Below are positions 1 to 64,000 of a stretch of DNA of 64,000 nt, piece after piece. How positions within the stretch are numbered: the first letter of the stretch is position 1; every line of letters starts with the position of its first letter. This stretch comes from Bacteroidota bacterium. Lineage in GTDB: Bacteria > Bacteroidota > Bacteroidia > 2-12-FULL-35-15. The stretch is taken from contig JAZKBF010000010.1 of NCBI GenBank assembly GCA_040388745.1, positions 56,339-120,338 on the forward strand, read 5' to 3'. Both the position numbers and the translations under genes were made by a program. The notes below the pieces were generated by a model. It worked only from the letters and a program-made list of their open reading frames with translations, searched no databases and was not told the origin of the DNA.

Positions 1-60
1 TGTAAGTCTTTTTGGCAGAAGGCTCAAGGCGTATTACGAACAAAGTAATGAACCGTTTTA

Positions 61-1338
61 TTAAAATATTTTTTGATAGCCTATTCCGGCAAAAATGTTG
101 TTGCCTATTTTCTTTCCGCTCTGAAAATATTCTCCGTGTATATATTCTCCCCTAACTATTCCTGAGTTAAAAGAAAAAATATTATTTCCTCTAAATAGTT
201 TTTGTACAGATAGTTTCATACTATAATTTTTAATCTTTATATCCTCAAGTAATAATTCCCTTATTCTATCATCGGGAGTGAGGCCATATCCAAGGGTTAA
301 AGTCATAAAATCATATGTGGTTTTTCCGTAATACCTGGTAATGAAAGAATAAGATGGAGAAATTTTATTTCCATTTTCAAATGAGATCAATGTTTGCCGG
401 GCCGAAAACCAAAAATTGCCCGTATATTTTCCTATTGATCCCACATACAAAATTGTTGCATTACTAAAATATAGTATTCTCATACCTAATTCCCCTTCAA
501 AGGCACGTGGGAAATTTCGGTAAACAGATATTCCTGAGCGGTAGGTAGGGAAAATAGTACTGGGTGAATACCCGGCATTAATATAAGCATACATTTTTTT
601 TCCTAAACTTGGGTAAGCATCTATTTCCACTTGAGCGCCATTAGAAGCAAATCGATTTCCAAAATTTGCCCGGGTAATTACCCTTCCTAAATACTTTGTT
701 TGCCTACCATAGCTTGTAGAAATATTGTGCCAGGGGGCATTAAATTGCTTATCGAAATAATCATAGTCATAAGCGATCAAAAAAATATTTTTTGACCTTT
801 TCATTTTTATTGATTCTGCCAGTTGTCTTAATTCTGCATTTTTTTTATTCTTCGCAATTAGTGAATCTATTATAGGATACGCTTCATTGTAATCTTCCAA
901 TTCAACCAAGGCTTTAATTTTCCGGATAAACAATGCTTCACTTGAAGGGAAAAATTTTAGGCCATCCTCAGAAGTTTTTAATGCATCAAAAAGTTTGCTA
1001 TTCCATCTTTGAATATCAGATAATGCTATATAGGCATCCTGGTATGGATTCGAATTGATGGATTCCGATAAAATTACGATAGCGGAATCCGGCTGGTTAT
1101 TCCAAAAATACACTCTGCCCAAAAGAACTTGAACATCCTGGTATTGTGGACTTTTTTCTAATATTTTTTTGCAAAGTAGAATTGATTCATCGTATTTTGA
1201 GGAAAATGCGAGGGTCCTTGCCACCTGGAATGAACTATCAACATTTTCAATTTGTGAAAAAGCTTTTGAAATTCCCGCAATCGATAGAAAAAGTATGATG
1301 ATTTTTATGTAGATACTTTTATATTCTAAAATTATCAT
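61..1338 (-). CDS. TPR + YaiO-family outer membrane beta-barrel protein
   Basis: 425 aa. Signal peptide, TPR-like helical N-terminal half, beta-strand C-terminal half (YDYDYFDKQFNAPWH...GAQVEIDAYP), terminal Phe. Confidence 0.8.
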   Translation of the reverse strand: MIILEYKSIYIKIIILFLSIAGISKAFSQIENVDSSFQVARTLAFSSKYDESILLCKKILEKSPQYQDVQVLLGRVYFWNNQPDSAIVILSESINSNPYQDAYIALSDIQRWNSKLFDALKTSEDGLKFFPSSEALFIRKIKALVELEDYNEAYPIIDSLIAKNKKNAELRQLAESIKMKRSKNIFLIAYDYDYFDKQFNAPWHNISTSYGRQTKYLGRVITRANFGNRFASNGAQVEIDAYPSLGKKMYAYINAGYSPSTIFPTYRSGISVYRNFPRAFEGELGMRILYFSNATILYVGSIGKYTGNFWFSARQTLISFENGNKISPSYSFITRYYGKTTYDFMTLTLGYGLTPDDRIRELLLEDIKIKNYSMKLSVQKLFRGNNIFSFNSGIVRGEYIHGEYFQSGKKIGNNIFAGIGYQKIF

Positions 1339-1352
1339 AAATAAATTCTTGA

Positions 1353-1715
1353 TTATTTTATTTTTAAAAGTTTCTCTATTCTTGCTTTAAGAATGGAAGG
1401 GCTGAATGGCTTTGTAATAAATTCGCTGGCTCCAATTTCAAAAGCATCGAGTTCGGCTTTTTCAATGCCGAAAGCAGTCAATACAATAATGGGGGTGGAG
1501 GATTTTAATTCATTTCGAACTAAATTAATAACTTCCATACCACCTAAAAAAGGCATATTCAGATCTGTAATAATTAAATCAAAATGTTCGCTTTTTAATA
1601 GCTCTTTAACTTGCATTCCGTCACCAACAGGGTAAACAGTAAAACCATTATTTGTTAAATAAAAAGTCAGGGATTTCCTCAACAGTTCATCATCTTCAGC
1701 GAATAATATTTTCAT
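1353..1715 (-). CDS. Single-domain response regulator (REC only)
   Basis: 120 aa. KILFAEDD, DLIITDLNMP, FITKPF receiver motifs; no output domain. Confidence 0.93.
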   Translation of the reverse strand: MKILFAEDDELLRKSLTFYLTNNGFTVYPVGDGMQVKELLKSEHFDLIITDLNMPFLGGMEVINLVRNELKSSTPIIVLTAFGIEKAELDAFEIGASEFITKPFSPSILKARIEKLLKIK

Positions 1716-1820
1716 TTTATTAATTCTTTTATTGCTTGTTCAAATTCTATTAATCCTTCTTCGAACAGTTACAAATAGCTGCCAGTTTCATGGTTCTTTA
1801 ATTAAACAACTTATTTTTAT

Positions 1821-4800
1821 TTAATACTCTTCTTTTAATTTCGTATGTAGTAAAGGATAACTTTTGTTAAGTGTGTTTTTAATAAAAACAAACTTTTCAA
1901 GTGATGATTCATTCATTTCTTTATTTGAAGCATTTTTTTCAATAAAACTCAAATGTGGAGAAAGGATCGATAAACCAACTACTGACATTGATGATTTTAG
2001 TTTATGTGATAAACTTTTTACATGAAAAGCATCTGAACTTTTAAAAGCAGCATCCAAGGCAGTAACATCTATAGGAACTTGATTTAAGAATAGTTCTATC
2101 ATCTCTTTTTCAAATTCTTTATTGCCATCAGAAAGTTCCTTTAAATAATTCAGATCAATTAGGTCTGAATCCTTATTTGAATCGCCTCTCTCAATAATTT
2201 TAAGGGGTACAGAGGAATCTAATTTTTTCTCAATTAAATTGGAGCTGATTTTGTTATAAAGGTCGTCCTGTGTAAAAGGTTTTCCTACATAATCATTCAT
2301 TCCAATTTCAATACATTTTTCTTTTTCACCAACCAGTGAATGTGCTGTCATTGCAACAATTGGGATTGTAAATTTCAACTCCTTTCTGATAGCTATAGTT
2401 GTCTGGTAGCCATCCATTTCAGGCATTTGCAAGTCCATTAGTACGAGATCAAATTTTCCCTGTTTTAATTTTTCCAGACCTATTTTTCCATTTTCAGCAA
2501 TTTCAAAATCAAAGCCAAATTTCGTAAGTATTTTTCCTGCTAATCGTTGGTTCAACACATTATCCTCGCATAATAATATTTTTACTGATCCAAGGTTTTT
2601 CTTTACAACAACAGCTTTTTGTAAAGGTTCTAAAACTGATTTGTCAACTTTTTCGTAACGAATTTCGAATGAAAATTCAGAACCTTTTCCAAGCTCACTG
2701 TTTAATTTTATTTCTCCTCCTAGCAATTCCACCAAATTTTTTGCAATACTTAAACCTAAGCCGGTTCCACCAAATTTTCTTGTAGTTTCAGTATTTGCCT
2801 GGGAGAATCTGTCAAAAATTAATTCCGTTTTGTCAGCAGGAATTCCTATTCCTGTGTCCTGAACAATAAATTTCAATTTATAACTGAAATCATCTTCTTC
2901 GGTTTTTTTTACGGATACAGTTATACTTCCCTCTTCAGTAAATTTAATCGCATTCCCAATCAAATTTACCATGATCTGATTTAATCTTACGCTATCCCCA
3001 ACAACGAAATCGGGAAGGGAGGCATCAAGGAAAAAATTGTATTCAAGATTTTTTTCTTTGGCTTTAACATTTAACAGATTATAAATATTTTTCAAGGAAT
3101 CCTTCAAACTAAATGGAGCACTTTCAATTGCAATTTTCCCGGATTCAATTTTTGAAAAATCAAGAATGTCATTTATTATTGAAAGCAAATTGCTTCCTGC
3201 AAGTTTAACTGAACTCACGCATTCCTTTTGATTTTCGTCCAAAGTGCTTTGGGCAAGTAATTCAGTAAATCCAATAATGGCATTCATTGGAGTGCGAATT
3301 TCATGGCTCATATTGGCAAGGAAACTGTTTTTGGCAATAACTGATTGCTCTGCCCTCTCTCTGGCATTTATGATTTCCGCTTTGGCTTTTTTACTTTCGC
3401 TGATATCTTTTGCTATTCCTAAATAACCAACGATTTCGTTTTTTGAACTCTTAAGTGTTGAAATAGATAATTCAACTGGAATTCTCAAGCCATCTTTACG
3501 AATATAGGTCCATTCATTCACATCACTTGAATTTCCCAAGCGTGATTTAATATGAAAAACATCAACCCCTGGTTCTACTTTTTGTTTTAATTCCTTTGTT
3601 AATACTTCAGCCCTTGCCAGAACTTCCATTTTATCATGGATTATTTCCGGGGTATTTCCGATCATTTCTTCCGCTTTATATCCAAGCATTTTTTCCGCAC
3701 CTTTATTAAAGGTCAGAATAATTCCATCCGGTTCAGAAGTAGAAATAATAGAATAATCTGTTCCATCAAGTATAACATTTTGAAATTCAGCTAATCTGCC
3801 AATTTCTTCCTCCATTTTTTTGCGGTCATCTATGTTATTAATTGAGGAGAGAATAAAAGAATTGCCATTAATTTCAATGATTTCCAGAGAGATAAGAACC
3901 CAAAATTTTCCCCCGTTTTTTTTTGTCATCATTCCTTCTTTGGACCTGGCGTTATTTTGGTTCTTCAATAAGGTTACTATTTTTTCACGTTCATCAGGGG
4001 GCACTATATTTAACTCAACGGATGTTTTTCCAATTACTTCTTCTTTTGTAAAACCAAAAACTTCAAGAAAAGTTTCATTCACATATTCTATTTTTCCTGT
4101 TTTTAAATTTGATATAGCCATAATTACAGGGTTTTTATCAAATACTTTAAAAAAGCGACTATTGCTTTCTTTTAATTCCTTTTCTAATGAAATCCGTTCT
4201 GTTATGTCAACCGCAGTTCCAATTACAAATTTACTACCATCATCTCGGTCTGAAATTACATTATTATACATCCAGGTTTTCAAGGTTCCATTTTTGTGAA
4301 TAATTTTCATTAATCCCTTAGAGGAGCCTGATTTTTCAATTTCATCTAAATAACCCTGAAGCAAATTTTTTGCTTCAATTGGTACAAGGTCAAATAAATT
4401 TTTCTGTAATATTTCTTCAACAGAATACCCTATTGAAGAGGCTCCGGCACGATTGATGGAAAAGAAATTACCTTTTAGATCATGCGTACACATCAATCCT
4501 TGTGAATTTTCGAAAAAAACTCTGTGCTTTTTTTCACTTGATAATAGGGCCTGTTCGCCTTTTATTCTATCTGAATCATTCCTACCAATTGCAAAAAGTT
4601 CTCCTGATACTTCATCAGGATTAGCAACCCAGCTTATTGTCAGGTAATCGCCATTTTTTGTTATAAACCGATTTTCGAAGCCTATCGTTTTTTCTCCTGT
4701 TCCCAATTTTTCAATTTCATTTACAGTGTCGCTGATATCATCAGGATGAATGAAATCAAAAAACGGTTTTGTAAGCAGCTCTTCTGTTGTCCAACCTAAA

Positions 4801-5402
4801 GTTAATGTAAATGCAGGATTAATTTTTTTGAAATATCCATCAGTACCAGCTACACATATCAGATCAATTGAAAGGTTGAACAGTTTTTCTAATTTATCCT
4901 TTTCCGCATTTTTTTTTCTTGACACAATTTGTGAAACTACTTCATTTGCTAAAAGAGTTAAAGCTTGTTGCTGATCAGGATTTAATTTTTTCGCTTTTTT
5001 ATCTATAACACATAGAGTGCCTAACGCGAAACCATTTGGATCAATTAAAGGATGACTTGCGTAAAATTTAACATTTTGCTGGTTTCTAATAAGTGGATTG
5101 CTCAAAAAGCGTTCATCTTTTGTTGCATCTTCAACTTCGAAAATGGAGTCACCCATAATTGAATATTGGCAAAAAGAAATCTCCCTGGGAGTTTGATTGG
5201 CATCTATTCCAACTTTAGATTTAAACCATTGCCTGTCCTTATCAATTAAACTAATTAAGGCAATTGGAGCTTCACATATTATGGATGCCAATTTTGTAAG
5301 GCGATCAAATTCCTCTTCTGGTAAAGTATCAAGAATATTGTACTGTTTTAATGCCGCTAAACGTTCAGCTTCATTTTCGGGTAAAGGCCCATTATTATTC
5401 AT
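1821..5402 (-). CDS. Cytoplasmic hybrid histidine kinase GAF-PASx4-HisKA-HATPase-REC-Hpt
   Basis: GAF start (EAERLAALKQYNIL), four PAS-like repeats, H-box FLANMSHEIRTPMN, N/G boxes (NLIGNAIKFT, DTGIGI, GGTGLGL), REC (LMDLQMPEMDG), Hpt (SHKLKSS). No TM helices. Confidence 0.93.
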   Translation of the reverse strand: MNNNGPLPENEAERLAALKQYNILDTLPEEEFDRLTKLASIICEAPIALISLIDKDRQWFKSKVGIDANQTPREISFCQYSIMGDSIFEVEDATKDERFLSNPLIRNQQNVKFYASHPLIDPNGFALGTLCVIDKKAKKLNPDQQQALTLLANEVVSQIVSRKKNAEKDKLEKLFNLSIDLICVAGTDGYFKKINPAFTLTLGWTTEELLTKPFFDFIHPDDISDTVNEIEKLGTGEKTIGFENRFITKNGDYLTISWVANPDEVSGELFAIGRNDSDRIKGEQALLSSEKKHRVFFENSQGLMCTHDLKGNFFSINRAGASSIGYSVEEILQKNLFDLVPIEAKNLLQGYLDEIEKSGSSKGLMKIIHKNGTLKTWMYNNVISDRDDGSKFVIGTAVDITERISLEKELKESNSRFFKVFDKNPVIMAISNLKTGKIEYVNETFLEVFGFTKEEVIGKTSVELNIVPPDEREKIVTLLKNQNNARSKEGMMTKKNGGKFWVLISLEIIEINGNSFILSSINNIDDRKKMEEEIGRLAEFQNVILDGTDYSIISTSEPDGIILTFNKGAEKMLGYKAEEMIGNTPEIIHDKMEVLARAEVLTKELKQKVEPGVDVFHIKSRLGNSSDVNEWTYIRKDGLRIPVELSISTLKSSKNEIVGYLGIAKDISESKKAKAEIINARERAEQSVIAKNSFLANMSHEIRTPMNAIIGFTELLAQSTLDENQKECVSSVKLAGSNLLSIINDILDFSKIESGKIAIESAPFSLKDSLKNIYNLLNVKAKEKNLEYNFFLDASLPDFVVGDSVRLNQIMVNLIGNAIKFTEEGSITVSVKKTEEDDFSYKLKFIVQDTGIGIPADKTELIFDRFSQANTETTRKFGGTGLGLSIAKNLVELLGGEIKLNSELGKGSEFSFEIRYEKVDKSVLEPLQKAVVVKKNLGSVKILLCEDNVLNQRLAGKILTKFGFDFEIAENGKIGLEKLKQGKFDLVLMDLQMPEMDGYQTTIAIRKELKFTIPIVAMTAHSLVGEKEKCIEIGMNDYVGKPFTQDDLYNKISSNLIEKKLDSSVPLKIIERGDSNKDSDLIDLNYLKELSDGNKEFEKEMIELFLNQVPIDVTALDAAFKSSDAFHVKSLSHKLKSSMSVVGLSILSPHLSFIEKNASNKEMNESSLEKFVFIKNTLNKSYPLLHTKLKEEY

Positions 5403-5457
5403 TTATATAGGTATAGAATTATTAGTATGTTATTCTTTTTTTGAAAAACATTGATTT

Positions 5458-6183
5458 TTAAAAGAGATTTAGTTTTTGAAAAAATGAGTTTTTATGAGAG
5501 CGACTTAAAGGCAATACCTTTTCTCCTAAAGAAATAGTTTCGTCTTCGATTTCAATAATTTTGTCGAGCCGGATAATGTAGGAATTATGAATTCTGGCAA
5601 AATCAATTTTTGGAAGTCGGTTTTCTACTGATTTCATTGTGGATAAAATAGTAAACCGTTCTTTGGAGGTATATATATTCACATAATCGCCTTGCGCTTC
5701 AACATATAAAATATCTCTTGCATCTACTCTTATGAGACGAGAACTTTTTTTTAGAAATATTTCATTTTCATTTCTCTTACTAACCTTTATACTTTCTTTT
5801 ACCTCTTTAGCACGTTGAACAGCTTTTAAAAATCTTGTAAAATCAATCGGCTTAAGAATAAAGTCTGTAACATTATAATCATAAGCTTCAGCGGCATATT
5901 CTTTATTTCCGGTAATGAAAATTACTTGTGGGATCTTAAAATTTTTTACAAGGTCAAAACCAGTCATGCCGGGCATGTCAATATCTAAAAGAACCAGATC
6001 AATCTCTTTGTTTTTTTCTAAAAGATTTAAGGCTTCTGTTCCTGAGGATGCGGTACCGATCAGTGTAATAAAATCAACACGTTCAATACATTGTTTTACT
6101 AGTTTTATAGCTAGTTCATCGTCATCAACAATAATGCAATTCATTTTTTTGTTTGTTTGTTTTGTAAAGTTAGCGTTATTCAA
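5458..6183 (-). CDS. LytTR-family response regulator
   Basis: REC (CIIVDDD, LLDIDMP) plus LytTR (ILYVEAQGDYV, FARIHNSYII). True start may be the ATG at 6144. Confidence 0.92.
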   Translation of the reverse strand: MNNANFTKQTNKKMNCIIVDDDELAIKLVKQCIERVDFITLIGTASSGTEALNLLEKNKEIDLVLLDIDMPGMTGFDLVKNFKIPQVIFITGNKEYAAEAYDYNVTDFILKPIDFTRFLKAVQRAKEVKESIKVSKRNENEIFLKKSSRLIRVDARDILYVEAQGDYVNIYTSKERFTILSTMKSVENRLPKIDFARIHNSYIIRLDKIIEIEDETISLGEKVLPLSRSHKNSFFQKLNLF

Positions 6184-6413
6184 GGTGATATTAACTATCA
6201 GCTGTATTAAAAAGAATCTTTCTTTCTAATAAAATACCGATTGTTAAAACAATGGAACACTTTTAAATATATTTAATACGATAAAGAGGCTATTTTAATA
6301 AACGTTAGTGAAAAAGGTTTATTGCCTCCTTTACTATGGAGATCTATTCAATTCTGATATGACTTTAGTTTAAGGGGATATCTTTAGATCTGTTCATTGG
6401 TTTATAAATTGCC

Positions 6414-6421
6414 TATCTTTG
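6414..6421 (+). promoter_or_regulatory. Bacteroidota sigma-A -7 element (TATCTTTG)
   Basis: Matches TAnnTTTG, about 25 nt upstream of the DEAD helicase start. Confidence 0.6.
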
Positions 6422-6444
6422 TTTTTCATTAACACTATAAAATT

Positions 6445-7569
6445 TTGTCAACCTTCTCCGAATTGGGTATTACGGAAGCTTTAATAAAAGGGCTTATCGA
6501 AAATAATATTATAAATCCTACCGAAATACAAGCAAAATCAATCCCTTTTTTATTAAAAGAAGGCACTGATTTTATTGGACAGGCACAAACAGGTACCGGT
6601 AAAACTGCGGCTTTCGGTCTACCGTTATTACAGGCAACGGATACTTCCATTGATAAAATTCAGGCCTTGGTATTGTGCCCTACACGTGAGTTAGGACAAC
6701 AGATCGCCAAGCAGTTATTCCGAATTGCGCGCTATAACCCCAATCGGATTTTTGTGGAAGCTGTTTATGGTGGTGAGCCAATCGAACTTCAGATCCGAAA
6801 TCTGAACCGTCCTACTCATATTGTGGTAGCTACTCCCGGTCGTTTGATCGACCTGTTAGAACGCAAAGCGATTAGTTTAAAGGATGTTAAAACCATCGTT
6901 TTAGATGAAGCCGATGAAATGTTGAGTATGGGCTTTAAAGCGAATATAGATACCATTTTGGAGCAAACCAATGGTCATCGGAATATCTGGTTGTTTTCTG
7001 CAACTATTCCTGAATCCTTAACAGAAATTATCCGGTCCTATATGGATGAAGATGCTTATAAGGTGGAGGTAGATGTGAAAAATGTAGTGAACAGGGATAT
7101 TGAACACCAATATGTGCAATGTATTGATACCAAAGATAAATTAGATACATTATTGGAGTTTTTGAGAACACAAGGTAAAGGAAGGGGAATTGTATTTTGC
7201 AAAACCAAAGATGGAACACAATCATTGGCCAAACAGCTGATTGCCCGGAATCACTTGGCGGAAGCCTTGCATGGTGACCTGCAACAACGTGACCGCGAGA
7301 AAGTGATGCGTGCCTTTAAAAATCAGAAAGTTCAAATTTTAGTAGCTACCGATATGGCAGCCAGGGGTATTGATGTGGAGGATCTGCAATATGTAATTCA
7401 TTATCAGTTGCCTGAACAATTAGAGTATTATACCCACCGTAGTGGACGTACAGGCCGTGCCGGTAAAAAAGGATTGTCCATCAGTTTGGTTACGAGTTCA
7501 GAAATGGGAAGGTTAAAAACCATTGAAAACGAATTGAAAATTACTGTTCAGAAGATCCGGAGGGGATAA
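6445..7569 (+). CDS. DEAD-box RNA helicase (core only)
   Basis: GTGKT, PTREL, DEAD, SAT and HRSGRTGRAG motifs; TTG start. Confidence 0.95.
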   Translation: MSTFSELGITEALIKGLIENNIINPTEIQAKSIPFLLKEGTDFIGQAQTGTGKTAAFGLPLLQATDTSIDKIQALVLCPTRELGQQIAKQLFRIARYNPNRIFVEAVYGGEPIELQIRNLNRPTHIVVATPGRLIDLLERKAISLKDVKTIVLDEADEMLSMGFKANIDTILEQTNGHRNIWLFSATIPESLTEIIRSYMDEDAYKVEVDVKNVVNRDIEHQYVQCIDTKDKLDTLLEFLRTQGKGRGIVFCKTKDGTQSLAKQLIARNHLAEALHGDLQQRDREKVMRAFKNQKVQILVATDMAARGIDVEDLQYVIHYQLPEQLEYYTHRSGRTGRAGKKGLSISLVTSSEMGRLKTIENELKITVQKIRRG

Positions 7570-7681
7570 TATTAAAATTGTATTTCTGAATCAATAGTCC
7601 TTTTTGCAGACGTTTTATCTCGTTTGAGAAATCACATCAATTGAGTATAGATTACAATTGAATTATTTTTCGTTGATAAAT

Positions 7682-7879
7682 TTAAAAAGGCTCTCCGATA
7701 AGCTTTTCCAATACTTTTTGGTACAATTCAAATAATTCATCACTGTCTTTTTTGTTTTTTATGCAAACAGGGCAAAGAACATTTGAAATCCGTTGTTTCC
7801 AATCTCCATAAAGCATAAACTGTTCTTCATCCCAAATATGCGCTCTATGGCATCCCATACATTTTTTAAACTTCTTCAT
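7682..7879 (-). CDS. Small hypothetical protein with two CxxC motifs
   Basis: 65 aa, CMGC...CPVC; occupies an otherwise empty intergenic region. Confidence 0.5.
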   Translation of the reverse strand: MKKFKKCMGCHRAHIWDEEQFMLYGDWKQRISNVLCPVCIKNKKDSDELFELYQKVLEKLIGEPF

Positions 7880-8074
7880 TCAATCTGTTTTTTACAAATC
7901 TACCCTTTTTAGATTAGTTATTGGGGCAATTGACTATTAATCTCTGCGAAACTCATTCATTTCTCTGTGTTAAAAAAATCAAACAGAGTACAGAGTAACA
8001 GATTAGTGCATAGAATCCCGGAACCTAACAAAAAATATAAATCTTCTATTAATAAAAAGGTCGGATTTAAAAAT

Positions 8075-8082
8075 TAAATTTG
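8075..8082 (+). promoter_or_regulatory. -7 element (TAAATTTG)
   Basis: TAnnTTTG about 90 nt upstream of the FAD oxidase. Confidence 0.55.
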
Positions 8083-8170
8083 CGATACGAAAATCATGCG
8101 ACTATAGAAGTCGAGCTCTCAAAGCACAAGCAAACATCTTTGTGCTCATAACGATTCGAAATTTAATAAA

Positions 8171-9577
8171 ATGATCTATAATAAAATAACACCATTGATA
8201 TTAGAAAAACTTCAGCAAATTGTTGGAGAAACATACGTTGTGTTTGATTCCGCTAGTCTTGCTGACTATGGACATGATGAAACGGAGAAGTTGTTGTTTT
8301 TACCCGAAGTAGTTGTAAAACCACGTACAGCGGAGGAAATTGCAGAAATATTAATGATCGCAAACAAAGAATTGATACCGGTAACACCACGCGGGGCAGG
8401 AACAGGGCTGAGTGGGGGAGCCTTACCTGTGTATGGCGGAATTACACTATCGATGGAACGGTTCAATGAAATAATAGAAATTGATGAACGAAACCTGCAG
8501 GCAACAGTGGAGCCGGGCGTTATTAATGAGGTATTTCAAAATGCAGTTATTGAACTTGGTTTGTTTTATCCCCCCGACCCAGCCAGTAAAGGAAGTTGTT
8601 TTTTAGGTGGCAATGTTGCTGAAAGCTCAGGAGGGCCTAAATGTGTAAAATATGGAACTACCAAAGATTATATTCTGAATTTAGAGGTAGTATTGCCAAC
8701 AGGCGAAATCATTTACACAGGTGCCAATACACTGAAAAATTCTACCGGCTATAATTTAACACAGTTGATGGTGGGTAGTGAAGGGACATTGGGCATTGTT
8801 ACCAAAATAATTGTGAAATTATTACCTTATCCCAAACATAATTTATTGATCCTTGTTCCATTCAGAAGTTTGGATGAGGCTTGTTCTGCCGTAAGTGAAG
8901 TGTTTCGTGCAGGATTTATACCCAGTGCCATGGAACTGATGGAGCGCGATGCATTGGATTGGGTGATCCGATATGTAGAAAGCAGCGTTGTGAAATTAGA
9001 AGATGACATACAAGCGCATTTACTGATCGAATTGGATGGGAATGACTTAGAAATATTGATGAAGGAAATAGAAGCTATAGCCGAACTTATAGCCAAATAT
9101 AATATTGGTGATATTTTGTTTGCCGATTCGGAGGCGCAAAAAGAAGAAATATGGAAACTGCGCAGAAAAATTAACGAAGCAGTAACTGCCAATGCAATTA
9201 GCAAAGAACAAGATACGGTAGTACCACGCGCAGAGCTTCCAAAGCTGGTAAGAGGGGTGAAACAAATAGGCAACAACTACAATTTTAGATCTGTTTGTTA
9301 TGGCCATGCAGGTGATGGTAATTTACACATACGCATTATAAAAGGCGATCTAACGGATGAACAGTGGGATGGGCAGTATATTAAAAATGCGATAGCTGAA
9401 ATATTTATTTTATGCAAGAAATTAAACGGTACTATTAGTGGTGAACACGGTATTGGTCTTATTCAGCAAGAGTATATGGGGATTGTATTCTCGGAAAAGG
9501 CATTGAGTATTCAAAAGGGAATTAAACAAGTATTTGACCCTAAAAAAATATTGAATCCGGGGAAAATGTTTGGGTAA
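8171..9577 (+). CDS. FAD-linked oxidase, GlcD / D-lactate / D-2-hydroxyacid dehydrogenase family
   Basis: PRGAGTGLSGGA, PPDPAS, GHAGDGNLH, SGEHGIG, LNPGK motifs. Confidence 0.9.
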   Translation: MIYNKITPLILEKLQQIVGETYVVFDSASLADYGHDETEKLLFLPEVVVKPRTAEEIAEILMIANKELIPVTPRGAGTGLSGGALPVYGGITLSMERFNEIIEIDERNLQATVEPGVINEVFQNAVIELGLFYPPDPASKGSCFLGGNVAESSGGPKCVKYGTTKDYILNLEVVLPTGEIIYTGANTLKNSTGYNLTQLMVGSEGTLGIVTKIIVKLLPYPKHNLLILVPFRSLDEACSAVSEVFRAGFIPSAMELMERDALDWVIRYVESSVVKLEDDIQAHLLIELDGNDLEILMKEIEAIAELIAKYNIGDILFADSEAQKEEIWKLRRKINEAVTANAISKEQDTVVPRAELPKLVRGVKQIGNNYNFRSVCYGHAGDGNLHIRIIKGDLTDEQWDGQYIKNAIAEIFILCKKLNGTISGEHGIGLIQQEYMGIVFSEKALSIQKGIKQVFDPKKILNPGKMFG

Positions 9578-9630
9578 AAGCGAGGTTGTTTGATTCCCCT
9601 ATTTGTTATGTATAAATTATATATTTAATT

Positions 9631-9660
9631 AAAAGTGTTAACTGGAGTTAACACTTTTTT
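9631..9660 (+). terminator. Intrinsic terminator
   Basis: AAAAGTGTTAAC-TGGA-GTTAACACTTTT then T run, after the FAD oxidase. Confidence 0.75.
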
Positions 9661-9736
9661 TATTTAATTGTTATCTATAATTTACAATAAATTTATTTAA
9701 TGTTGTTTAGGATTAACAAATTATGTAATAAAGTGT

Positions 9737-9744
9737 TATCTTTG
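9737..9744 (+). promoter_or_regulatory. -7 element (TATCTTTG)
   Basis: TAnnTTTG 20 nt upstream of the AAA ATPase ATG. Confidence 0.6.
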
Positions 9745-9764
9745 TATAACAAAATTTATTTGTT

Positions 9765-10958
9765 ATGGATGCGATATATTTAAAACACCAGGAGCTTTTA
9801 AAAAAACTTACTCCTTTTTTTACAAGGCCATTGGAGGATGAAATTGAATGGGAAGAACAACTCATAGGGATCAAAGGTGCTAGGGGAGTGGGTAAAACAA
9901 CTTTTTTGCTGCAACACATTAAGGCGAAATTCGGTTTTGACAGAGCAGCTTTGTTTGTGAGTTTGGATGATATACGTTTTACTCAAAAAAATCTGGTAGA
10001 ACTTGCCGAAGAGTTTTTGAATAAGGGCGGTAAATACCTTTTTTTGGATGAGATACACAAATATCCAAATTGGTCGCAGGAGTTGAAGAATATTTATGAT
10101 TCATATCCGGAATTAAAAGTGGTGTTTACCGGTTCCTCTATTTTACATATACACGGTGGAAATGCTGATCTGAGCCGCAGAGCAGTGGTTTATTATATGA
10201 AGGGCTTATCCTTCCGGGAATATTTACAAATAGAAACCAAACAAAATTTTGAAGTTTTAAGCTTAAAAGAACTATTGGCGAATCACGAAGAGATCGTTAG
10301 GAGTATTGCCTCTAAAATAAAGCCTTTGATGTATTTTGATGATTATTTGCGGTATGGTTATTATCCCTATTATTTGCAAAGCAAAAAAACATATCACAAT
10401 AAGCTGGCGAACACTATCAATTTGATCCTGGAAATTGATTTGCCGTATTTAATGAATGTGGATCTGAAATATGTTTATAAGCTAAAACAGCTATTGTACA
10501 TCCTTGCTACCAGTGTTCCGTTTCAGCCTAATATTTCGAATTTGGCGGGCAGCCTTGAAATATCGCGGCAATCGGTGTTGGCGTATTTGGATTATTTGCA
10601 AAATGCGGAGTTGATCTATTTATTGAAAGATAAAGGAAAGTCCTATAGTATGTTGGCAAAACCCAATAAGATCTATTTAAATAATCCTAACCTTTCGTTT
10701 GCACTGGCTGCTGAAAATACCGACAAAGGTAATTTGCGTGAAACATTTTTTTATAACCAGTTAAAACAATCTCACTCCGTTGAATCCAGCGAAAAAGGCG
10801 ACTTTTTAATTGACGGAAAATTTACTTTTGAAGTAGGAGGGAAGAGCAAAAAGTTTAATCAGATCAAAAGTATTAAAAATTCCTATTTGGCTATTGATGA
10901 TATAGAAGCGGGGATCAATAATAAAATTCCGTTGTGGTTGTTTGGCTTTTTATATTAA
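9765..10958 (+). CDS. AAA+ ATPase (AAA_14 / DUF4143-like)
   Basis: Walker A GARGVGKTT, Walker B LFLDEIH, TGSS, C-terminal FEVGGK nuclease-like tail. Confidence 0.85.
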   Translation: MDAIYLKHQELLKKLTPFFTRPLEDEIEWEEQLIGIKGARGVGKTTFLLQHIKAKFGFDRAALFVSLDDIRFTQKNLVELAEEFLNKGGKYLFLDEIHKYPNWSQELKNIYDSYPELKVVFTGSSILHIHGGNADLSRRAVVYYMKGLSFREYLQIETKQNFEVLSLKELLANHEEIVRSIASKIKPLMYFDDYLRYGYYPYYLQSKKTYHNKLANTINLILEIDLPYLMNVDLKYVYKLKQLLYILATSVPFQPNISNLAGSLEISRQSVLAYLDYLQNAELIYLLKDKGKSYSMLAKPNKIYLNNPNLSFALAAENTDKGNLRETFFYNQLKQSHSVESSEKGDFLIDGKFTFEVGGKSKKFNQIKSIKNSYLAIDDIEAGINNKIPLWLFGFLY

Positions 10959-10960
10959 AT

Positions 10961-10991
10961 AAAAAAATCTGCTTTTAAAGCAGATTTTTTT
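10961..10991. terminator. Bidirectional intrinsic terminator
   Basis: AAAAAAATCTGCT-TTTAA-AGCAGATTTTTTT between convergent genes. Confidence 0.85.
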
Positions 10992-11019
10992 ATTTAATAT
11001 TTTATTTTTTTAGCAGAAA

Positions 11020-11370
11020 TTATTTCTTTTTTTCTACTGCTGCTTTGTTTTCTTTGTGACGCATGTCAGGTGTTCCGTCTTTTTTTACCGGACCAGCTGG
11101 TTTAACCTCTGGTTTCGCTTCTTTATTTTCTTTGAAACGTTTATCAGGAGTTCCATCTTTTTTAGTTGGAGCAGCTTTACTTTCCTGCATATCAGGTTTA
11201 GCAGGTTCTGCAACTTCTGCTTTCTCAACCTTTTTAGGATGTTCTACTTTTGCTTCAGACTTTACTTCTTTTTTTGGTTCTGCTTTTGCTTTGTTTTTAG
11301 TGCCTTCCTGAGCCACAGCCATGTTTAGCATAAAAGCTAACACAGTAAATAGTGCAATAATTTTTTTCAT
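11020..11370 (-). CDS. Exported Lys/Glu/Pro-rich protein with two KKDGTPD(K/M)R repeats
   Basis: Signal peptide MKKIIALFTVLAFMLNMAVAQ; repeats KKDGTPDKRFKENK and KKDGTPDMRHKENK. Confidence 0.75.
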   Translation of the reverse strand: MKKIIALFTVLAFMLNMAVAQEGTKNKAKAEPKKEVKSEAKVEHPKKVEKAEVAEPAKPDMQESKAAPTKKDGTPDKRFKENKEAKPEVKPAGPVKKDGTPDMRHKENKAAVEKKK

Positions 11371-11483
11371 TGTTTAGTTTTTTAGGTGGATTTATTTTTT
11401 TTAGTTATTTACAAATATAATTATTCTTCATATTCAAAACACATGCCATATTTATTTTGTTTTTGCATCCAACCGGCCAAAGT

Positions 11484-12056
11484 TCATTCAATTGTAATAT
11501 CATATTTGGTCAAAAGGCCTTCTAACCTGTCTTTTGAGAATCTTGCCTTTTTGATAAAATTCTCATTCGGATCAATTGTATAGTTATAAGCACCCGTAAA
11601 ATCAGTGTTTTTTAGTAGTGTTTTATTAAATATTGTTCCTTCTAAATTGCAGTTTTGAAAGGAAGCGCCTGAAATATCAGCATTTGAAAAATTGGTTTCT
11701 TTTAAAGAAGTGGTATTGAAGTTTGTTTTTGCCATTTTTTTTGATGCGAAGGAAGCATAGTCTAATAGGCAGTTCTCAAAATTTACGCTGAACATAAAAT
11801 CATTACATTCAAAAAAGTTAATCCCAATTAATTTGCAATCTTTGAAAAACACATCAGTAAGCTTGGTTTTGTTCAGCTTTGTCATTGCCATGTTACAGTT
11901 ATTAAAGCTACATTCATTAAATACATTGGCGGATAAATTACTGTTTGAAAAGTCGCAGCTATTGAAGGTACATTTTTCAAATATTCTTTTTTTTAACTCT
12001 TTTTGAGAGTAAGATACTTTTTCGAAAACTTTATTTTCATGATTGATCGCTTCCAT
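11484..12056 (-). CDS. Pentapeptide repeat protein
   Basis: 190 aa of [CAST]x[FL]xx pentapeptides (CTFNSCDFSNSNLS, ASFQNCNLEG). Confidence 0.88.
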   Translation of the reverse strand: MEAINHENKVFEKVSYSQKELKKRIFEKCTFNSCDFSNSNLSANVFNECSFNNCNMAMTKLNKTKLTDVFFKDCKLIGINFFECNDFMFSVNFENCLLDYASFASKKMAKTNFNTTSLKETNFSNADISGASFQNCNLEGTIFNKTLLKNTDFTGAYNYTIDPNENFIKKARFSKDRLEGLLTKYDITIE

Positions 12057-12224
12057 AATTAGTGTTTATACTTTATATAAAATAAAGGGCTTGTATGCTG
12101 TGAAAATTACCTGCGATTAGGTATTTTTTATTAGGTTTGTATCAAACAAATAAATAGTGTTATTTTCCGTTCTACAAATGTATTTTTTTGTGGAATTGGA
12201 ATAAGAATTTATTAATTACATTTT

Positions 12225-13712
12225 ATGAACAAAATATTAGTTGCCAACCGTGGTGAGATTGCTTTACGTATCATGCGTTCCTGCAGGGAGATGGGTATAA
12301 AAACAGTTGCCGTATATTCAGAAGCAGATAGAAATGCACCTTTTGTAAAATATGCTGATGAGGCAGTTTGCATAGGGCCTCCACCTTCTAATCAGTCGTA
12401 TTTGCTGGGTGATAAAATTATTGAAGTATCCAAACAGTTAGGTGTAGACGGGATTCATCCCGGATACGGATTTTTATCTGAAAATGCATCTTTTGCAGCA
12501 GCAGTAAAAAAAGCCGGATTGATATTTATCGGACCATCGCCTGAAGCAATGAATATAATGGGTGATAAGCTGTCAGCGAAAGCGGCTGCTAAAAAGTATA
12601 AGATCCCAATGGTTCCTGGTTCTGATGGAGCAATTACAAGTTTGGAAGAGGGGAAAAAAATAGCTTCGCTTACAGGATTTCCATTATTAATAAAAGCAAG
12701 TGCTGGCGGTGGCGGAAAAGGTATGCGTATTGTAGAGCGCATCGAAGAATTTGAAGAGCAGATGAAACTGGCTGTTAATGAAGCCACATCTGCATTTGGT
12801 AATGGAGCGGTATTTATTGAACGTTACGTTGCCGGTCCGCGACATATTGAAATACAGATTTTAGGTGATTCACACGGTAATATCGTTTATTTATTTGAAC
12901 GCGAATGTTCTATTCAAAGACGTCATCAAAAAGTGATCGAAGAAGCGCCATCATCGGTGCTAACGCCTGAAATCCGTAAGGCAATGGGTGAATGTGCCGT
13001 AAATGTTGGTAAAGCTTGTAATTACGAAGGGGCAGGAACAGTTGAATTTTTGCTGGATGAAAATAAAAATTTCTATTTTCTGGAAATGAACACCCGTTTG
13101 CAGGTAGAGCATCCTGTAACGGAGATGATCACTGGTATTGATTTGGTAAAAGAGCAAATAAAAGTAGCAAGAGGCGAAAAATTATCATTTACTCAGGCTG
13201 ATCTGAAAATTCAGGGACATAGCCTTGAAGTGCGTGTGTATGCCGAAGATCCATGTAATAATTTTTTACCCGATATTGGTAAATTAGTTACTTATAGACG
13301 TCCGCAAGGGCTGGGAGTACGTGTGGATGATGGTTTTGAAGAAGGGATGGATATTCCGATCTATTATGATCCAATGATCTCGAAACTGATAACATTTGGC
13401 AAAGACAGGGAAGAGGCAATTAGCCGGATGATCCGTGCTATCGATGATTATAAGATCACTGGAGTGGAAACAACGTTGAGTTTCTGCAAATTTGTATTGA
13501 AGCACAAAGCATTTACTTCCGGTTTTTTTGATACTCATTTTATAAAAGATCATTTTTCACCGGAAATGCTTAGTACCGAAAATGATGAAGAAGCAATAGT
13601 TGCAGCCTTGTTTGGGGCTAAATTGATGAATGAAAAGCAAGGTTCTTCAAAAGTCGAAAACAAGGAATCTGTTGAAAGCAGATCAAAGTGGAAAGCGAAT
13701 AGGTTGAGTTAA
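12225..13712 (+). CDS. accC: Acetyl/propionyl-CoA carboxylase biotin carboxylase subunit
   Basis: ANRGEIA, HPGYGFLSEN, GGGGKGMR, EMNTRLQVEHPVTE motifs. TAGGTTTG promoter motif at 12132-12139. Confidence 0.95.
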   Translation: MNKILVANRGEIALRIMRSCREMGIKTVAVYSEADRNAPFVKYADEAVCIGPPPSNQSYLLGDKIIEVSKQLGVDGIHPGYGFLSENASFAAAVKKAGLIFIGPSPEAMNIMGDKLSAKAAAKKYKIPMVPGSDGAITSLEEGKKIASLTGFPLLIKASAGGGGKGMRIVERIEEFEEQMKLAVNEATSAFGNGAVFIERYVAGPRHIEIQILGDSHGNIVYLFERECSIQRRHQKVIEEAPSSVLTPEIRKAMGECAVNVGKACNYEGAGTVEFLLDENKNFYFLEMNTRLQVEHPVTEMITGIDLVKEQIKVARGEKLSFTQADLKIQGHSLEVRVYAEDPCNNFLPDIGKLVTYRRPQGLGVRVDDGFEEGMDIPIYYDPMISKLITFGKDREEAISRMIRAIDDYKITGVETTLSFCKFVLKHKAFTSGFFDTHFIKDHFSPEMLSTENDEEAIVAALFGAKLMNEKQGSSKVENKESVESRSKWKANRLS

Positions 13713-13852
13713 AAGTCAAAAGTTAAAAGAGAAAGAAGTCAAAAAACAAATTTCTATCCATATAAAACCGGCAAGCAATTCAAATTTACAAAATTGGTAT
13801 AAGAATTGCCTCCTTATTTTCATTTTGAATTTTGACTTTAAACTTTTGACTT
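13711..13852. repeat. Heptamer-repeat hairpin element (AAAAGTC / GACTTTT units)
   Basis: Left arm AAAAGTCAAAAGTTAAAAG...; right arm TTTTGAATTTTGACTTTAAACTTTTGACTT. Confidence 0.65.
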
Positions 13853-13869
13853 AATTTTTATAAAGCCTC

Positions 13870-14505
13870 ATGGCAAAAAGAATTTTCATATTTATTTTTC
13901 TGTTACCTCTTTTTAGTTCGGCACAAAATGGTGCCCCTCCTACCATAGCCACATCAGCGAAGGTATCACAGGGACTTCAACTGCCCGAAAAAGCTATTGT
14001 TGTTCGTGCTGTTGTTTACAATGGTGAAACAATACCGTACGTTACCCTATCTCCCCTTGTATGCTATGTACCACGTGTTTTTAAAAATAAAAGAGAAAAG
14101 GCAAAATGGGACAGGTTGAAATACAATGTTAAAAAAGTGTATCCATACGCCATTTTAGCTTCCGCTAAACTCAAAGAATACGATAAGCTTTTGGCAAAGA
14201 TCCCTAATGAGAATGAGCGAAAAAGGTATATGAAGCTTGCTGAAAATCAGCTAAAAGACGAATTTGGTAAGGAGTTGAAAAATTTATCCATGTCGCAGGG
14301 CCGAATTTTAATTAAGCTCGTTGACCGCGAAACAGGCAAAACTACGTATGATATAGTAAAAGATATGCGTGGCTCATTTTCTGCCTTTATGTGGCAAGGG
14401 GTGGCTGTATTGTTCAGCTCTAACCTCAAAGATGATTATGATGCCAAAGGGGAAGATAAAGCCATTGAAGAGGCTATTAAATTAATTGAGAGTGGGGATT
14501 TTTAA
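13870..14505 (+). CDS. DUF4294 family protein
   Basis: Signal peptide; LKYNVKKVYPYA and QGRILIKLVDRETG motifs typical of this Bacteroidota family. Confidence 0.8.
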   Translation: MAKRIFIFIFLLPLFSSAQNGAPPTIATSAKVSQGLQLPEKAIVVRAVVYNGETIPYVTLSPLVCYVPRVFKNKREKAKWDRLKYNVKKVYPYAILASAKLKEYDKLLAKIPNENERKRYMKLAENQLKDEFGKELKNLSMSQGRILIKLVDRETGKTTYDIVKDMRGSFSAFMWQGVAVLFSSNLKDDYDAKGEDKAIEEAIKLIESGDF

Positions 14506-14612
14506 AATTGCTACAAATTACGTTCTCCTAAAGCAGTTCGGAGGGAAACGAATATTCGAAAGTGCGTTTAGATTATTGTTAGCACCAATTTTAGAATGAC
14601 ACCAATAAAACA

Positions 14613-14852
14613 ATGGAAAGAACTAGAATTACAAAAGACAATATCCAGAATTGGCCAAAGTTTGAATCGTTACTAAATGATGGAAAGATAAAGTTCGACT
14701 CAACTGGACGACTCAGATATATACACGGTGCACCTGTTGGCGACTTAATTCAAACAAGGACAGAAAAAAAAGGGCAACCAATCTTTCAAGAAAGTTCAGA
14801 AGAATGGTTTGACCCAGAAAGTCAAAAAGCAAAAGAGTTTGTTTGGAAATAG
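14613..14852 (+). CDS. Hypothetical protein (cassette ORF1)
   Basis: 79 aa ORF, overlaps ORF2 by 10 nt. Confidence 0.6.
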   Translation: MERTRITKDNIQNWPKFESLLNDGKIKFDSTGRLRYIHGAPVGDLIQTRTEKKGQPIFQESSEEWFDPESQKAKEFVWK

Positions 14853-15208
14853 AACTTTATAATATGAGACAAGACTTTGATTTTTTTAAAACGAATATGC
14901 CTGAAAGTAGAAAAGCGGACTTTTATTTAGGATGTCTTGACGGTTCAGTATTTCTTGACTTCAACTACTCAAATGAAAATCTAATTTATCTACGCAGAAT
15001 TTCCTTCGATGGATATGGGTGCTGTAATATAGACAACACCATCATTTGCTTGGATTACAAATTATCAAAAGACTTCATAGAAGAAATCAGTAACGACAAC
15101 CTAAACCAAGAAAAAATGACAAAAATTGTGTTAGAGCTGATTAGACTAAATAAGGACAACATTTGGACAGACGCACTTGAAGAGTATGAATTAATTGATA
15201 AAGAATAA
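14843..15208 (+). CDS. Hypothetical protein (cassette ORF2)
   Basis: 121 aa from TTG (or ATG at 14864); ISFDGYGCC motif. Confidence 0.7.
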   Translation: MEIELYNMRQDFDFFKTNMPESRKADFYLGCLDGSVFLDFNYSNENLIYLRRISFDGYGCCNIDNTIICLDYKLSKDFIEEISNDNLNQEKMTKIVLELIRLNKDNIWTDALEEYELIDKE

Positions 15209-15310
15209 CAAACTGGTGCTAAAACTTGGAGCTTTGTGCTTCTATTCAAGTTCAGTTCTGATTGACAGTTTTGTGCTCCGAAACCCGCCCGAACACGAAG
15301 CCCGAAAACG

Positions 15311-16225
15311 CTAAATTGCTAAACCGCTATATTGTTTTTTCTTAAACCTTTCAGCAATTACCAGATCTTTTGAACCTGCGGTATACGTATAAAATCCTTG
15401 TCCGGATTTAGCTCCTAATTGACCAGCCATTACCATATTTACCAATAAAGGACATGGTGCATATTTAGGATTTCCGTAGCCATCCTGCAATACCCTTAGA
15501 ATAGATAAACAAACATCTAAACCAATAAAATCAGCCAATTGCAATGGTCCCATCGGGTGAGCCATACCTAATTTCATAACGGTATCAATTTCTTCAACAC
15601 CGGCAGTACCTTCATGAAGCGTAATAATGGCTTCATTGATCATTGGCATTAATATTTTGTTGGCAACAAATCCCGGGTAATCATTTACTTCAACCGGAGT
15701 TTTACCTAATTTTTTTGATGTTTCCATAACCAGATTGGTTACTGCATCGGAAGTAGAATAACCACGGATCACCTCCACTAATTTCATTACCGGAACAGGA
15801 TTCATAAAATGCATTCCAATTACTTTATCAGGACGCTTTGTAACAGCTCCAATTTTGGTAATAGAGATAGAGGAGGTATTACTTGCTAATATGGTATTTG
15901 GGGAGCAAATTTTGTCCAATTCCCGGAAAATATTTAATTTGATCTCTACATTTTCAGTTGCTGCTTCTACCACAAGATCTACATTTTTTACACCATCGGC
16001 CATTACCGTATAAGTAGTAATATTTTTTAGTGTTTCGGCCTTTTCCGCTTCTGTAATAACACCTTTTGTAACAATACGGTCCAGATTTTTAGAAATAGTG
16101 GCTATTGCTTTTTCCAAAGCTGGTTGCGAAATATCAATAAGTGCTACATTGTAACCTTGTTGTGCAAATGTGTGAGCAATTCCATTACCCATTGTTCCTG
16201 AACCGATTACTGCAATGTTTTTCAT
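15311..16225 (-). CDS. hbd: 3-hydroxybutyryl-CoA dehydrogenase
   Basis: GSGTMGNG NAD-binding motif, EAATE, SNTSS, GMHFMNP, PMGPL. Confidence 0.93.
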   Translation of the reverse strand: MKNIAVIGSGTMGNGIAHTFAQQGYNVALIDISQPALEKAIATISKNLDRIVTKGVITEAEKAETLKNITTYTVMADGVKNVDLVVEAATENVEIKLNIFRELDKICSPNTILASNTSSISITKIGAVTKRPDKVIGMHFMNPVPVMKLVEVIRGYSTSDAVTNLVMETSKKLGKTPVEVNDYPGFVANKILMPMINEAIITLHEGTAGVEEIDTVMKLGMAHPMGPLQLADFIGLDVCLSILRVLQDGYGNPKYAPCPLLVNMVMAGQLGAKSGQGFYTYTAGSKDLVIAERFKKKQYSGLAI

Positions 16226-16236
16226 ATAAATGAATT

Positions 16237-16463
16237 GTTGAATTAGAGATTTAGAGAATTGGAGAATTAGAAATTTAGTGATTTAGTGATTTAGTGATGA
16301 TTTAGTGATGATTTAGTGATGATTTAGTGAGTTGTTAAGAATGCAAAAATACTTATTTATAATTTGACTTATATCCTTTGATTTCCATCAAATCAGGTCT
16401 TTTTTAGTACTTTATTCTCTTTTTCTCCAATTCTCCATATCACTAATTTTCCCAATCTCTAAT
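16237..16463. repeat. Heptamer/octamer-repeat hairpin element with ATTTAGTG x6 expansion
   Basis: Left arm GAATTAGAGATTTAGAGAATTGGAG plus six ATTTAGTG units at 16273-16329; right arm TTCTCCAATTCTCC...ATCACTAA...ATCTCTAATT. Confidence 0.75.
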
Positions 16464-16467
16464 TATT

Positions 16468-17889
16468 TTATTTCCCCCTACCTTGAATTACGATCAAAGC
16501 AGTGTAAATTAATATTTTCATATCCACCCCCAGCGCCATATTTTCAATATAAATAATATCATATTTAAGGCGCTCGGTCATTTCTTCAACGTTTTCGGCA
16601 TAACCGTATTTAACCTGTCCCCATGAAGTAATTCCCGGGCGAACTTTATGCAAATGTTTATAGTGAGGTGCTTTTTGTACAATTTGATCAATAAAAAACT
16701 GACGTTCAGGACGAGGACCAACAATTGACATTTCGCCAATCAATACATTATAAAATTGAGGTATCTCATCTAAACGGACCTTGCGTAAAAAATTTCCAAG
16801 GGAAGTGATACGAGGATCTTTTTTGCTGGATAGTGCAGGACCATTTTTTTCGGCATCCATATACATGGAACGGAATTTATGGATAAAAAAGGGTTTTCCA
16901 TGCCAGCCAATACGCTCATGACTATAAAAAATGGAACCTTTGGATCCAAGCTTTACAGCAATAGCCAAAATTATGTAAACCCAGCTGAAAGCTAGGAGAA
17001 CAAATAATGATACAGAAACATCAAAAATACGTTTTACCGATTGCTCCCAGGCCGGCATTATTTCTCTTGAAATTTCAATAAGGGGTGCTCCGAAAATAGA
17101 GGTCATTTTTACTGAGCCCGATAAAATATCATACATATCAGGAATAACCTTAATAATGACAGTTGAATCATCCAGCTCATTCACTATTTTTCCAATATTT
17201 TCGTGTTCAGAAGATTCGATTGCAATGATAACTTCTTCAATATTATTTTTTTGTATAATCGACTTTAAGTCAGATAGTTCCCCTATGTGAGGTAAGCTTT
17301 TGTTTAACTCATGGGAATAGCCATTTTTATTATCAACATGCACAAAACCAATAAATTTATTACCGGACGATTCGTGCAAATTTTCCATTTCATTGTATAG
17401 TTTCAATGCATTCGCATTACTGCCAACCAATAAAGTATTAAAACCAATTATCCGGTTATGAACCCTGTAATTGGTAATACTTGATAATATTAAACGAAAA
17501 CTGGCCGTTAAACCAAAATGCAATCCAAATAAAACAAGGATGCTTTGATAATAATTTTTGTAGGAAACAATTTCATCGTCAAGTAAAAGCGTGAAGAAAA
17601 TTATAATAACACCGATCACCGAAAATAATAGTGTTTGCCCTACCTCTTTTAATCGTGATTTGCGATAAATGTTTTTGTAAACACCTGTAAAACTGTATAT
17701 TAGTATCCAGCAAGAGGGGATGAGTAGCAAACCCCAATAAAACTGCTCTTCAAATGTAACAGGGATTGCTTTGCCAAATTTTTCAGGTTCTATATATAGT
17801 TTCCTGAAAATATAAAACAGCGTCCAGGCTAAAACAGCTGAAGAGAAATCGGCAATTAGATATTTTAAAACTTGTAGTCTTTTATTCAT
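16468..17889 (-). CDS. Polyprenyl-phosphate glycosylphosphotransferase (WcaJ/WbaP-like sugar transferase)
   Basis: N-terminal TMs; C-terminal KFRSM, RLDEIPQ, GEMSIVGPRPER, PGITSWGQV. Confidence 0.92.
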   Translation of the reverse strand: MNKRLQVLKYLIADFSSAVLAWTLFYIFRKLYIEPEKFGKAIPVTFEEQFYWGLLLIPSCWILIYSFTGVYKNIYRKSRLKEVGQTLLFSVIGVIIIFFTLLLDDEIVSYKNYYQSILVLFGLHFGLTASFRLILSSITNYRVHNRIIGFNTLLVGSNANALKLYNEMENLHESSGNKFIGFVHVDNKNGYSHELNKSLPHIGELSDLKSIIQKNNIEEVIIAIESSEHENIGKIVNELDDSTVIIKVIPDMYDILSGSVKMTSIFGAPLIEISREIMPAWEQSVKRIFDVSVSLFVLLAFSWVYIILAIAVKLGSKGSIFYSHERIGWHGKPFFIHKFRSMYMDAEKNGPALSSKKDPRITSLGNFLRKVRLDEIPQFYNVLIGEMSIVGPRPERQFFIDQIVQKAPHYKHLHKVRPGITSWGQVKYGYAENVEEMTERLKYDIIYIENMALGVDMKILIYTALIVIQGRGK

Positions 17890-17975
17890 AAACCTTTCGG
17901 TGTATTATTTATCAAGCTTGTTCCGGTAATCTTTTTTTTTCCTTAATAGCTGATAATCAATATTTTGAAATTTGT

Positions 17976-18851
17976 CTAATAAACTAATTTTATATTGTCA
18001 AGTAACAAAGCAAGGCTATCTGAGCCATTGTTATTTACCATACCAAAAAATACACTAAAATCAGTAGCATTACTGTTGCCGCTAATTACTGTGGTTAAAT
18101 ATACGTATGCTTTGTTCCAGCTTGCACTGGGATTAAAAGTTAAGGCTGCATCTTTGGTAGTTCCTCCTGTGCTATGAGCAAATGTACCCACCACAAACTC
18201 ACGATTACATTTATAATTAAATTCTAAAAATACATCTGATCCACTTTTTGGTAAAACATAGGAAGTGGATGATACACCTTCAAAAAAGAAATGCGTATTA
18301 TCTAAATAGGCAATACCGGATCCGTTTCCTTCAAAAATATTTGGGTTGGGAGCATCAATTCGTTGAATAACAGTATCAACACCGGATGCTGGACTTTTTG
18401 AAATAATTGTACCGGTATTTTCAAAATCCTCCATAAAGCTGAAGGTCATATTGGTTCGGTATTTCACAATAGGGGCCAAGTTAAGCTTCATCCCTTTTTG
18501 CAAGCTAATTATGGTATCATAAATGGTGTAAAATGGATAGGGTGCCCGGGTAGCTGCAATTCCGTTCACTTTGATACCTGCTCTTATTTTAATTTGATGG
18601 CTGCCTTCATATAAAACAGGGAAAGTTGCAGGTAGTTCAAAGCTACCGATCAATTGTTCATCAACATACACCCAGGCATCTGTAATTTTATTAGAATTAC
18701 TGCCTTCTGTTGCGACAATAGTGCTAAGCGCAATTTTATCAATATGTATATAGGCAGGAATTGGCTCGGAGGGATTATAGAGTTCGCAGGAACTAATTAT
18801 TAAAATGATGGATATACTTAAGAATAATAATAATTTATAACTATGCGACAT
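17976..18851 (-). CDS. Hypothetical lipoprotein
   Basis: Lipobox IISSC; Bacteroidota-type N-terminus (ITDAWVYVD). Confidence 0.75.
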   Translation of the reverse strand: MSHSYKLLLFLSISIILIISSCELYNPSEPIPAYIHIDKIALSTIVATEGSNSNKITDAWVYVDEQLIGSFELPATFPVLYEGSHQIKIRAGIKVNGIAATRAPYPFYTIYDTIISLQKGMKLNLAPIVKYRTNMTFSFMEDFENTGTIISKSPASGVDTVIQRIDAPNPNIFEGNGSGIAYLDNTHFFFEGVSSTSYVLPKSGSDVFLEFNYKCNREFVVGTFAHSTGGTTKDAALTFNPSASWNKAYVYLTTVISGNSNATDFSVFFGMVNNNGSDSLALLLDNIKLVY

Positions 18852-18860
18852 CTCAAAAAC

Positions 18861-19039
18861 AATTAAGCAATTTTAACAATTTAGCAGTAGGCAATTTTTT
18901 TAAATTTAAAAGACAATTTTACAATTAATCAATAGGCAATTATTCAATTTAAACGAATTATCCATTGCCTACTGATAAATTGTAAAATTGTAAAATTATT
19001 TTAACTTGCCTATTGCAAAATTGCAAAAATTGATCAATT
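18861..19039. repeat. Heptamer-repeat hairpin element (xCAATTT units, CAGTAGGCAAT core)
   Basis: CAGTAGGCAAT at 18885-18895 and its reverse complement ATTGCCTACTG at 18964-18974, inside CAATTT/AAATTG repeats. Confidence 0.7.
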
Positions 19040-19043
19040 AGAC

Positions 19044-20027
19044 TTAATTGGAAGCCATTACCTTCATTTTTTCGATTATTTTATAGGCTACATCCAATGC
19101 TTTGTAGCCATCATCAATACTCACTAAAGGAGTGGTATTGCTGATTATTGAATCAGCAAACGCTTCAAGTTCCATCTTTATTGCGTTGGAAGGTAAAATT
19201 GTTGGACTTTCAAAATATATTTGCTTCGATCCTTTGTCATTTCCAAGTTCAATGGTTACTGCCAAAGGATCTTCCTCGCCTTTCTGCACATTGATTATTT
19301 TTATAATTTCCACTTTTTTATCCAGAAAATCAACCGAAACATAGGCATCTTTTTGAAAAAAGCGTGATTTTCGCATGTTTTTCATCGAAATTCTGCTTGC
19401 GGTCAAATTTGCAACACAGCCATTATCAAATTCGATACGGGCATTCGCAATATCCGGGCTATCACTCACTACAGCAACTCCGCTTGCGCTGATACGTTTG
19501 ATATTTGATTTTACAACACTTAAAATAATGTCGATATCATGGATCATTAGATCCAGAACCACCGAAACATCTGTACCACGGGGATTAAACTGAGCCAAAC
19601 GATGTGTTTCAATAAACATAGGATTGGAGCAATACTCTCTTGCAGCAATAAAAGCTGGATTAAAACGCTCCACATGTCCAACCTGCACCTTTACATTGGC
19701 TTCTTTTGAAAGACCGATAAGCGTTTTAGCTTCTTCAATGGTGTTGGTGATGGGTTTTTCAATAAAAACATGTTTCGATTTTTTGATCGATTTGGATGCA
19801 CATTCATAATGGGTAATAGTAGGAGTAACAATATCAATTGCATCTACCTGATCTATAAGGGCTCCAATAGAATCGAAACGTTTAATTCCGAATTCTTTTT
19901 CTACTAATTCGGCAGCAGCCGGATCGGCATCGTAAAAACCTATCAGATCAAATTTTTCAATTTCTTTTAAAAGCCGGATATGAATTTTACCTAAATGTCC
20001 TGCTCCAAGTAGCCCTATTTTTATCAT
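19044..20027 (-). CDS. Gfo/Idh/MocA family oxidoreductase
   Basis: MIKIGLLGAGHLG, EKP, GHVERFNP, DLMIHD. Start set at ATG 20027. Confidence 0.9.
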   Translation of the reverse strand: MIKIGLLGAGHLGKIHIRLLKEIEKFDLIGFYDADPAAAELVEKEFGIKRFDSIGALIDQVDAIDIVTPTITHYECASKSIKKSKHVFIEKPITNTIEEAKTLIGLSKEANVKVQVGHVERFNPAFIAAREYCSNPMFIETHRLAQFNPRGTDVSVVLDLMIHDIDIILSVVKSNIKRISASGVAVVSDSPDIANARIEFDNGCVANLTASRISMKNMRKSRFFQKDAYVSVDFLDKKVEIIKIINVQKGEEDPLAVTIELGNDKGSKQIYFESPTILPSNAIKMELEAFADSIISNTTPLVSIDDGYKALDVAYKIIEKMKVMASN

Positions 20028-20110
20028 AAATACATTGATTTTAAAACAAAAATAGTTTTTTCCACAATCCATTCTTGATAAAATTTGCTTACTTATGAGT
20101 ACTTAAATGT

Positions 20111-20118
20111 TAATTTTG
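20111..20118 (+). promoter_or_regulatory. -7 element (TAATTTTG) upstream of pcm
   Basis: TAnnTTTG immediately before the repeat hairpin in the pcm leader. Confidence 0.55.
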
Positions 20119-20126
20119 CAGAAAGA

Positions 20127-20332
20127 AAAAGATTTAGAGAATTATAGAAATAAGGAAATGGAGAATTAAGGAAATGGAGAATTAGAGATTTGGAGAGTTT
20201 TAAATTAGAGAATTTTAAATTCTAAATTCAAATAATTAATGCAACAATCCACCAAATCACCAAATCACTAATTCTCCATTTCCCTTATTTCTATAATTCT
20301 CCAACTCTCTAAATCAACAAATCTCCATTTCC
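20127..20332. repeat. Heptamer-repeat hairpin element (GAGAATT / AATTCTC units)
   Basis: Perfect 19-bp inverted repeat GAGAATTATAGAAATAAGG (20137-20155) / 20283-20301 within longer imperfect arms. Confidence 0.8.
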
Positions 20333-20340
20333 ACAAAAAA

Positions 20341-20991
20341 ATGTTAAACGACACATACAGGCACAAGGGATTACGCAAGCAATTAGCAAAGCTTTTAAAA
20401 GAAAAAGGGATAGAAAACACTGAGGTGTTAAAGGCTATTGAAACGGTGCCTCGTCATTTGTTTTTAAACAGTTCATTTATTGAGCGTGCGTATGAAGATA
20501 TAGCATTCCCTATTGGAGCAGGACAAACGATTTCCCGTCCTCATACTGTTGCTTTTCAAACAGAATTACTGGAGTTAAAACGAGGAGAAAAAGTGCTTGA
20601 AATTGGAACTGGTTCGGGATATCAAACCAGTATATTGCTGGAAATGGGAGCAAAAGTATTTACCATTGAGCGCCAAAAAGAGTTGTTTGATATAACCAAA
20701 ATTTTTTTGCCTTCAATAGGTTATACTACCAAGTTTTTTTATGGCGATGGATATAAAGGAATACCGGTATTTGCACCTTATGATAAAATAATTATTACTG
20801 CAGGAGCCCCAACTATCCCGGATGCTCTGTTAGGACAACTGAAAATCGGTGGTAGATTGGTAATACCGGTAGGAGATAAAGTTCAAATAATGACCTTGAT
20901 AGAAAAAATCGGGGCTAAGCAATTTGAAAAAACCGAATATGGAGAATTTAAATTCGTTCCTCTTTTGGAAGATAAGGCTTGGAAAGGATAA
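20341..20991 (+). CDS. pcm: Protein-L-isoaspartate O-methyltransferase
   Basis: VPRHLF, GQTISRP, VLEIGTGSGY, GDGYKG, GGRLVIPVG. Confidence 0.95.
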   Translation: MLNDTYRHKGLRKQLAKLLKEKGIENTEVLKAIETVPRHLFLNSSFIERAYEDIAFPIGAGQTISRPHTVAFQTELLELKRGEKVLEIGTGSGYQTSILLEMGAKVFTIERQKELFDITKIFLPSIGYTTKFFYGDGYKGIPVFAPYDKIIITAGAPTIPDALLGQLKIGGRLVIPVGDKVQIMTLIEKIGAKQFEKTEYGEFKFVPLLEDKAWKG

Positions 20992-21436
20992 TTTTAACCA
21001 TTTAAACGAATAACTACCTCAATAAAAAGCATTTTTGCCTTATTTTTATTGAATTTTGATTGCTTTTAGCGAATAATCCTTGAATTTGCCTCAATTATTA
21101 ACTGTTTTTACCAAAAATGGTAAAAATCACCTACCCTAAACGATTTGTTTAATTGACATCCGATTTTTCTCTTCAAATAACTATTCCGGATTGATATTGA
21201 GTCATTTATAAAGAAATCATCGTTAAAATAAGGATTACTTATAATGAATTGATAATAATTTCTGAAAAATCATATATAAATTTGCATCGCGAAATTGAGT
21301 TAATATGAATTTTATAGTTCGTTTGCTCGCACCTTTATAAATTTGTAAAACATGAGGAATTATAATTACCCCGATTGTTGACAAGAAGGTGTTGATAACA
21401 ATTGAAATGCGAATAAATGTAAACAAAGGATGTATA

Positions 21437-21444
21437 TATATTTG
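21437..21444 (+). promoter_or_regulatory. -7 element (TATATTTG)
   Basis: TAnnTTTG about 55 nt upstream of the OMP gene. Confidence 0.55.
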
Positions 21445-21499
21445 CTGCGTAAATTTTGAATTTAACTAAATTAACAATTAATTTAAACAACGAAAAATT

Positions 21500-22426
21500 A
21501 TGAAAAAAAAAGTATTTCTATTTACTTTAGCTCTTGGTGTATCAAGTGCTTTTGCACAAGACCTTACTTCTAAAAAAGGCGAACCAATGTTACCTGAAAC
21601 TGATGATTGGGCTATCAGTATGAGTGCCGATCCTATTTTTAATTTTGTTGGTAATGCATTTAATGGTAGTGTTGCTAATGGCGCACCTGGTGTAAACTGG
21701 TTAAACGGTAACCAAACAATTATCGGTAAAAAGTTTATTGATGAAAAAAATGCTTACAGAGCTTTAGTTCGTCTTGGCTTTACATCTCAAGGGTACAAAA
21801 ATTTTGTAAATGATGATGGAATTGTTACTGCACCAACATTCCCTGCTCCATTTCCACAAAAAGAAGACAAAATATCTATAAAAAATACTGTAATTGGTAT
21901 TGGTGTAGGTAAAGAAATGAGAAGAGGTAAAACACGTTTACAAGGATATTATGGTGCTGATGCAATGCTTTGGATTGCAATGTCATCTGAAAAATATACC
22001 TATGGTAATGTTATGACAGGCGTTGCAGCACCAGGTGTTACACCAACTCCTACTTCTACTACTTGGAGTACGACAACAGGAGCTATCTTAGCTGAAGGTC
22101 CATTAGGAAGCCGTACTCTTTCTAACAAGTCTGGAATGACTTTAGGAATTGGAGTTCGTGGTTTTGTTGGAGCTGAGTATTTCATTTTCCCGAAAATAGC
22201 AATTGGTGCTGAATACGGTTGGGGTATTGGTTTCCAAACTGCTGGTAAAGGAACAAATGTTGTTGAAACAACAGGTGGAACAACTCCAGTTGTAGGTGAA
22301 GTAGAAACTGAAGTAGCAGGTTCTTCTAAATTTGGATTTGATACAGATTTAAACCAAGGAACTATTTTTGGTTTCAATGGTTCAAATACTGGTACAGCTT
22401 CTTTAAGAGCAACTTTCCATTTCTAA
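21500..22426 (+). CDS. Outer membrane beta-barrel protein of unknown function
   Basis: Signal peptide; amphipathic strands (GFVGAEYFIFPKIAIGAEYGWG); C-terminal TFHF. Confidence 0.8.
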   Translation: MKKKVFLFTLALGVSSAFAQDLTSKKGEPMLPETDDWAISMSADPIFNFVGNAFNGSVANGAPGVNWLNGNQTIIGKKFIDEKNAYRALVRLGFTSQGYKNFVNDDGIVTAPTFPAPFPQKEDKISIKNTVIGIGVGKEMRRGKTRLQGYYGADAMLWIAMSSEKYTYGNVMTGVAAPGVTPTPTSTTWSTTTGAILAEGPLGSRTLSNKSGMTLGIGVRGFVGAEYFIFPKIAIGAEYGWGIGFQTAGKGTNVVETTGGTTPVVGEVETEVAGSSKFGFDTDLNQGTIFGFNGSNTGTASLRATFHF

Positions 22427-22441
22427 AAATAATTAAATTAT

Positions 22442-22480
22442 AAAAAAATCCCCTGCTTATTTTAAGCAGGGGATTTTTTT
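22442..22480. terminator. Bidirectional intrinsic terminator
   Basis: AAAAAAATCCCCTGCTTA-TTT-TAAGCAGGGGATTTTTTT between convergent genes. Confidence 0.9.
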
Positions 22481-22546
22481 ATTCCAATTGGTTTAAAACT
22501 CTTTTAATTCTTCTAATAAATGTGATTCACAATTGGAGAGATCTTT

Positions 22547-23083
22547 TTATTGCAGTTGCCCAATCAGTTCATTTAATTCCTCTTCGGATAGATCCCGCCA
22601 TTCTCCGCTTTTTAATTTCCCCAATTTGATATTCATTATCCGTACCCGTTCTAATTTTATTACCTGGTATTTGAATACATTACACATTCTGCGTATTTGT
22701 CGGTTTAAGCCTTGTTTTAATACAATTCTGAATATACGTCTGGCATTAGGTTCTGCTTTTATTTTGCATGGCTTGGTAACAGCATCTCCAATGTTAACAC
22801 CTTCAGCAATATTTTTTAAAAACTGATTTCTGATGGGGAGATTAAGTGTTACTACATATTCTTTTTCGTGTTCAAAATCGGGATGGATGATTTTGTTTAT
22901 AATACTGCTATCATTGGTAAGCAAGATCAATCCTTCCGAATCCTTATCTAATCTGCCAATAGGAATAATTTTTTCGGGATGTTTGATGGCATCAATAATA
23001 TTTCCTTCAATTTTTTCGGTGGTACAAACAATGCCAACAGGCTTATTGTAGGCGATGTAAATGAATTTGTTTTGCTGTGGCAT
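22547..23083 (-). CDS. RsuA/RluF-family pseudouridine synthase (no S4 domain)
   Basis: YNKPVG, GRLDKDSEGL catalytic Asp motif, QGLNRQIRRM. Confidence 0.9.
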   Translation of the reverse strand: MPQQNKFIYIAYNKPVGIVCTTEKIEGNIIDAIKHPEKIIPIGRLDKDSEGLILLTNDSSIINKIIHPDFEHEKEYVVTLNLPIRNQFLKNIAEGVNIGDAVTKPCKIKAEPNARRIFRIVLKQGLNRQIRRMCNVFKYQVIKLERVRIMNIKLGKLKSGEWRDLSEEELNELIGQLQ

Positions 23084-23107
23084 GATCTTAATTTTTACAA
23101 TTTAATA

Positions 23108-23183
23108 CTACGAATTACGAATTGTATCGAATTACGAATATAGTTGTAATCATTCGTAATTCGCCTTTATTCGTAACTCGTAG
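23108..23183. repeat. Heptamer-repeat hairpin element (TACGAAT / ATTCGTA units)
   Basis: CTACGAATTACGAATTGTATCGAATTACGAAT ... ATTCGTAATTCGCCTTTATTCGTAACTCGTAG. Confidence 0.75.
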
Positions 23184-23226
23184 GAGTTTTTAAATTTTAG
23201 TAATGATTCTAATTGAATTATTTTTA

Positions 23227-23234
23227 TACATTTG
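23227..23234 (+). promoter_or_regulatory. -7 element (TACATTTG) of the btu operon
   Basis: TAnnTTTG directly upstream of the cobalamin riboswitch. Confidence 0.65.
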
Positions 23235-23240
23235 TCCCGC

Positions 23241-23405
23241 AATTGGTTTCTTCATTTTGAGGAATTAAAAGGGAATCAGGTAAAATCCTGAACATTTCCC
23301 GATGCTGTAAGTTCATTTTTAGTTTTTAATTTCATTTGCCACTATCTTGATTCTAAAGGATGGGAAGGCGTTAAAAACAGAACAAGTCAGAAGACCTGCC
23401 ATTTG
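23241..23405 (+). ncRNA. Cobalamin riboswitch
   Basis: Conserved blocks AAAAGGGAATCAGGT.AAATCCTGAAC, CCCGATGCTGTAAG, GCCACT, GGGAAGGC, AAGTCAGAAGACCTGCC, upstream of a TonB-dependent receptor. Confidence 0.93.
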
Positions 23406-23525
23406 CATTACCATTTGTAGCTTTCGGAGAAAAGGCGAAGAATAGATAAATAGTTTAGCATTTTTCTATCCATTCAATTTTACCGTTTGTTGTCAATGAT
23501 TTTAGCTCACGCTTAATCGTTTGTA

Positions 23526-25405
23526 ATGAATTTGTTTAAAATCTATTTAGTTGTTTGTTGTTGCTTGCTTGCCTTTTCGGGTTTTGCTCAAAGCCGTATG
23601 GATACTGTAAAACAGTTGTCTGTTGTTGAAGTATCCTCTTCCCGATTGTCAACTTTTTCTTCCGGAAACAAATCTGAAACAATTGATAGCGCCCTTCTTG
23701 ATCAATATTCTACAGGTAATTTAGCCGATATGCTCGCTAATGAAAGCCAGGTTTTTGTTAAATCATACGGTTTAGGAAGTCTGGCATCAACATCTTTTAG
23801 AGGTTCAGGAGCAAGCCATACCGCAGTTTTATGGAACGGATTTAATTTACAAAGCCCGATGCTGGGACAATTGGATATTTCTCTGATACCAACTAACTTT
23901 TTGAACGATGTTAAGTTACAGTATGGAGCAGCAGGGGCCTTATGGGGTAGTGGCGCTGTTGGAGGCACTATTCATTTGAACAATACGAGCCAATTTGATA
24001 AAGGAATTTCGGCTTCCGGAACTATTGCTTTTGGTAGCTTTTCGGATAAACAACAACAGGCAAGTTTTGAAATAAGCAAAAAACGATTTGTCACTTCCTT
24101 TAAAGTGTTTAATCACGAAGCAAAAAATGATTTTCCATTTATTAATACTGCTCAATATGGCAAACCTGAACAAAAACAATCGAATGCGGAATTAAAACAA
24201 AAAGGCTTACTTCAGGAAAATTATTTTCAGCTAAATTCAAATCAAAAAATAAATACCCGTTTTTGGTATCAATTCAGCGACAGGAACATTCCACCTTCAA
24301 TGACTCAAAATAGGAATATATCTAATCAAAAAGATGAATCGTACAGAGCAACTACCGAATGGCAACGTACGGGAGAGAAGTTAACATTGTTAGCCCGATT
24401 CGCTTATTTTGATGAAGGATTGAAATTTAAAGATTCTATGATCAATGAAGATTCAAAGAGCCGGACAAAAAATGCAATTTCAGAAGTTGAGAGTCGATTT
24501 AGTATTACAAAATTTGATCTGGTAAATATTGGAATTAACAATACCTATAGCGAGGCAAGTACCCCCGATTATGTAAAAAATCGTTTTGAAAATAGAACAG
24601 CATTGTTTGGAAGTTATAAGATACATTCTGCAAAAAATAATTGGAATGCTGTGATCAGTGCACGTCAGGAGTTTATTAAAAATAAAGAAATTCCTTTTAC
24701 TTCATCCCTTGGTTTTGAAGGGAAATTATTTAAATTTTTTATATTAAAAGGAAATGTTTCAAAACATTATCGTTTACCAACATTTAATGATCTGTATTGG
24801 GCGGGGCAGGGTGCAAAAGGAAATCCAAATTTAAAACCGGAAAGTGGATGGGCTGAAGAGTTAAGTTTAATTCATAGATCCATTTATAAACAAATTGGTT
24901 ACCGGATCAATATAATATTTGGACACCTGCCAATGTGTTGCAGGTATGGTCTCGTGGGCTTGAATATAAGGTAAACGTGAATTATGCAGTAAGGAAATTT
25001 AAAGTACAATTATCCGGAATGTACAATTATGTTTTATCAACTAATGAAAGATCGACAACAACAAACGATGCAGCATTGGGTCAACAATTGATCTATGTCC
25101 CGATACAAAACGGACAATTTAATTTTTCTCTCTTTTTTAAGGCTACTTCTATCAGCTATACTCAGGTGTATACGGGATATCGGTATACAACATCTGATAA
25201 TACGTCCTATTTAAAGCCCTATTCTGTTGGGAATTTAAATATTGCACAAACCCTTGGATGGAATACATTAAAAATAAAAGTGTATGCGCAATTAAATAAT
25301 ATATGGCAGGAAACATACCAGGTTGTTGCATATAGAGCAATGCCTTTATTTAATTGCCAGTTTGGAGTAACAGTTTATTTTAATCAACAAAAAAAAGATA
25401 GTTAG
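23526..25405 (+). pseudogene. btuB: BtuB-like TonB-dependent cobalamin receptor split by a frameshift near 24895
   Basis: Plug and barrel in ORF 23526-24974. The homologous continuation (WLPDQYNIWTPANVLQVWSRGLE) is in the frame of ORF 24935-25405. Confidence 0.75.
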
Positions 25406-25470
25406 TAATGAACAAGAAACAAGAATCAAGAAACATCAAAAACTAAAAATTAAAACTAAAAAACAAAAAA

Positions 25471-26553
25471 ATGAAAACAAAAACATTATTTAATTTAAGC
25501 GCATTGGCTTTAGCGATCACATTTACAAGCTGTAAAAAAGATGACCCGGAAACTCCTGCACCAACACCTGTTGGAGTAACGTATGATAACGGTGTATTTG
25601 TTAGTAATGAAGGTCCTTATGGAAGCGGAACCGGTACAATAAGTTTTTATAGCAGAAGTACTTCTGGTGTAACTAATGATATTTTTGAGACAAAAAATAG
25701 TTATCCAATAGGAAATGTTGTTCAATCGATGGAAATTTTTAATGGAAAAGGATATATTATAGTGAACAATGCAGGTAAAGTAGAAATAGTTGATGGCAGC
25801 ACATTTGCAAGTAATGGTGTGATCAGCGGATTAACAAGTCCCCGTTATTTTTTAGGAATAGATAACAGCAAAGGGTATATTTCAGAATGGGGAACCGGTG
25901 GTGTTAATGGCGCAATAAAAGTAGTTGATCTAAACACTAAAACTGTCACAGCAACTATTAATACTGGAAAAGGTGCCGAAGGAATGGTAAAGGTTGGTAA
26001 CAATGTATACGTAACCTGCAGTGGTGGATATGATAACGACAGCGTTGTTACCGTTATTGATGCTACCACAAATGCGGTTGTAACCAATATAACTGTTGGC
26101 GCAAATCCGAAGAACATTAAAGTAGATGCCAATGGAAAAATATGGGTATTATGCAGTGGGCAATATGCTCCTTATCCGGCTACAAATCTTGTAAAAACAG
26201 GTAAATTAGTACGTATTGATGCATCAACAAATACTGTTGATCTTACATTGCCATTTGCATCAGCATACTCACAACCTTTAAATCTTGTTATTAATAATGC
26301 AAAAACCACTTTGTATTATTCGTATGACGGTAAAGTATATTCGCACCTTTCCACTGCTACAGCATTAAATGCAACGGCTACCATCAACAGAAATTTTTAT
26401 GGCTTAGGAATTGATCCTACTAATGATTATTTCTATGCTTCTGATGCCGGAAATTTTTCAAGTAATGGAAAAGTGATACGTTATAATACAACAGGAGTTG
26501 CCGTTGATAGCTTTACTGTAGGAATAATTCCGGGTAATTTCTGTTTCAAATAA
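25471..26553 (+). CDS. BtuG-like / YncE-family beta-propeller surface lipoprotein
   Basis: Lipobox FTSC followed by acidic KKDD export signal; SNEG...GTISFY, SPRY repeats; follows btuB under a B12 riboswitch. Confidence 0.8.
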   Translation: MKTKTLFNLSALALAITFTSCKKDDPETPAPTPVGVTYDNGVFVSNEGPYGSGTGTISFYSRSTSGVTNDIFETKNSYPIGNVVQSMEIFNGKGYIIVNNAGKVEIVDGSTFASNGVISGLTSPRYFLGIDNSKGYISEWGTGGVNGAIKVVDLNTKTVTATINTGKGAEGMVKVGNNVYVTCSGGYDNDSVVTVIDATTNAVVTNITVGANPKNIKVDANGKIWVLCSGQYAPYPATNLVKTGKLVRIDASTNTVDLTLPFASAYSQPLNLVINNAKTTLYYSYDGKVYSHLSTATALNATATINRNFYGLGIDPTNDYFYASDAGNFSSNGKVIRYNTTGVAVDSFTVGIIPGNFCFK

Positions 26554-26626
26554 CAGAAATTATATAAGTTAAAATACATTATAATGTTTACAACGAAATT
26601 TTTGGTTAAAATGCTTACCCACAATT

Positions 26627-26680
26627 TTCTCGACAAGCTCGAAATGACCATGCGCATGGTCATTTCGAGCTTGTCGAGAA
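26627..26680. repeat. Perfect 54-bp palindrome (REP-like)
   Basis: TTCTCGACAAGCTCGAAATGACCATGC followed directly by its exact reverse complement. Confidence 0.9.
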
Positions 26681-26769
26681 TTGCGGCAGATTACCTTAAC
26701 GGTTTAACCTATATAAAGTCTAATGATTATACTCCTTTCTATGTGGTTAAATAAATTGTTGTGCTAGTA

Positions 26770-27480
26770 ATGAAACCAAAAGTTATCTTTTGCTGGAGTG
26801 GAGGTAAAGATTCTGCTTTGGCTTTACATAAGGTATTGCAAGAAAATAAATACGAAGTTGTGGCTTTGCTTACCACTTTGAATGCTCAATTTAAAAGAGT
26901 TTCGATGCATGGGGTTCGCGAAGAGTTGTTGGATAAACAAGCCGCTTCGATAGGCTTACCTTTGATAAAAATGTTTGTAAGCGAAGGTACCAATACTGAG
27001 TATGAACAAAATATGGAAACCTTACTTTTGAAATATAAATCAGAAGGAGTAAGTAAAGTCATTTTCGGTGATATTTTTCTTGAAGATCTAAGGGCATATC
27101 GCGAAAATAATTTATCAAAAATTGGATTGACCGCTGAATTTCCTTTGTGGAAAAGAGATACAGGAGGATTGATCCATGAATTTTTTGCAGAAGATTTTAG
27201 AACTATTACCTGTTGCGTAAATGATGCGTATTTGGGTAAACATAGAGTGGGAGAGGAGATCACAAAAGAATTTATAAAAACACTTCAAAATAATATAGAT
27301 CCTTGCGGTGAAAATGGCGAATACCACAGCTTTTGCTTTGATGGTCCCATTTTTAAAATTCCAATAAAATTTAAAGTTGGAGAAAAAATATTCAAACCCT
27401 TGGAAATTAATACATCAGATTCTCTTCTAGATAGACCACTCACTAAAGGTTTTTGGTTTTGTGATCTGTTACCTGTATAA
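26770..27480 (+). CDS. Diphthine-ammonia ligase-like (Dph6/MJ0570) PP-loop ATPase
   Basis: WSGGKDS PP-loop, FGDIFLEDLRAYRE, DPCGENGEYHSF. Confidence 0.88.
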   Translation: MKPKVIFCWSGGKDSALALHKVLQENKYEVVALLTTLNAQFKRVSMHGVREELLDKQAASIGLPLIKMFVSEGTNTEYEQNMETLLLKYKSEGVSKVIFGDIFLEDLRAYRENNLSKIGLTAEFPLWKRDTGGLIHEFFAEDFRTITCCVNDAYLGKHRVGEEITKEFIKTLQNNIDPCGENGEYHSFCFDGPIFKIPIKFKVGEKIFKPLEINTSDSLLDRPLTKGFWFCDLLPV

Positions 27481-27589
27481 CAATTGCCTGATTTAGGCCC
27501 CAGATCGTTTTCCCTGATCAATTATTTTCTACAATCAGATAGATAAATGATTTTTGTATTTGATAAAAATATAAATGTAATTTAGGCTA

Positions 27590-29623
27590 ATGAAAAAAAT
27601 TCTTCTTCTTACCGTTTTTAACTTTTCATTTTTAACTTTAAGTTGTTTCGCCCAAAACAAAAACATTAATGGTAAGCACAGCCAAGCAATCGATACCCTT
27701 CTATCCCTTCTCAAAACTGACAAATCCGACACCAGTAAAGTAATTCATTTAAATAACTTAAGCAGAGGATATTTTAACATAGGGCTTTACGATACTGCAA
27801 AACTCTATAGCAACAAAGCTTTACAATTAGCCAAAATGCTTAATTATAAAAAAGGCACTTGCCTTTCTTATAATACTATTGGATTGATCTATTGGGGACA
27901 GGGCAATTTCCCAAAAGCTCTCGACTACTATTTCCTGGCTTTGAAAATTGCAGAAGAAAACAAAGATAAAAAGGGAATTGCAGAAACATTCGGAAACATG
28001 GGATTTGTCTATTGGAGTCAGCGCGATTATACTAAAGCAATGGACTACTATTTAAAGGCATATAAAATTGGTGAAGAACTTGGAGATAAAAATATTGTTG
28101 GGATCTATCTCAGTAGGATTGGAATGATCTATTGGGAGCAGGTTGATTACATCACGGCCTTGGATTGTTTTTTCAAATCTTTAAAAATTGCAACAGAAAC
28201 AGGAAATGAAAATTTAATTGCAATGGATCTTGGCAATATTAGTTCTGTTTATGCGCAACAAGGAAATATAAGCAAAGCACTTGAATATAAATTCAAGGCA
28301 TTAGAAATGCAGGAAAAGCTAGGAAATAAATCAGGAATTGCCTTTAATCTTGTTGACATTGGATCGATCTACTCTGGATTAAAAAAGTATAAGGAGGCTG
28401 AAAAGTATATGCTGCAGGCACTTGCTATAGATACAGCAATGGGTTCTCTTCTATGGACCCAATATACTTACAGCAGACTCAGCGATCTTTATTCAGAAAC
28501 CGGCAATTACAAAAAAGCGTTGGAAAGTTATAAAAAAGCAAAAATCATTAGTGATACAATTTTCAATCAGGAAAAAAACAAAGAGATCACCCGTAAAGAA
28601 ATGAATTATGAATTTGATAAGAAAGAGGCCATAACAAAAGTGGAGAACGAAAAACAGCAGGCTGTTGCCGAAGAAAAAAATCGTAAGCAAACAATTATCA
28701 GCTGGTCGGTTGCTGTTGGTTTGTTTTTAGTACTTGTATTTGCAGGTTTTGTTTTTCGCTCTCTTCGCATTACGCGCAAACAAAAACATATAATTGAGTT
28801 ACAGAAAAATGAAGTTTCGCAACAAAAAGAAATTATAGAAAAACAAAAACAAATTGTTGAAGAAAAACAAAAAGAGACTGTTGATTCTATTAATTATGCA
28901 AAAAGTATTCAATACACACTACTGGCAAACCATGATGTATTAAAGCAGAACTTGCGGGAACATTTTGTTTTATTCCAACCTAAGGATATTGTAAGCGGTG
29001 ATTTTTATTGGGCCGCTTCCGTTAAAGGAAACGAAAACCGATCCGCACGTTTTTATTTGGCTGTCTGCGATTCAACCGGGCATGGTGTTCCCGGGGCATT
29101 TATGAGCCTTTTGAATATTTCATTTTTAAATGAAGCAATTATTGAAAAAAATATAGAGCAGCCTGATAAAATTTTAAATTATGTTCGTTCGCGTTTAATA
29201 GAAAGTATTTCAAAAGATGGTGCTCAGGATGGAATGGATGGTATTTTGATGTGTATCGAAAATGAAAAAATTACGTATGCCGCAGCAAATAATGTTCCCT
29301 TACTTGTAAGAGAAAATGCAATTATTGATTTGCATGCTGATAAAATGCCGATCGGCAAAGGGGAGAAAGATATGCCATTTACGCTTCAAACAATTGATGT
29401 TCAAAAAGGCGACACACTTTATTTGTACACCGATGGTTATGCCGATCAGTTTGGCGGACCTAAAGGAAAAAAGTTTATGTATAAACAATTGGATAATTTA
29501 TTGATCGCAACCAATCAGAAATCGATGGAGGAACAAGAACTGTCGCTTTCATTAACTTTGGAGCAGTGGAAAGGTAATCTGGAACAGGTGGATGATATTT
29601 TGGTAGTTGGGATTAGAGTTTAG
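27590..29623 (+). CDS. TPR-TM-coiled coil-SpoIIE/PP2C phosphatase sensor
   Basis: Multiple TPRs, one TM, PKDIVSGDFYW, DSTGHGVPGAFMS, YTDGYADQFGG, DDILV. Confidence 0.9.
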   Translation: MKKILLLTVFNFSFLTLSCFAQNKNINGKHSQAIDTLLSLLKTDKSDTSKVIHLNNLSRGYFNIGLYDTAKLYSNKALQLAKMLNYKKGTCLSYNTIGLIYWGQGNFPKALDYYFLALKIAEENKDKKGIAETFGNMGFVYWSQRDYTKAMDYYLKAYKIGEELGDKNIVGIYLSRIGMIYWEQVDYITALDCFFKSLKIATETGNENLIAMDLGNISSVYAQQGNISKALEYKFKALEMQEKLGNKSGIAFNLVDIGSIYSGLKKYKEAEKYMLQALAIDTAMGSLLWTQYTYSRLSDLYSETGNYKKALESYKKAKIISDTIFNQEKNKEITRKEMNYEFDKKEAITKVENEKQQAVAEEKNRKQTIISWSVAVGLFLVLVFAGFVFRSLRITRKQKHIIELQKNEVSQQKEIIEKQKQIVEEKQKETVDSINYAKSIQYTLLANHDVLKQNLREHFVLFQPKDIVSGDFYWAASVKGNENRSARFYLAVCDSTGHGVPGAFMSLLNISFLNEAIIEKNIEQPDKILNYVRSRLIESISKDGAQDGMDGILMCIENEKITYAAANNVPLLVRENAIIDLHADKMPIGKGEKDMPFTLQTIDVQKGDTLYLYTDGYADQFGGPKGKKFMYKQLDNLLIATNQKSMEEQELSLSLTLEQWKGNLEQVDDILVVGIRV

Positions 29624-29742
29624 GTGCATTTCGGATTGGGGCTTGGAAGTATCCCCAGCAGATGGTTTTGACTTTGTACTATTAAAAATGGAAGTATAAG
29701 AGTAAGTCCTTTTTTAGCAGAATTTTTATTTAGTTTTATCCA

Positions 29743-30669
29743 TTACATTTTGATTGAAATTTTATAAATTCTGCTTAACCCGTTTTCATATTTATTAATG
29801 GTTTTTTCAAATTCTTTCATTGTGGTAAAATTTTGGATACCAATAGAACTTCTTTTACTGGTGAAATAAAGTGTATTTGTAGTTATATCAAAATATGGGC
29901 AATAATCCATAAATTCGGAGTTAACCTCTTTTCCTAAGTTTTTTCCTTTTTCCCATTTGCCTGTTTTGTCTTTAAAGCTGATGTATAAATCACCACTTCC
30001 GAGCCCGTCTTTTCTGCCATAAATTGTATAAATGATAAAATTTTCGTTAGGAGAAATATAGGCATTGAATTCGTATCCTGCACTATTTATATTGCTATCT
30101 AATGGTGCAGAAATTGTATAATTTGTGCCATCCCATTTGCTGAAATAGATATCATCTTTGCTTGATGAATTTTGGGCATCAGAAGTAAAATATAAATTTC
30201 TATTTATTGCCAATGAAGGATAAAATTCATTGTTAGATGTATTTACAATTTCCCCTAAATTGATTGGCTCTGACCAGTGGCTTTTTAAGTTTGTTCTTTC
30301 AACATACCAAATGTCATAATCTTTCGCTTTTGACAGGGAATCAATTATTGGTCTATTGGACGAAAAGTACAGTTTTAAACCATCGGATGTTAAAAAAGGC
30401 TCTATATCTCTATATTTACCGGTGAAATTAACTAATTCAGGTTCGGACCAATTTCCATTATTTTTTTTTGTATAGGCAATTACTGATATTTCTTCATGAG
30501 GACTTTGTATACTAAAATATGCCTCATTTTGATTTTGAGAAATAGTAAAATCCCGTACGTTACTATATTTTGAAAGAAACTCAAAAGCGGGGAGGGGAAA
30601 TACCGTGTTCTGTGCAAATGCCGATAATGATATACAAAGTATAGTTAATTGAAAAAATATTTTTGTCAT
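29743..30669 (-). CDS. Exported WD40-like (PD40/TolB-like) beta-propeller protein
   Basis: Signal peptide; DIEPFLTSDGLKLYFSSNRP, EFYPSL, YFTSKR. Confidence 0.8.
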   Translation of the reverse strand: MTKIFFQLTILCISLSAFAQNTVFPLPAFEFLSKYSNVRDFTISQNQNEAYFSIQSPHEEISVIAYTKKNNGNWSEPELVNFTGKYRDIEPFLTSDGLKLYFSSNRPIIDSLSKAKDYDIWYVERTNLKSHWSEPINLGEIVNTSNNEFYPSLAINRNLYFTSDAQNSSSKDDIYFSKWDGTNYTISAPLDSNINSAGYEFNAYISPNENFIIYTIYGRKDGLGSGDLYISFKDKTGKWEKGKNLGKEVNSEFMDYCPYFDITTNTLYFTSKRSSIGIQNFTTMKEFEKTINKYENGLSRIYKISIKM

Positions 30670-30768
30670 AAACCAAAGTTCATTAAAATTACTGATAACA
30701 GTTAAAATATGGTCGTTTTTTAGTTGGGGGATGAAATTTTTTTTAATGAATTTACTTTTGGGGTAGAA

Positions 30769-30799
30769 AACCTGACAGGTTTTTAAATCCTGTCAGGTT
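30769..30799. repeat. Short REP-like palindrome
   Basis: AACCTGACAGG-TTTTTAAAT-CCTGTCAGGTT. Confidence 0.7.
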
Positions 30800-30886
30800 G
30801 AATAATTGGAGATTATATGAGGATGAACTTAAAATGAAATCAAACAATTTTTGATGCTGTTCTATTTCTTTAGATTTCAACATATT

Positions 30887-32050
30887 TTAATTTGCAACCG
30901 TATTCTTTGTTTGCTGAATTATCTCTTCTTCTTTACGATAATGAACTCCGCGTTCTTTTAAATAATTTATAAAATGGTTAAAACATACAGCTTGTTTACT
31001 AACCAATTCTGGAGGGAAAACACCTTTTTCAGTGAAAAGATTTTCTAATACAAGGTTAACACCTGCCGTAGCCGTATAACCTGTTGTACGTGCCATTGAA
31101 GATGTCTGTGTTTCTTTATTGTATTCATCGTGCAAATGGTAGCTTACTTTTTTAGTAACTCCATTTTCATCACCAATTAATGTAACTCTCATAACTGTGA
31201 TCTCTTCTTCTGTTTCACCTAACTTCCAATCGTTGAATAAAACTTTAGAGGTAAAGTCCAAAGGAATAACATCAACACCATTTACCTGTATTGGTTCTTT
31301 ACTAAGAAAACCTGAATCGCGCAAAGCAAGTACCTTTTCAATATGCCCCGGATAACGCATCGTTTTTTCTTTCATATTTTGGATATGAGGCATTGTGAAA
31401 ATGATTGAACGTAATCCATCTGAATTAAACGTTTCAAGTGTTCCTACGCCTTCCATTTCAATGTGTTCAATATCCGACATGGCAGGTTTGGTAACAATTT
31501 TACCATTTTCTACATATCTTGCAGGTCGTGTATATTCTTCGATCACATCAATAGGTGAAAAAGGAGCTTTATAATTAAAAGGCCATTTTTTTACTTTAGG
31601 CAATCCACCAACCAAACATTCAAAATCGGTAAGTTTCATTTTTTCATTATAATACCCTAAAATGATATTATCCATGCCGGGAGCTACGCCACAATCAACA
31701 ATTGCGGTAACTCCTTTTTGTTTTGCCAAAGCATCCAGATCAAGCGAATTTTCAGGGAAGAAAGAAATATCCACTACATTTTTACCTGTTTCAATGATCG
31801 TTTTTAGGGTTTCGAATCCCATAAAACCCGGTACTGCGCAAACTACAATATCAAAGGGAGTTATTGCCGAAATTAATAGCGCTTTGTCTTTAGCGTTTAG
31901 TTGAAGCGTGCTTATGCTTTGATTTTTTTGTTTTAATTTTTCCAAAGCTTTGTCGCTCAGATCAGCAACTGTTACACTGTGTTTTTTTGCTAAGTCAATA
32001 GCCATAGCACTTCCTACCATTCCGGCACCTAATACAATAATTTTTTTCAT
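30887..32050 (-). CDS. Saccharopine dehydrogenase / lysine 6-dehydrogenase family protein
   Basis: GAGMVG, DCGVAPG, VGGLP, YTRPARY, MARTTGY. Confidence 0.88.
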   Translation of the reverse strand: MKKIIVLGAGMVGSAMAIDLAKKHSVTVADLSDKALEKLKQKNQSISTLQLNAKDKALLISAITPFDIVVCAVPGFMGFETLKTIIETGKNVVDISFFPENSLDLDALAKQKGVTAIVDCGVAPGMDNIILGYYNEKMKLTDFECLVGGLPKVKKWPFNYKAPFSPIDVIEEYTRPARYVENGKIVTKPAMSDIEHIEMEGVGTLETFNSDGLRSIIFTMPHIQNMKEKTMRYPGHIEKVLALRDSGFLSKEPIQVNGVDVIPLDFTSKVLFNDWKLGETEEEITVMRVTLIGDENGVTKKVSYHLHDEYNKETQTSSMARTTGYTATAGVNLVLENLFTEKGVFPPELVSKQAVCFNHFINYLKERGVHYRKEEEIIQQTKNTVAN

Positions 32051-32313
32051 GAAAATTTATTTAAGAATGTGAAATTATTTAATAATTTTTTAATGTTGAT
32101 GGAACGCAAATAAGGCAGATGGTTTATGATAAAAGAAGATTGTTTTACTGCAAAAATCATACGTTCAGATTAGGAGTATTCAATGGGAAATCACAAACCG
32201 GGTAGGGCTACCCAGGGCAGAAATTTGAAAGTTATTTTTGCGAAATTTTTTCTCATAATAAGAATCAAATATACAAAAATTGGATGAAAGGAACCTATGG
32301 AAATCACTTTTTT

Positions 32314-32392
32314 ACCGCTAAGGCGCTAAGGCGCAAAGAAAAAATAAATAAAATCATAGTTGAAAAGCTTAGTGTCTCTGCGTCTTTACGGT
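32314..32392. repeat. Octamer-repeat hairpin element (GCTAAGGC-type)
   Basis: ACCGCTAAGGCGCTAAGGCGCAAAG ... CTTAGTGTCTCTGCGTCTTTACGGT, imperfect inverted repeat. Confidence 0.6.
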
Positions 32393-32428
32393 GATTGTTT
32401 TTGTTTTTTGAGTTTTTAAAGGCGACTA

Positions 32429-32653
32429 TTACAAGCCATTAGTAACAATTTCCTGCACACGACCTACCTGGCGGGTATCAAGTGTTACTTTTATTCCTCT
32501 GGAGTGAAAAGGGGCGCTTGTGAGTATCCATTGCACTTTCCCTCGGGTACGTTTCCCGGTACGTTGGTCTTTTTTCAACACTATATCTACTTCCAAACCC
32601 AATTTAATATTGGTGCGGAACATATTAGGGGTATGAGGAGCAGATAAATTCAT
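32429..32653 (-). CDS. YwbE-family (DUF2196) protein
   Basis: VDIVLKKDQRTGKRTRG...HSRGIKV...GRVQ. Confidence 0.85.
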   Translation of the reverse strand: MNLSAPHTPNMFRTNIKLGLEVDIVLKKDQRTGKRTRGKVQWILTSAPFHSRGIKVTLDTRQVGRVQEIVTNGL

Positions 32654-32797
32654 TATAAATTAATGGGCTATTAAATTTATTTAATTATAATTGACCAAGG
32701 TAATGCTGACTTGTTTCAGCATTTATGAGATTCCGGAACCGGTTTGGAAATACCAAGCTTGTTTCCGATGATCATCAATTTTTTTGTTAGGCCAATA

Positions 32798-34213
32798 TTA
32801 AAGTGTTGATGGGCAAACGAAGGCACTTGTTTTAATTTCCGGGTCAGCAGCAATGATCGTTTTGAAACCACCTTCCACATTGATCAGATTATCATAACCT
32901 CTGGATTTTAAAATAGAAGTATAGATCATGGAGCGATAACCTCCTGCGCAGTGCACAAAATAGGTTTTGTTCTTATCAATTAAAGGCATTTCGTCATTAA
33001 TAGTATCCAAAGGCAAATTTGCCACGTCCAAAATATGTTCAGCTTCATATTCACCTTTTTTGCGGACGTCTAAAATGTTGATGCTTTTATCTGACCGGTA
33101 GGTATCAACAAATGTTTGAACAGAAATAGAATTTATTTGATCCACTTCTTTACCTGCATTTTTCCATGCATTAATGCCTCCTTTAAGATAACCAATTGTA
33201 TTATCATACCCAACACGAGCCAAGCGGATAACGGATTCTTCTTCTCTGCCCTCGTCTGTTATCAATAAAATTTGTTGGTTGATATCCGGTATCAATGTAC
33301 CCACCCAGGGAGCAAATCCTCCATCTATTCCTATGTTGATAGAGTTTGTTATGAAGCCCTTTGAAAATACAATTTGTCCGCGTACATCAAGTTTTAATGC
33401 TCCGGTTTCATTAGCAATGGCTTCAAATTCTTCCGGATCCAACGCTTTTGTTCCTTTTTTTATTACCTCATTAATATTTGCATATCCTTCCTTATTCATT
33501 TTAACATTTAGCGGAAAATAGTTAGGAGGAGGTAGCAAGCCGGTAGTAACTTCAGTTATAAATTCGGCTTTGGTCATGTCGGCCCTTAATGCGTAATTAA
33601 CTTTTTTCTGATTTTCGAGTGTATCGAATGTTTCTTTGCTCATGTTCTTTCCGCAGGAAGAGCCCGCTCCATGTGCCGGGTAAACAATAACAGTACCCGG
33701 TAAAGGCATAATTTTATTACGAAGCGAATCATAAAGTGTTCCCGCCAGATCTTGGATGGTTAAGCTTGATTTAGCTGCTAAATCAGGTCTTCCAACATCA
33801 CCAATAAAAAGAGTGTCACCACTGAAAATAGCATATTCTTTTCCATTTTCATCTAACAAAAGGTAGCTTGTTGATTCCATGGTATGCCCGGGAGTATGCA
33901 ATACTTTAATGGTAATTTTCCCTACTTTTAATTCTTCACCGTCTTTTGCTATGTGTGCTTTAAATGAAGTTGTTGCATTGGGGCCAAAAACAATTGTTGC
34001 TCCTGTTGCATTCGCCAGATCAACATGTCCGCTTACAAAATCGGCATGGAAATGAGTTTCTAAAACATATTTAATTTTTACATTTTCTTTTTCTGCTTTT
34101 TGAATATACGGCTTGGTTTCTCTTAAAGGATCAATCACTACTGCTTCACCTTCCGATTGGATGAAATAGGCTCCCTGAGCTAAACATCCTGTATATATTT
34201 GTTCTACTTTCAT
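32798..34213 (-). CDS. MBL-fold hydrolase fused to rhodanese domains (persulfide dioxygenase/sulfurtransferase-like)
   Basis: ETHFHADF, HTPGHT, SGDTLF, PAHGAGSSCG; C-terminal CAGGYRS rhodanese loop. Confidence 0.9.
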   Translation of the reverse strand: MKVEQIYTGCLAQGAYFIQSEGEAVVIDPLRETKPYIQKAEKENVKIKYVLETHFHADFVSGHVDLANATGATIVFGPNATTSFKAHIAKDGEELKVGKITIKVLHTPGHTMESTSYLLLDENGKEYAIFSGDTLFIGDVGRPDLAAKSSLTIQDLAGTLYDSLRNKIMPLPGTVIVYPAHGAGSSCGKNMSKETFDTLENQKKVNYALRADMTKAEFITEVTTGLLPPPNYFPLNVKMNKEGYANINEVIKKGTKALDPEEFEAIANETGALKLDVRGQIVFSKGFITNSINIGIDGGFAPWVGTLIPDINQQILLITDEGREEESVIRLARVGYDNTIGYLKGGINAWKNAGKEVDQINSISVQTFVDTYRSDKSINILDVRKKGEYEAEHILDVANLPLDTINDEMPLIDKNKTYFVHCAGGYRSMIYTSILKSRGYDNLINVEGGFKTIIAADPEIKTSAFVCPSTL

Positions 34214-34214
34214 G

Positions 34215-34345
34215 TTACAACGAATTACGAATTTTAACGAATTTCTGGTTACAAATAATCGAATGTTTACGAATTTACGAATCTGTAGGTTTAAACAGTT
34301 TCAAACACAGATTCGTAAATTCGTTTTTTATTCGTTATCCGTAAC
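34215..34345. repeat. Heptamer-repeat hairpin element (ACGAATT units)
   Basis: Perfect 17-bp inverted repeat CGAATTTACGAATCTGT (34270-34286) / 34307-34323. Confidence 0.75.
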
Positions 34346-34348
34346 CTT

Positions 34349-35680
34349 TTATCGGATCAATGAAATATTTCCTTTTTTATTTACTTCTTCCCCGGTAAGA
34401 TCTTTTGCTTTGATATAATATACAAATACCGCTGGGTCCAGAGGTTTACCTTTATAAGTTCCATCCCATCCTTCAGCAATATTTTCGGTTTCAAATACTT
34501 TTTCTCCCCAACGATTAAAAATGGCAAAATAAAAAGAGGTTATACATTTTTCCCATCCTTGTAAAATAAACAGATCGCTGCGTCCGTCATTATTAGGTGA
34601 AAAGGCATTTGGAGTTGTAAGCTCGCTACATACATAGGGTGGAGGTTCACCGGCATTTAATGTCCAGGGAGCATAAGTATTAATACCTGTTACATTAACT
34701 GTATTATTAGTGACGTTGCAAGTCCCAAAAGCAGGATTTTGCCATTGTATTCCGCTCCACATCCATCCTTTCAAACTATCTTCAACAATATCATTCGTAC
34801 TACCTCCCGTAAGATCCCACTCATCATCACGGTAAGTGAACGTTAGATCAGCAGTAGGATTGGAGGAATAATTTGTAGCATCAACTACCCAGAAACGATC
34901 AGCACACGTAACATCGCTTTCGTCTCCACTAAATGCATTCAAATTGGTAACTCCGCTTGGTAAAGGGCGGTTATTGGGGATGGAAGTAACAGATGTTGGA
35001 TAAGTTGCTACAGAAATATTTCCAATAGTGCTTTGTGCTCCGGCAGAAGTAACATCATAAAGAAAAGGAATATAAGTACCGGAAATGGTTCCAAAAGGAT
35101 ATGTATAATTGCTTGAAGTATTTCCCAGATTCCATTGAATTCTCCCGTAACCGGGGCCGGGATCTGTTTCGGAAATAATATAGCCACTTGTACGGGTGAT
35201 AGCAGTGGAAGCGGGATTAGTAACAATAACTGTTTTACTATTTAGATCAAAAGTATTGGAATTTAATGAAAGCACTCCGGTATTTCCTGCAACAATAGTA
35301 TTGATGTCCAGCGTTTTTGTACCTACTCCCTGCAAGTCAAGATTATTGAATGTTGTTGTTTGAGTCCCTTGAATAGTTTGAGTTGCACCCGATAAAATAA
35401 CGGTTCCTGTTGTTGGGTCGAGACAACCCAGCGGTTCACTGTTCGTCCAGTCGCCAGTCAAATAAATATCACCTTGGTTATGAATAAATCCCTGAACGGT
35501 ATTAGACACGTGCCCATCCACAAATAAAATAGTGTTTGGGTAAACAGTAATATCAGTACCTCCGTTGTAAAAATTGGTTTGAGAAAAAGAGAAAAAAGAA
35601 GCAAAAAGACTAAAGCTCATTATAAAGAAAATGAGAAGTAGAGGAGATAAACGATATGAAATAGAAGATTTTTTTTTCAT
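34349..35680 (-). CDS. T9SS type B cargo (gliding-motility-associated CTD) protein
   Basis: Signal peptide; CTD PNAFSPNNDG...IFNRWGEKVF...WDGTYKG...KGNISLIR. Confidence 0.88.
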   Translation of the reverse strand: MKKKSSISYRLSPLLLIFFIMSFSLFASFFSFSQTNFYNGGTDITVYPNTILFVDGHVSNTVQGFIHNQGDIYLTGDWTNSEPLGCLDPTTGTVILSGATQTIQGTQTTTFNNLDLQGVGTKTLDINTIVAGNTGVLSLNSNTFDLNSKTVIVTNPASTAITRTSGYIISETDPGPGYGRIQWNLGNTSSNYTYPFGTISGTYIPFLYDVTSAGAQSTIGNISVATYPTSVTSIPNNRPLPSGVTNLNAFSGDESDVTCADRFWVVDATNYSSNPTADLTFTYRDDEWDLTGGSTNDIVEDSLKGWMWSGIQWQNPAFGTCNVTNNTVNVTGINTYAPWTLNAGEPPPYVCSELTTPNAFSPNNDGRSDLFILQGWEKCITSFYFAIFNRWGEKVFETENIAEGWDGTYKGKPLDPAVFVYYIKAKDLTGEEVNKKGNISLIR

Positions 35681-35790
35681 GCTCTTAAAAAAGATATATA
35701 AAGATAACTTAATTCTTTTTATTTTTCTGATTTAGTTCGAAGATTTTTTTACCATTCACCGGACTGCTGGTATTTTCGCTTAGTCAGGTA

Positions 35791-37872
35791 TTACGGAGTT
35801 AAAGTTATAATTTTTGTGCTTGCTGTACTTGTACCGCAAGTATTTTCAGCGGTAACACTAATTATGCCTCCATAAGTAACGGCAGATAATTCTACATGTC
35901 CACCGGCACCTGCGGATGAAGGTCCGCTATTGCCATTACCACCGCCTCCACCACCACCATAATTAGTGGGTGCTGTTGCTGCAATATTTGTGGGGTATGT
36001 GTTAAAACAAGACCCTCTGCCACCGTTTCCGGCATTACCGCCACCACCGGCACCACCAAGGCCATAATTTGTTGGTCCATCCCAACCTCCAATAGGATAG
36101 AATATTGGAGGCGGCCCTCCGTTCGAACCATTACCTGTGGAACCAGCGGCACCACCACCACCACCACCTAAATAGGTATATTGTGAGTCCCCCCCATTTC
36201 CCCCCGTTCTATTAGTTGATCCACCAGAGCCGATTCCTCCTGCTCCACCAAACCCGTTTCCACCACTTTGAAATCCGCCACCACCGCCAGTGGCTGAAAT
36301 CAGGGCATCTACACTTGATGTGCCTCCTGCTACTCCCCCCCAACCGGTTAGTCCACCATCTCCAACAGTAATTGCTAAGGAAGCTCCAGAAAGGCCTGAA
36401 AACGTACCGCTCGAATAACCGCCACCACCGCCACCACCATATCCATTATTACCACCACCGCCACCACCACCAATAACAGTAATAGTTGCCGCGGTTATGC
36501 AATTACATGTATATGAACCTGATGTAGTAAATATAAGTGCAGGTGCGGATGCGAAGCTAACAGTGATAGATGTTGTTCCTTGGCCCGCAGTGATAGTTGC
36601 GCATGGAGGAACTGTCCATGTATACGTTGTTGCACCAGCTACCGGAGAAATAGAGTAAACAATACCTGTTGAACCGGAAGTAACCGGTGAAAGGCCGGTA
36701 ATGGCTCCGGGAGCAGCCGGACCGCCAACAGAAGATACAACAGCCAGTGAGCTTGATGTGCTTGTGCCACAGGTGTTTCCCGCGGTTACGTCAATATTGC
36801 CTGAAGTGCTACCAAACGTAACAGTAATGGAAGTTGTTCCTTGTCCGGCTGTAATAGTAGATCCAGAAGGAACAGTCCAGGAATATGATGTAGCACCGGT
36901 TACCGCAGAAATAATATATACATTTCCGGCACTTCCATTGCAAAATGTTGCACTTCCCGTAATGATACCTGGTTGTGCCGGAATTTGGCAGCCTCCGCAC
37001 GACATACTCACCCATACACTTCCTAAACCATCCCACCATTCGTAGCAATTGGTTGTTATATTAAAGATCAATAAAGATTGTGCTGGTGAAATAATTGCAT
37101 TGCGTTGCATTGTGGTGATGCGTGGAACAAGAAGTCCCATAGTTGTGCTTGTAACTTCCAATGCTGCGGAAGCAGCAGGTGTTGTTCCCGTGTTGATGCC
37201 AACATTTGTTCCATTATCATAAATGATTGAATTGCAAAGTTCAGTTGTGCTTGTAAATTTTGTTACATAATTTGTAGTTGAACCACTGCAAATTGTGCCA
37301 GGGCCAGTAGAACCCACTGATCCTGTGCTTCCTGTCAAACCGATGGAACCGGTTGTCCCCGAATTCCCTGTACTACCAGTAAAGCCTATAGAGCCTGTTG
37401 ATCCCGTTAATCCATTTATTCCAGTTATTCCAGTGCCTGTAGCCCCAACATTCCCGGTAGCGCCCGTTGATCCTGTGTTGCCATTACTTCCCGTTGAACC
37501 GGTACTCCCTGATCCTCCTAAACCATTGTTGCATAATGATTTCCAGTTTGTGGTTGTTGCATTCCAATAAAAAAAACACGAGGAATCGGTATCAAATACT
37601 AATAAACTATTTGCAGGTGAAGGGATGGATAGCCGTTGAACAGCTTTCATACGAGGAACCAGAACTCCTTTGTTATTAGTAGGGCTTGCATCAATATCCA
37701 GTAAAGCGGATGGGGCAGGAGTTAATGTTCCAACGCCAACATTATTGTTTTGAGCTAAACAATTTGTCTTGGTTAATAAATTAACTAAGAATAGAAGCAC
37801 AATAATTACCTGCCCGAATGAATGCATTTGGTTTGGAAGAACAAATCGTAAACTTCTTCTTAGAATTTTCAT
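35791..37872 (-). CDS. Secreted fibre-like protein: NVGxGT module x2, collagen-like segment, PKD-like domains, Gly-rich domain
   Basis: 693 aa. SALLDI...KGVLVPRM module twice, about 22 Gly-X-Y triplets, two PxxPGxITG...TTSITV repeats, poly-Gly domain. Confidence 0.8.
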
Positions 37873-38249
37873 ATTTTAATTTTATTTAAAAAAAATATTT
37901 TTGTACTTAAAAACGGTAAAAGTAATTTAATAAATTCAAAGGTAGAGCTTGTATAAATATTAAGGGGAAATATTTTATAGCCAACGAAAAGTCTTCGGCT
38001 AAGCTTAGATGGACCATGTGCAGTGTCATATTGAGCAAGTCCAATATGTGCGAAGGCTTTGAAGATTGATATTTTTATTCAGTTAAATAAAATAAAAACA
38101 AGTTCAATTTTTTTTGATTTAATTAGAGATTATTTGGGAGAGAAGCGAAGGCTTATATTCGTATACCCAAGGAACAGCTAATTTGCAGCCTTGCAATTTT
38201 ACAAGAGTCGGAATTGAGGATAGTTTATAAACTTAAAAATTATTTTCAC

Positions 38250-40331
38250 TTATAAATCAGCATTTTGGTGATACACTACTCCTGAAATATTAAATGCAGT
38301 ACCTGTTGGATTAACAAACCATCCGGATACGGAAAATCCAATAAAATAATTTGATCCGTTAGGGTTAAGCCTGATTACTACAAAGCCATCGGTGCTAAGG
38401 TATTGAGAACTGATAACTCCCGCTGAGTGGTCAACGTTTTGATTGCTGATAATTGTTCCAGTACCGCCATATGCATAACCTACTGCTTCAGAATTAATTG
38501 CTTTTGCTGTTCCATAATTATATCCTTCCACTAAAATACGATACATGATGCTTGCGCAGGTAATATTGGTTTTTATATGTATCATTACATTTGTATTATC
38601 TGTAGTGTTCCAGGTAAGGAAATCCCGCTTAACCTTTCCGCTTTGCGTTGCCAGATCACCATTAACCTGTAATTTTGATAACGGGGCTGTAGCTCCAATA
38701 CCCACATTTCCATTGTCCAAAACGGTCATTCTCACCTGTGGACCTGTAGCATAACTGTTTGTTGTTGCAAAGTGCATGGTAGTTCCTGGAGAGTTATGCT
38801 GATAAACATAAATGCCAGCCTGAGCGTTATCCACCCCTGCCTGGCTGAACGTTAGTCCACTTGACATCCCTGACGTTGCCATTCTAATGTTAATTGCTCC
38901 TTTGGCACTTGTCCCCATATTAGGGTAACTGTAATTTCCTTCCTGTGCAACTGTTAGTGGAGCCCCCGGGCTACTTGAAGCGATACCCACATTTCCATTA
39001 TCTAAAATAACCATGCGCTCATTGGTAGTAGAACCAGCCGTATATGTGGTAAGCCCGGTATGGAATGCCAGTTTAGCGGTTCCGGCAGGAGCTATTGCAT
39101 AAATCCTGGAACTATTATCCACTCCTAAATTTGCAAGGGTCATAAATTGGCTCTCCGGGCCTCCTTCACCAATCTTTATCGACATAGTAGCAGTGCCGCC
39201 TCCGGAGTTTTGAAAATGTGCCATTACATCACCATTGTTATTGGCTTTTGATAGGTGAAGGAGGTTATCTGGTGCTGTTGTTCCTATGCCTACATAGCCG
39301 TTCTCCGAAATAGTCATTCTTACCTGGGCAGTGTCGCCTCCTTTTGCAATGGAATTTGTTAGAAACTGGAGGTAGGTATCCCAAGAGGTTCCACGATAAG
39401 CTCTTATTCTTGCAGAGCCAGCTGCGGCAAAGCCCCATTGCAGATCTTGGGCGCTGTTAGAATTAAGTGGTGTATTCGGCCCCCAAATTTTTATTGCAGT
39501 AGCAGCAGTCGTTTGTCCTTCTGCACCAGCTTTCACTTCAAGCTTAGCCCCAGGACTAGCTGTTCCAATACCAACATAACCGTCATTTCGGAGTGTGAAC
39601 AGGGTAGGCTCTGTGAGTAAGCCATATCGGAAGTCAAGGAAAGCAAAAGCCGATATATCACGTGCAATAATATTGAAAGGCCCTCCAGTATGGCCATATG
39701 GTTGTATAGCTAGCCTGGCTTTTTCTCCTAAGGTGTTTGGTGCAGCTAACTGAGTCCCGATATGTACTTCTGCATTTCCATCAATATCTTCAAATCCGTT
39801 AAATCCTGTGCTGGCTATGGTTAATTTGGAGGCAGGATTCAATATTCCGATACCGACATTACCTACTGAATCAATAATAAACCGTTGGATATTGTTTGTG
39901 CGGAAGCGCAATGAAATATTATCTTTTGTTCCTAAAAAGTTAGGTCCTCCTGTGGTACCCGTATTGCCCGTAAGCATCCATGCGGTTCCGGGGGAACCGC
40001 CATTTAGTAATTGAACCCAAACAGGTGAACCGGAAGTCCCCGAATTATAGTAGTAACCAACAACCGGCAAACCACCGCTGCCGGTATGATATACAAGCAA
40101 ACTGGTTGCAGGATTGGTAATGGTTGTTGCATCTGTTGACGAAACCAGGGCCATGCGCGGGATAAGCAGCCCTTTATTGTTACCTGGCGCTGCATCAATA
40201 TCCAGCAATGATGAGGAATTCGGTACTGCACCAGAAGTGTTTATCCCAATGTTTTGGGCTGTGCAGTTCGTTTTATGTACTAGCTGACTTGTTGTTAAAA
40301 ATAATAGTATGAGTATTCTGCTAAGTTTCAT
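38250..40331 (-). CDS. Secreted tail-fibre-like protein with VGIG repeats
   Basis: 693 aa. N-module SSLLDI...KGLLIPRM, five [NY]VGI[GA] repeats, distinct C-terminal tip domain (HIKTN...VEGYNYG). Confidence 0.8.
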   Translation of the reverse strand: MKLSRILILLFLTTSQLVHKTNCTAQNIGINTSGAVPNSSSLLDIDAAPGNNKGLLIPRMALVSSTDATTITNPATSLLVYHTGSGGLPVVGYYYNSGTSGSPVWVQLLNGGSPGTAWMLTGNTGTTGGPNFLGTKDNISLRFRTNNIQRFIIDSVGNVGIGILNPASKLTIASTGFNGFEDIDGNAEVHIGTQLAAPNTLGEKARLAIQPYGHTGGPFNIIARDISAFAFLDFRYGLLTEPTLFTLRNDGYVGIGTASPGAKLEVKAGAEGQTTAATAIKIWGPNTPLNSNSAQDLQWGFAAAGSARIRAYRGTSWDTYLQFLTNSIAKGGDTAQVRMTISENGYVGIGTTAPDNLLHLSKANNNGDVMAHFQNSGGGTATMSIKIGEGGPESQFMTLANLGVDNSSRIYAIAPAGTAKLAFHTGLTTYTAGSTTNERMVILDNGNVGIASSSPGAPLTVAQEGNYSYPNMGTSAKGAINIRMATSGMSSGLTFSQAGVDNAQAGIYVYQHNSPGTTMHFATTNSYATGPQVRMTVLDNGNVGIGATAPLSKLQVNGDLATQSGKVKRDFLTWNTTDNTNVMIHIKTNITCASIMYRILVEGYNYGTAKAINSEAVGYAYGGTGTIISNQNVDHSAGVISSQYLSTDGFVVIRLNPNGSNYFIGFSVSGWFVNPTGTAFNISGVVYHQNADL

Positions 40332-40539
40332 AATACTAAATTCAAGACAGTTTTAATGTTTCTTTATTACAACCAGTGTTTTACGTAAAAACTACCAATT
40401 TTGTTGCAATATTAGCTTGGAATATCTTTAATAAAATTAAAAAATATTTATTTTTTATCGAGGTCAATTCAACGAGAAATGAAGAATAGGTAACATTGCT
40501 GCAATAGGGAAGGATAATTTATTCAGTATTAATTTATGC

Positions 40540-41439
40540 TCATATTTTCTCAGTCAAATTTTGCTCCCTGTATTTTTCATACAATTGATGCACAATACCA
40601 TCGGAAAGGCCAATTTGAGGGACAATTATTTTATCTATTTCTGCATTTTTCAATACACTGAGTAAAATTTTAGAAGCAGGAATAATAACATCAGCCCGGT
40701 CGGGATTTAATCCTAAAATTTTTATGCGTTCTTCATACGTATAAGATTCAAGTAATTCGTAAAGGCCTTTTAATTTGGAAGTTGCAAAGGGTTTGTTCAG
40801 CTTCCTGCCCGACATTCTATACAGTTTATTAATATTTCCTCCCGAACCAATTGCTAATAATGGCTTGTAACCTTTTGTGATCTCCTTTACCCAGTTTTTA
40901 AAATAGTTCCAATATTCTTTATCAATTTGATTGTGAAGCATACGGATGGTTCCAATGTTAAAAGACTGAGAAACTACCGCTTTATTTTTTGAGAACAAGG
41001 TGATCTCAGTGCTGCCACCACCAATATCTATATAGAGATATGCATTGTTCTTATCCAGCTGTTCTTCAATATGATTAGAGTAGATAATATCGGCCTCAGT
41101 TTTCCCGTCAATAATTTCAATTTTTATTCCAGCCTCTTTTCTAACTCTTTCAATGATATCCCAGCGATTTTCTGCATCACGCATGGCCGAAGTGGCGCAA
41201 GCACGATAATCGATAGCATCATAAACATCAATTAAATGTTTAAATGCTTTCATGGATGTTACCAGTTTATCAACTTTTTTTTCGGAGATTTTACCGTTTA
41301 AGAAAGAATCTTCACCCAAACGTAGGGGAATACGAATCAATTCAGCTTTTTTAAAATAAGTTACGCCATTGTCATCGTAAACATTGCTAAACAATAGCCG
41401 TACTGCGTTGGAACCTATATCAATTGCTGCAAATTTCAC
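40540..41439 (-). CDS. ppx: Exopolyphosphatase (Ppx/GppA family)
   Basis: AIDIGSNAVRL, ATSAMRDA, DIGGGSTE, GLSDG. Confidence 0.92.
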   Translation of the reverse strand: MKFAAIDIGSNAVRLLFSNVYDDNGVTYFKKAELIRIPLRLGEDSFLNGKISEKKVDKLVTSMKAFKHLIDVYDAIDYRACATSAMRDAENRWDIIERVRKEAGIKIEIIDGKTEADIIYSNHIEEQLDKNNAYLYIDIGGGSTEITLFSKNKAVVSQSFNIGTIRMLHNQIDKEYWNYFKNWVKEITKGYKPLLAIGSGGNINKLYRMSGRKLNKPFATSKLKGLYELLESYTYEERIKILGLNPDRADVIIPASKILLSVLKNAEIDKIIVPQIGLSDGIVHQLYEKYREQNLTEKI

Positions 41440-41447
41440 CGATGTAT

Positions 41448-43526
41448 CTAATTCTTTTTAGAGGTTAACAAATTATAGGTAGCTTCTTGTGCACGTACTT
41501 TTTGCTTGTTGTTTATTTTTCTGTATTCATTATTTTGTTCAGTTCCTAAGATCCTGGCTTTTGTATTATCTGCCCAAAGCATATCAATAATTTTTCTTAT
41601 TTGAGCCTGAATCGCGATATCGTAAATCGGGACTGCAACTTCTGAACGGAAATCAAAATTCCTTGCCATCCAGTCGGCCGAAGATAAAAAATATTTTTCA
41701 TCACCACCGTTATAAAATATTAACACACGGCTATGCTCCAAAAAACGATCAACAATACTTATCGCCTCAATATTTTCACTCAATCCTTTCACCCCTGCTA
41801 CCAATGAACAGATCCCCCTGATTATTAATTTAATTTTTACACCTGCGGCACTTGCTTCGTATAATTTTTTGATCATTTCGGGATCAACCAGATTATTCAA
41901 TTTTAAAATAATGGATGCGGGCTTGTTTTTTTTAGCATTCTGAATCTCTTTATTAATAAGCTGTATGATCTCTTTTCTCATAAAAAATGGAGAAACCAGT
42001 AAATGTTTGTATGTGCCAGTTTTTAAATTATCTGAATAAAAAGAAAATACTTTAGCTACTTCGTCAGTAATCCGTTTATCTGCTGTAAGTAAGCTATGAT
42101 CAGTATATACACCTGCGGTATCACGGTTAAAATTGCCTGTACCAACATGGGCATAATTAAAAGTTTTGTTACCCTCTTTACGAGTTATTAAAAACATTTT
42201 GGTATGCACTTTTAATCCGGGTACACCATAAATTACTTTGGCGCCTTCTTCCTGCAGTTTGTTTGCCCAATAAATATTTGCCTCCTCATCAAAGCGTGCC
42301 TGAAGTTCAACAACAGCTGTTACCTGTTTGCCATTTTTAATAGCATTAATAAGTGCTTTAACAATACTTGAATTTTTTGCAACCCGATACAATGTAATTT
42401 TGATCGATTGAACTTTGGGATCAATGGAAGCCTCCCGCAACAAATCAATGATATGATCAAAGGATTGATACGGATAGGTTAACAGCACATCCTTTTTTTT
42501 GAGAATTTTAAAAAAACTTGGCTGATCCTTTACTGATTGCCCATCCGGAAGGTCCGGATGTTTTAAAGGGATTATTTTTTTGTAACTCAAATCAGGACTC
42601 CCAATATTTGGGAATGAAATAAAATCTTTAAAATTATGATAACGGCCACCCGGTATTGGATTATCCTCTTTACCGAGCTTTACTTTTTTCATTACAAAAG
42701 CCAGCATATCAGGAGCTATTTGGCTATCATAAACCAATCGGACAGGTTGTCCTTTTTTTCTATCTTTTAATCCTTTTGATATTTTTTCAACGAAACTTTT
42801 GGAAAGATCATTATCCATATCAATTTCGGCATCTCTTGTTATCTTAATGTTATAGGCCTCAATATAATCGTATATAAAATTGTTAAATACATCTTCCAAA
42901 CAATAACGGATAACGTCATCTAATAAAATAATAATTTTTTTTTCTTTTTCCTTTGGTAATACCACAAAGCGGGATATAGCATTGGTTGGTACTTCTATTA
43001 ATGCATATTTATTTTTTTTCGCATTTTCATTGCGCCCGAGTTTGATAATGAGATAACCGGATTTATCTTTTAGAAAAGGGAATTTAGATGCATTATCAAC
43101 CATTATCGGAAAAAGGGAGGGCATCACCGTATCATGAAAAAATTTCTTTACAAATACACCTTGCTCTTTTGTAATTTGCTTTTCATTGATGATAGAAATA
43201 TTATTTCGTCCAAGTTCTTTAATTAATTTTTGATAAACCTGTTCGAACTTTATTTGTTGCTCAATAACAACTTTTTGAATTTTATTCAGGAGAGGCTCAG
43301 GATTTACTCCTGTAAGTTTTTCTGTTTTTTTTGGGTATCTGACAATTCGCTTTAAAGTAGCCACTCTAACACGAAAAAATTCATCGCGGTTATTGGAAAA
43401 GATGCCCAAAAATTTTATACGATCAATTAAAGGAACTGTTTTGTCTTCGGCTTCCTGCAACACACGCTCATTAAAAGATAACCAACTTAACTCACGATTG
43501 ATCAATACTGTTTTTTTATTTATCAT
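41448..43526 (-). CDS. ppk1: Polyphosphate kinase 1
   Basis: NRELSWLSFNERVL, PGGRYHN, ELQARFDEE, SIVDRFLEHSR, SSADWMARN. Confidence 0.96.
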   Translation of the reverse strand: MINKKTVLINRELSWLSFNERVLQEAEDKTVPLIDRIKFLGIFSNNRDEFFRVRVATLKRIVRYPKKTEKLTGVNPEPLLNKIQKVVIEQQIKFEQVYQKLIKELGRNNISIINEKQITKEQGVFVKKFFHDTVMPSLFPIMVDNASKFPFLKDKSGYLIIKLGRNENAKKNKYALIEVPTNAISRFVVLPKEKEKKIIILLDDVIRYCLEDVFNNFIYDYIEAYNIKITRDAEIDMDNDLSKSFVEKISKGLKDRKKGQPVRLVYDSQIAPDMLAFVMKKVKLGKEDNPIPGGRYHNFKDFISFPNIGSPDLSYKKIIPLKHPDLPDGQSVKDQPSFFKILKKKDVLLTYPYQSFDHIIDLLREASIDPKVQSIKITLYRVAKNSSIVKALINAIKNGKQVTAVVELQARFDEEANIYWANKLQEEGAKVIYGVPGLKVHTKMFLITRKEGNKTFNYAHVGTGNFNRDTAGVYTDHSLLTADKRITDEVAKVFSFYSDNLKTGTYKHLLVSPFFMRKEIIQLINKEIQNAKKNKPASIILKLNNLVDPEMIKKLYEASAAGVKIKLIIRGICSLVAGVKGLSENIEAISIVDRFLEHSRVLIFYNGGDEKYFLSSADWMARNFDFRSEVAVPIYDIAIQAQIRKIIDMLWADNTKARILGTEQNNEYRKINNKQKVRAQEATYNLLTSKKN

Positions 43527-43583
43527 TCTTCACAACATTCCAGGTTTCATTTTCAAATTCGGTATACAGATAAAAATTTTCAG

Positions 43584-43618
43584 GTTTCAGGTTCTGTAGA
43601 TAGCACAGAACCTGAAAC
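43584..43618. repeat. 14-bp perfect hairpin built on AAACCTG heptamers
   Basis: GTTTCAGGTTCTGT-AGATAGC-ACAGAACCTGAAAC, with an extra TTTCAGG unit upstream. Confidence 0.7.
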
Positions 43619-43648
43619 AAAAAAATATAATATTGCTACATAAAATTT

Positions 43649-43927
43649 TTATTTCTTTTTAATTTTTATCAAACTTTTTTTATCGGAAGGAGCCATAACC
43701 TTTTTTATAGGAATAATGACTTTTTTTACAATCCTGATTGGAGTTATAACTTTGTTTTCAGTAAGAGATTGCATGTTTTTCAGAAATTTTTTCGCTACCA
43801 TTTTTGAAGCTTCATTTGTAGTTTTTCTGATCTTTTTTGCAACTTCAACATTTCTTTTACTCAAAACCTCTTCAAGAGATTTTGTTAATGTAAGTTCAAG
43901 TTCTTTGCGTAATTCTTTTTTGCTCAT
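43649..43927 (-). CDS. Small Lys-rich hypothetical protein
   Basis: 92 aa, strongly basic, helical N-terminal half; co-oriented upstream of ppk1. Confidence 0.65.
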   Translation of the reverse strand: MSKKELRKELELTLTKSLEEVLSKRNVEVAKKIRKTTNEASKMVAKKFLKNMQSLTENKVITPIRIVKKVIIPIKKVMAPSDKKSLIKIKKK

Positions 43928-44175
43928 GTTGTTTATAATTAATAAGGGTTAATTAATGCGTGCAAAATTAGTGGTAAAACCCATAAAAAAACAAATACAA
44001 TTTTAATAAATTAAAACCTTAACAATTAGTTAACTAGTGTTTTCAGGTTTTCTTTCGTTGTGTCCTTGATCACTCCGACCCTGTTTCGGGCTCTCATGGA
44101 GTTACTGAAAGCACTGATAGCCATCCGGGCAGGCAAGTTCAGCGAAATCCAGTTGATGTATGATTGTTATCACAC

Positions 44176-44685
44176 TTACTGTTTCTCGATGTGATTTTTT
44201 GGAAAGTCATACAAGATAAGTTCTCCATTCGTATCATTAAAGCATTTCCATTCTTTACAATTTTCGGACTGACGGATGCCAACAATACCACAAGTAGCAA
44301 TGGTTTCAGTAAATGTTTTTGTTAAGCTATTCGCCAGATCTGAGATTGTTGGATTATGACCAAATAGCATAATGCTACTATAGCGGCTATCTATTTTTGA
44401 GAAACTACTTTTATACTGTTGTACGTTAGTTTCATATAAGTTCGAATCAATAACAATATCTGAATAATTAAAATTAAAATTTTTGCAAAATATAAGAGCT
44501 GTAGTAATGGCTCTTATGGCCGGACTTGTAATAATCAGATCGGGCAGCAGTTTTTTTTCTTTCATCAAACCACTCATAAAATGGGCATCGCGATAGCCTC
44601 TTTTATTCAATGGCCTGTCAATATCAGAAAGATCCTCATCAGCCCAATCAGATTTTGCATGACGAACAAGATAAAGTGTTTTCAT
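44176..44685 (-). CDS. sixA: SixA-type phosphohistidine phosphatase
   Basis: LVRHAKS, DRPL..RG, SPAIRA, FGHNP. Confidence 0.88.
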   Translation of the reverse strand: MKTLYLVRHAKSDWADEDLSDIDRPLNKRGYRDAHFMSGLMKEKKLLPDLIITSPAIRAITTALIFCKNFNFNYSDIVIDSNLYETNVQQYKSSFSKIDSRYSSIMLFGHNPTISDLANSLTKTFTETIATCGIVGIRQSENCKEWKCFNDTNGELILYDFPKNHIEKQ

Positions 44686-44724
44686 TTTATGTTAGACTTC
44701 GTTAATTTTTAATTTCTGTTTTAT

Positions 44725-44820
44725 TTGGGCGTGTCCCTTCGCTGCGCTGCGGGTCGTGCTTTCCGCTACAATCTTCCCCGATAAAAATCGGGGAAGGATT
44801 TTCGCTACAATCACTCACGC
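44725..44820 (+). repeat. Flavo-1-like structured repeat, copy 1
   Basis: TTGGGCGT...GGGTCGTGCTTTCCGCTACAATCTTCCCCG...CGGGGAAGGATTTTCGCTACAATCACTCACGC; related to the copies at 46879 and 48727. Confidence 0.6.
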
Positions 44821-44904
44821 AAACAATAGGAAATCTAAAGGCTTCGGTGTAATATGTCAGTAATTTTTTTTATTACTTTAAAACCGCTGTTAAAACAAGC
44901 TGTT

Positions 44905-45555
44905 TTAGATCTTTTTTAGATCGGCAATCGTTTGGCCTGGAGTAGCAGACGAAAACACGGTATTGCCTGCAACCAGAACGTTTGCACCAACATCAACTAA
45001 TTTTTTGTAATTGTTCATATCCACTCCACCATCAATTTCAATCAGAGCTTTTGATTTAGATGCCCGTATCATTTCTGCAATGGAAATTATTTTATGATAT
45101 GTTTTTTCTATAAATTTTTGTCCGCCAAAGCCCGGGTTTACACTCATAATACATACCAAATCAATGTCCTGAATTATTTCAGATAATAAATTAGCAGAAG
45201 TATGTGGATTGATGGCCACACCGGCCTTCATTCCCAATGCTTTTATTGCCTGGACGGTGCGGTGCAAATGCGGGCACGCTTCATAATGAACTGTTAAAAT
45301 ATCTGCTCCTGCATCCTTAAACGTTTGCAAATAACGATCAGGGTCCACGATCATCAAATGTACATCCAGTGGCTTTGTTGCATGTTTTTTTATTGCTTTA
45401 ATAACAGGGAATCCGAAAGAAATATTTGGTACAAACATTCCATCCATAATATCAACATGAAACCAATCGGCCTGGCTGTTGTTGATCATTTCAATATCAC
45501 GCTGTAAGTTGGCAAAATCGGCAGATAAGATGGATGGGGCAATTAAATGGTTCAT
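44905..45555 (-). CDS. rpe: Ribulose-phosphate 3-epimerase
   Basis: APSILSADF, HVDIMDG.FVPNISFG, DVHLMI, MSVNPGFGGQ, IDGG. Confidence 0.97.
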   Translation of the reverse strand: MNHLIAPSILSADFANLQRDIEMINNSQADWFHVDIMDGMFVPNISFGFPVIKAIKKHATKPLDVHLMIVDPDRYLQTFKDAGADILTVHYEACPHLHRTVQAIKALGMKAGVAINPHTSANLLSEIIQDIDLVCIMSVNPGFGGQKFIEKTYHKIISIAEMIRASKSKALIEIDGGVDMNNYKKLVDVGANVLVAGNTVFSSATPGQTIADLKKI

Positions 45556-45606
45556 TGGCGAGGATTAAAAAGGTGTTTGAATAAAGCTAATTGATCACAA
45601 AAGTAC

Positions 45607-45647
45607 AAAAAAAGAGCGGAAAAAGCTTGTTGCCTTTTCCGCTCTTT
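45607..45647 (-). terminator. Intrinsic terminator after the sigma factor gene
   Basis: AAAGAGCGGAAAA / TTTTCCGCTCTTT stem with a T run on the minus strand. Confidence 0.75.
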
Positions 45648-45765
45648 CAATTTAACAATTTGGTTGTAGACAATTATTCAATTTATCAATTTTTCAGTAG
45701 GCAATTGATTCCATTTTACAATTTATAATTGCCTACTGATTAATTGCCTAATTGCAAAATTAATT
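45648..45765. repeat. Heptamer-repeat hairpin element (CAGTAGGCAAT core)
   Basis: CAGTAGGCAAT at 45695-45705 / ATTGCCTACTG at 45728-45738, the same core as at 18885. Confidence 0.7.
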
Positions 45766-45770
45766 TTTAC

Positions 45771-46640
45771 CTATCCTAAGTATGTTTTTAAAATTTTGCT
45801 TCGTGAGGTTTGCTTTAATCTGCGAATTGCTTTTTCCTTGATCTGGCGAACACGCTCACGGGTAAGGCCAATTTTTTCACCGATTTCTTCCAAGGTCATG
45901 GCATGCTCACCATTTAAACCGAAGTAAAATCTCACTACATCTGCTTCCCGCGCTGTAAGTGTATATAAAGCGCGTTCAATTTCTCTGCGCAATGATTCGT
46001 GTAATAAACCAAATTCGGGGCTGGGACTGTCTTCGGACTGCATCACGTCATACATGCTGCCTGCATTATCATCTCCAGTGGTTAAAGGAGCATCCATAGA
46101 AACATGGCGGCCGGTAATTTTCATGGATTCTTTTACTTCTGTTTCTGAAATTTCAAGCATCCCTGCAATTTCTTCAGGGCTTGGCTCACGCTCAAATTCC
46201 TGCTCTAATTTGGAAAACGTTTTATTGATCTTATTTATAGAACCGATCTTATTCAGGGGTAAACGCACAATACGTGATTGTTCAGCCAATGCTTGCAGAA
46301 TAGATTGACGGATCCACCAAACGGCATAGGATATAAATTTAAAACCACGCGTTTCATCAAACCTTTGTCCGGCTTTTATCAAACCCAAATTACCTTCATT
46401 AATTAGATCGGGCAAGCTAAGGCCTTGATTTTGGTATTGTTTGGACACAGAAACAACGAAACGTAAATTGGCTTTCGTTAGTTTTTCAAGTGCTGCATGA
46501 TCACCGGCTCGTATTTTGCGGGCCAGCTCAACTTCTTCATCTGCGGTAATTAAATCGACTTTCCCTATTTCCTGTAAGTATTTGTCGAGTGATGCTGTTT
46601 CGCGGTTAGTAACCTGCTTGGAAATTTTTAGCTGCCTCAT
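45771..46640 (-). CDS. rpoD: Bacteroidota primary sigma-70 factor
   Basis: [14 protein letters not shown] start, [40 protein letters not shown]. Confidence 0.93.
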
Positions 46641-46878
46641 AAAAAGATTTAAGTTTTATTAACCACTTTAATTGACGATTAGTACGGTAAGCTTTCTAAT
46701 AATGTTTCAAATATATCTTTATTTTTACGATAAAACTTATTTTTTTGCCGATGAATTTACTGGTTACTAATAACGAATCATTACAAATCTACGAATCTGG
46801 GGTTGCCAATTACCGGAGAAATTGTTAAAGGCAAATTAATCTGTAAGTTTGCTGAACTATCTTATTCAGGCCTGTAAT

Positions 46879-46986
46879 GCCGCGTTAGGGATTGCAACGT
46901 AAATCCTTTTCTTCCGCTATTTAGCGGAAGGAAAGATTGAAGTGCAAAGCCCGGCCCTTTCTTGTTTAAGAAAGGGAACGCTCCAA
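46879..46986 (-). repeat. Flavo-1-like structured repeat, copy 2
   Basis: Reverse complement closely matches 48727-48830. Confidence 0.7.
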
Positions 46987-47058
46987 TAATTTTAATTCAA
47001 CTCTTCATTATAAATCAAAACTTACAGAAAAAAATACCAAAACCTGAGTTAATTAATA

Positions 47059-47066
47059 TATATTTG
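47059..47066 (+). promoter_or_regulatory. -7 element (TATATTTG) of pyrR-pyrB
   Basis: TAnnTTTG 10 nt before the pyrR ORF start. Confidence 0.55.
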
Positions 47067-47076
47067 TTCCCTGAAT

Positions 47077-47613
47077 ATGATGAAGCCCAGGATCATTTTA
47101 GATAGTAAACACTTCGAAATTACCGTTACCCGGCTTTGCTATCAATTAATTGAAGTACACAACGATTTTTCAGAAACTGTTATAATCGGCCTTCAACCCC
47201 GTGGTACCTTTCTTGCACAGCGCATCCAAAAAAAGCTTTCTGAAATTTTAAAGAAAAAAGATATTAAATGCGGAAGTCTTGATATTACTTTTTTTCGTGA
47301 TGATTTCCGCCAGAAAGAGTTAGTACCTACTGCCACCGAAATAGAATTTATCATTGAAAATAAAAATGTGATCCTTGTGGATGATGTGCTGTTTACCGGC
47401 CGTACTATCCGTGCAGGATTGGATGCTATGCTGGCCTTTGGCCGACCAAAAGATGTGGAGCTGTTGGTATTGATCGACCGCAGATTAAGCCGGCATTTGC
47501 CTATACAGGCAAAATATGTTGGTAAAACAATTGATTCGATCGCATCAGAAAAAGTGAAGGTAGAATGGAAAGAGACCGAGGGAGCTGATAAAGTAACGTT
47601 AATGAATTTTTGA
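47077..47613 (+). CDS. pyrR: PyrR bifunctional regulator / uracil phosphoribosyltransferase
   Basis: LDITFFRDD, ILVDDVLFTGRTIRAGLDA, IDRRLSRHLPIQ. Confidence 0.92.
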   Translation: MMKPRIILDSKHFEITVTRLCYQLIEVHNDFSETVIIGLQPRGTFLAQRIQKKLSEILKKKDIKCGSLDITFFRDDFRQKELVPTATEIEFIIENKNVILVDDVLFTGRTIRAGLDAMLAFGRPKDVELLVLIDRRLSRHLPIQAKYVGKTIDSIASEKVKVEWKETEGADKVTLMNF

Positions 47614-47615
47614 TT

Positions 47616-47745
47616 TGTTGAATTGGAGAGTTAGAGAATTAAAAAAATAGGGATTTGTAGAGTTAAAAAATTAGAGATTTGGAAAATTAAAGAAATGGAG
47701 AATTTTAAAATAAACCAACAAATCACCATTTCTCCAAATCACTAG
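47616..47745. repeat. Heptamer-repeat hairpin element between pyrR and pyrB
   Basis: GAGAATT/GAGATTT-rich left arm; AAATCACCATTTCTCCAAATCAC right arm; same family as 16237 and 20127. Confidence 0.65.
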
Positions 47746-47757
47746 ATAAATAAAGAA

Positions 47758-48681
47758 ATGACTAAACTAAGCACAAAACACTTACTTGGAATAAAAGATA
47801 TAACGGCCAATGATATTAATTTAATATTGACCACAGCCGAGAGTTTTAAAGAAGTCATCAATCGCCCTATAAAAAAAGTTCCTTCCTTACGTGATATTAC
47901 CATTGCCAATTTATTTTTCGAAAATTCAACACGCACAAAACTTTCCTTCGAATTAGCTGAAAAGCGCCTTAGTGCTGATGTGATCAATTTTTCTTCCTCC
48001 TCCTCATCTGTAAAAAAAGGGGAAACCTTAATTGATACTGTTAATAATATTTTGGCCATGAAAGTGGACATGGTGGTGATGCGCCATCCCAACCCGGGAG
48101 CAGCATTGTTTTTATCGAAACATGTGAATGCTAAAATTATAAATGCCGGTGATGGCGCTCATGAGCATCCTACTCAGGCATTACTTGATGCCTTTTCTAT
48201 TAAAGAAAAGCTTGGTAACATTAAAGGAAAAAAAATAGCAATTGTAGGAGATATCCTTCACTCAAGGGTGGCTCTTTCAAACATATTCTGCCTACAAAAA
48301 TTGGGTGCTGAAGTTATGGTTTGCGGTCCAACTACCTTAATGCCAAAATATATCAGCAGCCTTGGAGTTAAGGTGGAGCATAATCTAAAAAAGGCCCTTG
48401 AATGGTGCGATGTAGCCAATATGCTTCGTATTCAATTGGAGCGTCAGGATATTAAATATTTCCCTTCTTTACGTGAATATACCATGCTCTTTGGTTTAAA
48501 TAAGGAATTGCTGGATTCGCTTACTAAAAAAATTGTGGTTATGCATCCGGGCCCTATAAATCGTGGGGTTGAAATTACCAGCGATGTGGCGGATAGCGAT
48601 CAAAGTATTATTCTGGAACAAGTGGAGAATGGTGTTGCAGTACGTATGGCAGTGCTGTTTTTGCTGGCGGGCAGGGCTTAA
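47758..48681 (+). CDS. pyrB: Aspartate carbamoyltransferase catalytic subunit
   Basis: FFENSTRT, HEHPTQALLD, GDILHSRV, RIQLER, MHPGPINRG. Confidence 0.97.
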   Translation: MTKLSTKHLLGIKDITANDINLILTTAESFKEVINRPIKKVPSLRDITIANLFFENSTRTKLSFELAEKRLSADVINFSSSSSSVKKGETLIDTVNNILAMKVDMVVMRHPNPGAALFLSKHVNAKIINAGDGAHEHPTQALLDAFSIKEKLGNIKGKKIAIVGDILHSRVALSNIFCLQKLGAEVMVCGPTTLMPKYISSLGVKVEHNLKKALEWCDVANMLRIQLERQDIKYFPSLREYTMLFGLNKELLDSLTKKIVVMHPGPINRGVEITSDVADSDQSIILEQVENGVAVRMAVLFLLAGRA

Positions 48682-48726
48682 TTTGCGGCTTTTGGTGTTA
48701 TTTCCTTTTAAACTTGTTGAAATTAT

Positions 48727-48830
48727 TTGGGCGTTCCTTTCTTAAACAAGAAAGGCGGGCTTTACACTTCAATCTTCCCTACCGCTAATTAGCGGTAGGG
48801 AAGGATTTACGTTACAATCCCTAACGCAGC
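48727..48830 (+). repeat. Flavo-1-like structured repeat, copy 3
   Basis: TTGGGCGTTCCTTTCTTAAACAAGAAAGGCGGGCTTT...CAATCCCTAACGC with two internal hairpins. Confidence 0.7.
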
Positions 48831-49030
48831 ATTTCTATTTGCCACAAAATTTTCAATTCAAAGTCATTTTTTGAGGCCCAATTGGCCTCCCCATAGTCTT
48901 CAACAGGCTCTGGCTGACCGAAATTTAAGTCATTATCAGGATGTTCAAAATTTGCAAATCCATGTATAATCACCATGGATTTGTAATTTTAAAGGATAAT
49001 TTTCGTACTTTTGTAAAAATATCCTTTATT

Positions 49031-49378
49031 ATGAATTTTCAAATAGAAAAAAACGATAAATACACAGTAATAAAGCTTACAGCTGAAAAACTGGATAGCA
49101 CTGTAGCTCCTTCTCTTAAATCTGAGTTGGTAGTATTGAATACAGATGGTGTGAAAAATATTATCATTGATCTTTCTCAATCACGTTATTGCGACTCTTC
49201 AGGATTAAGCGCTATTTTAGTTGCTAATCGCCTGTGCAAAAATAGCCAGGGAGTATTTGTTTTAACGGGCTTACAGGAATCAGTAAAGAAACTGGTTGCT
49301 ATCTCCCAATTGGATACCATCTTAACTATTACCAAAACCTTACCAGAGGCTATTGAACTGTTTTCAGTTCAAGCTTAA
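49031..49378 (+). CDS. STAS-domain anti-sigma factor antagonist
   Basis: IIDLSQSRYCDSSGLSAIL with phosphoacceptor Ser. Start set at ATG 49031 because TACTTTTG (49006-49013) lies inside the longer ORF. Confidence 0.88.
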   Translation: MNFQIEKNDKYTVIKLTAEKLDSTVAPSLKSELVVLNTDGVKNIIIDLSQSRYCDSSGLSAILVANRLCKNSQGVFVLTGLQESVKKLVAISQLDTILTITKTLPEAIELFSVQA

Positions 49379-49518
49379 TAAAGCCCATTGCACCATTTCT
49401 GATATTAAAGAGGAGAGGGCGGAATTAATTTATTAACACTTTTTGAAATTTAAAATTAAAATTTTATCTTTATACCCTAAATCATTTTAAAAACTAAAAC
49501 CCTAAACTCAAAATAATT

Positions 49519-50379
49519 ATGATTAAAAAATTACTTTCAACTGTTTTATTAATTGCAAGCATAGGAGTGATGAACTCTTCGGCACAAGCATTGTGTACAT
49601 CAAATATCTCTTGTGTACCACCAGATTCTACTTTTGGCATCTGCCCTGATTCTTTGACAGGTTTGCCTTTAGGTACTATAAGTCAAGCGTATACTGTTAC
49701 TATGAGTATTAAAATTCCAGCTTCTACAGTTGTTGCAGGTGTAACTTACAACTTGACTCATTTAGCTTTAACTGAGGTTAAAGTTGATACGTCTACTTCA
49801 GGAACAGCTGTTTGGGTTGATCTTTCTGCTATAGGCTTAACCTATTTAGGTAGTGGAGCAAATGTTCCTTCAGGATGTACAAATTGTGCAATTGGTGGTG
49901 GTTATACAATGACTAAATTTGGTTATTGGAATGCTCCAGGTCAATCTTGCGTAATAGTAAGTGGTACTCCAACTAAGACAGGAACTTTTCCAATTAAAAT
50001 TATTTCACAAGCCCGTGCTGTATTTTTTGGAGCAGGAACTTGGGCTGCAGCACCAGAGAACAATGATTACCGTTTAGTTGTTGCAGCACCATCAAGTGTT
50101 GGATCAATTGATCAGGTTAAGTTTGAAGTAAGTCAAAATACTCCAAATCCATTTAGCGATAAATCAGAAATTCGTTTTTCATCAGTAAACAGTTCTGAAG
50201 TTGAATTTAAGGTTTATAATTTACTTGGTTCAGTTGTTTACAGCAGCAATTTCAAATCTGTAAAAGGTATGAACACTATTAGTATTGATGCTAATACTTT
50301 ATCACCAGGTGTTTACATGTATTCAGTTAAAAATGGTGCAAGTACAATCACTAAAAGAATGGTTGTTTCAAACAAATAA
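49519..50379 (+). CDS. T9SS type A cargo protein, paralogue 1
   Basis: Signal peptide, Cys-rich N-domain, CTD QNTPNPF...GVYMYSV...TKRMVV. Confidence 0.85.
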   Translation: MIKKLLSTVLLIASIGVMNSSAQALCTSNISCVPPDSTFGICPDSLTGLPLGTISQAYTVTMSIKIPASTVVAGVTYNLTHLALTEVKVDTSTSGTAVWVDLSAIGLTYLGSGANVPSGCTNCAIGGGYTMTKFGYWNAPGQSCVIVSGTPTKTGTFPIKIISQARAVFFGAGTWAAAPENNDYRLVVAAPSSVGSIDQVKFEVSQNTPNPFSDKSEIRFSSVNSSEVEFKVYNLLGSVVYSSNFKSVKGMNTISIDANTLSPGVYMYSVKNGASTITKRMVVSNK

Positions 50380-50480
50380 TTCAAATTTTGAATTAAAATT
50401 TAAGGTTGCTTAATGCAAACTAAAATCAAAAAAACCGTTCAGCTATTAGCTGAGCGGTTTTTTTTTGATCGATCGTGGAG
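50380..50480 (+). pseudogene. Decayed duplicate of the rnz 5' end
   Basis: Aligns by eye to 51497-51611 (AAATTTTGAATTAA, AGGTTGC, AACCG.TCAG.TATT, AGCTGAGCGGTTTTTTTT.GATCGAT.GTGG). Start codon lost, several indels. Confidence 0.8.
50433..50466 (+). terminator. Intrinsic terminator after paralogue 1
   Basis: AACCGTTCAGCT...AGCTGAGCGGTT stem plus T run (nine T from 50458). Confidence 0.85.
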
Positions 50481-50638
50481 AAACAATTGCGATTTAATGG
50501 AGAAGAGCGAAGTAATTAATTAACAGCCATTTGAATTTTAAAAATAAAACTTTACCTTTATGGCCTAAAATCGTTTTAAAGTCGAAGAAGGGGCTGGAAA
50601 ATGACTAAAAGGCTATAAATTCTAATTACTATTTTACT

Positions 50639-51496
50639 ATGATCAAAAAAATACTTTCAGTCGTTCTATTAATTACTAGTGTAGGGGTTATGAATTCTTC
50701 TGCTCAAGCAGTATGTACTCCAAACATAACCTGCGTCCATACCGATTCTACTTTTGGTATTTGCCCGGATTCTATGACCGGTATACCTTCAGGTACTATA
50801 AATCAAGCTTATACTGTTACCATGAGTATTAAATTGCCAGCTACATCTTTAGTTCTGGGACAAACAGTTACTCTTAGTCATTTAGCCTTAACGGAAGTTT
50901 TAGTAGATACTTCTACTTCAGGTACAGCGGTATGGGTTGATATATCAGCAATAGGATTAACTTATTTAGGTAATGGAGCAAATACTCCTTCGGGAGGTGT
51001 TACTGGAATTGGAAGTTATACAATGACTAAATTTTGTTATTGGGATGCTCCGGGACAATCGTGTGTAATAGTAAGTGGAACTCCAACAAAAGCGGGAGAT
51101 TTTCCAGTAAAGATCAAATCAAAAGGACGTGGTGTTGCTTTTGGACTGGGAACATGGGCAAATGCGGCAGAAAACAATAATTACAAATTGCATGTAGTAG
51201 ATCCGGCTGCAGGAATTGAATCTCTTAATTTATCTAAGTTTGATGTGGGTCAAAATACACCCAATCCTTTTAGTACTAAATCAGAAATTGGTTTTACATC
51301 TGTAACTAATTCTGATGTTGAGTTTAACGTTTATGATATGCTTGGCGCTGTGGTATATTCCCGTAATTTCAAATCAGTAAAAGGTATTAACACTATTTCT
51401 CTTGATGCAAATTCATTTGCTCCCGGGGTTTATATGTATTCTGTTAAAAATGGTGCTATTACCACAACAAAAAGAATGGTTGTTTCCAATAAATAA
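50639..51496 (+). CDS. T9SS type A cargo protein, paralogue 2
   Basis: End-to-end homologous to 49519-50379; stop codon overlaps the rnz start (TAATG). Confidence 0.85.
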   Translation: MIKKILSVVLLITSVGVMNSSAQAVCTPNITCVHTDSTFGICPDSMTGIPSGTINQAYTVTMSIKLPATSLVLGQTVTLSHLALTEVLVDTSTSGTAVWVDISAIGLTYLGNGANTPSGGVTGIGSYTMTKFCYWDAPGQSCVIVSGTPTKAGDFPVKIKSKGRGVAFGLGTWANAAENNNYKLHVVDPAAGIESLNLSKFDVGQNTPNPFSTKSEIGFTSVTNSDVEFNVYDMLGAVVYSRNFKSVKGINTISLDANSFAPGVYMYSVKNGAITTTKRMVVSNK

Positions 51497-52425
51497 TGCA
51501 AAATTTTGAATTAACTATTTTAGGTTGCAGTAGTGCAACTCCAACATCAACGCGCAATCCAACCGCTCAGTTATTAAATATAGCTGAGCGGTTTTTTTTG
51601 ATCGATTGTGGCGAGGCCACGCAAATTCAGTTACGCAAGTTTAAGCTGAAATTTCAGCGCATAAATCATATTTTTATCAGCCATTTGCATGGTGATCATT
51701 ACCTGGGATTGATCGGGTTGTTATCCAGCATGCATTTGTTGGGAAGAACAGTTGAGCTTCATCTATATTGCCCTCCGGAACTGGAAGAAATAATTGAGGT
51801 GCAATTCAAACATTCCCAAACTTATTTAAGATTCAAAATTATTTATCATCATCATAAATTTATTGCCAATGATTTGATCTTTGAAGATAATAAGGTTGAA
51901 GTACGCACCATTCTATTGAATCACCGGATCCCTTGTTGTGGTTTTTTATTTACTGAAAAGCCTTTGCTTGCCAATATTTCAAAAGAGGTCTTACAAAAAT
52001 ACCATATCCCGGTAGAACAAATTTTAGCGATAAAAGGAGGTGCTGATTTTATTACAGCCGAAGGGGAATTAATACCAAATAGTAAACTAGTAAGCAATAA
52101 ACTCAAACCCCGCAGCTATGCGTATTGTTCGGATACCTGCTATGATGAGCGGATCATAGAGATCATAAAAGGAGTGGACCTGTTATACCACGAAGCTACT
52201 TTTTTAAATGATATGTTACCACGGGCAAAAGAAACATTTCATAGCACTGCTTTACAAGCCGCTACAATAGCTCAAAAAGCAGAGGTACGTCAATTGATGA
52301 TCGGACATTATTCGGCACGTTACAGAGATCTACAACCCTTGCTTGACGAAGCTCAGACAGTTTTTAGCAATACTATATTGTCGATAGAAGGTAAAAGTAC
52401 GGTGGTGGAGCCGGTTAGTATTTAA
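51496..52425 (+). CDS. rnz: Ribonuclease Z
   Basis: LIDCGEATQ, SHLHGDH, YCSDT, HEATF, HST, GHYS. Confidence 0.95.
   Translation: MQNFELTILGCSSATPTSTRNPTAQLLNIAERFFLIDCGEATQIQLRKFKLKFQRINHIFISHLHGDHYLGLIGLLSSMHLLGRTVELHLYCPPELEEIIEVQFKHSQTYLRFKIIYHHHKFIANDLIFEDNKVEVRTILLNHRIPCCGFLFTEKPLLANISKEVLQKYHIPVEQILAIKGGADFITAEGELIPNSKLVSNKLKPRSYAYCSDTCYDERIIEIIKGVDLLYHEATFLNDMLPRAKETFHSTALQAATIAQKAEVRQLMIGHYSARYRDLQPLLDEAQTVFSNTILSIEGKSTVVEPVSI
51561..51599 (+). terminator. Terminator-like hairpin inside the rnz CDS
   Basis: AACCGCTCAGTTA-TTAAATA-TAGCTGAGCGGTT (13 bp, one G.U) with eight T at 51592-51599. Confidence 0.7.
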
Positions 52426-52642
52426 TATGTAATATTTAATATTTAATATGTAATGTGGGGGACCTGTTATGGGAGCTTTGCGTGTTTTCTTATCATCTTT
52501 AATTATTCCGGTAAATTATTCATTAACAGGCATAAAGCACTTACTACTTTTTTACTGAAAAATAATTGAAAAAAAAGTTTGTGGAAACAAATTCAATATG
52601 TACTTTTGATTATTATTTAAAATCAGTCTAAATAATTTTTTT

Positions 52643-53314
52643 GTGGAAAAGATCAAAATTATCATAGCCAACAGTCATTTTTTAAGCCGCAAAGGTTTAG
52701 TAGCTCTATTGAATGAGAATACTGACTTTGTGCTATTGGCCGAGGCATTGAGTACTTCTGATCTTATAAATCAATCCAAATTCTACAAACCCGATCTAAT
52801 TATTATTGATTACACTTCTGTAAACTTCAGTTTAGAAGGATTACAGCAAATTGTAAAAAAATATCCTAAAGCCAAATTACTTGCCATCACTGAATTGCAG
52901 AGCAATGAAATCATTTCAAAAGGTTTGAAAATTGGTGTTACCAGTCATTTGCTGAAAGATTGCGATCAGGATGAAATAATAGAGGCAATGTATAAAACTG
53001 CTAAAGGAGAAAAATTTATATGCGGTAAAATTGCAAATGCAGTTTTAAATGAAAAAGCTGCTACTGTGTCTGAATATTCCTGCCAGGGAATGAATATCAG
53101 CGATCGTGAAATGGAGATCATCACTTTAATTGCTGAAGGTTATTCCAATAAAGAAGTGGCTGATAAATTATTTTTAAGTACACATACTGTAACTACCCAC
53201 CGCAAAAATATTATGAATAAGTTAGGTGTTAATAATACTGCCGGGCTTGTTTTATTTGCGGTTCGCGAAAACCTTGTGAGCCCTAATCATTTTTTATTTT
53301 CGTCAAGTAATTAA
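52643..53314 (+). CDS. NarL/LuxR-family response regulator (atypical receiver)
   Basis: C-terminal HTH ISDREMEIITLIAEGYSNKEVADKLFLSTHTVTTHRKN. TACTTTTG promoter motif at 52601-52608. Confidence 0.88.
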   Translation: MEKIKIIIANSHFLSRKGLVALLNENTDFVLLAEALSTSDLINQSKFYKPDLIIIDYTSVNFSLEGLQQIVKKYPKAKLLAITELQSNEIISKGLKIGVTSHLLKDCDQDEIIEAMYKTAKGEKFICGKIANAVLNEKAATVSEYSCQGMNISDREMEIITLIAEGYSNKEVADKLFLSTHTVTTHRKNIMNKLGVNNTAGLVLFAVRENLVSPNHFLFSSSN

Positions 53315-54387
53315 ATTCTCTTTCTTTTTCCCCACCACATCATAAAACCTGTAATGGGTAAACTGGCGGCAATTAATGCGGCAAAGAATACTATTATCTC
53401 ACCAATTGTACCAAACACTTTCCCCGTATGTATCTCCAGGTTGGTAGCTTTTAGCTTATCACCAGTAGAAGTATTTTCATACAATTGCACTTTGAGCAGG
53501 CTCCCGCTATATTGATCAAAAAGTAGTTGGTCTTGTTTTTTATAAAAACCATTATTTTCATAACGCATTGTTACCCTGTAAACTCCGGCAGAATCTTCCG
53601 GCATACTAATGAAACACTCTTGGCTTTGCGTATATAAATTTCCTGTTTTTTTTATAACATCATCAATAGTGATAGGTAATGCATTTGCAGTATAACTTGA
53701 ATGCAACATTCTTTTTTCTTCTTTTTTTGAATCGCTGAGCCAATACATACTGTTCTCAGCCCACTTAAATGACCATATAATGCCTGTTAATGCTGTAAAA
53801 ATGATTATCCAGGCGGCATAAAATCCAAGTACGCTGTGTAGATCATAGTTGCGTTTTTTCCATCGTACATTGCGTGCAATGGAAAATTTTTGTTTCAGAA
53901 TTTTTTTATTTTGAGGCCACCACAAAACGATTCCGCTTATTAACATTCCAATAAAAATAAGCGCGGAACTGCCGGTGATCAATTTTCCGGGTTCACCTAA
54001 ATAAAGGTGCCTGTGGATCTTTAATATCGTTCCAAAAAAATCGGTGTCTTTATTCGCAGAACCTAATACTTCCGCTGTATAGGGATTGACATAGACCGAT
54101 TGTTTATTTTTAAGGATTATTTCCACGCTACTCAAGGAATCAGATTTTATCCTGATATTTTTTATTCCCGGCTTTGGGTACTTTTTACGAGTAGCCTCAA
54201 TAAGTTCAGTAAATGATATTTTGGAAGTACCTGCTGCTTTTACAAACAATGCATCGTCATATACGATGTTTCTCACTTCTTCCTCTAAAGCATAGATACA
54301 TCCCGTTATAGCAACTGTAAATACTACAAGTCCACTAAGTAATCCCAGCCAAAGATGCAGCTGCCTGATGAGTTGTTTTAATCGCAT
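53311..54387 (-). CDS. PepSY-associated TM domain protein (FoxB/PiuB-like)
   Basis: LHLWLGL..G...ITG, IHRHL, DLHSVLGFY, EIHTG. Confidence 0.88.
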   Translation of the reverse strand: MRLKQLIRQLHLWLGLLSGLVVFTVAITGCIYALEEEVRNIVYDDALFVKAAGTSKISFTELIEATRKKYPKPGIKNIRIKSDSLSSVEIILKNKQSVYVNPYTAEVLGSANKDTDFFGTILKIHRHLYLGEPGKLITGSSALIFIGMLISGIVLWWPQNKKILKQKFSIARNVRWKKRNYDLHSVLGFYAAWIIIFTALTGIIWSFKWAENSMYWLSDSKKEEKRMLHSSYTANALPITIDDVIKKTGNLYTQSQECFISMPEDSAGVYRVTMRYENNGFYKKQDQLLFDQYSGSLLKVQLYENTSTGDKLKATNLEIHTGKVFGTIGEIIVFFAALIAASLPITGFMMWWGKRKRI

Positions 54388-54446
54388 GAAATTTCTCGAA
54401 AGTTGTTTAGTTAAGAATAATAAATGCTTAAAAAGCCCCGCACATA

Positions 54447-54498
54447 CTTCGACAGGCTCAGTATGACATCACACGGTGGTCTTCAGAGCTTGTCGAAG
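54447..54498. repeat. REP-like inverted repeat
   Basis: CTTCGACAGGCTCAGTATGAC ... GTCTTCAGAGCTTGTCGAAG; shares its core with the 26627 palindrome. Confidence 0.7.
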
Positions 54499-54562
54499 AT
54501 TTTGAATCAGTTGAATTTTCACCCCTAACTTTACCTGTTTGATATTTTTTTGTTGAAAAAAA

Positions 54563-56974
54563 TTAAAATTTATAACTTAATGTCGCTGCCGCTTGACGAG
54601 GAGCAATAGGATTTACGCTGTTATCGTCATGAACATTGTAACTTAACTGGTTAAGAATATTTGAAACTTTGAACCGTACAGAAATATTATTTTTTGCATA
54701 TCCAATACTTGCATCCAATAGAGAATAATCAGGAAGGACGATAGGTTTATAAGTGTCGTTAAGGACAGTAACCCTTGTAGAGCGGCCAGCAACTCTGTCG
54801 CCAATATATAACATCCCTATACCTACATTAAATCCACTTAATATTTTACTACCGCTGAATGAATAATAAATACTTGTATTTGCAGTGTTAGCTGGATTGT
54901 ATAATAACCTGCTGCCAACAATATAGGTGTTACTTTTTGTATATCTCGTATCATTAAAGCTATACCCGGCAATTATTGAAATTCCTTTGTAAGATCTGCT
55001 CATTATATCCAACTCAAGCCCCTTACTTGTAACTTCACCAGCAAGCTCTTTAATATTTGAATTTGTGTTGCCGTTTACCAAAGTGGTTTGCACTAAGTTG
55101 CTGTTAATAATTTGGTACACAGTAAGGTTTGCCGAAAGTAATCCATTGAATAGATCATTTTTAATACCTGCCTCATATTGGTTAACGAATGATGGGGCTA
55201 ATGCTTTATTATCAATATCTACTCCTTTATTTGGAATGAATGAATTTGAATAGCTGGCAAATAGTGACATTGTTTTTAATGGTTGATAAACCAATCCAAA
55301 ACGAGGGGTAATTGCATTATCAAATTGTTTTGTTTCAACAACCGCTTTTGTACTGGTTGTATAAACACTGCTAAAAGTTTCGAGATAGGAGAAACGGACT
55401 CCCGCTAATACTTTTATTTGTTTGGTAATTTCAATTAGATCCTGAACATATACTCCTACGCGCTTAATTGGGCTGCTAGTTTTAGTTTTAACAGTTAAAT
55501 CGGGAATATCGTTTCTTTGTTTGTATTTACCAAGATCAAATACGTTGATAGAGTCATAAATATTTACTGCATTGTAAGCATCAGTGTTTGTATAATATTG
55601 ATCGGCATCAGCACCAAATAATAAATTGTGTTTTATAGCCCAGGTATTAAATCTTCCCGTTAGATCAAGTTGAGTAATGGAATACTCTTCATCAATTTTA
55701 GTACGTTGAAGTCCTCTGATCCAATTTCCGTTTGCTCTGATAAACTGGCTGTTACCATTCGGCCGTTGATTGGCAAACAGATCATTATTAAATTGCTGGT
55801 AGGATGTAACACTGCGAATTTCCCAATTTTTGTTTAAATGGTGTGTTATAGTTGAAGTAATACTTTTTTGTTCTGTTTTGATGTAGGACCAGGCTACTCC
55901 AAGAAATTGATTGCGTGGAATGTCAATCAGTTTATAGTTAATTGCACCTACACCAAAATCTGCAGTACGGTTATCTTTCAGGTAATCACCTTCAATTAAG
56001 AAATCTGTTTTTTTACCCAGCTTTATCAGGAATGAAGGATTAATGTAAATTCGTTCTGCGTTTACAAGATCACGAAAACTACGCGATTTTTCATAGGTAG
56101 TATTCATCCTATATGCAATGCGATTGTTTTTGTCCATCGCACCGTATACATCAATAGAAGGTTTGTAAAAATCATAACTTCCTGTTTGCATTGTAATTTC
56201 TCCACCTTTTTTGAAATCAGGCTTTTTGGTAACTAAATTAATAACACCGCCTGCAGCAACGTTTCCAAACAAAATGGCAGAACTGCCTTTCATCACTTCA
56301 ATACGCTCTAATGCACTCATTTCGGGCATCGCTAGGTTATTAAAACGCACCCCATTTTTAAAAGTGTTATTGCTACCAAATGCGAACCCTCTTCCAGCAA
56401 TTTCTTCCTGGTAACCACCACTTGTTCCCATCAGATACACACCGTTAAAATTTTTCAAAGCATCACTCATGCGAAGGGTTTGCTGTTGTTCCATTGTTTC
56501 TTTATCAATGAAAGCAATACTTTGCGGCAGATCCAATGGTTTGATGTTTATTTTGCCAATGTTCACCGGTTTTTCGTTATTACTTTTGGTCACAGAAACT
56601 ACCACTTCCTGCAATTGCTGGCTGTTCTCAATTAAAGAAAAATCCATAGCATTTGTTTGATCAGCTTTTACTTCTAATGCCCGGATCATTTTTTCAAGGC
56701 CAATTAAACTCACCTGTAAGGAGTATGTACCCGGTTGAATATTATCAATTGAATAATCACCTTCTTTATTTGTAACTGCGGTCATTTTTGTTCCTATAAT
56801 ACCAACATTTACAAATTCAGCAGGTTTGCCATCAGATGTAGTTACTTTTCCTTTTACAGCACCTGTTTGGGCAAAGGAATATGCACTTAATACAATTAAG
56901 GCAATTGCTAACCTCAATTTTAAAACCGCTTTTTTTATTGAAAAACCTGACAATTGGGATAAATATACTCTCAT
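54563..56974 (-). CDS. TonB-dependent siderophore receptor
   Basis: CarboxypepD-like N-domain, plug (DLPQSIAFID, ERIEVMKGSSAILFG), terminal YKF. Confidence 0.9.
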   Translation of the reverse strand: MRVYLSQLSGFSIKKAVLKLRLAIALIVLSAYSFAQTGAVKGKVTTSDGKPAEFVNVGIIGTKMTAVTNKEGDYSIDNIQPGTYSLQVSLIGLEKMIRALEVKADQTNAMDFSLIENSQQLQEVVVSVTKSNNEKPVNIGKINIKPLDLPQSIAFIDKETMEQQQTLRMSDALKNFNGVYLMGTSGGYQEEIAGRGFAFGSNNTFKNGVRFNNLAMPEMSALERIEVMKGSSAILFGNVAAGGVINLVTKKPDFKKGGEITMQTGSYDFYKPSIDVYGAMDKNNRIAYRMNTTYEKSRSFRDLVNAERIYINPSFLIKLGKKTDFLIEGDYLKDNRTADFGVGAINYKLIDIPRNQFLGVAWSYIKTEQKSITSTITHHLNKNWEIRSVTSYQQFNNDLFANQRPNGNSQFIRANGNWIRGLQRTKIDEEYSITQLDLTGRFNTWAIKHNLLFGADADQYYTNTDAYNAVNIYDSINVFDLGKYKQRNDIPDLTVKTKTSSPIKRVGVYVQDLIEITKQIKVLAGVRFSYLETFSSVYTTSTKAVVETKQFDNAITPRFGLVYQPLKTMSLFASYSNSFIPNKGVDIDNKALAPSFVNQYEAGIKNDLFNGLLSANLTVYQIINSNLVQTTLVNGNTNSNIKELAGEVTSKGLELDIMSRSYKGISIIAGYSFNDTRYTKSNTYIVGSRLLYNPANTANTSIYYSFSGSKILSGFNVGIGMLYIGDRVAGRSTRVTVLNDTYKPIVLPDYSLLDASIGYAKNNISVRFKVSNILNQLSYNVHDDNSVNPIAPRQAAATLSYKF

Positions 56975-56980
56975 GCTACT

Positions 56981-57024
56981 TTATTTAGATTTGTTTTAAA
57001 ATTATTTAGACTTGTTTTAAATAA
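56981..57024. promoter_or_regulatory. Two tandem Fur-box-like palindromes
   Basis: TTATTTAGATTTGTTTTAAAATT and TTATTTAGACTTGTTTTAAATAA with a 21-bp period, 7-50 nt upstream of the receptor start. Confidence 0.6.
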
Positions 57025-57312
57025 CGATGCAAAAATCTACATTCATTAGCTTATAGGCAATACCTAAATTGTGGTATTCCTTCATTTAAACTAAAAATAC
57101 CTAAAATGGGGTATCGCTAATGGGATCGTTGCCAATTTTTAGAATTATCACTAATTTTTTAGAAAATTTTGTCATCCTTTTTCTCTTATGAAACCAGCTC
57201 CAACTCACTTTCAAGTCCTTTATTCTATTTGTTAAAAAAACTTAATTTTTATATTTTAAAGAATCAAACCTTTATTTTTTTCGCATCTTTGCAAAAACAG
57301 CTATTGTCAATT

Positions 57313-57645
57313 TTGAAAAAAATCATTACATATTGCCTTCTTATTCTCTTTTCATTAGCTTATAGTTATGAAACGATCAAATATTTTTCAAAAGTATTTG
57401 ATGGTGCTTCATTTGCCTGGATCGACAATTTTGACTGTGAGGAAAAAGAATCGGAATCGGAAAAGGGCAGTGAAAAAAATGAGAAATTGAATTTTTCTGA
57501 AGACTTTTATCTTAACCACAAGCATTTTAATAACACGCTAATTGCCGGACAGCTTGAACTTAAAAGCTTATCGTCCAAACAAAGCATCGATTTTTCTTCA
57601 TCTGATTACAGTCAAAAGGTATTTTCGCCTCCCGAAAGGGCGTAA
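57313..57645 (+). CDS. Hypothetical protein with N-terminal TM and acidic linker
   Basis: Probable TTG start at 57313 inside the longer track ORF; co-oriented upstream of SulP. Confidence 0.55.
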   Translation: MKKIITYCLLILFSLAYSYETIKYFSKVFDGASFAWIDNFDCEEKESESEKGSEKNEKLNFSEDFYLNHKHFNNTLIAGQLELKSLSSKQSIDFSSSDYSQKVFSPPERA

Positions 57646-57822
57646 CCAGTCTTTTATCTATCAAGGCTTCAGCCCTTGTAATTTTCATTTTTCAAATTTC
57701 TTACATTAATTCTTTTGATTTTAATCTGTTATAGATTATTCATTTGATCTCAACCTATTTCAGGGTTTTGATCATTTATTTTAATCTGTTATCAGTTTTA
57801 ATAATTGATAATAATATTCTTT

Positions 57823-59403
57823 ATGGACATTCAAAACAAAATTATAAAAGGTTTAACTTTTAAATACCTAAAAAATGATCTACCGGCAGGCCTAGTTGTT
57901 TTCCTGGTTGCTTTACCTCTTTGTTTAGGAATTGCACTGGCATCGGGTGCACCTTTATTTTCCGGAATTATAGCAGGAATAGTTGGCGGGACGGTAGTAG
58001 CATTCGCAAGTGGTTCATCGTTGAGTGTTAGTGGCCCTGCGGCTGGTTTAACAGTTATAGTTTTAAATGCGATAACACAACTGGGAGGTTACGAAGTGTT
58101 TTTACTTGCAGTGGTATTGGCGGGCTTGATCCAAATAGCCCTTGGGTACTTAAAAGCAGGAATTATTGGATATTATTTTCCTTCAAGTGTAATTAAAGGA
58201 ATGCTTGCTGCAATTGGTATTATATTAATTCTTAAACAAATACCTCATGCATTTGGATACGATAAAGACAACGAAGGGGATTTTGATTTTCTTCAATCCG
58301 ATGGACAAAATACATTTTCTGAAATTTTCAACTCTATTAATTTTATTCATCCGGGGGCTATAATTATTGCCATTATTTCACTATTTATCTTAATAATGTG
58401 GGAACGACCTTTTTTAAAAAAAATCACTTTTTTTAAGATTGTTCCGGGGGCATTATTAGTAGTTATTGTTGGGATATTAATAAATGAATTGTTTAAAGGT
58501 TTTTTTCCTTCATTGATCTTAGATGGAGATAAGCTGGTACGGTTGCCGGTTGCTAATTCTGTAACAGGCTTTGTAAATCAATTTACATTGCCCGATTTCA
58601 CCGCATTTGGAAATTATCATGTGTATGTTGTTGCTGTGACAATAGCGATCATTGCCAGTTTAGAATCCTTATTAAGTGTTGAAGCTGCCGATAAACTCGA
58701 CCCTTATAAACGTAACACTCCAACTAACCGTGAATTAAAAGCACAAGGGTTAGGAAATTTTGTATCAGGTTTAATTGGTGGATTGCCTTTGACAGCGGTT
58801 ATTGTTCGAACTTCAGCAAACATCAATGCCGGAGGTAAAACAAAATTAGCGTCAATCATTCATGGTTTTTTATTATTGTTAAGTGTGGTTGCTATTGCTT
58901 CTGTCCTTAATAAGATCCCCTTGGCCTGTTTGGCTGCATTACTGTTATTAGTTGGCTATAAACTTGCTAAGATCCCTCTATTTATTTCCATGTACAAATT
59001 GGGCTGGGAGCAGTTTGTACCTTTTATTGTTACTGTAGTTGCAATACAGTTTTCGGATCTGTTAAAAGGTATTGCTGCCGGTATGATAGTAGCGGCATTT
59101 ATTATTTTACGTAATAATTTTAAACTGGCATATTTTTATCACAAGGAAGAAAAAGATGGCGTTGATAAAATAATAATCCAATTGGCGGAAGATGTTTCAT
59201 TTCTTAATAAAGGAAGCATAGCGCTTACGCTTGACGAATTGCCTGAAGGCTCCCAAGTTATAATTGATGGAAGTAAATCGCGTAATATAGACATGGACGT
59301 TCTTGAAATTATTCATGATTTCAAAAACAATACAGCATCATTAAAAAAAATAAATATGGACCTAAAGAATATTCCGGATTTTAACGGAGTAGCGGGCCAC
59401 TAA
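57823..59403 (+). CDS. SulP-family anion (probably bicarbonate) transporter
   Basis: DLPAGLVVFLVALPLCLGIALASG, VSGPAAG, ELKAQG.GN, VIVRTSAN. Confidence 0.92.
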   Translation: MDIQNKIIKGLTFKYLKNDLPAGLVVFLVALPLCLGIALASGAPLFSGIIAGIVGGTVVAFASGSSLSVSGPAAGLTVIVLNAITQLGGYEVFLLAVVLAGLIQIALGYLKAGIIGYYFPSSVIKGMLAAIGIILILKQIPHAFGYDKDNEGDFDFLQSDGQNTFSEIFNSINFIHPGAIIIAIISLFILIMWERPFLKKITFFKIVPGALLVVIVGILINELFKGFFPSLILDGDKLVRLPVANSVTGFVNQFTLPDFTAFGNYHVYVVAVTIAIIASLESLLSVEAADKLDPYKRNTPTNRELKAQGLGNFVSGLIGGLPLTAVIVRTSANINAGGKTKLASIIHGFLLLLSVVAIASVLNKIPLACLAALLLLVGYKLAKIPLFISMYKLGWEQFVPFIVTVVAIQFSDLLKGIAAGMIVAAFIILRNNFKLAYFYHKEEKDGVDKIIIQLAEDVSFLNKGSIALTLDELPEGSQVIIDGSKSRNIDMDVLEIIHDFKNNTASLKKINMDLKNIPDFNGVAGH

Positions 59404-59414
59404 AATATAAAATT

Positions 59415-60092
59415 ATGAAAGCTCATACATCAGAAACACAAGCATCTATAAGTCCTTCAATTGCATTAGAGATTTTAAAAGAAGGCAATCAACGTTTCGT
59501 AAATAATTTAAAAGCCAATCGTAATTTACTTCAACAAGTGAATGAAACGCGCGAAGGTCAATGGCCTTTTGCTGTGATATTAAGCTGCATAGATAGCCGA
59601 ACTTCTGCAGAGTTAATTTTCGACCAGGGGCTTGGGGATGTTTTTTCGATACGCATTGCTGGAAATGTGGTTAATACTGATATTATTGGAAGCATTGAGT
59701 TTGCTTGCAAAGTTGCCGGATCAAAATTAATTGTGGTAATGGGACATACCCAATGTGGTGCTGTAAAAGGCGCCTGCGATCATTTAGAAATGGGAAATCT
59801 TACCGAATTACTATCAAAAATTCAACCTGCAATATATCAGGAAACAATGACACTTGAGTTGGATAAAAGAAATTCTGATAATGAAGTGTTTTTAGAAAAT
59901 GTATCAACTCTTAATGTGAAGCGATCAGTAAAAACTATTATAGACAGAAGTTATATACTGGAACAAATGATTGAAAAAGGTGAAATAGCTATTATTGGGG
60001 CAAAGCATCATATAAAAACAGGGGTAGTCGAATTTTATGAAGAGACAATGATTTCTGATAAATCTGACATAAGAGCCATGATGAGTTATTAA
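59415..60092 (+). CDS. Beta-class carbonic anhydrase
   Basis: LSCIDSR, RIAGN and GHTQCGA zinc motifs. Confidence 0.93.
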   Translation: MKAHTSETQASISPSIALEILKEGNQRFVNNLKANRNLLQQVNETREGQWPFAVILSCIDSRTSAELIFDQGLGDVFSIRIAGNVVNTDIIGSIEFACKVAGSKLIVVMGHTQCGAVKGACDHLEMGNLTELLSKIQPAIYQETMTLELDKRNSDNEVFLENVSTLNVKRSVKTIIDRSYILEQMIEKGEIAIIGAKHHIKTGVVEFYEETMISDKSDIRAMMSY

Positions 60093-60127
60093 ATAAGAAC
60101 AAAATTATTCATAATAAAATTATAAAA

Positions 60128-62728
60128 ATGAATGAGAACGCCTCACTCCCCAAAAATGTTTTGACAAATGAAAAAAATATTGATAGTTCATCAATTATTT
60201 TATCAAATCTCACCTTTAACGAAAAACATGTTTTACAAGAGTTGAAGCACTATTTGCCTTCACAAACTCCATTAAAGGATTTTATTCATCATAACTCATT
60301 ACATGGATTTCAAAACATGAAATTTTATGATGCCATTTTTAAAGCTTCAAAAATTTTTGGATACCAGGTTACAATGCAATTGACTGAATTCAGAGAGCTT
60401 TATGGAATAGGGCGAATAAAAGATACTATTCTTGACAGGATAATTACAGAAAAAAAAGGACGTGAAAATTTAGGATCCTGGAAACGGAATATCCTTTCGA
60501 AAGAGTATGATGCTGTGAATTTACCAAGAATAGGGCTGTTGAGAGCTAATTGGAAAAGTCAGTATAAAATTGATCTGGATTCGCTTGTTCAACCTCTTCT
60601 CTTCCGAATTCTTTGCAGTTATTTGGATCAGGGAATTTCTGTATGGAATTTTCCAACAGCAACTAAAGGTTTTCTTGCTTCAATAAAAGAATTGGAAAAA
60701 AATAGTTTTACCAGTTTTTTTAAAACAGAAGGTGCTAAACAACTTTTATTAAATGGAAATTGTGAAATTAAAGATCTTCTGAAAATTGTTGTTGGTGATG
60801 AAGCCTATTATGAGCAATATTTATTTGATCAGCAATTCAGTCATCAAGGTTGGTCCGGCATGGTTTCAACTATTGAAGATCAGCCTCAGTCGTTGCTTGA
60901 TCAAAAACAAATATCACTGCAGGATCTAATTGTGTTTGAATTATTGTTGGAAATTGACGCACTGAACTTTCAATTTAGAAAAAATTGGAAACCCTTATCT
61001 ACCAAAGTAAAGGGTAAACCTATTGATCTTTTTTCTAATGTTCCTTCGTCAGAATTAAATGAAGTGTTTACAATTTTACAAGAGGCCTTTGAATGGAGCT
61101 ATTATGACGAGGTACTTTCAGGAATTGCAATAGAAAAAAAGCGAACGCATACAGATCCCATCAATAAAAGCTTTCAGGCAATGTTCTGTATTGATGAAAG
61201 GGAATGTTCGTTGCGCAGACATATTGAGAAAACAGACCCTAATTGTGAAACATTCGGAACTCCCGGATTTTTTGCTGTTGAATTTTATTTTCAGCCCGAA
61301 AACGGCAAATTTTATGATAAGCTATGTCCTGCACCGGTAACTCCCAAATATTTAATAAAAGAATTTAATGTTAAAGGAAAAAGAGAACATGAATTATTGT
61401 ACACCAATAAAACCCATACTTTTTTTCCTGGTACTTTGATCTCATTAACTCTAGGTTTTTGGGCAGGAGTTCGATTGTTTATGAATATTTTCCGACCTAA
61501 AATGAGTCCCGCTATATCTAATGCGTTCGCCCATATGACAAAAGATTCTCAACTTATTATTGAGAACAAAAATTTGGATGATCGTGAAAATAATTTGCAG
61601 ATAGGTTTTACCATCGAAGAAATGGCGGCCAGAGTGGAAGGGCTTTTACGAGGGATCGGCCTGACCAAAGGTTTTGCTCCTATTGTATATGTGATGGCTC
61701 ATGGTTCGAGTAGTGCTAATAATCCTCATCATGGTGCTCACGATTGTGGTGCTTGCAGCGGAAGACCCGGTTCAGTGAATGCAAAAGTGTTTTCTTTTAT
61801 GGCCAATCATCTTAAGGTAAGGGAATTACTCAAAGTAAGAGGAATTCATATTCCTGAGGAAACACAATTTGTTGGATGTTTACATGATACTGCAGCAGAT
61901 GAAATTCAATTTTATGATGAACAAGTGCTCATACCTGTAAATGCAGAAGATCATAAAAAAAATAGAATCTCGTTTGAAAGTGCATTGGATCTGGATGCAA
62001 AAGAAAGATCCAGAAGATTTGCATCAATAAATACGAAAAACGACTTGCGAAAGGTCCGCAAAGCTATTAAGGACAGATCCGTTTCACTATTCGAGCCACG
62101 GCCTGAGCTGGGACATGGAACCAACACGTTGTGTATTGTAGGTGGCAGAAATTTAACGAAAGGTTTGTTTCTGGACAGAAGAGCTTTTATGAATTCGTAT
62201 GATTACAAAACGGACCTGGATGGTAAGCTTTTATCAGGAATAATGAAACCACTCGGACCAGTATGCGGGGGAATCAATCTCGAATATTATTTTTCAAGAG
62301 TTGATAACTATAAGTTTGGAGCAGGGACCAAACTCCCTCATAATGTAATGGGGCTTATTGGTGTGGCAAATAGTTGTGATGGGGACTTAAGGCCAGGCCT
62401 TCCTGTTCAAATGATCGAGGTGCATGATCCTGTTCGTTTGTTGATCATTGTTGAACATTTTCCGGATGTTGTATTAAAAACGATCCAGGCAGTTCCTGAA
62501 ATGTATGAGTGGTTTATCAATGATTGGGTTCATTTGGTGGCTATGGATCCTGAAACAAATAATTTTTATTATTTTAAAGATGGTGCGTTTACTGAATACA
62601 ATCCTATCACAAAAGAGATAAATGCTATTGAGAATTTTAACGCTTTTATAGAATCAGCTGTGGGGATGGAAACAAACTACATAGTAGATGCTACACAGGA
62701 AAATTTACCAGTATATACACTTAATTAA
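60128..62728 (+). CDS. dabA: DabA (DUF2309/UPF0753) inorganic carbon pump subunit
   Basis: FIHHNSL, FCIDERECS, AHGS, CGACSG, RPELGH, INLEYYFS.VDN. Confidence 0.9.
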   Translation: MNENASLPKNVLTNEKNIDSSSIILSNLTFNEKHVLQELKHYLPSQTPLKDFIHHNSLHGFQNMKFYDAIFKASKIFGYQVTMQLTEFRELYGIGRIKDTILDRIITEKKGRENLGSWKRNILSKEYDAVNLPRIGLLRANWKSQYKIDLDSLVQPLLFRILCSYLDQGISVWNFPTATKGFLASIKELEKNSFTSFFKTEGAKQLLLNGNCEIKDLLKIVVGDEAYYEQYLFDQQFSHQGWSGMVSTIEDQPQSLLDQKQISLQDLIVFELLLEIDALNFQFRKNWKPLSTKVKGKPIDLFSNVPSSELNEVFTILQEAFEWSYYDEVLSGIAIEKKRTHTDPINKSFQAMFCIDERECSLRRHIEKTDPNCETFGTPGFFAVEFYFQPENGKFYDKLCPAPVTPKYLIKEFNVKGKREHELLYTNKTHTFFPGTLISLTLGFWAGVRLFMNIFRPKMSPAISNAFAHMTKDSQLIIENKNLDDRENNLQIGFTIEEMAARVEGLLRGIGLTKGFAPIVYVMAHGSSSANNPHHGAHDCGACSGRPGSVNAKVFSFMANHLKVRELLKVRGIHIPEETQFVGCLHDTAADEIQFYDEQVLIPVNAEDHKKNRISFESALDLDAKERSRRFASINTKNDLRKVRKAIKDRSVSLFEPRPELGHGTNTLCIVGGRNLTKGLFLDRRAFMNSYDYKTDLDGKLLSGIMKPLGPVCGGINLEYYFSRVDNYKFGAGTKLPHNVMGLIGVANSCDGDLRPGLPVQMIEVHDPVRLLIIVEHFPDVVLKTIQAVPEMYEWFINDWVHLVAMDPETNNFYYFKDGAFTEYNPITKEINAIENFNAFIESAVGMETNYIVDATQENLPVYTLN

Positions 62729-62736
62729 ACTTTTTT

Positions 62737-64000
62737 ATGTCACAATTATTGCAACTTTTTATTTGGGTACCTTTATTTGGATTCCTAATCGGTATGTTGA
62801 TTCCGGCTAAAAAAGAATCTATTCTTTCGGGTATTGCTATTTCCACCATAGGAATACATTTAGCCGGTATTTTAACTCTTATAGTGTTTTGGTTAATGAA
62901 TAGTGCTCCAACGTTGGATATTAAACATATCGTTCTTTTTGAAACAGAAGATATTGAAATTTTTATAGATTTTTATTTCGATAAGATCACTGCTGTGTTT
63001 GCTGTTATGGGTTCTATATTAACTTTTTTAGTTACTGTTTTTAGCCATTATTATCTTCATCGTGAAGAAGGATTTAAACGTTTTTTTACAACTATTCTTC
63101 TCTTTTTCTTGGGATATAATCTTGTTATTTTTTCAGGAAATTTTGAAACATTATTTATTGGTTGGGAAATATTAGGTATTTGTTCTTTTTTACTCATAGC
63201 CTTTTATAGAGATAGATATTTGCCTGTAAAAAATGGTTTAAAGGTACTTTCTGTTTACCGTTTGGGTGATATCTGCTTGATACTTGCCATGTGGATGAGC
63301 CATCATTTGTGGCATGAAAATATTACTTTCTTAGAAATCAATGATTTGAAATTAGTTGCATCGCATATTCAGGAACATAATTGGTATGCATTTTTTATAG
63401 CGTTAATGATCTTAATAGCAGCTGCAGCCAAATCTGCACAGTTGCCTTTTTCTTCGTGGTTACCAAGAGCAATGGAGGGGCCAACCACTTCCAGTGCTGT
63501 TTTTTACGGTTCTCTGTCAGTTCATTTAGGAGTTTTTCTTTTACTTCGGACTTTCCCCTATTGGGAAAGTATATTTATCATTAAAGTGTTGATAATCTGT
63601 ACAGGTATTTTCACAGGAATAATTGCAACAAGTATTGCAAAGGTTCAATCATCTGTTAAAACACAAATTGCATATTCTTCTATTGCCCAAATTGGGTTGA
63701 TCTTTATTGAAGTTGCTTTATGTTTTCACATTCTTGCGTTATTGCATTTCTCAGGAAATGCTTTTTTAAGAGCTTATCAGCTATTGGTTTCACCGTCTGT
63801 GTTAGGTTATAAGATACATGATATGGTTTTTAATTTCGTGCCTAAAAAGATCACCAATAGTCGTTCTATCTTAACTAAAATTAAAAATTCATTTTACATT
63901 CTCTCTTTAAAAGAATGGAATCTGGATTTTCTTCTCAGCCATTTTTTATGGAATCCGTTTAAATGGATCGGAAAAAAACTGGACTTTTTAGCAAATAAAA
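62737..64000 (+). CDS. dabB: DabB (NuoL/MrpA-like) membrane subunit, truncated by the window end
   Basis: Missing from the ORF track because it has no stop. ATG at 62737; FIGWEILGICSFLLI, RLGD, AKSAQLPFSSWLPRAMEGPT, AYSSIAQIG. Confidence 0.88.
   Translation, partial: MSQLLQLFIWVPLFGFLIGMLIPAKKESILSGIAISTIGIHLAGILTLIVFWLMNSAPTLDIKHIVLFETEDIEIFIDFYFDKITAVFAVMGSILTFLVTVFSHYYLHREEGFKRFFTTILLFFLGYNLVIFSGNFETLFIGWEILGICSFLLIAFYRDRYLPVKNGLKVLSVYRLGDICLILAMWMSHHLWHENITFLEINDLKLVASHIQEHNWYAFFIALMILIAAAAKSAQLPFSSWLPRAMEGPTTSSAVFYGSLSVHLGVFLLLRTFPYWESIFIIKVLIICTGIFTGIIATSIAKVQSSVKTQIAYSSIAQIGLIFIEVALCFHILALLHFSGNAFLRAYQLLVSPSVLGYKIHDMVFNFVPKKITNSRSILTKIKNSFYILSLKEWNLDFLLSHFLWNPFKWIGKKLDFLANK

Follow-up and report, generated by a model that had tools for sequence, protein, structure and literature searches.

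In the stretch of 64,000 nucleotides analysed here (the window), which belongs to the genome of a Bacteroidota bacterium, two core genes, one encoding a DUF4294 protein and the other, hbd, a 3-hydroxyacyl-CoA dehydrogenase, are separated by an insertion that carries two small open reading frames followed by part of a structured repeat. The features of the locus, in window coordinates, are as follows.

13870 to 14505, plus strand: DUF4294 gene (PF14127, E 1.5e-53), the upstream core neighbour
14506 to 14578, plus strand: native spacer between DUF4294 and hbd, forming the target's left half and ending at the crossover base G14578
14579 to 15310, plus strand: inserted cassette, 732 bp, probably one integron-type unit
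14579 to 14594, plus strand: cassette start TTAGCACCAATTTTAG, whose TT... is part of a split R' box
14613 to 14852, plus strand: ORF1, 79 aa, with motifs GRLRYxHGAP and EEWFDPESxKAKEFxW
14864 to 15208, plus strand: ORF2, 114 aa from ATG 14864 (alternative start TTG 14843), with a conserved FDGYGCC motif
15210 to 15222, plus strand: R'' box with extension, AAACTGGTGCTAA, matching AAAACTGGTGCTAAC of the intact copies L093, L098 and G003
15222 to 15223, plus strand: deletion junction, 32 nt gone, exact position ambiguous by 1-2 A
15223 to 15283, plus strand: conserved centre of the attC family, matched by covariance model (CM) and HMM
15284 to 15310, plus strand: 3' arm CCCGCCCGAACACGAAGCCCG followed by AAAACG; the cassette ends with G15310, the G of R'
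15311 to 16225, minus strand: hbd (PF02737, PF00725), stop codon at 15311-15313

Alignment to the repeat family places the crossovers at G14578|T14579 and G15310|C15311, positions that agree in register both with the family and with copies of this cassette that are intact. The sequence is ATTATTG|TTAGCACC at the left junction and AAAACG|CTAAATTGC at the right one, which bears out the limits G|TT ... G proposed in an earlier note on this DNA. As that note had also observed, the downstream repeat ends at G15310, directly against the hbd stop codon (CTA at 15311-15313 on the plus strand, TAG on the minus strand), and this codon opens the right half of the target. Both junctions are precise, and DUF4294 and hbd have been left intact.

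The earlier note drew attention to an exact reverse-complement pair bracketing the two ORFs, and its coordinates hold: TTAGCACCA occupies 14579-14587, directly after G14578, and TGGTGCTAA occupies 15214-15222. The complementarity extends to 13 nt at 92% (TTAGCACCAATTT at 14579-14591 against AAACTGGTGCTAA). Taken alone, an inverted repeat of 9-13 nt is not significantly above chance here: it is one of 43 inverted pairs within 1.6 kb, and the interval 13800-15400 holds 19 exact 9-mer inverted pairs at most 1 kb apart, against 10.8 +/- 4.4 in shuffled sequences. Its meaning comes from its position, in that the first bases of the cassette pair with the R'' box of the cassette's own attC, the two being parts of a single R' box in the circular form.

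The cargo consists of two genes with many relatives and no match in Pfam, NCBIfam or PADLOC. There are 114 homologues of ORF1 (51-88% identity) and 550 of ORF2; the best 120 of these 550 are 69-90% identical and come from Bacteroidota, including Ignavibacteria, and from one Helicobacteraceae MAG. The AF2 models (pLDDT 79.7 for ORF1 and 92.3 for ORF2) likewise found no match in a fold search of the PDB. Since the homologues of ORF2 are mostly 114 aa long, ATG 14864 is a likelier start than TTG 14843; the two ORFs described previously as overlapping are real, although their overlap probably is not. ORF2 is present once in the genome of the window, and elsewhere it is paired with upstream partners of variable length (79, 86-99 and 171-191 aa). 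We infer that ORF1 and ORF2 form a conserved, horizontally mobile gene pair; the two-gene module and the variable partners hint at a toxin/antitoxin-like or effector/immunity-like function, which we offer as a guess made with low confidence. Both ORFs are co-oriented with DUF4294. A sigma-70 scan, a tool poorly suited to Bacteroidota, predicted no promoter or terminator between DUF4294 and ORF1, and the TAnnTTTG motif is absent from 14401-14620. With no terminator predicted between DUF4294 and the cassette, ORF1 and ORF2 are probably expressed by read-through from DUF4294.

The target and its empty counterpart in relatives

The order accC-DUF4294 followed by convergent hbd is conserved in the genus, and none of the 30 syntenic loci examined in relatives contains ORF1 or ORF2, so that the earlier note's alternative, that the two ORFs are syntenic core genes, falls away. 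The joined flanks of the insertion are contiguous in the relative G060 (81% identity over 320 nt), where the uninterrupted site reads CTG|TTAAATTGCTAA and the TTA that follows straight after the G is, read as TAA, the stop codon of hbd. The target site of this type is CTGTTAAATTGCTAA; a further relative, G017, has ACTATTG|TTAAATTGCTA. The suggestion that the cassette had entered a secondary site is thus upheld by a genome that is uninterrupted at that point and has a G|TT there. The window has C after the right crossover (G|CT) where G060 and G017 have T in their empty sites, which reflects either a later substitution or a different ancestral site. In the terms used for insertions of the SALIN and attG kind, the locus has a single attC, no other att site nearby, and a G|WT-type triplet with an empty site in relatives.

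The left half of the spacer had been suspected of harbouring a second, eroded att site at 14506-14577. This idea was abandoned: neither the HMM nor the CM finds a match in the segment, which is instead homologous to the spacer that G002 and G060 have natively. The same holds for the slightly longer 14506-14615, considered as a repeat or att remnant, which in addition has no other copy in the genome; a weak hairpin there (z -1.6) arises from AAAATTG/CAATTTT. The 9-nt direct repeat AAATTGCTA (14505 and 15313) was rejected as a target-site duplication, being offset from the junctions; it belongs to native TAAATTG-type spacer units, which recur in the empty site of G060 as well. Derivation from a MITE or IS was likewise rejected, as the two halves of the inverted repeat do not both stand at the ends of the insert: one is at its start, the other about 90 nt short of its end. 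Throughout the genus, this spacer acts as a general hot spot where unrelated insertions occur.

An attC family and its damaged copy in the window

The repeat at the end of the cassette belongs to a family of structured sites of about 143-155 nt with a covarying stem of 23 pairs, 12 of which show compensatory changes. The consensus stem has 23 columns per side with symmetric mismatches and no obvious extrahelical bases, its only asymmetry being a spacing of 1 nt versus 4 nt between R box and stem. Family members form same-strand arrays behind small genes in 47 of the 61 genomes sampled from the genus, and they occur in 121 of 301 from the phylum. The earlier note had mentioned such a family following small cassette-like genes in Bacteroidota, and had named the lack of other copies after small ORFs as grounds for giving up the cassette reading; many such copies exist. 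The genome of the window itself has several clusters of 2-4 copies, on contigs C40, C75, C39, C4, C18 and C8.

Across the family, the extension of the R'' box is complementary to the start of its own cassette, that is, to the bases after the G|TT of the previous site, at 7.2 of 10 positions, compared with 3.9 of 10 for the bases after its own G|TT and 4.0 for random pairs (Wilcoxon p = 2e-4, n = 23). The cassette in the window obeys this rule with its 13 nt at 92%. An exception is L093, where the cassette start, TTAGCGGTCATTG, is not complementary to its own R''.

The copy in the window is incomplete. Its match to the CM (R1; 15216-15281, 37.6 bits, E 1.3e-8) covers model positions 39-102 only, and its match to the family HMM (15226-15313, 48 bits) model positions 47-134 only; as had been noticed before, the arm expected to pair with CCCGCCCG...GCCCG is absent. 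The centre is 84% identical to the copy on contig C40, and the register of the 3' end fits the family consensus ...AAAnCG|TTA. A three-way alignment, together with alignment to the cassette of G003, identifies the missing 32 nt as the 5' arm of the hairpin, which is CACGGGCTTTGCGTCAGGCGGGTTGACGTGCA in L093, an intact Ignavibacteria copy of the same cassette. The partial attC deletion that the earlier note had postulated is therefore real, and it begins exactly at R''. Loss of the 5' arm means that the bottom strand cannot fold into the recombination hairpin: its predicted energy is -10.6 kcal/mol (z +0.27) with no long stem, against -19.7 to -25.1 for intact family copies, which do fold. Judged by its sequence, the attC of the window is a crippled member of the family and not a functional site.

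This is the one CM match with E < 1e-3 in the 64-kb window. Other hairpin families in the window give weak CM matches, for example at 34251-34338. Searches of Rfam with the window locus and the C40 copy returned nothing meaningful at E <= 5, and the element is not Flavo-1.

The same cassette in recombinase-headed arrays

Copies of the whole cassette occur in other genomes. The intact copy L093, from an Ignavibacteria array, is 81.8% identical in nucleotide sequence over 721 aligned nt, and the alignment spans the cassette from G|TT to the end of attC with the exception of the 32-nt gap in the window copy; a contig from ENA, L116, reaches 87% identity. The cassette start TTAGCACCAATTTTAG is found after an attC in G003 (L087), G058 (L089) and L116. 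In the Ignavibacteria loci L100 and L093, ORF1, ORF2 and their attC make up the eighth attC-bounded cassette after a recombinase gene. L100 has a gene for a 362-aa recombinase, then about 100 nt, then G|TTGGGCGTA, a sequence complementary to the R'' of the first attC, and then eight cassettes, each with a full-length attC and one of them the ORF1-ORF2 pair. The layout in G003 is the same, and in both of these relatives the G|TT of the first cassette, identified by its complementarity to the R'' of the first attC, lies about 100 nt past the recombinase stop codon, in the manner of an attI site. The recombinase gene also lies upstream of family copies on the same contig, co-oriented with them and within about 10 kb, in G045, G058, G004, G070, G071, G062 and G057.

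These arrays bear directly on whether there is a cassette at all. A chance inverted repeat might have come to lie beside a dispersed REP/MITE-like or terminator-like element that follows lineage-specific genes, and it is true that the 9-nt repeat is unremarkable by itself, that unrelated hairpin families occur elsewhere in the window, and that AAATTGCTA flanks the insert. This account is very improbable, however, given that the whole 732-bp unit recurs in a recombinase-headed Ignavibacteria array, that complementarity between R'' and cassette start is a family-wide rule, and that the empty site is precise; moreover, the insert has no terminal inverted repeats, the direct repeat is native to the spacer, and Rfam offers no match. 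We put the probability that 14579-15310 is a single integron-type gene cassette, captured outside any array, at about 0.85.

The recombinase at the head of such arrays differs from integron integrases. The I2 helix has been named as integrase-specific (PMC4792948). Against VchIntIA (2a3v), the enzymes of G002 and L100 give an alignment broken into two pieces, with chain residues 203-247 left out, whereas they align with XerA (5hxy) without a gap. Positions of about 182-237 of the integrase model TIGR02249 are unmatched; scores are 190-210, below the cut-off of 265, which none of the nine genomes tested reached, and the array recombinase also falls below the cut-off of NF040815. The array recombinases thus lack the IntI-specific insertion of the I2 helix region, and they carry an extra N-terminal domain or extension of about 90-130 aa. 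Since its recombinase has no I2 insertion, the host system is not a canonical integron. That this enzyme acts on the family attC sites is suggested by adjacency and by the logic of the sequences.

The earlier note described the cassette as an orphan with no integrase, and the assembly agrees, containing nothing above Xer-level matches. The best matches of the genome to TIGR02249 score 76.6 and 62.6 bits, the level of Xer proteins; tblastn finds at most 32% identity; and there is no match at E <= 1e-45, whereas 34 of the 61 genus genomes have such a match. It should be noted that a recombinase gene could have been missed, as this is a 96-contig assembly of an uncultured organism, although its completeness is estimated at 100%. 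A comparison of the recombinase locus of G002 with the genome found no synteny. With its hairpin lost and no cognate recombinase in the genome, the cassette is immobilised.

The copies of the cassette share their cargo and the R'' box (...GGTGCTAAC) and have four unrelated attC cores behind it: the window, L093 and L098 share one type, and L116, L114 and L096 have three others. A broader proposal, which we consider tentative and, on balance, doubtful, is that the cassette is a natural trace of capture outside an array by a second class of integron, one that lacks I2 and is widespread among Bacteroidota, Ignavibacteria included. Both R boxes may serve as crossover points in this class; the 32-nt deletion in the window, too, begins at R''. 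Under this proposal, "gene plus R boxes" and "hairpin core" would reassort as separate modules, a behaviour that, if true, is not predicted by the canonical single-crossover model with strict strand selection.

Probable capture, possible replacement and relation to known integrons

According to the model that we favour for the single captured cassette, the incoming molecule would have been a circular cassette holding ORF1, ORF2 and an attC about 143 nt long. Recombination would have joined the G|TT in the R' box of this circle to a genomic G|TT overlapping the stop codon of hbd (...YTG|TTAAATTGCTAA in relatives), and the enzyme would have been a tyrosine recombinase like those found at the head of such arrays in related genomes, Xer/IntI-like and I2-less. 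This recombinase may have acted in trans, or may have been encoded in the genome and then lost. A later deletion of 32 nt removed the 5' arm of the attC, right beside the R'' box.

It is possible, though we hold it to be somewhat less likely than direct capture, that the present cassette replaced an earlier one, acquired in the common ancestor of this organism and its closest relative G002, by entering through the left hybrid junction, after which the older cassette would have been excised by recombination between the two attC sites. The window would then not record a primary insertion of this particular cassette at a secondary site. Both junctions (TTATTG|TTAGC... and ...CG|CTAAATTGCTAA) are identical in the two genomes down to the base, the C that stands in place of the T of the empty site is common to them, and the cargo between these same junctions is unrelated. 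Furthermore, the insert of G002 begins with TTAGCGGCAATTTTAG, a typical cassette start that is also found in G002's own array. However, this insert is no more than a putative cassette, as it has no family attC recognisable by HMM or CM; the sequence GTTAAAT fits GTTRRRY and could be a recurrent hot spot that was hit twice, in a spacer that generally attracts unrelated insertions in the genus.

A different history would place the insertion elsewhere, with subsequent homologous recombination through the accC-DUF4294 and hbd flanks, such that no integron-type recombinase acted in this lineage. The flanks are well conserved (hbd and accC share 85-98% amino-acid identity in the genus), the genome yielded no recombinase, and the same spacer holds different inserts in different species. 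Nevertheless we regard such a transfer as unlikely, in that the several attC clusters of the genome suggest cassette recombination in this lineage or its recent ancestors, and no donor with the cassette at this site was found among 68 genus genomes. It should also be noted that homologous transfer alters only the place of insertion and not the nature of the element.

The captured cassette can be set against known systems at three levels. Cassette insertion at genomic G|WT sites (attG, SALIN) was recently demonstrated for IntI1 and related integrases, and the event described here is of this known type, in a non-canonical and apparently undescribed integron-like system. Like a SALIN or attG insertion, it is an isolated cassette with one attC and without an integrase or other att site nearby, placed at a G|(T/W)T triplet between housekeeping genes, with precise junctions and an empty site in relatives. 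It differs in that the attC belongs to a Bacteroidota-wide family associated with an I2-less array recombinase, in that the copy in the window has lost its 5' arm, and in that the sister species has a different insert at the same site.

Some sedentary chromosomal integrons, in groups of Treponema and Chlorobi, have an "inverted integrase" layout in which the integrase is co-oriented with the cassettes. The arrays of the relatives share this order, with a recombinase, an attI-like site about 100 nt on and co-oriented promoterless cassettes, and their cassettes end in a structured attC with R'' (..AAC) and R' (G|TT..) boxes. Within the family the attC sequences are highly alike, as they are in VCR-type sites, and the cargo is typical of integrons (GNAT, MerB, VbhA/Fic, methyltransferases, SRPBCC). 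In contrast to the inverted-integrase integrons, the recombinase has no I2, has an N-terminal extension and lies below the cut-offs of both integrase models, and the attC has a stem that appears almost symmetric and shows no obvious extrahelical bases.

The attC clusters without a recombinase in the genome of the window resemble a system described in 2016 (PMC4889954), whereas the element of the window is no cluster but a lone cassette in a spacer between core genes. A literature search of incomplete coverage found work on SALIN and attG insertions and on I2, and no account of I2-less cassette arrays in Bacteroidota.

Taken as the product of capture, the locus is a clean natural case of integration outside an array, with both junctions, an empty site, an intact copy in another class and a locking mutation. 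It also supplies a set of substrates: attC in both an intact and a truncated form, and a natural target in the genome. Integron surveys portray the Bacteroidota as almost devoid of integrons, and yet this attC family is present in about 40% of the sampled genomes of the phylum. If the array enzyme is truly responsible, gene capture of the integron type would be possible without I2, the segment regarded as the specific adaptation of integrases to folded single-stranded sites. Under the same condition, the cassette traffic between Bacteroidia and Ignavibacteria that the 82% nucleotide identity points to would be a means of gene flow whose extent in environmental Bacteroidota has been underestimated.

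The cassette and its insertion site

Two ORFs bracketed by a repeat and its reverse complement, with a tail flush against the hbd stop codon, had been claimed for this locus, and the sequence agrees:

Upstream flank, + strand: DUF4294 gene
14579-14587, + strand: TTAGCACCA, preceded by G14578
14613-14852, + strand: ORF1 (79 aa), no Pfam match
14843 or 14864 to 15208, + strand: ORF2 (114 aa), no Pfam match
15214-15222, + strand: exact inverted copy (reverse complement) of TTAGCACCA
Downstream flank, - strand: 3-hydroxyacyl-CoA dehydrogenase gene, hbd

The tail up to G15310, where it abuts the hbd stop codon, is richer in G+C. The inverted repeat can be extended to 13 nt (92% match), a size that is commonplace at this locus, with 43 inverted pairs within 1.6 kb and 19 exact 9-mer inverted pairs against 10.8 +/- 4.4 in shuffles. 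Its size being ordinary, the repeat is meaningful solely through the relation between the R'' box of an attC site and the start of the cassette.

The gene order accC-DUF4294, followed by convergent hbd, is kept across the genus, and none of the 30 syntenic loci examined in relatives contains ORF1 or ORF2, as the reading of an insert rather than core genes had it. When the two window flanks were joined and run against 68 genus genomes, one relative, G060, matched them contiguously (81% over 320 nt). Its junction reads ...CTTCTG|TTAAATTGCTAAATTG, in which the hbd stop codon stands as TTA (TAA when read from the opposite strand), and that of another relative, G017, reads ACTATTG|TTAAATTGCTA; these junctions place cassette entry at a G|TT directly outside hbd. 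The uninterrupted site in G060 thus substantiates the proposed secondary-site insertion. The entry site GTTAAAT conforms to GTTRRRY, and the consensus for IntI1 secondary sites is GWT (bioRxiv 10.1101/2022.09.11.507474). The window has a C directly after the crossover, so that the hbd stop codon becomes TAG in place of TAA, with no other change. The proposal of a second eroded att site at 14506-14577 finds no support, because the left flank (14506-14578) gives no attC signal and shows homology to the native spacer in both G060 and the sister species, G002. A 9-nt direct repeat, AAATTGCTA, was set aside as an insertion mark, being part of native TAAATTG-type spacer units.

The flank proteins of G002 are 90-98% identical in amino acids to those of the window, and at exactly identical junctions (TTATTG|TTAGCGGCAATTTTAG ... 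AAATCG|CTAAATTGCTAA) this genome carries a different insert, about 790 bp long, that includes a 145-aa ORF. The insert begins in cassette-like fashion, and no family attC is recognisable within it. Either the site was hit two times independently, or it was occupied a single time and the cassette exchanged afterwards.

Across the genus the DUF4294-hbd spacer is anywhere between about 105 bp and > 1.2 kb long and its contents are unrelated, making it a general hot spot. At four loci from other genus genomes (L034, L036, L038, L044) it holds small genes followed by hairpin terminators, which makes it a general hot spot for accessory genes; their products share a C-terminal motif (PNIFSPNNDG.NDxIDF...WDG.DLKGNDC.EGVYYY) that resembles a gliding/T9SS-type C-terminal domain. 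In G017 (L023, contig C110) a direct duplication of about 60 bp, comprising the DUF4294 3' end and the spacer start, brackets an insert that is about 1.1 kb long and has a reverse-strand ORF; here the spacer received DNA by another insertion mechanism. In a further genome (L104, G061:C13) the spacer contains a block of about 2 kb with a partial second hbd 3' end, and the block also encodes a small secreted-looking protein.

An attC family and the recombinase of its arrays

The downstream repeat had been assigned to a family following small cassette-like genes in Bacteroidota, and its distribution confirms this. BLAST within the window's genome finds one further clear copy, located on contig C40; with this fuller copy as query, matches appear in 47 of 61 genus genomes, often as same-strand series spaced 0.3-3.5 kb apart. 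Alignment of 28 copies gave the layout yATAAC (R''), long stem, conserved centre, returning stem and AAAnCG|TTA (R'), for which RNAalifold predicts 23 stem pairs, 12 of them with compensatory changes (for example, GCACCTACAAGAAATTGGCGG/TCGCCAACTTCTTGTAGCTGC swapped for GGCGTTTGGCAAAAAAGCGG/CCGCTTCTTCGCCAAGCGCC). A covariance model made from the alignment detects the family in 121 of 301 sampled phylum genomes, representing 72 of 144 genera, and a search of Rfam yielded no corresponding family. Weak full-length matches of the model in the window at 34251-34338, 26613-26690 and 20150-20298 (E 0.003-0.02) were ruled out as attC sites; they represent simple hairpins that belong to a different intergenic repeat family, one made of short tandem units.

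If cassettes are circular and the G|TT of R' is where they recombine, each site's R'' is expected to pair with the opening bases of the cassette it belongs to, which follow the G|TT of the preceding site. Scored over ten positions beyond AAC/GTT in the arrays of four relatives (G045, G003, G002, G058) and of the window's genome, R'' is complementary to the preceding site's tail at 7.2/10 positions, against 3.9 for its own tail (Wilcoxon p = 2e-4, n = 23) and 4.0 for random pairs. The window's inverted repeat is precisely this pairing (G|TTAGCACCAATTT with AAACTGGTGCTAA). Judged by such complementarity, the arrays obey integron logic.

In eight genus genomes the best match to TIGR02249, a model of integron integrases, reaches about 81-121 bits per piece, under the 265-bit cut-off in every case, and in six of the eight it lies within about 10 kb of family copies on the same contig. 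Searching with the G003 recombinase adds G070, G071, G062 and G057, where the gene is upstream of family copies and co-oriented. In an Ignavibacteria genome a 362-aa homologue, 38% identical to the G002 recombinase over its full length, stands directly upstream of eight cassettes, each closed by a full-length family attC. The first cassette of this array (L100) and of that in G003 starts about 100 nt past the recombinase stop codon, a point located by its complementarity to the first attC's R'', so that both arrays have an attI-like site. The spacers from recombinase to first cassette (L100:9179-9298; L091 reverse complement 4657-4768) hold short direct repeats, GAGACCTATA two times in L100 and GTATAC-type in G003, which recall the integrase-binding direct repeats of attI1. 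The G002 recombinase (L090, L088; C32:159996-180000) is on the strand opposite its attC series, with about 6 kb and other genes between, unlike the co-oriented layout of G003, G045, G058 and G004; a local inversion or rearrangement is likely.

The array recombinases fall slightly under the cut-offs of NF040815 (XerA/integron integrase) and TIGR02249. Their alignment with VchIntIA (2a3v) is broken into two pieces, with residues 203-247 left unmatched, and that with XerA (5hxy) is gap-free; they therefore lack the I2 region, which has been termed integrase-specific (PMC4792948). They also bear an additional N-terminal segment of 90-130 residues. By its alignments, the array-heading recombinase does not class as a canonical IntI.

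With the family HMM, the window's genome contains same-strand clusters of 2-4 copies:

C40:95275-98769
C75:43096-46939
C39:42-1604
C4:406876-408636
C18:859-1581
C8:97609-98534

A 152-aa SRPBCC-like gene lies between two copies on C40. An array-type recombinase at E <= 1e-45, present in 34 of 61 genus genomes, was not found in this genome; its best matches are Xer-like (76.6 and 62.6 bits; tblastn identity <= 32%), consistent with the claim of a missing integrase and making the clusters CALIN-like. As the assembly is a 96-contig draft from an uncultured organism, the absence is likely rather than certain, and the genome thus likely has attC sites without the enzyme.

Intact copies and a damaged attC

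ORF2 has 550 homologues and ORF1 114, mostly at 65-90% identity (the weakest ORF1 matches at 51%), in Flavobacterium, Paracnuella, Sphingobacterium, Ignavibacteria and one Helicobacteraceae MAG. Three Ignavibacteria assemblies have the pair as one cassette of the recombinase-headed array, and this cassette is 81.8% identical in nucleotides to the window unit from G|TT through the attC end. Compared with this intact copy the window lacks 32 nt (CACGGGCTTTGCGTCAGGCGGGTTGACGTGCA) directly after GGTGCTAA, the entire 5' hairpin arm, so the partial attC deletion that had been suggested is real and the match to the covariance model is confined to the centre (15216-15281, model positions 39-102, E 1.3e-8). 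The predicted fold of the window's bottom strand (-10.6 kcal/mol, z +0.27) is no better than shuffles; for intact copies the long stem is predicted to form, at -19.7 to -25.1 kcal/mol. On a metagenomic contig (L098) a second lone cassette, set between unrelated genes, combines an ORF2 homologue with a full-length attC.

Copies of the cassette keep the cargo and R'' (...GGTGCTAAC), after which come four unrelated hairpin cores, one common to the window, L098 and the Ignavibacteria array (L093), and three others when compared with window 15210-15310:

L116:715-940, on an ENA contig
L114:5980-6100
L096:6340-6480

The window and L116 are homologous in nucleotides (87%) exactly from G14578 to A15222, and the 32-nt deletion begins at R'', where the cores diverge. 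This pattern suggests possible recombination activity, or a candidate second crossover point, at R'' besides R'.

Cargo and relation to known integrons

Predicted structures are confident (pLDDT 92.3 for ORF2, 79.7 for ORF1), and neither model found a match in a fold search of the PDB, nor either protein in Pfam, NCBIfam or PADLOC. Within the pair ORF2 stays constant, and the partner upstream of it varies, with 79 aa, 86-99 aa or 171-191 aa. The 191-aa partner (L096:5414-5989), an HExxH protein (LLHEIGHHHD), shares with ORF1 only its last ~20 residues (AEEWFDPESPKSNEFIW; EEWFDPESxKxxEFIW), and contact with ORF2 may be made through this common tail. A toxin/antitoxin-like or effector/immunity-like two-component module is a guess of low confidence. 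The stretch from DUF4294 to ORF1 has no predicted terminator, which makes expression by read-through plausible.

The cassette interpretation of the earlier note is thus supported as a whole, the second att site excepted. The event in the window matches the formation of SALINs, single attC sites inserted at attG or other secondary sites. The relatives' platform matches sedentary chromosomal integrons in layout and differs from IntI integrons in lacking their defining I2 feature. IntegronFinder 2.0 reported only one complete integron in Bacteroidetes proper, and this I2-less integron-like system appears to be previously undescribed. The finding is real: a known process has left a clean natural instance within an integron-like system that is non-canonical.

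What the first reader, a model, noticed from the sequence alone, without database searches (positions are those of the whole stretch)
34349..40331. Candidate surface fibre system: two CTD-less phage-fibre-like proteins upstream of a T9SS type B cargo
Seen: three co-oriented genes. Both fibre genes have Sec signals and begin the mature chain with the same ~65 aa module (N[IV]G[IV].T..P..S.LLDIDA.P.NNKG.L.PRM......I..PA.SLLV........YY.....W..L), then carry unrelated bodies. Neither has a T9SS CTD. The third gene has a type B CTD, and no porP/sprF partner is adjacent. Established: VGIG repeats, collagen segments and poly-Gly domains occur in trimeric phage fibres and adhesins; type B CTDs route SprB-like surface proteins. 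Inference: the shared module is an assembly or docking tag that lets interchangeable fibres be exported with, or anchored on, the type B cargo, giving a modular adhesin or receptor-binding apparatus. I know of no characterisation of it.
Basis: partly seen in the sequence, partly recalled or inferred. Interest (0 to 1): 0.72.

Follow-up and report, generated by a model that had tools for sequence, protein, structure and literature searches.

The report
Swappable surface fibres with T9SS partner
Two phage-tail-fibre-like proteins that share an N-terminal module lie just upstream of a gene for a secreted partner protein, and the same pairing recurs across many Bacteroidota, which suggests an undescribed way of exporting or mounting interchangeable adhesive fibres on the cell surface.

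Summary
Three co-oriented minus-strand genes are present: fibre A (38250-40331), fibre B (35791-37872) and C (34349-35680). A and B share a roughly 75-85 aa module right after the signal peptide (44% identity, E=5e-18) and then diverge. Neither has a T9SS C-terminal domain (CTD). C has a type B CTD.

The fibres are not uncharacterised. A's shaft matches solved Bdellovibrio MAT fibres and phage tail-fibre families. The module corresponds to Pfam PF26696 (PTL_trimer).

The new result concerns C's passenger domain, which I call Cpass. It has no Pfam family and no fold match.
- 32 of 41 Cpass genes with enough upstream DNA have a module-bearing fibre gene directly upstream on the same strand.
- Those loci hold 46 module ORFs upstream of Cpass and 1 downstream.
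- 14 of 15 Cpass sequence clusters show the pairing.
- Going the other way, 8 of 22 fibre loci carry Cpass.

Cpass carries a type A or a type B CTD, so the passenger is the constant partner, not the CTD type. Cpass similarity tracks the module, not the fibre tips.

Best reading: trimeric fibres with swappable tips whose T9SS export or anchoring is supplied in trans by Cpass. Physical docking is untested. Interest is moderately high.

The parts
38250..40331 (-). Gene A: 693-aa secreted fibre protein with no T9SS CTD
   Evidence: ORF. Orthologues at 83% and 67% identity sit in syntenic loci and carry PF26696 PTL_trimer. No CTD hit.
40257..40331 (-). A signal peptide (aa 1-25, predicted cleavage ...NCTA|QN)
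   Evidence: Direct reading of the translation. The c-region is shared with B. No predictor was run.
39996..40256 (-). A N-module (aa 26-112), equivalent to PF26696-type PTL_trimer
   Evidence: HMM E about 1e-31. The assignment to PF26696 is inferred from which one search hits carry that family versus which query region they align to.
38625..39995 (-). A shaft (aa 113-569): about 95-aa repeats with G[NY]VGI[GA] at aa 157, 251, 345, 446 and 541. Homologous to MAT fibre and phage tail-fibre shafts.
   Evidence: PDB phmmer hits 8ond, 8oml, 8ojn and 8on4 at E 9e-8 to 4e-4. PHROG 9942 and 18345 at E 5e-22 and 2e-19 over aa 140-466. Motif positions.
38253..38624 (-). A C-terminal tip (aa 570-693): beta-rich, no family assignment
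   Evidence: Strands are predicted but confidence is low. The same tip recurs on a different protein, P0066 (46% identity).
37873..38249 (-). A-B intergenic spacer (377 bp)
   Evidence: It contains TACCTTTG, which matches the Bacteroidota -7 consensus TAnnTTTG (consensus recalled from my own knowledge). No terminator-like site on the minus strand. Whether A and B are co-transcribed is unresolved.
35791..37872 (-). Gene B: 693-aa secreted fibre protein with no T9SS CTD. It occupies a variable slot.
   Evidence: The slot is empty in L001 and holds an S74-type fibre with the same N-terminus in L002.
37528..37752 (-). B N-module copy 1 (aa 41-115), directly after the signal peptide (aa 1-40, ...NCLA|QN)
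   Evidence: domain E 3.7e-21.
37303..37521 (-). B collagen-like Gly-X-Y segment (aa 118-190)
   Evidence: NCBIfam SclA partial hit. PDB collagen hits down to E 3e-27. PHROG tail-fibre hit over aa 119-231.
37006..37209 (-). B N-module copy 2 (aa 222-289, internal)
   Evidence: E=4e-5; domain E 1.4e-20.
36526..36981 (-). B PKD_6 domains, three copies (about aa 298-449)
   Evidence: Pfam PF19408, E 3.4e-45, 3 stretches.
35896..36525 (-). B glycine-rich tip domain (aa 450-659)
   Evidence: Pfam PF21722 Gly_rich_2, E 4.9e-11.
35681..35790 (-). B-C intergenic spacer (110 bp)
   Evidence: No terminator-like site on the minus strand.
34349..35680 (-). Gene C: 443-aa T9SS cargo and the conserved partner of the fibres
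34631..35581 (-). Cpass passenger domain (aa 34-350): predicted beta-solenoid (about aa 36-195) plus beta-sandwich (about aa 206-342). No Pfam family.
   Evidence: AF2 pLDDT 88.8. No real fold match in the PDB or BFVD. The family has 2,202 representative clusters.
34352..34618 (-). Type B T9SS C-terminal domain (aa 355-443)
   Evidence: CHU_C E 2.3e-17 and TIGR04131 E 3.3e-14, both above their curated cut-offs.

Best explanation
This is a small cassette for a two-part cell-surface fibre. A and B are Sec-exported, phage-tail-fibre-like (MAT-like) proteins that most likely form trimers. Each begins its mature chain with a conserved module (Pfam PTL_trimer type) and ends in an unrelated tip that is exchanged by recombination.

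C is a dedicated partner. Its conserved passenger (Cpass) is always fused to a T9SS C-terminal sorting domain, type B here and type A in most relatives. A T9SS signal must sit at a protein's C-terminus, but a fibre's C-terminus has to be the free distal binding tip. I therefore propose that the export and anchoring function is supplied in trans. Cpass would be secreted by the T9SS and retained at the surface, and it would bind the constant N-proximal end of the fibres. It would act either as their surface dock or as a carrier that takes assembled fibres through the translocon.

Shown here: the gene architecture, the homologies, the conserved polar gene pairing, the interchangeable CTD type, and the finding that Cpass similarity follows the module and not the tip.

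Inferred: trimerisation, surface location, physical Cpass-module contact and co-export.
For: 1. Fibre identity. A's shaft matches solved Bdellovibrio MAT fibres and phage tail-fibre PHROGs. MATs have the same plan: signal peptide, conserved N-domain, trimeric shaft and variable S74 or non-S74 tips. Their cell-surface receptor is unknown.

2. Linkage seen from the Cpass side.
- A passenger-only profile retrieved 48 genomic loci.
- 32 of 41 loci with at least 2.5 kb upstream have a module ORF within 600 bp upstream on the same strand. Gaps range from an overlap of 31 bp to a spacing of 339 bp, and many are small or overlapping.
- There are 46 module ORFs in 358 kb upstream versus 1 in 320 kb downstream.
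- 14 of 15 Cpass clusters at 60% identity show the pairing.
- The flanks differ between groups: ppx and an MBL-fold gene, HflX, or ferrochelatase.

3. Linkage seen from the fibre side. In 70 metagenome loci retrieved with the module alone, 8 of 22 with at least 1.5 kb of flank on both sides carry Cpass next to the fibre run on the same strand.

4. Cpass is a T9SS cargo whichever CTD it carries: type B in groups G1 and G2, type A in G3. Among 147 representatives, 95 are type A and 21 type B. The 10 tested representatives left undetected by my HMM also have a C-terminal Por_Secre_tail match, though five of those matches score below the Pfam cut-off of 27 bits.

5. One Cpass serves 1-4 fibres with different tips. 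For locus pairs whose Cpass is at least 60% identical, the adjacent fibre's module has a median identity of 54% and its last 150 aa a median of 20%.

6. The module is cellular, not viral. It has no hits in 50,697 phage genomes or in IMG/VR.

7. Some fibres carry their own type A CTD (L089), which ties the fibre family to T9SS export.

8. The same pairing occurs in the cultured Mucilaginibacter arboris.
Against: - There is no direct evidence of contact, surface exposure or T9SS dependence.
- About two thirds of module-bearing fibre loci have no detectable adjacent Cpass. Bdellovibrio, which to my knowledge lacks a T9SS, displays MAT fibres. Export therefore need not require a T9SS partner.
- The module also occurs internally (B aa 222-289, G2 fibres), and Pfam calls the family a 'trimer' domain. 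That fits a folding or registration role as well as a docking role.
- No natural module-Cpass fusion was found among 147 representatives.
- To my knowledge, co-transport of a CTD-less protein through the T9SS has not been reported.
- Loci within a Cpass group share synteny, so there are about 15 independent observations, not 41.
- Six G1 Cpass genes (L005, L011, L014, L015, L017, L026) have no adjacent fibre.
Confidence: 0.5

Rival explanations
1. The shared module is only a trimerisation or registration nucleus for the fibre. Cpass is an independent T9SS-secreted adhesin that is co-regulated with the fibres, with no physical docking or co-export.
For: - The Pfam family name is PTL_trimer.
- In B, two module copies flank the collagen-like segment, a segment type that needs a trimerisation domain.
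- G2 fibres have the module internally, just before the tip.
- Most fibre loci lack Cpass.
- Cpass-like beta-solenoid repeats also occur in giant adhesin-like proteins of more than 3,000 aa.
Against: - Simple co-regulation does not explain the strict polarity (46 upstream versus 1 downstream) or the overlapping reading frames.
- It does not explain retention of the pairing across 14 of 15 Cpass clusters and across both CTD types.
- It does not explain why Cpass similarity tracks the module while tips turn over.
Confidence: 0.3
2. Cpass is a fibre assembly factor or a tip-associated accessory. It would be analogous to the phage tail-fibre assembly and adhesin genes that lie immediately downstream of fibre genes (tfa, gp38).
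For: - The gene order, fibre followed by a small accessory gene with tight coupling, mirrors phage fibre loci.
- Cpass has no enzymatic signature.
Against: - Nearly identical Cpass proteins follow fibres with unrelated tips: Gly_rich_2, a beta-sandwich, S74, or none of these.
- One Cpass follows up to four different fibres.
- Cpass carries a T9SS secretion signal, so it leaves the periplasm.
Confidence: 0.1
3. The cluster is a remnant of a prophage, tailocin or contractile injection system, and the fibres are virion or particle parts.
For: The shaft of A and the collagen-like part of B hit phage tail-fibre PHROGs.
Against: - Both fibres have Sec signal peptides.
- The flanks are ppk1, ppx and an MBL-rhodanese gene, in conserved synteny.
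- There are no other phage genes nearby.
- The module is absent from phage genomes and viral contigs.
- C has no PHROG hit.
Confidence: 0.03
4. The A/B/C adjacency is inherited synteny in one lineage and has no functional meaning.
For: The closest relatives (L001, L002, L006-L010) share the whole ppk-ppx...MBL neighbourhood.
Against: The pairing recurs with different flanking genes, a different CTD type, only 33-37% Cpass identity, and in loci retrieved through the module alone.
Confidence: 0.02

Closest known systems
Bdellovibrio bacteriovorus MAT (mosaic adhesive trimer) fibres (Caulton et al. 2024, PMC10769870)
   Same: - Both have a signal peptide, a conserved N-terminal domain directly after it, a long trimeric beta-helical shaft with GNVGIG-type repeats, and mosaic tips that are either S74 or non-S74.
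- A's shaft is sequence-homologous to solved MAT fragments.
- There are several paralogues per locus or genome, and tips are swapped.
   Different: - The host is Bacteroidota, not Bdellovibrionota.
- Homology of the N-module to the MAT N-domain could not be tested here.
- B uses a collagen-like stalk with PKD_6 and Gly-rich domains rather than a beta-helix.
- A dedicated T9SS cargo partner (Cpass) is encoded next to the fibres. No such partner is described for MATs, whose surface receptor is stated to be unknown.
Phage tail fibres with a conserved N-terminal attachment domain and a downstream accessory gene
   Same: - The logic is the same: a constant proximal end, a variable distal receptor-binding tip and cassette exchange.
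- The shaft hits tail-fibre PHROGs.
- An accessory gene lies immediately downstream.
   Different: - These proteins are Sec-exported cellular proteins.
- The proximal module is absent from phage genomes.
- The downstream gene is a T9SS cargo, not a chaperone.
T9SS cargo: SprB-type (type B CTD with a PorP/SprF partner) and type A CTD cargo anchored through PorU/PorV
   Same: C meets the curated thresholds for a type B CTD. Cpass relatives carry type A or type B CTDs.
   Different: - No adjacent porP/sprF gene in the window, though one is present in L013.
- The passenger is a previously unannotated domain.
- The proposed role, a trans-acting export or anchor adaptor for CTD-less fibres, has no described precedent that I know of or found.
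Trimeric autotransporter adhesins (YadA-like)
   Same: They are trimeric surface fibres with modular heads and stalks. The L002 middle-slot fibre even has YadA-head-like NTAIGYxAL repeats (by inspection).
   Different: In those adhesins the anchor and translocator is a C-terminal beta-barrel in cis (T5SS). Here the C-terminus is the free tip, and the putative anchor is a separate protein.
Bacterial collagen-like proteins (Scl1/SclA, BclA)
   Same: B has a Gly-X-Y triple-helix-type segment flanked by globular domains.
   Different: The NF038330 score of 24.5 is far below the 400-bit cut-off. There is no LPXTG motif. The envelope is Gram-negative.

Membership tests
MAT fibre family (Bdellovibrio) | N-terminal Sec signal peptide | tested here: met
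   Read directly from the translations: n, h and c regions with ...NC[TL]A|QN. No predictor was run.
MAT fibre family (Bdellovibrio) | Conserved beta-rich N-terminal domain of about 130 aa directly after the signal peptide, homologous among members | not testable with these tools
   A conserved N-region exists (aa 26 to about 175 in A). No full-length Bdellovibrio MAT sequence could be obtained: the search with a Bd2133 fragment returned nothing, and the N-module profile has no PDB match.
MAT fibre family (Bdellovibrio) | Trimeric beta-helical shaft homologous to solved MAT structures | tested here: met
   Met for A: 8ond E 9e-8, 8oml 1.8e-5, 8ojn 2.8e-5, 8on4 3.8e-4. Not met for B, which has a collagen-like stalk instead. 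The oligomeric state itself was not tested.
MAT fibre family (Bdellovibrio) | Variable C-terminal tip, either S74 chaperone-protease or non-S74 | tested here: met
   A and B have non-S74 tips. Paralogues and orthologues in related loci carry Peptidase_S74.
MAT fibre family (Bdellovibrio) | Display on the cell surface | not testable with these tools
   This needs experiments.
Pfam PF26696 PTL_trimer | Match to the family HMM | tested here: inconclusive
   The model is not in the local Pfam copy (no hit). A's 83%-identical orthologue and most one search hits carry the family in the precomputed annotation. B-type proteins have no precomputed hit, but they match an HMM built from PF26696-bearing proteins at E about 1e-17 to 1e-21.
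T9SS type B CTD cargo (TIGR04131 / PF13585 CHU_C) | C-terminal domain scoring above the curated cut-off | tested here: met
   C: TIGR04131 52.8 bits (cut-off 35) and CHU_C 63.3 bits (cut-off 27) at aa 355-443. A and B have no hit.
T9SS type B CTD cargo (TIGR04131 / PF13585 CHU_C) | Cognate PorP/SprF-like gene adjacent (typical, not obligatory) | tested here: not met
   The neighbours are gene B and an MBL-rhodanese gene. My PorP HMM has no hit in the window. A PorP_SprF gene is present downstream of the P0140/L013 homologue.
Phage tail fibre (PHROG 9942 / 18345) | Sequence match and phage genomic context | tested here: not met
   The shaft matches. The context is chromosomal housekeeping genes, the proteins have signal peptides, and the N-module is absent from phage collections.
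LPXTG collagen-like adhesin Scl1/SclA (NF038330) | Score above the curated cut-off | tested here: not met
   B scores 24.5 bits against a cut-off of 400. Only the Gly-X-Y region matches.

The most novel reading that the evidence does not exclude
Cpass is a trans-acting T9SS adaptor. CTD-less trimeric fibres would assemble in the periplasm, bind Cpass through their conserved N-proximal module, and be carried through the T9SS translocon and anchored by Cpass's CTD. This would be the first case of 'hitch-hiking' secretion through the T9SS. It would also identify the missing cell-surface anchor for MAT-like fibres, at least in Bacteroidota.
Probability: 0.25. Interest if true: 0.85.

Novelty: new variant of a known kind. 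Interest (0 to 1): 0.66.

Why it matters
MAT-like and phage-like trimeric fibres are a general way for bacteria to display interchangeable binding specificities. The Bdellovibrio study states that how they are held on the cell is unknown.

A conserved, unannotated partner domain with about 2,200 representative clusters, always fused to a T9SS sorting signal and almost always encoded behind fibre genes, is a concrete candidate for that anchor or exporter in Bacteroidota.

If it holds, three things follow:
- The T9SS substrate repertoire would extend to proteins that lack a CTD.
- It would explain how a C-terminal secretion signal is reconciled with a fibre whose C-terminus must stay free.
- It would define a modular system (constant base, swappable tips) relevant to adhesion, predation and phage-receptor mimicry in environmental Bacteroidota.

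The pair also occurs in a cultured Mucilaginibacter, so the hypothesis can be tested directly.

Tried and rejected
- The local Pfam and NCBIfam copies gave no family for A or for the Cpass passenger.
- Papers were searched for 'PTL_trimer', 'PF26696', PTL with tail fibre, and T9SS with fibre, adaptor or piggyback. None described this pairing or explained the Pfam name.
A consensus peptide was used instead.
- The AF2 monomer model of A was poor (mean pLDDT 60), so it was not used for fold search.
- Fold searches with the confident C model gave only CTD or Ig-like partial matches, with TM scores normalised to the query of at most about 0.24.
- I tried to fetch full-length Bdellovibrio MAT proteins by searching with a Bd2133 fragment reconstructed from the PDB alignment. 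It returned nothing, so homology between the N-module and the MAT N-domain remains untested. The MAT paper's supplements hold no sequences.
- No RNA runs contain the locus, only metagenome DNA runs from watershed and groundwater samples.
- The sigma-70 promoter and terminator scan was uninformative, at or below shuffle expectation and the wrong promoter type for Bacteroidota.
- Default hmmsearch filters dropped true Cpass matches because of composition bias, so --max was needed.
- A Cpass N-subdomain HMM found no extra partner genes in fibre loci that lack Cpass.
- No module-Cpass fusion protein was found.
- Prophage origin and chance synteny were considered and rejected (see rival explanations).

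Full report
**What is there**

The region holds three minus-strand genes.
- A: 38250-40331, 693 aa.
- B: 35791-37872, 693 aa.
- C: 34349-35680, 443 aa.

They lie between ppk1/ppx and an MBL-fold/rhodanese gene. DNA matching the locus comes from watershed and groundwater metagenomes. All close relatives are uncultured Bacteroidota MAGs.

**Check of the observation**

- A and B align only over the end of the signal peptide and the following module (46/105 identical, E=5e-18). B also has a second, internal copy at aa 223-271.
- Both have signal-peptide-like N-termini ending ...KTNC[TL]A|QN, so the module begins at the first residue of the mature protein (read).
- A continues with five G[NY]VGI[GA] motifs about 95 aa apart and a beta-rich tip.
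- B continues with a collagen-like Gly-X-Y run, the second module copy, three PKD_6 domains and a Gly_rich_2 domain.
- Neither has any T9SS CTD hit, even at E<=1.
- C exceeds the curated thresholds for CHU_C and TIGR04131 at aa 355-443.
- No porP/sprF gene is adjacent.

**What the fibres are**

- A has about 1,800 detectable relatives. Most carry Pfam PF26696, displayed as 'PTL_trimer', together with varied C-termini: Peptidase_S74, C1q, Gly_rich_2, collagen and others.
- I compared which hits carry PF26696 with which part of A they align to. This places that family on the shared N-module.
- A's shaft matches four solved fragments of Bdellovibrio MAT fibres (E 9e-8 to 4e-4). It also matches phage tail-fibre PHROGs over aa 140-466.
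- The MAT paper describes the same plan: signal peptide, invariant N-domain of about 130 aa, trimeric shaft, and mosaic S74 or non-S74 tips. It states that the surface element bound by the N-domain is unknown.
- The N-module itself is not viral. It has no tblastn hit in 50,697 phage genomes. It has none in IMG/VR with the same query that found 70 metagenome loci. It has no PDB match.

**Modularity**

In syntenic loci of two relatives, A and C are conserved but the middle slot differs.
- It is empty in L001.
- In L002 it holds an 804-aa gene. Its first 116 aa are 78% identical to B, while the rest is unrelated: a collagen-like run, YadA-like repeats and an S74 chaperone.
- A itself is mosaic against its L002 orthologue. 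The ends are 80-98% identical and the centre only 10-38%.

**The key result: a conserved fibre-Cpass gene pair**

C's family is well conserved over its whole passenger, which I call Cpass (aa 34-350). Cpass has no Pfam family.

Search starting from Cpass. A passenger-only profile retrieved 48 loci from species-representative genomes. I scanned them with an HMM of the N-module.
- 32 of 41 Cpass genes with at least 2.5 kb upstream have a module-bearing ORF within 600 bp upstream on the same strand. Gaps range from an overlap of 31 bp to a spacing of 339 bp.
- 34 of 41 have a module ORF somewhere upstream.
- As an internal control, these loci hold 46 module ORFs in 358 kb upstream of Cpass and 1 in 320 kb downstream, none on the opposite strand.
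- 14 of 15 Cpass clusters at 60% identity show the pairing.

The Cpass family falls into three groups.
- G1: about 440 aa with a type B CTD. The window belongs here.
- G2: about 770 aa with added PKD domains and a type B CTD.
- G3: about 530 aa with a type A CTD (Por_Secre_tail).

Each group sits among different housekeeping genes: MBL-rhodanese, HflX or ferrochelatase.

Family size and CTDs. Against 1.84 billion cluster representatives the family has 2,202 members at E<=1e-3.
- Of the top 147, 95 have a type A CTD and 21 a type B CTD.
- Ten of ten tested 'undetected' members also have a C-terminal Por_Secre_tail match, although five of these score below the Pfam cut-off of 27 bits.

Search starting from the fibre. 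Among loci retrieved through the module alone, 8 of 22 with flanks on both sides have Cpass next to the fibre run on the same strand (5 of 15 with at least 3 kb of flank).

A cultured example. In Mucilaginibacter arboris, a PTL_trimer fibre is followed directly by a 940-aa Por_Secre_tail protein whose N-terminus matches the start of Cpass (E 2.6e-8).

**What Cpass looks like**

AF2 gives a confident model (pLDDT 88.8). It shows a beta-solenoid-like N-half, a beta-sandwich and the CTD. Foldseek finds no real match for the passenger in the PDB or BFVD. There is no PDB sequence match and no PHROG match.

**Which end of the fibre does Cpass go with?**

- Cpass proteins that are 71-88% identical to each other follow fibres with unrelated tips, and one Cpass follows up to four fibres.
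- Over 39 non-redundant triplets, locus pairs with Cpass at least 60% identical have adjacent-fibre modules of median 54% identity, but C-terminal 150 aa of median 20%. In 73% of those pairs the tips are below 25% identity.
- The rank correlation of Cpass similarity is 0.38 with the module and 0.12 with the tip. This is descriptive only, because the pairs are not independent.
- In G1 loci, the N-terminal modules of both subtypes share a 'DIDA[AS]PxNNKG' insertion. Internal copies, G3 fibres and fibres without Cpass lack it. This fits a shared constraint, or it may reflect gene conversion.

**Mechanism proposed**

A T9SS signal must be C-terminal, while a fibre's C-terminus is its distal binding tip. 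Supplying the signal and anchor on a separate protein that binds the constant proximal end would resolve that conflict.

I therefore favour Cpass as the trans-acting T9SS export and/or anchoring partner of the fibres (confidence 0.5 for a functional partnership). Within that, docking on the module is less certain, and piggyback export is least certain (about 0.25).

Some fibres carry their own type A CTD (L089), so the fibre family is linked to T9SS export in any case.

**Caveats and rivals**

- The module also occurs internally (B copy 2, and G2 fibres), and Pfam labels the family a 'trimer' domain. It may be primarily a trimerisation or registration unit, with Cpass simply a co-regulated adhesin (confidence 0.3).
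- Two thirds of fibre loci show no adjacent Cpass.
- Several G1 Cpass genes lack adjacent fibres.
- No module-Cpass fusion protein was found.
- Nothing here shows contact, surface exposure or T9SS dependence.
- A tip-chaperone role is unlikely, given the tip turnover and Cpass's own secretion signal.
- Prophage origin and chance synteny are contradicted by the genomic context and by recurrence in unrelated contexts.
- Operon structure in the window is unresolved. No terminator-like sites lie in the spacers, but a TAnnTTTG-type motif sits upstream of B.

**Novelty**

The fibres are members or close analogues of a known kind: MAT-like, phage-like mosaic trimeric fibres. The module is already a Pfam family.

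What I found no description of is the conserved pairing with an unannotated T9SS cargo domain. I rate this a new variant of a known kind, with interest of about 0.66.

Noticed in passing
window 49519-50379 and 50639-51496 (+): Two tandem paralogous proteins of about 285 aa, each with a type A T9SS CTD (Por_Secre_tail, E 2.6e-13 and 6.3e-11) and an N-terminal part with no Pfam family. They show that the organism uses the T9SS.
   Followed up: partly
L089 6021-8057: A module-bearing fibre that has both an S74 chaperone domain and its own type A CTD at the very C-terminus. In this locus Cpass lies upstream of the two fibres rather than downstream.
   Followed up: partly
P0140 locus / L013 6858-12414: Here the fibre gene (392 aa) is separated from Cpass by two Fib_succ_major (PF09603) genes, and a PorP_SprF gene follows Cpass directly. 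This is a fuller version of the cassette, with the type B partner present.
   Followed up: partly
L125 (GCA_050921655.1, labelled Janthinobacterium lividum): This contig is gene-for-gene syntenic with the Mucilaginibacter arboris locus L124 and has 38% GC. It is almost certainly a Sphingobacteriia contig that was mis-binned or mislabelled.
   Followed up: yes
L018 5766-9896: G2 fibres start with a shaft repeat (AQNVGIGTNSPQSKLHVAG) directly after the signal peptide. They carry the N-module internally, just before a C-terminal tip rich in HxH motifs that is reminiscent of phage fibre metal-binding tips. Pfam gives no hit.
   Followed up: partly
L004, L005, L015 downstream of Cpass: A conserved gene of 1119-1127 aa (weak DUF4175 hit) followed by a small HATPase_c_2 protein lies after Cpass in several G1 loci. 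In L004, two convergent fibre genes are inserted between Cpass and this pair.
   Followed up: no
window 38250-40331 versus L002 10001-12340: A is mosaic relative to its orthologue. The N-terminal roughly 360 alignment columns and the C-terminal roughly 180 are 80-98% identical, while the central part is only 10-38% identical with length differences. This indicates recombination within the shaft.
   Followed up: partly
(method): A 163-aa fragment of Bd2133 reconstructed from the PDB alignment found no protein at all in the 5.8-billion-sequence collection, which is unexpected for a sequenced model organism. Possible reasons are a reconstruction error or a limit of the word index.
   Followed up: no
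(method): HMMER's default composition-bias filter silently dropped true Cpass matches at E 1e-26 to 1e-29 in L055 and L063. Scans of these Thr/Asn/Gly-rich proteins need --max.
   Followed up: yes
window 1821-5402 (-): A large hybrid sensor kinase: several PAS domains, then HisKA, HATPase_c, Response_reg and a weak Hpt hit. It is unrelated to the finding.
   Followed up: no
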